A stretch of DNA of 24,445 bases, taken from NCBI GenBank assembly GCA_044870765.1, contig JBIOZG010000007.1, forward strand, positions 1 through 24,445, given 5' to 3'. Shown here in pieces: positions 1 to 24,445 of this stretch. The notes under the pieces are model-generated. The model made no database searches, was not told the DNA's origin, and worked only from the letters and a program-made list of their open reading frames with translations. A program made the position numbers and the translations under genes. The DNA comes from Nitrososphaeraceae archaeon. GTDB lineage: Archaea > Thermoproteota > Nitrososphaeria > Nitrososphaerales > Nitrososphaeraceae. Within the stretch, counting starts at the first letter, position 1, and the number at the start of each line of letters is the position of its first letter.

Positions 1-127
1 CGCAGCAATCCAATGTTTCAGAGGCTCCAATTGATACCACGCAGCAATCCAATGTTTCAGAGGCTCCAATTGATACCACGCAGCAATCCAATGTTTCAGA
101 GGCTCCAATTGATACCACGCAGCAATC
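1..127 (+). repeat. Perfect 39-bp coding tandem repeat, at least 3.25 copies, truncated by the window edge
   Basis: cgcagcaatccaatgtttcagaggctccaattgatacca at 1-39, 40-78 and 79-117, partial copy at 118-127; no spacers. Confidence 0.97.
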
Positions 128-488
128 AAAGTTGCTTGTCGCGATTTTGCCACTAAAAAATCCAGTGGCAAGAGGTGATAGCCAAAACGCAACAATAATT
201 GTTACCAATTCGCATAATAGGCCAATAGCCAATGCGCAAATTGATGGAAAATTAATTTATCCCGGAAATAATTTTGAGAAGGAATTTAAAGGAATCACGG
301 ATTTAGACGGGAAATTTGTATATTCCTGGACCGTCGGCAAGAAGGGCGACATAGGACCACTCGTCATGGAGGTAAAAGCGTCAAGTCAAGGATACCCACC
401 GGCATCGGCCAATACTTCAATTGAATTGGTAAAATCAGGCGAATCCTCCCAAATTGAAAATCCATTCCAAAGCCTCCAGAGACCTTGA
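3..488 (+). CDS. 5'-truncated probable surface/secreted protein: 13-aa repeats (QQSNVSEAPIDTT) followed by a beta-rich, Ig-like C-terminal domain
   Basis: The frame of track ORF 132..488 is open back to the window start. The repeat region translates as QQSNVSEAPIDTT x3. The C-terminal part (ATIIVTNS..PIANAQIDGKLIY..GITDLDGKFVYSWTVG) looks like an Ig-like beta-sandwich. Confidence 0.7.
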   Translation, partial: QQSNVSEAPIDTTQQSNVSEAPIDTTQQSNVSEAPIDTTQQSKLLVAILPLKNPVARGDSQNATIIVTNSHNRPIANAQIDGKLIYPGNNFEKEFKGITDLDGKFVYSWTVGKKGDIGPLVMEVKASSQGYPPASANTSIELVKSGESSQIENPFQSLQRP

Positions 489-593
489 TGTGATGTGAAA
501 ACAAAAACCACAAATCTGACCAAGACATCAGCATCTGTTAAAACTTGGTCTCTTCACATTCTATTTCTTTATAATTAGATTATTTTTATTAGA

Positions 594-669
594 AGAATTC
601 TGGATTGGATTTTATATCAAAGTTTGTAGTATCGAAATAAAAAAGGTTGAAGAATATAATATAAAATAA
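594..669 (+). pseudogene. Frameshifted gene remnant (RILDWILYQ/VCSIEIKKVEEYNIK*)
   Basis: Aligns at DNA and protein level with 1101..1175. One extra A near 621 breaks the frame, and there is no start codon. Confidence 0.55.
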
Positions 670-733
670 AAAAATGTTTGCTCTGATGCACAAATGCATA
701 CACTAATAAATAATTGATATTGGGTAGAATAAG

Positions 734-1045
734 ATGGAATGCATAAAGTGTGGCGCAAAAATGGATTCACTTCAAGTACCTTTATGTGAAGAATGTGAAA
801 AGGCTGACATGACCGCAAAATCAAATGATGCTAAAGTAATCCTCGATCTTCATATTAAGTCTCAAAAGGAACTTAAACTGCTACCTGATGATTTCAAAAT
901 ATCGGATAGTGGTAGAGAGGTTGCTATAAAAATAATACGTGAGCTAATAGCGCTTGGTAAATCCAGTGAAACAGTCGCTAGTACAGTATTTGGCTTTTGT
1001 TACGGCTATTTATGCCATCAGAGAGAGCAAGAGCCACATGTTTGA
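734..1045 (+). CDS. Hypothetical protein with N-terminal Zn-ribbon (CxxC-x11-CxxC)
   Basis: 103-aa ATG ORF starting MECIKCGAKMDSLQVPLCEECEK, with an AT-rich promoter-like region upstream. Confidence 0.7.
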   Translation: MECIKCGAKMDSLQVPLCEECEKADMTAKSNDAKVILDLHIKSQKELKLLPDDFKISDSGREVAIKIIRELIALGKSSETVASTVFGFCYGYLCHQREQEPHV

Positions 1046-1175
1046 AAATAATAATAAAAAAAATTTCATAATAGAAAAGGATCCATTAGACAGTGAATTA
1101 ATGATTTTGGATTGGATTTTATATCCAGTTTGTAGTAACAAAATAAAAGAATTGAAAAAATACATTTTTAATTGA
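1038..1175 (+). pseudogene. Short ORF or gene remnant ending LDSELMILDWILYPVCSNKIKELKKYIFN
   Basis: In-frame ATG at 1038 within track ORF 954..1175; paralogous to the remnant at 594..669. Confidence 0.45.
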
Positions 1176-1459
1176 ATAATTTATTTTTCATGGTCTTAAG
1201 TGCATATCAAGTCTCCAAATTATAATACCGTGGTTGGTTTGACATAATCATTATAAACTTTGTACCGATTTTCTAAGTGTAAACTATTATTTTGTGTATG
1301 TTATTGACTTTACAATTTCCTCGAAAGTTTTGAGAACAGAGTCATAGACAGAGGTATCTGAATTTAAGGTTATTTGAACTAATCAAATTCTTCTAATTTG
1401 GAAAGTTGCACAGACTAAAATTAAAACTTTAAATAAAATTCAACCATTCTTAATTTTAC

Positions 1460-1618
1460 TTAGTCGGTTATTTGTTTGTGGCCATTATCTAATTTATTAG
1501 GTATATACGCCACAAATTGAGTAAGTTGACAAGTAGCCCCGGTAGAGAGTGCACTACGAGATGTACATTTAAGTGTACGGCTATCAATGACTAGTTGTGG
1601 GTCAGAAACGGGGTACAT
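1460..1618 (-). CDS. Alternative small ORF, 52 aa (MYPVSDPQLVIDSRTLKCTSRSALSTGATCQLTQFVAYIPNKLDNGHKQITD); candidate YcaO substrate
   Basis: ATG at 1618 preceded by AGGAAG. Lies 58 bp downstream of, and co-oriented with, the NHLP-like gene. Exactly antisense and codon-aligned with the 25-aa + strand ORF. Confidence 0.3.
   Translation of the reverse strand: MYPVSDPQLVIDSRTLKCTSRSALSTGATCQLTQFVAYIPNKLDNGHKQITD
1517..1594 (+). CDS. Candidate Cys/Thr-rich RiPP-like peptide, 25 aa (MSKLTSSPGRECTTRCTFKCTAIND)
   Basis: TTG start, TAG stop. Three Cys-Thr pairs at 4-residue spacing use different synonymous codons (tgc act / tgt aca / tgt acg). TATA-like TTTATTA at 1493-1499. Confidence 0.4.
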   Translation: MSKLTSSPGRECTTRCTFKCTAIND

Positions 1619-1676
1619 TTATCTTCCTACTAACTGATTAACCTAAATTTCTTGAATGAATCTAATCCACTCTAAT

Positions 1677-1853
1677 CTAAATTTTCAGTTCATTAAAAAA
1701 TTTCAAAACTAGAATTTTTGCATTATCTGTTACATCATATTTCTCCAAGGTTTTTTTAGGGTTTTTAAAAAATTCTATTCTAAACTCAGGGTCCGAATGG
1801 GCCAAATGAACAATATCACTTAAGGCCTTTGAATCGTTAGCAGTATATTCCAA
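1677..1853 (-). CDS. NHLP-clan (nitrile hydratase leader peptide-like) small protein, 58 aa, no evident core peptide
   Basis: Hand translation: MEYTANDSKALSDIVHLAHSDPEFRIEFFKNPKKTLEKYDVTDNAKILVLKFFNELKI*. The A-x-x-DPEFR-x2-FF-x-NP-x3-L-x2-Y pattern matches the NHLP-leader signature. Divergent from ycaO across 76 bp; shorter than any ORF in the track. Confidence 0.75.
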   Translation of the reverse strand: MEYTANDSKALSDIVHLAHSDPEFRIEFFKNPKKTLEKYDVTDNAKILVLKFFNELKI

Positions 1854-1929
1854 GTTATCTATCTATGTTATTTTCCGGTATTTCTAACTTTAGTAAAATT
1901 GATATTGATACCTAATATTCAAATCTGCT
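1854..1929. promoter_or_regulatory. Probable bidirectional promoter between the NHLP-like gene and ycaO
   Basis: 76-bp gap with a central AT-rich TTTAGTAAAA (1889-1898) lying about 30-40 bp from both start codons. Confidence 0.4.
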
Positions 1930-3252
1930 ATGGAGCTTGAGCCAATATTGCTCAGAAGCCAGATGAAATTGAAAGGTAAAGTATCATCCAGAACAAAATC
2001 AGTAGAGGAGACTCTAAGTACCATCCTTCCAGTTTCTCGAGATATTGGAATAACACGTCTTGCAGATATAACGGATATGGATGTTCTAGGGATACCGAAT
2101 TTTTCAGCTGTTTTGCCTGGTACCGAGGATTATATTTGGGTTTATAGTGGAAAGGGTTCTACTAAGTTGGATGCAATGGCAAGCGCATTGATGGAAAGTG
2201 TTGAGAGATATAGTTCCCTGCCATCTAATAATCAAAAAAATATGATTCAAGGATCTTTCAAGGACGTTTCAAAAATGTCAAACACGCTTTATCCTACTAG
2301 TGTAGTTGAACCAACGTTATTTGAATACGATGAAGAGATGATTATGGATTTCCTACCCGGTTACGATTTGATACAAAATGAGCAGATTCTAATCCCTGCT
2401 CCCCTCGCATTATTTAGGTACACTCCAATACCCCCAGCAGTAAATCCATTTGCATATCATCATACTAATGGTCTTGCCTCAGGGAACGTGTTAGAGGAGG
2501 CGATTTGTCATTCACTATGTGAAGTTATTGAGAGAGATGCCACGAGTCTGGCAGAATTAAATTCAAGTGCATTACCATATAGTATTCTAAGATCAATAAC
2601 AAAATATTTGTCAGACAATGGAATACAAATAAATCCTGTAGATGGTAAAGAATTCGTAGATAACGATTTCAATTATCCCGATGTTGAAATTTCAAATATT
2701 GATTTTAAACCTGTCGCAGACCTGGCAAGGAAATTTAATGATGCAAATATACCACTTATAATTAAGGACATTACGTCGCCTATTGGAGTACCAACATTTA
2801 ATGCAAGTAGTATTGAATGGATTACTGAAGATTATGGATATCTTGCAGAAGGTCATGGAACCCATCCTGATGCAAGAATAGCTTTGTTGAGAGCAATCAC
2901 CGAAGTTTCACAAACTCGTGCCGCAAATATTCAGGGGGCAAGAGATGATCTCCGAAAAATCTCCTATGGCAACAGCAATAGTGATGAAAAAAAGACGTGG
3001 CAATTCATGAAATCAAAAAATTGTGTTCAATTCTCAGAAATAAAATCTTATGTTTATGATGACATTTTGGATGATATTAAATTTATTCTTTCAAGGTTAA
3101 CTTCAATCGGCTTAAACCAGGTAATAGTAGTTGATCTCACAAATCCTAAAATTATGATCCCTGTTGTTAGAACAATAGTACCTGGGCTTGAAACATTCAA
3201 GATAACCAAAGCCGTCATCGGAAAAAGAGGCAGGGAATTGTACAGAATATGA
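1930..3252 (+). CDS. ycaO: YcaO-family enzyme, TfuA-associated (thioamide-forming class)
   Basis: Motifs GKG..ASALMESVERYS, TNGLASGN..EEA..SLCEVIERDA and AITEVSQTRAANIQGARDDL. No Pro-rich PxP C-terminus of azoline-forming YcaOs. Overlaps tfuA by ATGA. Confidence 0.95.
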   Translation: MELEPILLRSQMKLKGKVSSRTKSVEETLSTILPVSRDIGITRLADITDMDVLGIPNFSAVLPGTEDYIWVYSGKGSTKLDAMASALMESVERYSSLPSNNQKNMIQGSFKDVSKMSNTLYPTSVVEPTLFEYDEEMIMDFLPGYDLIQNEQILIPAPLALFRYTPIPPAVNPFAYHHTNGLASGNVLEEAICHSLCEVIERDATSLAELNSSALPYSILRSITKYLSDNGIQINPVDGKEFVDNDFNYPDVEISNIDFKPVADLARKFNDANIPLIIKDITSPIGVPTFNASSIEWITEDYGYLAEGHGTHPDARIALLRAITEVSQTRAANIQGARDDLRKISYGNSNSDEKKTWQFMKSKNCVQFSEIKSYVYDDILDDIKFILSRLTSIGLNQVIVVDLTNPKIMIPVVRTIVPGLETFKITKAVIGKRGRELYRI

Positions 3253-3908
3253 ATCAACCAATAGTATTTCTCGGGCCTACTCTAGGTAGAGAAGAGGCAA
3301 TTAAGATATTAGATGCAGAATATCGAGATCCTGCAAAGAAAGGTGATTTTTTGAGATTATCGCAGGCAACTGATGAAAGAAAATCTATAGGATTTATAGA
3401 TGGAGTATTCTTGCACGATTATCCGCCATCGCCTATTGAAGTATACCATCTAGCCACAAGAAAAAACATCGAACTAATTGGCGCGTCCAGTCTAGGCGCA
3501 TTAAGAGCAGTGGAATTAGAAAAATTTGGAATGAAAGGAATCGGCAAGATTTTTCAATTGTACAAGAATGGTACCATAAATGCTGACGATGAAGTAGCAG
3601 TTACTTTTGTCCGAGATAAAAACATCCTCCAGTCGGAGGCCATGATCGACATTCGGTTCAATCTTTTTTTGGCGTATAAAAAGGGAATTATCCGCAGAGA
3701 ATCCAAAATAATGCTTGCAAAGGTCGCAAAGAATATTTATTTTCCATACCGAAATTATGAAGATATCATAAAGCTGACCCAACAGCGATTTCCATCAATT
3801 CATGACGAAGTTGAAAAGTTTAGATCTTATATTATGAAAAATAGAGACAGCCTAAAAGCTCGTGATGCAATAAAACTCTTGAAATATCTGAAAACTACAA
3901 CGGAATAA
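3249..3908 (+). CDS. tfuA: TfuA-like protein
   Basis: VFLGPTL, PAKKGD, IDGVF, GASSLGALRAVEL..FGMKGIG and DDEVAV motifs; translationally coupled to ycaO. Confidence 0.95.
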   Translation: MNQPIVFLGPTLGREEAIKILDAEYRDPAKKGDFLRLSQATDERKSIGFIDGVFLHDYPPSPIEVYHLATRKNIELIGASSLGALRAVELEKFGMKGIGKIFQLYKNGTINADDEVAVTFVRDKNILQSEAMIDIRFNLFLAYKKGIIRRESKIMLAKVAKNIYFPYRNYEDIIKLTQQRFPSIHDEVEKFRSYIMKNRDSLKARDAIKLLKYLKTTTE

Positions 3909-3946
3909 ATATGTGAAATAAGTTGGTTTGCAGAAAATAAATATCA

Positions 3947-4801
3947 TTATTCTGCTGAGAGATCCCAGAAATTCGCGTCCTTAAATTCTTCAATGGGTTT
4001 CCCTAATTTTTTCCATTCTTTAAATGATCTTGAGTATAATCTTATTTTTTTAACTCCACCCATTCTCAGTGCATAGTATGCAAGTCCTGACAGCGTTCCA
4101 ACACTTCCACAGTATGTGATAATCTCGTCATCTGCTGAGATCCCTCTGTTTTCCATAAATCTCTTGATTTCTTGAGGCTCCCTCAATATAGAATCAGCTG
4201 TTCCTAACATTGTATACGGTAAATTAGTAGCACCTGGAATATGCTCGCTCAAAAAATTTAGGCGTTCTCTTGAATCTACTAAAATCTTATTTTGTTCACT
4301 TTTTACCTTCTCTACCTCATCGTAACTAGCAAATATTTCGTCATTTACTTTGAGCGAATGCTTAGCGGGTGCAAATACATTAACTTTTTTTTCTGTTTCA
4401 AATCCATAACTTTTCCATTTGGTAAAAGTTGTTTCGAGTAAGGAAGTGTTCGAATGCCCTACATACTGAAATGTCCATGCAACTCTCGCAGCAAGGGCGC
4501 CAAAAGTATCATCATAAACTACAACCGGAGTTTTATCGGAAATTCCTAACTGTTCTAAAAGATGAACGATTCTTTCTGGAGAATCATTTTCAAGCACTTT
4601 TGCAAGTGGAAGAGACACTGCCGTTTTGATATGTTCTCTTCTGTATTCATCCTCTTTCCTGACATCTACAACTCTTACTGAATTTTTCCTAATCAAAGTT
4701 CTAAGAATATCTGAACTTGTTACAACATCATGTGCGTTGCTGAGCTCATGATCCCTTGATAGAATATTTTTAGTTTTTTTTTCCCTAGTATTGTATTTCA
4801 A
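3947..4801 (-). CDS. Two-domain rhodanese / sulfurtransferase
   Basis: VVDVR..EY..EHI, VVVYDD and LVDSR..F..EHIPGA motifs, catalytic Cys in ITYCGSVGT. Start placed at TTG 4801, overlapping the upstream stop as TTGA (track starts at 4810). Confidence 0.9.
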   Translation of the reverse strand: MKYNTREKKTKNILSRDHELSNAHDVVTSSDILRTLIRKNSVRVVDVRKEDEYRREHIKTAVSLPLAKVLENDSPERIVHLLEQLGISDKTPVVVYDDTFGALAARVAWTFQYVGHSNTSLLETTFTKWKSYGFETEKKVNVFAPAKHSLKVNDEIFASYDEVEKVKSEQNKILVDSRERLNFLSEHIPGATNLPYTMLGTADSILREPQEIKRFMENRGISADDEIITYCGSVGTLSGLAYYALRMGGVKKIRLYSRSFKEWKKLGKPIEEFKDANFWDLSAE

Positions 4802-6627
4802 GCTGCACACTCTCCTTTTGCTGTTTTTGCACTAAATTTTATATCGTTACCATAGTCCATGTAGGCATCTGGATCCTCTTCGGCACTCGGTAATGAAATT
4901 ATCGACATCAAAACTGTTTTTATATCATCCAAATTCTTTATTTGACTTTTGACATTAACTGCACCATTAATCAGTTTACCTATCCACACCGAAAGAGATT
5001 CGTTTTCACTTCGTTCTTTTCTGTATATTTCAATTATTTTTGTCAAAGTAGGTATGACTCGTTTAGCTGGCACACGCATTACCGTTCTACCCAACAGCCC
5101 ATCTTCCCCGTCTCTACCTCCAAACATCATCGTATATGTTGGAGTCATAGTTCCCCCTATTCTTGATGCTCCTCCATAGAATCCGATAGTTGCAATTTCA
5201 TGCTGTCCACATGAATTTGGACATCCGCTTATTTTGATTGTTGAGTCCCTTAGATCATCCGCTGTATCCAATCCGAGTTCAATGAATTTCGATTGTATTT
5301 CTTTTGCGAGTCTGTGAGAATTGGTGATTGCTAGATTACAAGAAGTAGTACCAGAACATCCAACCGCTGACGACATTGTTAGTGCCCCGGGATTTGCAAG
5401 TCCAATTTTAGCAAGATCGTTGTAAAATTCTGGCAAGTCTTTGGCTTTAATGAACCGGATTGCAAAATTTTGATTCGGAGTATTTCTTGCACAACCTTCA
5501 CCAGAGTAATCACGAATAGTCTTTGCAAGCGACCGAAGCTGACTAGCCGTTATATCACCGGCGCCCAGAGTAATAAAGACAACAAAGTAACCATTTTGCT
5601 TCTGCGAGACAACATTTGTATGAAGCCATCTTTTATACGGGTCGCTATTAACATCCACTTTTTCATTAATTAGTGGTAATTTCTTACCATTGAGTAATTG
5701 CCTCATATTCTGCGGTTCCGTTTCCACTTTGTATCTACCTAGCGTCTCAAGTGAAACCGTCATCTCCACATTTGATCTTTCTTTAATCACCAATTTCTGG
5801 AATTTTTCCCAGCCCATTTCATTTACGAGGTATCTCATTCTATTTCTAGCCATATTTTCTCGATTCCCAAGTCTATCAAATAGCCTAACCACTGCCATAC
5901 ATGTTGATACTAGTCTAACTTCCGAAGTAAATTCTTCCAATTGGTGTCCTAAAAACGACGCCGCTCCAAGACCTCCTCCCAAGTAAATCTTGAATCCATT
6001 GTTTCCATCTTTTTTTGAGGGAATTAAACCGATATCTGCGATCCTAACTAAACCGTGTTGAGAGCAACATGAAAAGTTGATTTTGAATTTTCTTGGCAAA
6101 TTCTGGCATACTGGATTTCTGAGAAAGAATCGGGCGATTGCTTTTGCATAAGGAGTCGAATCAAATTCTTCGTCCAAACAGACCCCTGCAAATTGGCTAC
6201 ACATAACATTCCTGACTGTGTTTCCACAGGCTTCTCTTGTCGTGAGTCCTACCTCAACGAGACCACGCATTACCTCGCTTACATCTTCAAGCTGTACCCA
6301 GTGAAGTTGAATGTTTTGACGAGTCGAAACATGAGCAGAACCTATTGAAAATGCTTCTGACAGCGACGCAATCTTCTCTAATTGTTCCGGAGTCATTTCG
6401 CCGCTAGGTACCTTGATTCTTACCATGCTATAATTCTGCTGAAGACGGGATCCATATGCTCCGTGTTGAAGTCGAAAACGGCGAAAATCATCTTCGCTTA
6501 TCTTTCCCTTTCTAAAAAGTTTCACATTTTGACCAAAAATCTCAGTTTCTTCCTCTTTTCCCCACTTCGGGGTGGATTTTGGAGAAATTTGCTTTTTATC
6601 AGGATAATTTAGAACTTCTCTTTTCAA
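4798..6627 (-). CDS. sir: Ferredoxin-dependent sulfite/nitrite reductase (siroheme-[4Fe-4S]), probably the assimilatory sulfite reductase
   Basis: STRQNIQLH, ACGNTVRN and LPRKFK motifs; cluster ligands in GCSGTTSCNLA and SGCPNSCGQH. Coupling to a rhodanese favours a sulfur role. Confidence 0.88.
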   Translation of the reverse strand: MKREVLNYPDKKQISPKSTPKWGKEEETEIFGQNVKLFRKGKISEDDFRRFRLQHGAYGSRLQQNYSMVRIKVPSGEMTPEQLEKIASLSEAFSIGSAHVSTRQNIQLHWVQLEDVSEVMRGLVEVGLTTREACGNTVRNVMCSQFAGVCLDEEFDSTPYAKAIARFFLRNPVCQNLPRKFKINFSCCSQHGLVRIADIGLIPSKKDGNNGFKIYLGGGLGAASFLGHQLEEFTSEVRLVSTCMAVVRLFDRLGNRENMARNRMRYLVNEMGWEKFQKLVIKERSNVEMTVSLETLGRYKVETEPQNMRQLLNGKKLPLINEKVDVNSDPYKRWLHTNVVSQKQNGYFVVFITLGAGDITASQLRSLAKTIRDYSGEGCARNTPNQNFAIRFIKAKDLPEFYNDLAKIGLANPGALTMSSAVGCSGTTSCNLAITNSHRLAKEIQSKFIELGLDTADDLRDSTIKISGCPNSCGQHEIATIGFYGGASRIGGTMTPTYTMMFGGRDGEDGLLGRTVMRVPAKRVIPTLTKIIEIYRKERSENESLSVWIGKLINGAVNVKSQIKNLDDIKTVLMSIISLPSAEEDPDAYMDYGNDIKFSAKTAKGECAA

Positions 6628-6779
6628 TACTATATTAATTCATTTTTCAAAACCATATATTTTTTATGGATATAACTATTTTTGGCAATTTAGACGCATT
6701 AACCGGTAATTTACTCCGTTTTAAATATGCTCAACCAAACGATAAATTCAGTGTCCAAAAATTGCCCGATTGGAGAGAA

Positions 6780-6854
6780 TGGATGGGGAGAGATTTGAAC
6801 TCTCGACCACCTGTGTGTGAGACAGGTATCATAACCAGCCTAGACCACCCATCC
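6780..6854 (-). tRNA. tRNA-Val(CAC), intronless, CCA not encoded
   Basis: Acceptor stem GGATGGG/CCCATCC plus discriminator A; anticodon arm CCTGT-CTCACAC-ACAGG; T arm GAGAG-TTCAAAT-CTCTC. Confidence 0.97.
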
Positions 6855-6904
6855 CAAATTTTATTATTATTTTCCCAATTAATATCTTGATGAATATTTG
6901 ATCG

Positions 6905-6921
6905 AGGTAAGTCACTTACCT
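6905..6921. promoter_or_regulatory. Perfect 8-1-8 palindrome, possible protein-binding site
   Basis: AGGTAAGT-C-ACTTACCT, about 50 bp upstream of the tRNA gene. Confidence 0.4.
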
Positions 6922-7075
6922 GAATTGGTAATAAAGTAAAGTTAAAAATCATTTCAAAGAGATGTAGAAACCAAGATAGAATAGAACCAGAAAAAAATTA
7001 GGACCGTTATGAAGAAATTAAAAAAAGGAAATATTGTTACATTAATGGCAGAGTCAGTAAATAAATTATTAAAAA

Positions 7076-7115
7076 CTGATGGGCCAAGTCTTATCCAATC
7101 AAAATGGCCCATCAG
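7076..7115. repeat. Perfect 11-bp inverted repeat with 18-nt spacer
   Basis: CTGATGGGCCA (7076-7086) and TGGCCCATCAG (7105-7115). Confidence 0.85.
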
Positions 7116-7403
7116 GTGGTGTCAATTTTTGCTATGAGTAGTCCATCACAAGACATTGACAAAGGAGAAGAGTATGCACGATGTGAACCCTCCAATTTCA
7201 ATATCCGTGGTTGGTAATTTCCATATCTGAAATAGAATAATTAAGATTTCAGGATCTAATTTAAGCAATAGTTAAGAACTAGTGGGCTAAGATGGCAATG
7301 AATTACTGATCCACCAGAACTTGAAGCGCGGTTTACGTTATTTAGTCATGATAAATAAATTATAGAAAAGTAAAACCTTGTAGAAAACTTAACCTCAAGA
7401 CCC

Positions 7404-7649
7404 TTATTTTGGTCTATATGGGAATTCATACTTTTCATCTAAGTTTAAAGGGATAAATTCAACATTCTCATAATGGCAAGTAGGACATTCATAAATTTTG
7501 GTATCAGGATCTTTCATATTTTCTAAAACACGATTAATTAAATCAATTCTCTTCATTAAATATCGTTTGTATGGTGAGTCATCTTTATCTCTACTGTACC
7601 TAATTTTAGAATCTTTAATTTCTCATTGTAATCTTCGTTCTATGATCAT
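7404..7649 (-). pseudogene. Hypothetical-protein pseudogene with in-frame TGA at codon 9 and a CxxC tail
   Basis: MIIERRLQ*EIKDSKIRYSRDKDDSPYKRYLMKRIDLINRVLENMKDPDTKIYECPTCHYENVEFIPLNLDEKYEFPYRPK*; 82 codons with a single internal stop at 7623-7625. Confidence 0.6.
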
Positions 7650-7701
7650 AGTCCGAAATTAAAGTTGGAAGGATTTAATTTATCTAGTGATTTCTCTAGA
7701 T

Positions 7702-7808
7702 TGAGAATTTGTAGATGCAGTGTCCGAATTAGGCAAATAGGACGGAAGAGGGATATCTAACCGTCCCACAAGATAAGCGTATCCGGTGAAGGCCTATCTC
7801 AAATCTCA
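7702..7808 (-). ncRNA. Candidate multi-branched structured RNA
   Basis: Nested complementary segments found by eye; two stems gain G-U pairs only on the minus strand. No family recognised. Confidence 0.3.
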
Positions 7809-7899
7809 TTCGTAATTATTAGAAGTTAAAGGATTGTGATACAAGCCTCTAAATGATGAAAAGATACCCATAAATAATTTAGAGCAGAAAACATTCCTT

Positions 7900-7995
7900 A
7901 TGGAAAAATATATCTTACTTTTAAGATGGACAGATCAAGGAATCAAAAACGTTAAGGACACAATTAAGCGCCCTGAATCTTTTAAGGAAGTTTAA
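7900..7995 (+). pseudogene. Truncated GYD-domain protein (N-terminal 31 aa only)
   Basis: MEKYILLLRWTDQGIKNVKDTIKRPESFKEV* matches the GYD-family N-terminus (Y..L..WTDQGI.NVK....R). It ends 13 bp before the ahcY stop. Confidence 0.75.
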
Positions 7996-8008
7996 TTAAA
8001 AAATCCGC

Positions 8009-9256
8009 TTACGTCCCTTCGCTAAAGCCGGTCAAATAAGTGTGTTGATCCTCAGTAAGGGTATCTATATTAATGTCCATTGATTCCAATTTTGCTTTTG
8101 CTATTTGTTGATCCTGCGACCTCTCGATATCATATACTGCAGGAGATAACGATCCTTTTAGTTGAATCAGTTTAATCGCTGAAAGAAGTTGGTTGGCAAA
8201 GCTCATATCCATTACCTCTGATGGATGTCCTTCAGCGGCGACAAGGTTGACTAATCTTCCTTCTCCTATGAGATATAGTTTGTTTCCTTTCTTAAGTTCA
8301 TACTCTGTTGTATTCTGATTAATCTGTTTTACCTTAACCGAGCTTGATTTGAGTGTGTCAATTGAAATTTCCACATTGAAATGTCCTGCATTAGCTAGTA
8401 TAGTTCCATTTTTCATTTTCAAGAAGTGTTCCTCTCTTATTACATTCTTGCATCCTGTTGTAGTAATGAACAAGTCCCCAGTCATTGCCGCAGAAGCCAT
8501 TGGTAAAACGGAGTATCCGTCCAGTTTTGCTTTCAACGCTGCAATTGGTTCAATTTCAGTTATTATTACATTAGCTCCCAGTCCTGCAGCTCTTCTTGCA
8601 ATACCTTTTCCGACGTGTCCGTATCCTGAGACAACTACATTCTTTCCTGAAATCAGTATGTTAGTAGCTCTGATTATGCCGTCTAGGGCTGACTGACCTG
8701 TTCCATAAACATTGTCAAAATCATGTTTTGTTTCAGCATCGTTGACGGCCATTATCGGATATTTGAGTTTACCATTCTTTTCCATCGCTCGTAATCTAAC
8801 AACTCCAGTTGTTGTTTCTTCTGTACCGCCATAGACCTCAGATAAATTTCCCGAGTTATGCATTTCCACAGTAAGATCGGCTCCATCATCAATTGTAACG
8901 TTTGGTTTAATTCCCATTGCTGAACGAATATCATCATAGTATTGTTCGTTTGAAACTCCTCTGCTAGCATATATTGAGACTCCTTCGTCTACTAGTGCCG
9001 CGGCAACATCGTCTTGCGTGCTCAAAGGATTGCAACCACACCAAGTTAAGTCAGCGCCCAAATCCCGCAGCGTGCGTATTAACACTCCAGTCTCTTTAGT
9101 AACATGGAGACATCCCGCAAATTTAATACCCTTTAAGGGACTCTTGGCCAGTAATTTTTTTTTAAGATTGAGCAATACTGGCATATGCACCTGCGCCCAG
9201 TCGATTTTTCTCTTCCCTTCTTCAGCTAATTTTGGGTCTTTAATTCTGTAATTCAT
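8009..9256 (-). CDS. ahcY: Adenosylhomocysteinase
   Basis: GCLHVTKET, CNPLSTQD, DDGADL, EETTTGV, KHDFDNVYGTGQS and GHPSEVMDMSFANQ motifs. Confidence 0.98.
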   Translation of the reverse strand: MNYRIKDPKLAEEGKRKIDWAQVHMPVLLNLKKKLLAKSPLKGIKFAGCLHVTKETGVLIRTLRDLGADLTWCGCNPLSTQDDVAAALVDEGVSIYASRGVSNEQYYDDIRSAMGIKPNVTIDDGADLTVEMHNSGNLSEVYGGTEETTTGVVRLRAMEKNGKLKYPIMAVNDAETKHDFDNVYGTGQSALDGIIRATNILISGKNVVVSGYGHVGKGIARRAAGLGANVIITEIEPIAALKAKLDGYSVLPMASAAMTGDLFITTTGCKNVIREEHFLKMKNGTILANAGHFNVEISIDTLKSSSVKVKQINQNTTEYELKKGNKLYLIGEGRLVNLVAAEGHPSEVMDMSFANQLLSAIKLIQLKGSLSPAVYDIERSQDQQIAKAKLESMDINIDTLTEDQHTYLTGFSEGT

Positions 9257-9453
9257 TCATCTCTGTGATATTTCCGAGACATATTATTCTTGCACCTCCA
9301 TCAAAATTATGGGAGTTAACTCTCGATTCCATTCTTAAAATGCTCACAAAAGCGAAACGAGTTGAAATTTTCTTTATTAGGCTTAATATTGCATCAATAA
9401 AATCGTCAAACTAATATCATGATAAATATATGAATTAGTTTATCGAGAAAACG

Positions 9454-9972
9454 ATGAAAAGGCTTCAGATTGCAGTTATAGGATATAATCAGGATAAATC
9501 AAATGAGATAACAAACAAAATAGCATATGAGGTAGGAACCGAGATTGCAAAGGCAAATGCAGTATTACTCTCCGGCGGTCTTGGCGGCGTCATGGAAAAT
9601 GCCTGCAAGGGTGCAAAGGAACAGGGAGGATTGACGGTAGGGATTATTCCTCAGGAAGAGGCGCGGTTTGCAAACAAATTCTGTGATGTAGTTATTGCAA
9701 CAGGAATAGGCTACGCCAGAGATTTTATGGTAGCATCATCAGCAGATGGCATTATCGCTGTAGGCGGCGGCGTTGGTACCTTGATAGAACTTTGCGTGGG
9801 ATACATGCTAAAAAAAATATTGGTAACAATACCCAGCAGTGGAGGTACTGCTGAAAACTATGGCGGAAGGTATCTGGATGACAGAAAGCGAGTCTTCATA
9901 CGGACTTCAGACAATGCGCGCTCTGCAGTTAAAGATATTTTAGACTACTTTGAATCAAATCAACAATCCTAG
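9454..9972 (+). CDS. LOG-like / TIGR00725-type Rossmann-fold protein
   Basis: SGGLGGVME..CKGA...GGLTVGIIP, TGIGYARD and GGGVGTLIEL motifs. Confidence 0.88.
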   Translation: MKRLQIAVIGYNQDKSNEITNKIAYEVGTEIAKANAVLLSGGLGGVMENACKGAKEQGGLTVGIIPQEEARFANKFCDVVIATGIGYARDFMVASSADGIIAVGGGVGTLIELCVGYMLKKILVTIPSSGGTAENYGGRYLDDRKRVFIRTSDNARSAVKDILDYFESNQQS

Positions 9973-9998
9973 TCCGTTACAATTGTTGAAGAACCGAC

Positions 9999-11144
9999 TT
10001 ATTTTAAAAGAGTGACGAGGTAAGGGTCTGGAGTATAAAATGATTCATTTCCTTTTTTCAATTGATTCAGAGTATTTATTATATTCTCAAACCCGTACTC
10101 TTTTCCTATCTCAAAAAGCTCCTTTTTAAGCCCCATTCCCAATCTCAGCGCCAATTCAAGATCCTCTTTATTGCACACTTTATTCGTGATAAGCCATGAC
10201 GCATTGTTTAATGCGACTGATAACATCCTAATTGGGTCATATTGTTTTGCTTCCTCTTCCGATAACGGAACCCTTTCATAATTCTTGTCCCCATAGGAAT
10301 AGAAGCCATCTCCTGATTTTTTGCCAAGTTTTCCTGATGAAAATAATTGTGCAATCATAGGGTGGGGATGTATTACTTTCTTATCTCGAGAGTACATTTC
10401 AACAGTCGCTTTGTGAATAACATCGATTCCAGTATAGTCTGCTAATTCAAAAATTCCCATTGGTAGAAACAATTTAAATTTAACGGCTGAATCAATTTGT
10501 GTCATAGTTTTGCCATCACTTTCTAGGCAGTATGCTGCTTCATGGACTAGCGGTATGAATATTCTATTTACAATAAATCCTGGAACGTCTTTATTACATA
10601 AAATAGGATCTTTCCCAAATGATTTTACCAGCTTGATTCCGAGGTCTACAATCGATTTCTCAGTTCTTGCTCCTGGAATTACCTCAACTAATTTCATAAG
10701 TTGTGGAGGATTAAAGAAATGTAATCCGATAAATCTGTCAGGTCTACTTGTTAATTGAGATATTTCACTGATTGGTAATGTACTTGTATTCGATGCATAC
10801 ACAGTTTTTTCTTCAGCAAATTGATCCACTTCTGAATATACCTTCTTCTTAAGATTTAGATCTTCTGGAACAGCTTCGATAAGTAAGTCAGTATCAATTA
10901 ATGCATCCTTTAGGTCCACAATCGGTTTTATTCTTCCATAAATCTTATCAGATTCTTCCTTTTTTATCTTGTTTTTTTCAACGAGCTTATCAAGCGACCA
11001 TTTTATTTTATCCATTGCACTGTCTAAGAACTTCTGTTCTATATCACGGAGCACGACTTGATATCCATTCATTGCGGAAATCTGTGCAATTCCGTGCCCC
11101 ATAATTCCTGAACCTAAAACTGTGATTTTATTTAATTGTGGCAA
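9999..11144 (-). CDS. 3-hydroxyacyl-CoA (3-hydroxybutyryl-CoA) dehydrogenase
   Basis: VLGSGIMGHGIAQ, EAVPEDL..K, ASNTSTL, GLHFFNP..LMKLVEV and PGFIVNR motifs. Confidence 0.95.
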   Translation of the reverse strand: MPQLNKITVLGSGIMGHGIAQISAMNGYQVVLRDIEQKFLDSAMDKIKWSLDKLVEKNKIKKEESDKIYGRIKPIVDLKDALIDTDLLIEAVPEDLNLKKKVYSEVDQFAEEKTVYASNTSTLPISEISQLTSRPDRFIGLHFFNPPQLMKLVEVIPGARTEKSIVDLGIKLVKSFGKDPILCNKDVPGFIVNRIFIPLVHEAAYCLESDGKTMTQIDSAVKFKLFLPMGIFELADYTGIDVIHKATVEMYSRDKKVIHPHPMIAQLFSSGKLGKKSGDGFYSYGDKNYERVPLSEEEAKQYDPIRMLSVALNNASWLITNKVCNKEDLELALRLGMGLKKELFEIGKEYGFENIINTLNQLKKGNESFYTPDPYLVTLLK

Positions 11145-11257
11145 CGGTACTACTTCAAAAATTCATGATTTTTAATGTTTACGATTGTATTCGTAATATT
11201 AATTCAATATACTCGAAACTGTTTTATTGATATTACAATATCATATAGAAACAACAG

Positions 11258-11788
11258 TTGATACGATGCTTTGCGCTTTTGCTAAATCAAGATGATCCGA
11301 AAAAATGCAGCGCATTGAAATTGATAAAATTTGGTGCCGTTTTACCCACTAAATCCATACAACATAGTATGCTTGTCTTAAATCCTTTTGCAAATGTAGT
11401 AATTTGTAAAATTGATAAGACATTGGTCGAATCTATATGCGTAATTGATTGTTCTTGGAACAGGGCACAAGGAGTATTGACAAATTACAAATATTTGAGA
11501 AAGGGAATTCCAAGAAGAATACCCGGACTGTTGGCGGGAAACCCAATCAACTATGCTAGGCTAGGCAGACTATCAAGCGTTGAATCCTTATCAGCTTCTT
11601 ATTACATACTTGGAGAAAAGGAATATGCGCGATTACTACTAAATAAATTCAAGTGGGGTCATACATTTCTTGAATTAAACCATGACGCATTGGAAGATTA
11701 CTCTGCAGCCGAGGACAGAAAGGAAATATTTGATATTGAATCACAATATTTTGGAAATTATGTTTTAGAAAACGAGGGTGAGCCCTAA
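11258..11788 (+). CDS. tsr3: SSU rRNA aminocarboxypropyltransferase Tsr3 (DUF367)
   Basis: QDDPKKCSALKL, IDCSW, LLAGNPINY, LSSVE and FKWGHTFLELN motifs. Confidence 0.93.
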   Translation: MIRCFALLLNQDDPKKCSALKLIKFGAVLPTKSIQHSMLVLNPFANVVICKIDKTLVESICVIDCSWNRAQGVLTNYKYLRKGIPRRIPGLLAGNPINYARLGRLSSVESLSASYYILGEKEYARLLLNKFKWGHTFLELNHDALEDYSAAEDRKEIFDIESQYFGNYVLENEGEP

Positions 11789-11880
11789 ATTGTATTATCA
11801 CAAGTCTTCTGATTTTCTGTCAATTGCATGCTATGGTTCCTTTCCTTGGTATTAATCAAGTTATTGAGGTGAGTAGGTCT

Positions 11881-12339
11881 TTAAAATGTAAAAAAACTAG
11901 TCTGTTCTCTGTCTCTATCTCTGTCTCTACTCAACAAGAGCCATTCTATTATTCTGTCCAAACTATCGCTGATTATTGTAACCTTGATAGGCCCTAGCGG
12001 AGATTCTTCATAATCCTCAACCAATGATATCACATCTTCATATGCGGCTTGTTTGTTGAGTAGAAACCAGGTGAGATTTCCTTTCCTATTCCATTCTAAT
12101 AATTTTCTCAAAACACCCAAGGTTGACTTTGATCTAACTCCAACTCTGATATGGTGTAGTGAAAGAATCCCGGCGCAAGTGGCTTCGATGTGTCCATCTG
12201 AAAGTATGGGGTTGCATCCATTAGCAATATTTAACAGACATTTTTTTACCTTTTCTGGATCTTCGGAAGGATTTAGAACTGTTTCTACTTTGAGCTTCAC
12301 ATTCTCATTTTGAATATCACCACTATTCTTTTCTACCAA
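11881..12339 (-). CDS. Archaeal UPF0201/DUF54 putative RNA-binding protein
   Basis: NPSEDPEKV, LNKQAA and ESPLGPIKVTI motifs; usual neighbour of the adjacent P-loop kinase. Confidence 0.85.
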   Translation of the reverse strand: MVEKNSGDIQNENVKLKVETVLNPSEDPEKVKKCLLNIANGCNPILSDGHIEATCAGILSLHHIRVGVRSKSTLGVLRKLLEWNRKGNLTWFLLNKQAAYEDVISLVEDYEESPLGPIKVTIISDSLDRIIEWLLLSRDRDRDREQTSFFTF

Positions 12340-12349
12340 TTATTACCAA

Positions 12350-12940
12350 CTACTTTCTTCGAGTTCCACTTTCTTGCATCCATTTTTGGACCGTAGTGAG
12401 ACTCTGTTCACACAATTGCGATATTGTAATGTCGTTGTTAGATATAGTCTCGTCAGCCAATGCTATGGCGTTACTTATTCCCACTTCCATCTCAGTCTTA
12501 TCCCGTTTGTCAAATTCATCAATGTTAGAAGGAACGTCAGAACGATGTCTTTCCTTAACATGAGTGTACCTCGTGAAAGTCGATCCATGGATAGCCAACA
12601 ATTTGATATTTCCGGTGTCTTTAAGAACCTCTACTTCTGCCATGCTTCTAATTCCATCAACTATAACTACGTTCAACTTGTTGTCCTCTTTTCTCATTAA
12701 ATTAATTTTATTGGCAATCAAATGTGCAACTGCGCCTGGTCCATTCTTCTTTCGAAGTTTTATCATCAAATTTGCAAGGTTGTCGCTTGTGGGCGCCAAT
12801 CCTTGGCTCTCTGCAGCTTCTCTTATTACATCACCCATAATCAAAAGTGGGATGCCCGTATGATGCAGATAGTTTGCAACCGTAGTCTTACCAGCGCCTG
12901 GCATCCCGGTTAGAGCTACGATTAGAATATCCCTTGACAT
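12350..12940 (-). CDS. P-loop nucleotide-kinase-like protein (UPF0200 / dephospho-CoA-kinase-like)
   Basis: Walker A LTGMPGAGKTT, plus MGDVIRE, VDGIRS..E and F..RD..E..VG motifs. Confidence 0.85.
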   Translation of the reverse strand: MSRDILIVALTGMPGAGKTTVANYLHHTGIPLLIMGDVIREAAESQGLAPTSDNLANLMIKLRKKNGPGAVAHLIANKINLMRKEDNKLNVVIVDGIRSMAEVEVLKDTGNIKLLAIHGSTFTRYTHVKERHRSDVPSNIDEFDKRDKTEMEVGISNAIALADETISNNDITISQLCEQSLTTVQKWMQESGTRRK

Positions 12941-12972
12941 GACAAACTAGCGACGTAAATATTTCTCAATAA

Positions 12973-13203
12973 CTAATGTATTAAGTTTAGCAAATTTTTT
13001 GCCGCCAGTTGTATATCTTCAGCTTTGATAGTTTTTCTTCCGGCATGGACACTCAAATCTACCGCTTGATTAGAAATTTTCGTAGCCACTTCTTCAATTA
13101 TTCTTCTTAACTGGTCTGCAGCTTCTTCACTAACTCTTTCTCCTCCGGATTTTTTTATGATTCTGTACATTCCAGCTAGGCCTAGTTCTGGATTTTCGGT
13201 CAT
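12973..13203 (-). CDS. Archaeal histone (HMf-type)
   Basis: ELGLAGMYRIIKKSGGERVSEEA...HAGRKTIKAEDIQLA histone-fold signature. Confidence 0.95.
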   Translation of the reverse strand: MTENPELGLAGMYRIIKKSGGERVSEEAADQLRRIIEEVATKISNQAVDLSVHAGRKTIKAEDIQLAAKNLLNLIH

Positions 13204-13334
13204 TTTTTATCAAATATTCACCGACAGCCTTAAAATATCTTGTCAATAAAATGCGAGTTGAAAATAAATTAAGTTACAAGTTTCTAGAAATATTAGCCAA
13301 AGAGCCTATTTTAAAAATAATATGTATAACAAAA

Positions 13335-13460
13335 CTCCCTCATGCCAACTGGCAGGTCAAAGTTCACGTTTCTGACCATATTCAATAATATTACAAGATA
13401 TTGAATGCACGAGTCGTCCTAACTCGTATGCGATTCATCATAGAAAAGAAGAATGAGGAG
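13335..13460 (-). ncRNA. Candidate structured RNA (four hairpins closed by a basal stem)
   Basis: Consecutive inverted repeats; G-U extensions favour the minus strand. No family recognised. Confidence 0.3.
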
Positions 13461-13653
13461 ATCCTATCGAGAAAAAAGGCAGAACTCTAGGGCTGTTAGG
13501 AATCAAAAGTACAAAATATCAACTTATGCAGATTTATTCGATTTACCCATTTAATTTGGTTTTAATTTGCAACTGAGTATTTACATAGCGACCTGCAATC
13601 ACAATCGAACTTTAAATTCAAAGGTTCTCTGCTATTTTGAAATAATTGTCTTC

Positions 13654-13686
13654 GTAGAATTAATGCGTGTAGAACTAATGCGTGTA
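13654..13686 (+). repeat. 15-bp tandem duplication
   Basis: GTAGAATTAATGCGT / GTAGAACTAATGCGT / GTA. Confidence 0.85.
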
Positions 13687-13714
13687 AGTTTCTGTTTGAG
13701 TAGTTTGGATCAAG

Positions 13715-15109
13715 TTAATCACCATGATGCTCATATACTAGTTTATCATAAAACCTAACTGACTTTACATTAACAAATTCAAGCATGCCATATCTTGAAA
13801 GCTCTCTCCCAAACCCGCTATGCTTGATACCTCCAAAGGGAACTCTGGGATCAGAAGCAACCATATTGTTAACAGTAACTATTCCGCATTCCATTTCCAT
13901 TGATAATTTCTGAGCCCTATTTAAGTCACGTGTCCAGATACTTCCGCCAAGTCCAAATTCAGAATTGTTCGCTGCACTTATGGCTTCAGCTTCATCTTCT
14001 ACTATCATTATTGGTGCAACAGGTCCAAAAGTTTCTTCCTTTGAAACTCTCATTTTTGGACTTACATTTTTAATAACTGTGGGCTTGTAGAATGCTCCAA
14101 TACTTCCAATCCTTTCTCCTCCTGTCAACAGTTCAGCACCGTTGCTTATTGCATCCTTTACCATTGAATCTATATTATCAAGACTCTTGATACTTGAAAG
14201 GGGCCCTATGTCAGTATCGTCAGACATTGGATCACCCACTCTTAGTTTTTCAGTTTTCTCAACAAATGACTCAATAAATTCATTAGCGATTTTTCTTGAT
14301 ACAATGAATCTTTTTGATGCAACACAACTTTGGCCACAATTTAGAAATCTGCCTTTGATGGCTCCTTCCGCAGCTTTTTGAATATCAGCATCATCTAGAA
14401 CAATAAATGGGTCGCTTCCGCCGAGTTCCAGAACACATTTTTTTAACCGTGAAGTAGCACGCTGAGCAACCTTGGCTCCGATTTCAATGCTTCCAGTAAA
14501 AGTAACTCCATCTATGTTTGAATCTATCAACATTTCTGCAATCTGTGACTTGCCAATAACAGTATTAAATACTCCTTCCGATGCGCCACTTCTAAGGATT
14601 GTCTTTTCGATCTCTATACCACATTGCATTGTTGCACTAGCTGGCTTCAAAACTATAGTATTTCCTGCCATTAGAGATGGTGCTGCAAATCGCAAAGCCT
14701 GCCAATATGGAAAATTCCATGGCATAATGCTTGCGATTACTCCGAGTGGCTGAAATGTTATCATTGTCTTATTTGCGTCGCTGTTTAGTGATTCATTGTT
14801 AAGGAGTATATCGCCATTATAAGAGTAAAATTCTACTGCCCATGCGCATTTTTCTATCTCGGACCGGGATTCCTTTATTGGTTTTCCCATCTCTTGAGAT
14901 GCAATCCTAGCGAGACGCTCCTTATCTTTGCGCAACTGTTCGGCCAATTGAAGCAATATGATAGATCTTTTTCGTACATCACGTCTCCATTCGCAGAATG
15001 CACTTCTTGATTTACTGACTATATTGGTGACCTTCTCATTTGTCATGTTTTCGTACTCTGATATAACCTGCTCATTTGCCGGATTGATAGTTACAACAGT
15101 ATTATCCAT
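13715..15109 (-). CDS. NAD(P)-dependent aldehyde dehydrogenase, succinate-semialdehyde dehydrogenase-like
   Basis: IMPWNFPYWQALRF, FTGS, LELGGSDPFIV, catalytic NCGQSCVASKR, EETFGPV and PFGGIKHSGFGRE motifs. Confidence 0.92.
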   Translation of the reverse strand: MDNTVVTINPANEQVISEYENMTNEKVTNIVSKSRSAFCEWRRDVRKRSIILLQLAEQLRKDKERLARIASQEMGKPIKESRSEIEKCAWAVEFYSYNGDILLNNESLNSDANKTMITFQPLGVIASIMPWNFPYWQALRFAAPSLMAGNTIVLKPASATMQCGIEIEKTILRSGASEGVFNTVIGKSQIAEMLIDSNIDGVTFTGSIEIGAKVAQRATSRLKKCVLELGGSDPFIVLDDADIQKAAEGAIKGRFLNCGQSCVASKRFIVSRKIANEFIESFVEKTEKLRVGDPMSDDTDIGPLSSIKSLDNIDSMVKDAISNGAELLTGGERIGSIGAFYKPTVIKNVSPKMRVSKEETFGPVAPIMIVEDEAEAISAANNSEFGLGGSIWTRDLNRAQKLSMEMECGIVTVNNMVASDPRVPFGGIKHSGFGRELSRYGMLEFVNVKSVRFYDKLVYEHHGD

Positions 15110-15400
15110 AATCTACTTGTTAATTATTCAAAAGGGCAATTAATATTCATATGCACCATTTCCCTGCGTTTCACATCAAATTCATTCAAATTTAACATGA
15201 ATTCACATAAGAATATCATAAACTGGTGTTATTATACAGAAAATACTTGATAAGCAAAGACACTGTACGTTACTAAATACAATATTACTTAATAAAAGAA
15301 ATTTGCATCAACTAAACTCGTACAATAGACATTTCTAGGGTTAAGCAAACTACTTTGAAATTGAAAAATTATAAATTTCGACTAACCAGGATATTATTTT

Positions 15401-16288
15401 ATGAATATTGGAATAATCGGAACAGGATTAATGGGGTCCGCAATAGCCGAGAGACTGATTGTAAGAGGATTTAATGTTTTTGTTCATAATAGAACCAAAC
15501 AAAGATCAGATTTGCTGGTAAGAAAAGGTGGTATTAGGATTGGAAATCCCTCAGAATTAGGCAAGGAATGTAATTATGTAATTATCAGCGTGACCGACGG
15601 CAATGCAGTGAAAGAAATTTTGTTTGGTAATAATGGGTTGATTTATTCCAATAACAATCAACTCAGTATCATAGACACCAGTACGGTTTTACCGGAAGAT
15701 TCCATATATTGTGCTAACTTCATGAAAAGAAAAGGATACGCGATGATACAGGCGCCCATAATGGGTGGCCCTGACGCAACAAGGAAGGGAGATGTGATAT
15801 CAATTGTTTCTGGCGATAAGAAAATAATGGAAAAATGCAGACGGATTCTGACTAATTTCAGCAAGAAAATATTTTATGTGGGGCACCGTGACGGCGCTGC
15901 CAACTATCTAAAGCTTGGATTAAATCTTAACATAGCGTTAATAGCGATCTCATTGTCGGAATCAATAATATTCATAAAAAAATCAAAAAATGATCCAGCA
16001 GTCTTTCTGGACATTCTAAATTCAACTTATTTTAAGACAGGTCTCAGTGAAGTAAAAGGTCCAAAGATGATCAGAAATAATTTTGAGCCAAAATTTTTTT
16101 TGAAAAATATGCTGAAGGATGTTCAGCTGCTCAATGAATGCGCAAAAAGAAATAATACCAGTCTTTCTTTTTCATCATTGGCTGAACAATATTTTCGCAT
16201 GGCCGCAAATAGAGGTTACTCAGAATTAGACTATACTGCAATACTGAAACTATTTGGTGAATTTAACTACTTGAAAAGCTACCGCTAA
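15401..16288 (+). CDS. Beta-hydroxyacid dehydrogenase (3-hydroxyisobutyrate dehydrogenase family)
   Basis: IGIIGTGLMG, HNRT, IDTSTV and APIMGG motifs, catalytic Lys in LKLGLN, KDV.L. Confidence 0.9.
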   Translation: MNIGIIGTGLMGSAIAERLIVRGFNVFVHNRTKQRSDLLVRKGGIRIGNPSELGKECNYVIISVTDGNAVKEILFGNNGLIYSNNNQLSIIDTSTVLPEDSIYCANFMKRKGYAMIQAPIMGGPDATRKGDVISIVSGDKKIMEKCRRILTNFSKKIFYVGHRDGAANYLKLGLNLNIALIAISLSESIIFIKKSKNDPAVFLDILNSTYFKTGLSEVKGPKMIRNNFEPKFFLKNMLKDVQLLNECAKRNNTSLSFSSLAEQYFRMAANRGYSELDYTAILKLFGEFNYLKSYR

Positions 16289-16484
16289 TTAAATTTATTT
16301 AAGATCTTGGAAAATACGAGGGAAACACAAAAGGCGTAGAGTCAATACTGTTGAGTTATCTATAATTCGCAATACAATAGTTTCAGCCATTATTTCATCC
16401 ACCATTGTAGTCATCAATCCATCAATCCATCATTCCTTCCGATGTAATCACTAGGTTTTTATTTTGCTTAAAAGGAATTTTAAG

Positions 16485-16490
16485 GGAGGT
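16485..16490 (+). promoter_or_regulatory. Shine-Dalgarno of the aIF1A gene
   Basis: GGAGGT 7 nt upstream of the TTA at 16498. Confidence 0.7.
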
Positions 16491-16497
16491 TTTTAGA

Positions 16498-16803
16498 TTA
16501 GGAAAGAGAAAAGTACTGAGCGAGTCTGATCTTAAAGAATTAGTAATGCCTCAACAGGGTGAGTTGCTAGGACGTGTGATAAAACTAGTTGGCGGGGATA
16601 ACATAATTGTAAAATGCACAGACGGTAAAGTTAGAACATGTAGGATTAGAGGAAAGATAAAAAGACGTATGTGGATAAGAGAACACGATCTGGTTCTTAT
16701 TGCACCTTGGGATTTTCAGACTGAAAAGGCAGACATTGTTTGGAGATACATTTCTGCTCACGCTGAAAAGCTCCAAAAAGACGGTCACCTTGAAGGAATT
16801 TAG
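16498..16803 (+). CDS. eif1a: Translation initiation factor aIF1A; true start probably the non-canonical TTA at 16498 (first ATG is 16546)
   Basis: C.DGK.R.CRIRGKIKRRMWIRE.DLVLIAPWDFQ..KADIVWRY signature. The upstream in-frame extension GKRKVLSESDLKELV looks like the normal basic N-terminal tail. Confidence 0.93.
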   Translation, partial: LGKRKVLSESDLKELVMPQQGELLGRVIKLVGGDNIIVKCTDGKVRTCRIRGKIKRRMWIREHDLVLIAPWDFQTEKADIVWRYISAHAEKLQKDGHLEGI

Positions 16804-16823
16804 AAGAATAATTTCACGAGGAT

Positions 16824-17960
16824 CTAATCCTTGGGATAATCTCCTATTATTTTACCTTCAAAATCAAGTAGTATGATTTTTATCTGTAATTGAGACTCTG
16901 AATAATTACTTAAATGATGATGAACTTCTTGACATAACATATCGTAAAATAAAGCCAATCCAAATTCATCAACTAACTCGCCCGCATGTCTTGCAGTATT
17001 TGCTAACATTATTTTGTTGACTAGTTCACTATCAGCACCACATCTGCTTGCCATCTCCGCAAGAAAATTCATATCAACATGCGATCCTTTTACATGCGTT
17101 TGTTTTATTCCCATAGCCATTTTCGTTAATTTACCAATAAACCCTACCACATATGCCTTTTTTATTTTCTTCAGCGCACATTGCTTGATCGCAAATCCAA
17201 TAAAATCTCCAATTTGAATATAAGCATGATCCGCAATTGAATTTCCGTATATGGATCGAGCAAAATCTTCACTCCTTCCTCCCGTCGTAAGTATAACAGA
17301 ATCAGAATCCATTGCTCTTGAAACATCTATACTCTGGCGAATAGAAGCTGCAAACGACGCTGTGGAGTATGGAATTACTATTCCAGTAGTTCCTAAAATT
17401 GATATACCACCTATGATTCCTAATCTAGGATTATCAGTTTTCTTGGCAATTTGTTCTCCTTTGGGTACGCTTATGATTACTGATATCCCATATCTGTTTT
17501 TTAGTTCTCCCAGAACTTCATCAATAGCCTGATTTATCATCTTTAGCGGAGTCGGATTGATGGCCGGCTTTCCTATTTCTAGCCCCAATCCTGGTTTAGT
17601 TACTCTACCAACTCCTTTACCACCATCAATAATGATCTTGTCTGGTGTATCCAACAATGATACTTTGGCACAAATTTCAGCACCATTAGTAACGTCTGGA
17701 TCGTCTCCACCGTCCTTGATAACAGCCGCAGTAACAGATTTATCCTTATCATATTTACTCCAGGATATATTTACCGTCATTTGTTTCCCCTTCGGAAGTG
17801 AAACACTCACGTTTGATAGTTTTTTTCCGTTTATTAACATTGAAAGTGCAGCTTTAGTTGTAGCTGCCGCGCAGGTGCCTGTTGTAAATCCTGTTCTGAG
17901 CGAGCTTTTTTTACCACTCGGTATATTACTTTCTTTAGTATCATCCGCGTTTTGGAACAT
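16824..17960 (-). CDS. cbiD: Cobalt-precorrin-5B C1-methyltransferase
   Basis: LRTGFTTGTCAAA, KDGGDDPDVT, GVGRVTKPGL and NPRLGIIGGISILGTTG motifs. Confidence 0.97.
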   Translation of the reverse strand: MFQNADDTKESNIPSGKKSSLRTGFTTGTCAAATTKAALSMLINGKKLSNVSVSLPKGKQMTVNISWSKYDKDKSVTAAVIKDGGDDPDVTNGAEICAKVSLLDTPDKIIIDGGKGVGRVTKPGLGLEIGKPAINPTPLKMINQAIDEVLGELKNRYGISVIISVPKGEQIAKKTDNPRLGIIGGISILGTTGIVIPYSTASFAASIRQSIDVSRAMDSDSVILTTGGRSEDFARSIYGNSIADHAYIQIGDFIGFAIKQCALKKIKKAYVVGFIGKLTKMAMGIKQTHVKGSHVDMNFLAEMASRCGADSELVNKIMLANTARHAGELVDEFGLALFYDMLCQEVHHHLSNYSESQLQIKIILLDFEGKIIGDYPKD

Positions 17961-17973
17961 ATATTTTCACTTT

Positions 17974-18729
17974 TTAAATGATTATTTTTCCCCCATCAAT
18001 AATAATAGTATTTCCAGTTGAAAATGAAAAATTATCCCCCGCAATGGAAACTACGCTCTTGGCAATTTCCTCTGGTCGACCCAACCGTTTCATTGCGTTC
18101 TCTCTTTTTGCTTTGAGTAGTTCACTTCTTGAAAGGGATCTGCGCATAGCTTCCGTATAGATATCTCCAAGAGCAACCGAAAAAGATCTAATGTTATACT
18201 GACCATATTCTAAAGCTACATGTTTTGTCAGCGTGATTGATCCTGCTTTCGCTATGGAGTAGGGTGAACCATATGTATGTCCAGAAATGGCAGGAGTTGA
18301 AGCAATATTGATTATGACTCCTTTTCTTTTTTTCATCATTAGTTTCAATATTTCCTTTGTTACTCGAAAAGTGCCGATTAAATCAACTTGTAGAATATTC
18401 ATTAATTCCGTTTCGGAAATACCATGTATTTTCTTAAACCAAATTTTCTTTTCAAATGGAAAACCTGCATTGTTTATGAGGATATCTACACTGTCAAATT
18501 TTTTTGAAACATTTCCGATGAATTTCATTACACTCTTTCTATTAGAAACATCCAATTCAAATCCGTGACAATTTTTGTTTATTAAATTACAGGCTCTTGT
18601 CAATTTAGATTTTTTTCTAGAAGTAATTATGACGGTCGCTCCATTTTTTGTCAATTCCTTTGCAATCTCAAACCCAAGTCCCCCAGCGGCACCTGTGACA
18701 ATACCCATTTTTCCATCAAGATACAACAA
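17974..18729 (-). CDS. Short-chain dehydrogenase/reductase (FabG-like)
   Basis: VTGAAGGLG, DILINNAG and catalytic YSIAK motifs. Confidence 0.92.
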   Translation of the reverse strand: MLYLDGKMGIVTGAAGGLGFEIAKELTKNGATVIITSRKKSKLTRACNLINKNCHGFELDVSNRKSVMKFIGNVSKKFDSVDILINNAGFPFEKKIWFKKIHGISETELMNILQVDLIGTFRVTKEILKLMMKKRKGVIINIASTPAISGHTYGSPYSIAKAGSITLTKHVALEYGQYNIRSFSVALGDIYTEAMRRSLSRSELLKAKRENAMKRLGRPEEIAKSVVSIAGDNFSFSTGNTIIIDGGKIII

Positions 18730-18822
18730 TTCTAGATTTGTCGTTGGATATTTTAAACATTATTTGTAACGCAGACTCTCGCAATAACCTTTTAATTTAA
18801 TACTGTCCGTAGATGCATCCAG

Positions 18823-19692
18823 TTGTCTACTTTTTCAAAGGCGGGACATCTTGTTTCACTATTGAATAAGAGTGATTTTAAAATATTAAAAGTATTTGCT
18901 TCTTCGTTAAAAAATCGTCAATTTTTGAATCTTTCTACTCTGAGTCAATATTCCGATTTGAATCAAACTTTGATTAAACATCATCTAGAGCGGCTTGTTA
19001 AATTTGGATTGATAGGTAAGAGTAATTTGGGATATACATTGTTGGTAACAGGACTTGATATTTACGTATTAAAAATTCTCGCAAATAGGGACATAATTAC
19101 TGCTATTGGACCACAAATTGGTATCGGTAAAGAGGCTGAAGTTTATTTAGCTCATGATTCGTTAGAGCAAGACAAAATCTTAAAAATGTTTAGACTTGGA
19201 AGATCGAGTTTTAAACAGATAAAGCGGAACCGCGATATAAATGCAGGAGTTGGTAATTGGTTATTATTAAATATTGAAACAGCCAAAAAAGAATTCGATA
19301 TACTAAGTTATCTTAGAGATTTTAGTAGTTCGTTTCCAAAACCTCTTTACCGATCCTTTCACTGTATTGTCATGGAACCAATTTATGGTAGCAGGTTATC
19401 AGAAGTTGAGAATATCGATAATCCACAATTAGTTTTGGAAAGAATAATAGACAGCATGAGAACTGTATATCAAAAAGGATATGTTAATGGTGATCTTAAC
19501 GAATATAACGTTCTTATAGACAAGGACAATATTTTTATTATTGATTGGCCTCAGGCTATTAAAATTGATACTGTCAATGCAAACACATTCCTTGCAAGGG
19601 ATGTGAAAAATATCCTTAAATTCTTTTCAAGGAGATTTAAAATTGATAGAGACATTCAACACACAATCAACACGATAAAAGAAGCCGTCTAA
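18823..19692 (+). CDS. rio2: RIO2-type Ser/Thr kinase
   Basis: N-terminal winged helix (GYTLLVTGLD), IGIGKEAEVY, FRLGRSSF, GDLNEYN and IDWPQ motifs. Confidence 0.92.
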   Translation: MSTFSKAGHLVSLLNKSDFKILKVFASSLKNRQFLNLSTLSQYSDLNQTLIKHHLERLVKFGLIGKSNLGYTLLVTGLDIYVLKILANRDIITAIGPQIGIGKEAEVYLAHDSLEQDKILKMFRLGRSSFKQIKRNRDINAGVGNWLLLNIETAKKEFDILSYLRDFSSSFPKPLYRSFHCIVMEPIYGSRLSEVENIDNPQLVLERIIDSMRTVYQKGYVNGDLNEYNVLIDKDNIFIIDWPQAIKIDTVNANTFLARDVKNILKFFSRRFKIDRDIQHTINTIKEAV

Positions 19693-19706
19693 TTTATTGA
19701 GATTTA

Positions 19707-20852
19707 TTACATCTTGAATAACTTTGATTTGTCAGTTTTCTCCCATGAAAAATCAGGATCGTTTCTGCCAAAATGACCATACGCTGCAGTTTTCTTATAA
19801 ATCGGTCTTTTCAATCGTAACATCTCTATTATTCCTAGAGGCGTAGTATCAAAAATCTCTCTAACTTGAGTTTCAATTTTTTCTTCATTAATTTTTCCAG
19901 TGTTAAATGTATCTACCATGATGGAAACAGGTTCAGCCACTCCTATTGCATACGCCAGTTGTACTTCGCATTTTGAAGCCAGGCCTGATGAAACAATATT
20001 TTTCGCTATATATCTCGCCATATAGCAAGCAGATCTATCAACCTTTGAAGGATCCTTTCCTGAAAATGCTCCTCCTCCATGTCTGCCCATACCTCCATAT
20101 GTGTCAGCTATAATCTTTCGCCCAGTCAATCCGGTATCGCCCACAGGACCACCTATGACAAATCTTCCTGTAGGATTTACAAGAAACTTTGTAGACTTAT
20201 TTATTAGATCGTCACAAATTGGTTTTATTACCTTTGAAATAATCTCTTCTCTCACCTGAGATATTGATACATCTTCCGTATGCTGAGTCGATACAACAAC
20301 TGTCTCAATATTCTTTGGAACCGCATCTTCATAAATAACAGATACCTGAGATTTTCCGTCTGGTCCTATCCAATCCAAAGTTCCTTTCTTTCTTACCGCT
20401 GCTAATCTCATAGTCAATTTGTGGGCCAAAGTTATGGGTAATGGCATAAGTTCGGGGGTTTCGCTTGTTGCGTATCCAAACATTAATCCTTGATCCCCTG
20501 CTCCCTGAACTCCATCCTCATTTTTAGAAACACCCATTGAAATGTCTGGGCTTTGTTCATGGATTGAAGTTAGAACAGCACAGCTGTTTCCGTCAAATCC
20601 ATGTTTTAGTCCATCGTACCCGATATTTCTTACAGTTCTTCTAACAACGTCCTGCGCATCAAATTTTGCCGTGGACGTCACTTCGCCAGCTACAAACACT
20701 ATTCCGGTAGTAGTCATGGCTTCCACCGCAACTCTGGAATCTGGATCCTGGGAAATTATTTCGTCAAGTATTGAATCAGAAACTTGATCGCAAATCTTGT
20801 CAGGATGTCCTTCGGTTACACTTTCTGAAGTAAAAAGATAGCGCCCAGCCAT
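19707..20852 (-). CDS. metK: S-adenosylmethionine synthetase, bacterial/eukaryotic type
   Basis: [19 protein letters not shown] and [16 protein letters not shown] motifs. Confidence 0.98.
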
Positions 20853-20888
20853 TTTTGCTTACGTCAAATCCCAAAAAAGTCTCTCTTT

Positions 20889-21137
20889 TTAGAGATCCTT
20901 TTCTATTTTGATAAATAACACATTGTTTCCTCGAATTACTACTTTCCCATAATTTGCAACAGGATTTGCACCATTAAATTCTTCGGCATCCAGTAGTATT
21001 AAATTCATGTATGAATCCACATTGTTCATTCTACCCCTATACTCCAACTCATTTTTAAGTCTGACAGATACTTTCATATTTAATGAGCGTTGCAAGATTG
21101 TTAACGGTCTTTTTGGTTGCTGTGGAGATGATGACAT
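20889..21137 (-). CDS. Sm-like archaeal protein (SmAP/Lsm)
   Basis: RPL..L, V.VRLK..EYRG....D.YMNL.L.DAEE and G.VVIRGNNV motifs. Confidence 0.95.
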   Translation of the reverse strand: MSSSPQQPKRPLTILQRSLNMKVSVRLKNELEYRGRMNNVDSYMNLILLDAEEFNGANPVANYGKVVIRGNNVLFIKIEKDL

Positions 21138-21238
21138 ATTAGTTTATCACTTGTGGTTTCAAAAAATAAGATCGACAATAAAAAGTTTCTCCCAAGGTCG
21201 CTGACATTGTATATAAATAATTGTAGGGTTTAATTTTT

Positions 21239-21937
21239 ATGAGTTTAATTACAACGGGATCGCCTTCGATTGATAAAGTACTTGGGGGTGGAATCAGAAC
21301 AGGTTTAATTACTAATATCTTGTCTGATTCGAGAGAATCCAGATTCAGTTTATGTTATTCGCTCTGTGTCAATGCGGCCAGACTCAACAGCAGTTCAACT
21401 GTCATATTTGGTGATACCCAAGGAATTTTTAGACCAGAGAAAATTCTTTCATACCTACGAAACGATCAAGATTCCAATTCCATACTTCACCAAATAAGAA
21501 GATTGAGAATTTTATCCACAAATGTCCAAATGATTCTTGTAAATTATGCGTTGCAATTGCACCCTGTCCTCATAATTATTGATAATTTTACCTATTTATT
21601 TTTAAATGAAAAGAAAAAAAAATTATCAGTACAATTTAGTCTCAGAAAGCACCTACACGATCTCGCTTTGAGCGCAATTAATAATGACGTAGCTGTGGTG
21701 ATTACTAATACGATCTCTTCGAAGAAGGAAAATAAGGATACCGAAGACATTTTTGAAAAAAAAGTTATCTCGTTTAATGAATTGCTTAACAAGACAATTT
21801 CTAATCTTACTCACGTGATTTTAGAACTAAAAACAGTAAAGGCTGATGAATCAAGATTTTCTGCAAAATCTTTGAAACCCAATACATCTGAAAAGACTTT
21901 TTTCATGATCAGACCCGACGGGCTTTATGACTGTTAA
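21239..21937 (+). CDS. RadA/Rad51 paralog lacking the N-terminal domain, with degenerate ATPase motifs
   Basis: ITTGS..IDKVLGGGIRTGLIT, DTQGIFRPEKI, LIIIDN and VAVVITN motifs. Walker A position reads SDSRESRF. Confidence 0.85.
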   Translation: MSLITTGSPSIDKVLGGGIRTGLITNILSDSRESRFSLCYSLCVNAARLNSSSTVIFGDTQGIFRPEKILSYLRNDQDSNSILHQIRRLRILSTNVQMILVNYALQLHPVLIIIDNFTYLFLNEKKKKLSVQFSLRKHLHDLALSAINNDVAVVITNTISSKKENKDTEDIFEKKVISFNELLNKTISNLTHVILELKTVKADESRFSAKSLKPNTSEKTFFMIRPDGLYDC

Positions 21938-22283
21938 TTTTTTCTAGTATCAAATTGCCCTTTCTCAGAGACTTCTTGTCATGCGAATAGATCCTCATTT
22001 AATCTATGCGCGATAAATAGAACAATCAAACATAATAAGAATTATAATGCGATTTTCAAAAATTATATTAATTGGAGATACTTTGTGTAAATTATCCTTA
22101 TGCATTTCTTCTTTGCAATTTATTTACAAGAGTAGAAACATTTATTAAGATTTTTTCTACGATATATGATTAAAAAGATGCTAATGGAGAACTTCCATAT
22201 CTAAAAATCGATAGGAAGAACGACTCCATTCCATCTTTCAAGGAAGGTTAATATCTATATAAACGACTTTTTATGATTGGCAA

Positions 22284-22613
22284 GTGGACAAACTAGAAAA
22301 ATTAATCAATATGCAAAGAAACCTCGCGACTGTTTTAGCTTCAACGCGTTATCCAACCAAGACTGAAGAAAGAATTTCATTTCTCTGCACTGCAATTACA
22401 CATGAAGCTGTAGAGTTGCAAAGGTTGACAAACTGGAAGTGGTGGAAAAAACCTACCGTTTTTAATGACGAAGAGGCCAAGGAAGAACTAATCGATATTT
22501 GGCATTTTGTACTTCAAGCAACTATTGAATTAAACATGACCGCCGATGACATTGTGAAGTACTATTCAAAAAAGAACAAGATAAACAAGAAAAGAAAAAA
22601 AATGAATTATTAA
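22284..22613 (+). CDS. All-alpha (dimeric-type) dUTPase / NTP pyrophosphatase
   Basis: E..EL, WKWWKK, EELIDIWHF and Y..KN..N..R motifs. Confidence 0.88.
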   Translation: MDKLEKLINMQRNLATVLASTRYPTKTEERISFLCTAITHEAVELQRLTNWKWWKKPTVFNDEEAKEELIDIWHFVLQATIELNMTADDIVKYYSKKNKINKKRKKMNY

Positions 22614-23095
22614 ATTATTCTTTCTATATACGATTTTACCCGGCTAAAATTTGTCTCTCCTATCAAATTGTGAATAGTACTTCGATTTCTAAAAGTCTGC
22701 ACATCTTCGTAGGATGAAACTAGAAAAGGATGTGGACTTTTTGCCGCAATAATTTTCCCTTCACTTGTAATTCCATAATTAAACAATGCAATTAACGAAT
22801 CACCAGCCATGTGACCGCTCACATCTTTTCCACATACGACTAGATGCATGAGATTCCTATTTGTGATACAGTAATGTATTACTTTATCTATTCCTTTGTT
22901 TTCAGAAAGTAATCTGCCAACTATGGCAACATTATCCATGAATTTAGTATCGTTTGAAATTTCGCTCAATAATTTGATACTAGACAAGGTACATATTGCG
23001 ATTGTACTTCCTCTCCCAAGATAATATTCATGCTTGATTGGAATCAAGTACTTACATAATTCTCCAAGATAGTTTTCAATTTTTTCATAAATCAA
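22610..23095 (-). CDS. Stand-alone soluble MtrA-like (corrinoid-binding) protein
   Basis: AICTLSS, AIVG.L.SENKGIDKVI, L..LVVCG.DV.GHMAGDSL.AL..G and KII.A....PFL match the MtrA fold. No C-terminal membrane helix. Confidence 0.85.
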   Translation of the reverse strand: MIYEKIENYLGELCKYLIPIKHEYYLGRGSTIAICTLSSIKLLSEISNDTKFMDNVAIVGRLLSENKGIDKVIHYCITNRNLMHLVVCGKDVSGHMAGDSLIALFNYGITSEGKIIAAKSPHPFLVSSYEDVQTFRNRSTIHNLIGETNFSRVKSYIERII

Positions 23096-23550
23096 TTTCA
23101 GTATCTCTCCATTATGATTTTAATATCAAATTATTGTATGTATTAATGAAAACAAGCATTCCGTCCTGTTAATTACGGTCTTGCTCTTATTATTTCCAGT
23201 CGTGTCGATAACCAACGATATGCTGTATTTTTCAAACTCATGTATTTTAGTGTATTCTGGATTCTGGTCGACTACCAAATAAATCTGCCAGCAGAAAATA
23301 TGCGGTAAGTGTGAGCTATACGTATGATGCAAGTTTGCTGCAATTGTTCAAGTGCAGACTTTGAATTGATAAATTAAGTTTGTTTCCAAAGAGGAGGGCA
23401 TGCCTTTAGCAATACAGATTGTTTTAGCCGCATTTTATGGTTTCCTTGTAAAAAAGAACACTCAATTACAAAGGCCCCAACTTTTATAGTAGGTCAAATT
23501 TGAATAAATCTAAGTATTCCCGACATGAAATGTCACTGTGGTGGTTTTAC

Positions 23551-24099
23551 ATGGAAAACAAAAATGGTTCAGATCAAGGCCTTGTAATTGTATACACTGG
23601 TAATGGAAAGGGAAAGACAACGGCTTCATTAGGAGTAGCCCTGAGAGCCGTAGGGCATGGACTAAAGGTTTGTATGGTCCAATTCATCAAGGGTGAATGG
23701 TATTATGGCGAGCTCAATAGTCTAAAGAAACTCGAACCAAATCTAGAACTAGTAGTTGCAGGAAAAGGATTCGTTGGAATTATTGATGACGATCATGATT
23801 TTCAGGAGCACGTACGGGCGGCAAAAACTGCGCTAGATATTGTTGAACAAAGGATATCTCATGATACTTTTGATATTATTATTTTGGACGAAATAAATTA
23901 CGCAGTTCATCTAGGACTTTTAGATTTAGCAGATGTCGTGAGGATCGTTCAAAATCGCCCAGAGCATCTCTCATTAATTCTTACTGGAAATCATGCCCGT
24001 GAAGAAATCATAATACTGGCAGATCTCGTTACCGAAATGAAAGAGATAAAACACCCATATAAAAAAGGAATCAAAGCTAAAAAAGGAATTGATTTTTAA
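23551..24099 (+). CDS. cobO: Cob(I)yrinic acid a,c-diamide / cob(I)alamin adenosyltransferase
   Basis: VYTGNGKGKTTASLG, QFIKG, ILDEINYA, ADLVTEM.EIKHPY and GIDF motifs. ATG 23551 preferred over the track's TTG at 23500. Confidence 0.95.
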   Translation: MENKNGSDQGLVIVYTGNGKGKTTASLGVALRAVGHGLKVCMVQFIKGEWYYGELNSLKKLEPNLELVVAGKGFVGIIDDDHDFQEHVRAAKTALDIVEQRISHDTFDIIILDEINYAVHLGLLDLADVVRIVQNRPEHLSLILTGNHAREEIIILADLVTEMKEIKHPYKKGIKAKKGIDF

Positions 24100-24385
24100 A
24101 TAATTGGCGGAATGTTGAACCTAGATTCTAGATATAAGAAAATGTACATTATGTGGATTTGACATCCAATGTTTCAATTCTGCGGCCTTTAGCGCTTATT
24201 CAAACTTAAGTAAAAAAAGATAGGCTATTCTCAGCTCAAACATGATAATTTTGCACCAAAATCCAAAGTAGACAAGAATAAGTATACTCAACCGAGAGCA
24301 TGTACTGCTGATAACAACCTGACTACCTGACTTTAAATAAGGTCAAGCAAACTTAAAGTATAGTACTTAAGTGCGTATGTTCTAA

Positions 24386-24445
24386 ATGGCCACCGATATC
24401 AAACAACTTCCAGAAGCAGGTGATTTGGTAATTGCAACCATAAAG
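24386..24445 (+). CDS. Probable aIF2 alpha subunit, first 20 codons (truncated by window end)
   Basis: MATDIKQLPEAGDLVIATIK resembles the 'LPE.G.LVIAT' start of the aIF2-alpha S1 domain; only 20 aa visible. Confidence 0.7.
   Translation, partial: MATDIKQLPEAGDLVIATIK

Follow-up and report, generated by a model that had tools for sequence, protein, structure and literature searches.

A candidate YcaO-TfuA thioamidation module with a small NHLP-clan partner protein in ammonia-oxidising archaea

What does a YcaO-TfuA enzyme pair modify in an archaeon that lacks MCR? The window analysed here, a stretch of 24,445 nucleotides from a member of the Nitrososphaeraceae, carries such a pair. Its host is a soil ammonia-oxidising archaeon with an archaeal AmoA (E 3.6e-119). 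MCR_alpha was not found in this genome, which is 96.65% complete, and the control search was positive in two methanogens. A previous sequence-only reading of the stretch had taken the host to be an ammonia oxidiser without MCR, and both parts of that description hold. Since the organism carries YcaO-TfuA and has no MCR, the substrate cannot be McrA.

The enzyme pair and its relatives

The ycaO gene (positions 1930-3252, forward strand) encodes a 440-aa ATP-dependent enzyme that activates backbone amides. Its product matches the Pfam YcaO family (PF02624) over model positions 1-325 of 325 (4.5e-70; 237 bits against a gathering score of 25.7). It is followed by tfuA (3249-3908, forward strand), encoding the 219-aa sulfur-delivery partner of YcaO, which matches Pfam TfuA (PF07812) at 1.4e-33 (115.6 bits, gathering score 30). 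The start of tfuA overlaps the end of ycaO by 4 nt, confirming the coupling that had been proposed, and tfuA lies directly after ycaO in all 21 other loci of the class. The host genome encodes only one YcaO.

The closest known system is the YcaO-TfuA pair that installs the McrA thioglycine in methanogens, which shares both enzymes and their gene order and provides the best sequence and fold matches. The nearest solved structures to the window YcaO are those of Methanocaldococcus jannaschii YcaO (6pe3, 1.8e-38; 6peu, TM 0.86-0.89), and for TfuA the nearest is PDB 6xp8 (5.7e-26). Nayak et al. 2017 (PMC5589413) place the YcaOs of ammonia oxidisers in the methanogen clade. However, the host has no MCR and both proteins score below the equivalog cut-offs of the McrA system: YcaO reaches 282.3 bits with TIGR03266 (cut-off 365) and TfuA 203.6 bits with NF033432 (cut-off 235.2). 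The match to the Escherichia coli YcaO type (NF040716) is negligible (29.8 bits, cut-off 700). E. coli YcaO is described as thioamidating ribosomal protein uL16, so that its target is a protein of the cell and not a secreted peptide; unlike the window locus, that system has no TfuA (PMC13063428). An adjacent YcaO-TfuA pair also occurs in bacterial thioamitide and TfuA-related RiPP clusters, but the window locus has no core-bearing precursor, tailoring enzyme or exporter. Malit et al. 2021 report eight TfuA-related clusters in Thaumarchaeota, in an account of these clusters that names no substrate (PMC8120280). A search of the window for proteases and for exporters or transporters found none, as the sequence-only reading had stated.

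A small divergent gene that accompanies ycaO

Upstream of ycaO, on the reverse strand, lies a gene (1677-1853, with a TTG start at 1853) for a 58-aa, core-less four-helix protein of the NHLP clan, a candidate partner or substrate of YcaO. The 76 nt between the two genes (1854-1929) presumably hold a bidirectional promoter, and a gap of 77-79 nt is retained in 12 of 12 genus-level loci. The small gene is genuine and subject to purifying selection: it is intact in 13/13 genus-level orthologues, with a median dN/dS of 0.14 over 76 of the 78 pairs. One RNA-library contig covers positions 1579-2333; such contigs carry no strand information and are possibly derived from DNA.

YcaO is present in 22 of the 201 genomes of the class. 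A profile of the small protein matches in exactly these 22 genomes (E <= 1.4e-19, one match each), and none of the 179 others has a strong match. In 17 of the 21 other class loci the small gene lies upstream of ycaO and points away from it; in four it is unlinked. At the species level, 42 of 80 loci have ycaO divergent from and upstream of the small gene, at gaps of 77-862 nt, and the two are unlinked in 26 of the 68 informative loci, mostly from organisms named Nitrososphaera. The divergent orientation is retained across three families. No second conserved neighbour of ycaO was detected in 21 loci, up to 8 kb on either side. The co-occurrence represents few independent events (three families with both genes, a sister family with neither), and it is a pattern of presence that many lineage-specific genes would share.

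The proposal of a divergent NHLP-clan gene at this position is borne out. The small protein matches NF038399 (Os1348 family NHLP clan protein) at 22.6 bits (E 8.3e-5, cut-off 40) and TIGR03793 (NHLP leader) at 18.8 bits (E 1.1e-3, cut-off 50.9) over model positions 5-35 of 77. A profile of the family, built from 18 sequences, matches nitrile hydratase alpha at 9.9e-8 and 1.7e-7 and the NHLP precursors 9cjx (3.2e-3) and 8tb1 (0.095). Homology at the profile level thus places the protein in the NHLP/nitrile-hydratase-alpha clan. All single-sequence family scores fall below the curated cut-offs.

The AF2 model of the protein is confident (pLDDT 92.5) and consists of four helices. Foldseek relates it to precursor domains of the borosin SonA (TM 0.62-0.67) and to the proteusin precursor 8tb1 (TM 0.49), with weak E-values of 0.57-3. 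Family members are all-helical and 53-62 aa long, and the protein terminates immediately past helix 4, with neither tail nor core. Gly-Gly is absent from all 18 aligned sequences, and the family alignment has no conserved Gly or Cys. Of the 109 sequences extending to the final profile position, 105 conserve the C-terminal end ...D-L-x-Q. The strongly conserved positions can all be accounted for by the fold or the predicted interface described below.

Like NHLP proteusin precursors (TIGR03793; 8tb1, 9cjx), the small protein has an N-terminal helical bundle resembling nitrile hydratase alpha and a conserved A-x-x-x-P-E-F-R/K motif. It has a fourth helix in place of their beta-hairpin, disordered tail, Gly-Gly site and core, and it differs from them in its short length, its single copy per genome (22/22), its archaeal origin and the lack of a transporter or protease nearby. 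NHLP families, as Haft reportedly described in 2010, have paralogous precursors and a nearby exporter bearing a peptidase domain. A classical exported RiPP is unlikely for a single-copy protein without Gly-Gly or core and with no protease or exporter nearby. The idea that the NHLP-like neighbour points to a peptide pathway survives in part: through its co-occurrence, divergent adjacency and predicted complex with YcaO the neighbour is the key lead, and the classical exported form of such a pathway is unlikely.

Predicted docking on YcaO and the role of the small protein

Residues 212-261 of YcaO (codons at 2563-2712, forward strand) form a lineage-specific segment on which the small protein is predicted to dock. 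It comprises 50 residues, against 16 in the McrA-type enzyme MJ1094, where the alignment has a gap; the methanogen system also differs from the window YcaO, which has a dedicated, co-occurring small partner. In the AF2 model of YcaO the segment consists of a helix (215-229) and a loop. It is present in 22/22 orthologues and is the fastest-evolving part of the enzyme (64% identity against 86% in a same-genus pair). In the same-genus pair in which the segment is 64% identical, the small protein is 42-43% identical.

Three predictions of the complex between YcaO and the small protein gave ipSAE values of 0.77, 0.78 and 0.78, against 0.00 for the best of three controls. In calibration, 58 of 80 solved complexes attained the ipSAE mark applied, as did 2 of 110 mismatched pairs; because our own alignments were used, these counts apply only roughly. 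The runs share at least 95% of their contacts, with a small-protein pLDDT of at least 88. The predicted interface comprises YcaO residues 216-247, inside the segment, plus residue 438, and on the small protein includes the invariant or near-invariant A18, P22 and R25. The small protein is thus predicted to dock on the lineage-specific segment. Confident contacts are confined to 216-247 and 438; the model thus gives no sign of any part of the partner extending to the ATP site.

This predicted arrangement has parallels. The split borosin SonA/SonM (7ltr, 7lts, 9ch7) likewise has a small helical precursor domain that docks on its modifying enzyme, and the SonA structures are among the best Foldseek matches of the small-protein model, although their E-values are weak (1.6-2.6). 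SonA has a C-terminal core, and its enzyme SonM is not a YcaO but an N-methyltransferase. NHLP leaders are described as folded three-helix bundles that are gripped by an enlarged enzyme loop, of 34 versus 16 residues in DprM and CylM (PMC12537861). The small protein may similarly engage its enzyme as a folded domain, judging from the model and that account.

Could the target of YcaO-TfuA be some unrelated protein, with the small gene, perhaps encoding a small regulator, next to ycaO by synteny alone? Small helical genes in divergent orientation are frequently regulators, the family scores are sub-threshold, and the two genes are unlinked in more than a third of the informative species loci (26/68). 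This reading must nevertheless account for an identical set of 22 genomes out of 201, a divergent orientation kept across three families, a predicted complex on a clade-specific YcaO segment with a score of 0.78 (controls 0.00), and homology to NHLP proteins and nitrile hydratase alpha rather than to DNA-binding folds. We regard it as improbable, and consider the small protein to be probably a functional partner of YcaO-TfuA.

Whether the partner is also the substrate is a closer call. The small protein may instead be an adaptor or trans-acting leader, binding YcaO unmodified and activating YcaO-TfuA or directing it to a different cellular target, analogous to McrA or uL16. Such a role fits a bare NHLP helical bundle without tail or core, a predicted docking site away from the active-site residues mapped by sequence, and the retention of the gene even when far from ycaO. 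Against it, we know of no natural trans-acting NHLP domain, no second neighbour is conserved in the 21 loci within 8 kb, and the exact C-terminal end (105/109) suggests that the protein's own terminus matters. In favour of an adaptor, the account in PMC13063428 counts only two characterised protein thioamides, both on large proteins. We hold the adaptor role to be the less likely one, yet a serious contender.

The explanation that we favour, with roughly balanced confidence, is a lineage-specific YcaO-TfuA thioamidation module in which the small protein serves as a dedicated partner and, probably, as the substrate. The identities of the genes, their shared occurrence and adjacency, and the purifying selection are observed; the binding is a model prediction; and we infer that the small protein is what gets modified, at which site, and by which sulfur route. 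The module would have three parts, carried by terrestrial and thermophilic ammonia-oxidising archaea. YcaO would activate a backbone amide at the expense of ATP. TfuA would deliver sulfide equivalents, with a thiocarboxylate of the ThiS type, produced by ThiS and ThiF encoded elsewhere in the genome, as their probable source. The 53-62-aa four-helix NHLP-clan protein would dock, folded, on the 50-residue YcaO segment that has no counterpart in the McrA-modifying enzyme. As the substrate, a role for which the case falls a little short of even, this core-less protein would remain intracellular and gain a backbone thioamide, rather than being an exported RiPP. It is the best candidate for the target of the nitrifier YcaO-TfuA, and the substrate question can now be tested.

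The flanking sulfur operon and RNA element

The sequence-only reading had sketched a fuller RiPP pathway, in which a 52-aa Cys/Thr ORF would be the precursor and a sulfite reductase-rhodanese operon a dedicated sulfur supply. Both features are present. A two-domain rhodanese gene, assigned by domain matches (3947-4810, reverse strand), lies convergent to ycaO-tfuA, and a NirA/Sir-type sulfite/nitrite reductase gene (4798-6627, reverse strand) overlaps it by 13 nt. The arrangement thus stood up to inspection; its proposed link to thioamidation did not. Among the class loci, 1 of 21 has the pair next to ycaO-tfuA; among the species loci, 9 of 80 do, and every one of these cases belongs to the window's genus group. 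In 5/5 complete genomes the two genes stay paired at least 298 kb from ycaO. We conclude that the pair is an independent two-gene operon outside the thioamidation module, probably serving sulfur assimilation. As a dedicated sulfur supply it was rejected, its linkage to ycaO-tfuA being limited to the window's genus. The absence of ThiS and ThiF from the window, also remarked on earlier, is correct for the window; the host genome encodes ThiS and a ThiS-ThiF open frame elsewhere.

The proposed peptide gene fared worse. The 52-aa ORF (1460-1618, reverse strand) is an antisense reading of a candidate structured non-coding RNA of about 81 nt (1537-1617, forward strand), a conserved single-copy element that lies outside the YcaO-TfuA system. 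The element has 74-98% DNA identity in 47 of 61 genomes of the family, and its covariance model matches in 69 of 121 genomes of the order. These include 13 of 14 sampled genomes of a family in which ycaO was found in 0/114, each with a single copy. In G120, G158 and G159 the element is on another contig or more than 1 Mb from ycaO. Its length of 80-86 nt varies by non-multiples of 3, and the 52-aa ORF is frameshifted between members of a single genus. Stem positions covary, with nine pairs changed on both sides, and the observed covariation value was matched in 0 of 500 shuffles. Many relatives do have an antisense open frame whose N-terminal peptide is similar, which would speak for a precursor; set against the conserved RNA unit, its covarying stem, its presence in a family without ycaO, its distance from ycaO in three genomes and the loose linkage of the sulfur operon, the fuller RiPP pathway is largely refuted and has very little left to recommend it. 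Hence, among the small ORFs beside ycaO-tfuA, the neighbourhood survey retains the 58-aa gene as conserved and finds the 52-aa ORF not to be a conserved coding sequence. As a coding precursor peptide the ORF was rejected on its frameshifts, the non-multiple-of-3 lengths, the stem covariation and the presence of the element in the ycaO-less family.

The RNA element has no tRNA or Rfam match. Its internal loops are larger than is usual for H/ACA pockets, and its 5' spacer varies by 2-4 nt. One base beyond the terminal stem it carries ACA (26 of 30 sequences) or AUA (4 of 30), as expected of an archaeal H/ACA guide sRNA.

The ycaO-tfuA pair and its host

The window is AT-rich (GC 0.30-0.41) and has six open frames between 1460 and 6627. 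Two small frames on the reverse strand, one of 52 aa (1460-1618) and one of 58 aa with a TTG start (1677-1853), have no Pfam match; a hit of the 58-aa protein to Ubiquitin_5 (E 0.061) was set aside as a chance match. Then come ycaO (1930-3252, forward strand; Pfam YcaO, 237 bits, whole model covered) and tfuA (3249-3908, forward strand; Pfam TfuA, 115.6 bits), which overlap by 4 nt. A rhodanese gene (3947-4810; two Pfam Rhodanese domains) and a reductase gene (4798-6627; Pfam NIR_SIR and NIR_SIR_ferr), overlapping by 13 nt, occupy the reverse strand. Both YcaO and TfuA are nearest to the McrA-thioglycine equivalogs of NCBIfam, and both fall under the cut-off (282.3 vs 365 and 203.6 vs 235.2, respectively). 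The host genome (2.02 Mb) encodes a single YcaO and an archaeal AmoA (E 3.6e-119), and no MCR alpha was found in it at 96.65% completeness. The sequence-only reading was therefore correct on the genes and the host. It was also right that no protease or exporter occurs in the window, the remainder of which consists of housekeeping genes.

We found ycaO in 22 of 201 genomes of the class, including that of the window. It is encoded by all 14 other genomes of the window's family (f1), by both genomes of a second family (f5) and by all five of a third (f3). None of the 114 genomes of the large sister family (f2) and none of the 65 in the remaining ten families has it. Names that the sources give to homologous proteins suggest that f1 corresponds to the Nitrososphaeraceae (Nitrososphaera, Nitrosocosmicus, Nitrosopolaris) and that Nitrosocaldus belongs within f3. 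In all 21 other class loci, tfuA directly follows ycaO. Public annotations name ammonia-oxidiser YcaOs (our entries P0271-P0376) "thioglycine synthase" or "S12 methylthiotransferase accessory factor YcaO"; both labels are at odds with an organism that lacks MCR and with the family scores found here.

The presence of a McrA-type YcaO-TfuA pair in MCR-less ammonia-oxidising archaea has been noted since 2017, and excerpts of Nayak 2017 place the ammonia-oxidiser YcaOs inside the methanogen clade (PMC5589413). Excerpts of Malit 2021 list 8 TfuA clusters in Thaumarchaeota (PMC8120280). Among the main texts open to full-text search, only these two papers mention YcaO or TfuA in connection with Nitrososphaer*, Thaumarchaeota or ammonia-oxidizing archaea, and none of those main texts names a substrate for the ammonia-oxidiser pair. 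Nothing on archaea appears among the listed matches for TfuA together with NHLP.

Conservation and fold of the 58-aa protein

A homologue of the small gene lies upstream of ycaO on the opposite strand, within 1.5 kb, in 16 of the 21 other class loci. With the search extended to 8 kb on each side (HMM E <= 2.8e-25) the count rises to 17 of 21. Of the small ORFs which the sequence-only reading placed with ycaO-tfuA, the 58-aa frame is conserved there and the 52-aa frame is not a conserved coding sequence. The four genomes without the small gene beside ycaO carry a copy elsewhere, in one of them (G184) about 0.9 Mb away. A profile of 18 family sequences, searched over the same 201 class genomes as ycaO, gave matches at E <= 1.4e-19, one per genome, in exactly the 22 genomes that encode ycaO; the remaining matches are only two, weak (1.4e-3 and 5.3e-3) and within longer open frames. 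A wider set of 80 species-level loci holding the small gene bears Nitrososphaerales-type names throughout. Of these, 42 have ycaO divergently upstream (gaps of 77-862 nt). Another 26, most of them named Nitrososphaera, extend 2.5 kb or more upstream of the small gene and show no ycaO there; in the other 12 the upstream sequence is too short for a call.

The small ORF is intact in 13 of 13 genomes of the window's genus group (start TTG in 12, ATG in 1), with a median pairwise dN/dS of 0.14 over the 76 of 78 pairs that have dS between 0.05 and 3. Clustering the family at 90% identity gives 744 clusters, and at 50% identity (E <= 1e-10) it has about 30 representatives; the 120 members listed are all unnamed or called "hypothetical protein".

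Other genes accompany the pair in f3. An SBF-type transporter gene lies between ycaO and the small gene in 3/5 loci, and one locus (L046; features at 4751-7204, 9385-10353 and 10791-12852) has Opp-type ABC permease genes after tfuA. In all five f3 loci, including the one with ycaO elsewhere, the small gene is followed by a 213-aa gene and a BNR-repeat gene. We considered these two as members of the system; apart from one weak BNR match (L095) they do not follow the small gene in the window's family, so we take them as local synteny.

By profile, the small protein is a member of the NHLP clan. Its matches to the NCBIfam models of the clan lie under threshold (NF038399, 22.6 bits, E 8.3e-5; TIGR03793, 18.8 bits), and the profile of its own family matches nitrile hydratase alpha subunits (9.9e-8 and 1.7e-7) across a common helix-turn motif, and, among solved NHLP precursors, 9cjx (3.2e-3) and 8tb1 (0.095). 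An AlphaFold2 model made from the alignment (pLDDT 92.5) has four helices (5-20, 22-30, 32-37 and 43-57). With weak Foldseek E-values (0.57-3), this model resembles the helical precursor domains of SonA (TM 0.62-0.67), a proteusin precursor (TM 0.49) and a dioxygenase C-terminal domain.

In canonical NHLP proteins, as described in excerpts of a recent study (PMC12537861), a three-helix bundle is followed by a beta-hairpin, a disordered tail and the core, whereas the modelled small protein ends with a fourth helix. The family lacks a Gly-Gly site, and none of its Cys or Gly positions is conserved. Most members end precisely at a conserved ...S-I-x-D-L-x-Q, the Q occupying the last profile position in 105 of the 109 sequences that extend so far (tally over 158 of 168 proteins, those no longer than 125 aa, aligned with hits at E <= 1e-8 kept; 148 distinct rows). 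Measured against what defines the NHLP leader family itself, the small protein falls short in score, cleavage site, core and paralogy. The NHLP-like neighbour of the sequence-only reading is a real gene that shares its genomes with ycaO, but it is not built as a leader-core precursor.

A predicted complex and the possible role of the small protein

Co-folding of YcaO (alignment of 22 rows) with the small protein gave ipSAE values of 0.77, 0.78 and 0.78, against 0.00 for the best of three controls. Of 80 solved complexes, 58 reach the mark applied to this score, as do 2 of 110 mismatched pairs; because the co-folding used our own alignments, these counts apply here only approximately. The runs share at least 95% of contacts, with a partner pLDDT of at least 88. 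To our knowledge no similar complex has been solved, so that a pass through memorised structures seems unlikely; the complex nonetheless remains a model.

The confident predicted interface comprises residues 216-247 and 438 of YcaO, and residues 3-29 and 45-57 of the small protein, including A18, P22 and R25, three of its invariant or near-invariant residues. YcaO residues 216-247 fall within a break in the alignment to M. jannaschii YcaO (residues 212-261), which has 50 residues here and 16 there. The AlphaFold2 model of YcaO shows a helix at 215-229 and then a loop in this stretch, and outside it fits 6peu and 6pe3 closely (TM 0.86-0.89, normalised to the target). This segment is present in 22 of 22 orthologues and is the fastest-evolving portion of the enzyme. 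In one same-genus pair it is 64% identical, compared with 86% for the rest of YcaO, 48% for the interface positions and 42-43% for the small protein. It parallels the enlarged loop with which DprM grips an NHLP bundle, according to excerpts of the source (PMC12537861).

The core of the earlier finding stands in a sharper form, as a YcaO-TfuA module specific to this clade whose dedicated NHLP-clan partner has no core; that YcaO binds this partner is proposed from the predicted complex. The small protein may well be the substrate of YcaO-TfuA, the reading that we favour among the alternatives and to which we give nearly, though not quite, as much credence as to its opposite. It is rather doubtful that it serves as an adaptor instead of a substrate. 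We consider it unlikely that the core-less NHLP domain acts as a natural free-standing leader in the clade-specific YcaO loop, where it would license thioamidation of itself or of a third protein of nitrifier metabolism; if so, biology would gain a third case of protein backbone thioamidation and a first RiPP-like system with a split leader. Thioamide natural products bind copper, and a bolder version of this idea, drawn by analogy, is that a thioamidated small protein could bind copper in these copper-dependent organisms. Should the small protein or another nitrifier protein be thioamidated, protein thioamidation would reach beyond MCR and uL16, and the NHLP fold would have a new, protein-like use. 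With a 58-aa candidate partner and a predicted docking segment on YcaO, the question of the substrate is open to a simple experiment.

Sulfur genes, a structured RNA and other features of the window

The sequence-only reading had added to the system the reductase and rhodanese genes, as a sulfur supply, and a tiny Cys/Thr peptide, the 52-aa ORF. Both are to be dropped. The reductase-rhodanese pair lies beside ycaO-tfuA in 1/21 class loci, the same-genus locus, and in 9/80 species loci, all from the window's genus group. In five of five complete genomes the two genes are adjacent to each other and at least 298 kb from ycaO. They form an independent operon, probably for assimilatory sulfite reduction. 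TfuA is reported, in excerpts of a recent paper, to hydrolyse ThiS thiocarboxylate (PMC13063428). ThiS and ThiF are indeed missing from the window, as had been observed, but the genome encodes both on other contigs: a 455-aa open frame joins ThiS and ThiF domains (G000:C17:34310-35224, reverse strand), and a separate ThiS-family gene is found at G000:C43:73591-73821 (reverse strand). These fit the reported route and are candidate sulfur carriers for TfuA.

The DNA under the 52-aa ORF matches that of the same-genus relative at 95% identity over about 100 nt, and that of a genus whose YcaO shares only 60% identity at 87%. It holds a conserved structured RNA of about 81 nt (1537-1617, forward strand), with a 5-bp terminal stem followed by N-ACA, two GA-rich internal loops and a variable hairpin. 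The element is single-copy in 47 of 61 genomes of the family at 74-98% identity (including G225, flagged unpublished), and in three genomes (G120, G158, G159) it is remote from ycaO, by more than 1 Mb or on a separate contig. With a covariance model of 30 copies (window match 1532-1624), a single copy was detected in 69 of the order's 121 genomes, among them 13 of the 14 sampled from the sister family, where ycaO was found in 0/114. Its length varies from 80 to 86 nt in steps that are not multiples of three, and the antisense ORF is frameshifted among members of the window's own genus; the reading as a peptide was rejected on account of the frameshifts. A similar antisense peptide recurs in many relatives, as expected of a conserved sequence that by chance has no stops in one frame.

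In a 33-sequence alignment, fitted to the model and thus biased towards the structure, 93.1% of cells are paired, and both partners change in 9 of the 16 pairs. The observed values are not attained in any of 500 shuffles, and slid controls lie far below them. G-U pairs in the hairpin and a lower consensus folding energy favour the forward strand. ARAGORN found no tRNA and Rfam no family. A C/D-box sRNA was rejected, inspection by eye revealing no C box near the 5' end on either strand. The element is an unclassified conserved RNA, and may be an H/ACA-like or K-turn sRNA.

Four soil RNA libraries from three studies contain contigs that lie on the RNA element (1515-1608), ycaO and tfuA, and one contig (1579-2333) extends across the small gene into the first part of ycaO; 1000-1427 is without cover in the four runs. 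Such contigs give neither strand nor level and could include DNA carry-over, and they lend weak support to expression of the locus.

At the left edge of the window, an ORF open at its 5' end (1-488, forward strand) starts with three tandem copies of a 13-aa unit and goes on into a weak Big_1-like Ig domain (E 0.0044), and its product is probably a surface protein. It is followed by a 103-aa ORF (734-1045, forward strand) with an N-terminal CxxC...CxxC pattern, which has no family match and for which the same-genus locus L028 gave no counterpart. An MtrA-like protein (tetrahydromethanopterin S-methyltransferase subunit A family, E 3.9e-22) is encoded at 22610-23095 on the reverse strand; no MCR was found in this organism. 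A MetK-type S-adenosylmethionine synthetase with three S-AdoMet_synt domains (19707-20852, reverse strand) and an AdoHcy hydrolase (8009-9256) are also present, so that methyl-cycle genes flank the locus.

Follow-up and report, generated by a model that had tools for sequence, protein, structure and literature searches.

The gene for translation initiation factor aIF1A in a Nitrososphaeraceae archaeon has no ATG, GTG or TTG at its beginning and most likely starts at a UUA codon, which is conserved throughout its genus. In an even sample of the family (117 loci from 18 genus codes) the same codon is TTA in 68, ATA in 48 and ATG in 1, which suggests that making this factor is tied to how strictly ribosomes choose start codons. 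That a UUA, mismatching the initiator anticodon at two positions, opens this gene is inferred from sequence comparison alone, and the regulatory part is a hypothesis.

The aIF1A locus

The window analysed is a 24 445-nt stretch (contig JBIOZG010000007.1, positions 1 to 24,445 of the forward strand, GCA_044870765.1). It holds GGAGGT at 16485-16490 (+), the spacer TTTTAGA at 16491-16497, and TTA at 16498-16500. GGA AAG AGA AAA GTA follows, in frame with the first ATG at 16546-16548, 48 nt downstream, and with the stop TAG at 16801-16803. The stop-to-stop frame opens at 16411 after a TAG at 16408-16410, and a listing of its open reading frames gave the ATG at 16546 as the first ATG, GTG or TTG. 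The sequence-only reading had described this arrangement, and its observation holds in every element. It had also held that aIF1A proteins of this group begin MGKR(K/Q)V, and relatives with ATG at the homologous codon do read MGKRKV or MGKRQV.

The whole proposed coding sequence (16498-16803, +) has 101 codons plus TAG, and its product is LGKRKVLSESDLKELVMPQQGELLGRV.... Codons 2-16 (16501-16545) encode the basic N-terminal tail GKRKVLSESDLKELV, followed by the eIF-1a/IF-1 OB-fold domain at 16558-16746. The product matches Pfam eIF-1a (PF01176) over profile positions 1-64 of 64 with 76.1 bits against a curated cut-off of 30.2 (E 1.6e-21). It is the only match found in the 96.65%-complete assembly. 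A search of 60 relatives found the gene in 58; nearly all matches start at residue 1 of the query, and they run to residue 98-101. The tail, GK[RK][KQR]V..., is aligned from residue 1 in relatives of the order and phylum.

Conservation of the codon

A sequencing error of TTG to TTA had been put forward as the mundane alternative, and tabulating the codon before GKR had been set beforehand as a test. Within the genus this codon is TTA in 35 of 35 loci, from the window and 34 other genomes. One further genome had no match, and one had only a fragment at a contig end that was left out. Two of the 35 (genomes G020 and G034) are flagged unpublished; without them the count is 33 of 33. Eighty public records encoding close relatives, the best 80 of 143 found, all titled Nitrososphaeraceae, Nitrososphaera, Nitrosopolaris or higher ranks, give TTA 56, ATA 23, TTG 1 and no ATG. 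To avoid that selection we drew the family evenly: of 131 genomes 123 had a match, and the start region was read in the 117 loci counted above. Matches that were fragments or did not begin at residue 1, 32 unlisted matches, and the unpublished G241 and G271 were left out. The single ATG belongs to a divergent second copy in a genome that also has a TTA copy (loci L370 and L329). These counts refute a sequencing or assembly error, and we found nothing in favour of that or of a pseudogene; the frame is intact and the gene is single-copy.

Several genomes carry two or three aIF1A paralogues, all with non-canonical starts (ATA plus TTA, or ATA plus ATA): L272, L315 and L338 in G281; L326 and L348 in G222; L263 and L351 in G303; L043 and L044 in G043. 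The trait therefore survives gene duplication. G222, G281 and G303 are single-contig genomes.

RNA-library data from four studies hold parts of the gene, all as contigs. One 4236-nt contig (X3), with 24 differences over 701 bases, covers the site and keeps TTA, although it may derive from DNA in the library. Contigs of the other three (X1, X2 and X4) begin at 16501, 16527 and 16539, two of them next to adapter sequence; they do not cover the TTA and say nothing firm about the transcript start.

The codon is a start codon by homology. In 26 loci from other families of the order, the codon directly before GKRKV is ATG 14, TTG 6, ATA 4, ATC 1, TTA 1. In 29 loci of a phylum-wide draw it is ATG 12, TTG 11, GTG 3, CTG 1, with two alignments that began at residue 3 and could not be scored; one locus is shared between the two samples. 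TTG is thus unusually frequent outside the family, and the TTA/ATA state may be the extreme of a wider tendency. In many of these loci an in-frame stop lies immediately or a few codons upstream, such as TAG directly before ATA in L047, before TTG in L038 and before CTG in L169.

On a gene tree built without the first codon, the 80-row family clade (SH-aLRT 100) holds only TTA, ATA and one TTG. It has TTA in all major branches, at least three switches to ATA and one to TTG. The tree is from a quick search with a midpoint root, so directions are tentative.

Coding constraint

In the 57 distinct TTA-type loci, codons 2-16 keep their amino acids while changing synonymously: Gly2 uses four codons (GGA, GGT, GGC, GGG), Val6 four, Leu7 six, and the leucines at positions 12 and 15 four each. 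Leu7 is CTN in 51 of 57. Position 1 takes only TTA, ATA, TTG, ATG and, once, ATC in this comparison, and never the CTN codons that dominate the other leucines of the tail. The pattern is more than chance. The hexamer coding score is 0.71 for 16501-16545 against -0.24 for 16411-16497.

The preceding codons vary non-synonymously, contain stops, show indels, and in one species carry a one-base deletion. In 11 TTA loci an in-frame stop lies six codons or fewer upstream with neither a canonical nor a near-cognate codon in between (TGA-GAC-TTA in L121). The same holds for 14 ATA loci, and a 15th, L040, has its stop 10 codons upstream, again with none between. Alternative in-frame starts upstream were rejected. 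ATT at codon -7, used by some gene calls (for example database product P0002, MLTEVFKL...), is present in only 26 of 38 distinct genus loci, and in 6 of them a stop separates it from the TTA. GTT at codon -3 is out of frame in 5 loci and is followed by TGA in L121. Scattered upstream ATG, TTG and GTG codons are not conserved.

A protein starting at the ATG at 16546, 85 aa long, is in agreement with several database gene calls (P0096, P0099, P0102). It would leave the upstream conservation unrelated to translation, and is contradicted by the comparative data. That ATG, read here as internal Met17, is replaced in 7 of 57 distinct TTA-type loci by ATA, TTG (2), CTC, AGG, AAG or TTA, five of these being non-start codons (ATA, CTC, AGG, AAG, TTA). 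Relatives with ATG at codon 1 also encode the same tail. We consider this reading very unlikely.

Comparison with other genes and codons

As a control we examined aIF1 (SUI1), the factor credited with rejecting non-AUG codons. It starts with ATG in 30 of 30 loci of the same genus (28 of 28 without G020 and G034). In other families it is ATG in 17 of 20, GTG in 2 and TTG in 1. ATG therefore totals 47 of 50 for aIF1, against 26 of 55 for aIF1A in other families and 1 of 117 within the family.

TTA and ATA showed no enrichment as starts elsewhere in this genome. Behind SD-like motifs TTA scored 12 of 731 against 14 at a control offset, ATA 20 of 859 against 15, ATG 56 of 1072 against 15, and CTG 11 of 186 against 0. 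Of the 12 TTA candidates only aIF1A looks like a conserved N-terminus. A test of TATA-like offsets showed no enrichment either, and the power of both tests is low.

Near-cognate starts do occur sporadically in this genome and genus. Three conserved genes have no ATG, GTG or TTG before their recognisable N-termini: a DRG-type GTPase, V-type ATPase subunit B and the aspartate carbamoyltransferase regulatory chain (PyrI). They lie on contigs C5 (- strand, reverse-complement position 53325), C9 (-, 3043) and C37 (-, about 2503) of this genome (G000), and were named from their N-terminal sequences rather than by a family search. Each has an SD-like motif 8-10 nt before a CTG; CTG carries such motifs as often as ATG does in this genome. 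A CbiX-like chelatase gene (C36:34958-35722, -, locus L223/L224), first picked up for a mini-ORF overlapping a TTA, turned out to start two codons later. The codon there is ATA in this genome, whereas most relatives of the genus have ATG, five have TTG, three GTG, and one (L248, in genome G018) ATT. In the same survey, the large subunit of carbamoyl-phosphate synthase (C12 around 93800-93900, +) appeared to change frame near its N-terminus, with GSGAIKIGEAGE in one frame and QFDYSGSQ in another, which could be a frameshift, an insertion or an assembly error.

Anatomy of the start region

The genome's 16S rRNA ends ...GGATCACCTCCT, so that GGAGGT is a six-base Shine-Dalgarno (SD) match seven bases before the TTA. 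Its spacing to the TTA varies by 1 nt among relatives, as expected for an SD and not for a codon. A match of 4 nt or more to GGAGGTGATC at -18..-4 accompanies TTA in 47 of 57 loci, ATA in 21 of 27 and TTG in 12 of 17, but ATG in only 6 of 26; outside the family it accompanies non-ATG starts in 18 of 26 against 6 of 26. Relatives are not independent samples in these or the other counts. ATA-type genes (for example L109, L283, L308, L324-L330) lack GGAGG and carry TGAT(C/T)/GGAT(C) 3-5 nt before the start, complementary to the GGAUCA part of the 16S tail. A GGGAT motif has been noted just before amoB, for which no common start could be defined (PMC3379541).

A TATA-box-like element, TTTTTATT, lies at 16456-16463 (+), 42 nt upstream of the TTA; its role as a promoter is inferred. 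The hexamer starts at -42 in 33, -41 in 11, -40 in 9 and -38 in 4 of the 57 distinct TTA-type loci, and mostly at -37 to -39 in ATA loci. In ATG genes of this genome such hexamers peak at -31 (23 hits against a background of about 5), the leaderless arrangement, so the element here is not at the leaderless distance. TATA boxes are likewise placed 23-24 nt before the ATG starts of amo genes in these archaea (PMC3379541). From these offsets alone, without 5'-end data, we predict a transcription start at 16487, plus or minus a few nt, with a leader of about 11 nt in the window and about 6-11 nt across loci. This predicted start falls inside the SD-like element, part of which may therefore not be in the mRNA.

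No conserved RNA structure was found around the start: RNAalifold on 48 distinct rows gave no consensus pairs, and the MFE of the window's own 75 nt has z = -0.77.

No initiator tRNA gene with an anticodon changed to match UUA or AUA was found, although base modifications cannot be seen in DNA. ARAGORN gave an incomplete set because many tRNA genes carry introns, the Rfam tRNA model gave 36 hits, and neither reported the initiator as such. A first motif pattern missed it and a looser one located it at C50:11344-11461 (+). It is canonical, with A1..U72, a GGG/CCC anticodon stem and anticodon CAT, and is interrupted by two introns at non-canonical places.

We also considered that translation of the GKRKV frame follows another event nearby. 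This could be termination-reinitiation after a tiny upstream frame, 5'-end-dependent entry on the very short predicted leader, or initiation with an elongator tRNA. In its favour, TTA-G and ATA-G always create an overlapping TAG in the +1 frame, as in translational coupling, where a stop overlaps the first codon of the gene. No upstream frame has a conserved start to feed that stop, however. In the TAG frame the candidate first codon is GGG, CGG, CTG, ATG, CAG or TGG in different species, stops interrupt the frame in others, and the ATA group has no start-like codon in it at all. Families with ATG, TTG or GTG at the same codon have no overlapping stop, and no slippery site for a frameshift was found. 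We regard this explanation as unlikely.

Annotation and literature

Database gene calls for this protein are inconsistent, ranging from 85 to 162 aa. TTA is not known as an allowed start in NCBI table 11, and TTA-type genes are called truncated (85 or 97 aa) or with spurious extensions of 105-162 aa. Some NCBI records of Nitrososphaera/Nitrososphaeraceae MAGs give products of 101-102 aa beginning MGKKKV or MGKRKV (P0023, P0043, P0054, P0065, P0029), which appear to accept ATA; one of them matches an ATA-type locus (L131).

Literature searches, which did not extend to supplementary proteome tables, found no discussion of the start codon of archaeal aIF1A, of non-AUG starts in Nitrososphaera, of UUA starts outside organelles, or of autoregulation of an archaeal initiation factor, and two reviews mention none. 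TTA is annotated as a start in mitochondrial genomes. The papers found using such phrases were organelle and insect reports, none concerning a free-living cell; these are organellar systems with altered decoding, and the starts are annotation-level claims.

Discussion

Our best explanation, held with moderate confidence, is that aIF1A is translated from the UUA at 16498 on an mRNA that probably has a very short leader carrying GGAGGU. This would place the UUA in the ribosomal P site, where the ordinary initiator tRNA (anticodon CAU) would be accepted although only the middle base pairs. UUA combines the two single mismatches that relatives use separately, U at position 1 as in UUG and A at position 3 as in AUA. 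The comparisons establish that no canonical start exists, that the codon is homologous to start codons in relatives, that coding constraint begins at it, that the feature is conserved family-wide and specific to aIF1A, and that the initiator tRNA gene is canonical. The transcription start, the SD function, decoding as Met by the initiator tRNA, and any feedback are inferred. Against a UUA start, it differs from AUG at two positions, and no cellular gene is known to have been shown to start there. Measured initiation at such codons in E. coli is far below 1% of that at AUG, which is hard to square with an abundant essential factor.

In this view the weak codon is not an accident, and selection appears to hold the start weak. 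ATG is avoided in 116 of 117 family loci while aIF1 keeps it, and the one-step improvement from TTA to TTG is seen once in 80. In a published reconstruction with 61,358 AUG, 5,080 GUG and 2,468 UUG ancestral starts, switches towards AUG were favoured in prokaryotes (PMC5622118). The sequence-only reading proposed an archaeal feedback loop analogous to those of bacterial infC and eukaryotic eIF1, and this interpretation is partly supported. Such a loop, in which complexes that lack aIF1A or have low stringency accept the UUA, so that aIF1A sets its own level through start-codon fidelity, explains the pattern economically, and would be its most likely purpose, but it remains tentative. Published work credits aIF1, not aIF1A, with discriminating against non-AUG codons, including AUU (PMC4705826), leaving even the sign of any feedback open.

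The main rival is a fixed 'dimmer', in which UUA or AUA is the true start but simply sets a low translation rate, or has drifted, in a lineage that tolerates weak starts. The sporadic near-cognate starts above and the frequency of TTG across the phylum make this possible. Drift does not explain the avoidance of ATG and TTG, however, and a fixed low rate could also be set by the promoter.

The closest system is bacterial infC (IF3), autoregulated through its AUU start codon, also an initiation factor gene with a conserved non-canonical start behind an SD as the proposed sensor of stringency. IF3 has no known archaeal homologue, aIF1A being the homologue of IF1, and AUU differs from AUG at one position where UUA differs at two. 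The infC feedback is shown experimentally, while that for aIF1A is inferred. Eukaryotic eIF1 and eIF5 (Ivanov 2010 and Loughran 2012, cited in PMC4705826) likewise set start-codon stringency and control their own synthesis through a deliberately poor initiation site. They use AUG in a poor context (eIF1) or uORFs (eIF5) during scanning, rather than a non-AUG codon on a predicted short SD-type leader, and eIF1A/aIF1A is not among the described cases that we saw.

If UUA and AUA really start this gene, the accepted set of start codons for cellular life is too narrow, and gene callers mis-annotate a universal translation factor in an abundant group of soil nitrifiers. The gene would also offer a natural substrate for asking which factors enforce codon-anticodon checking in the P site. 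It would be the first case, as far as our searches show, of an archaeal initiation factor whose synthesis is wired to start-codon stringency, extending the infC/eIF1 logic to the third domain and to the IF1/eIF1A family.
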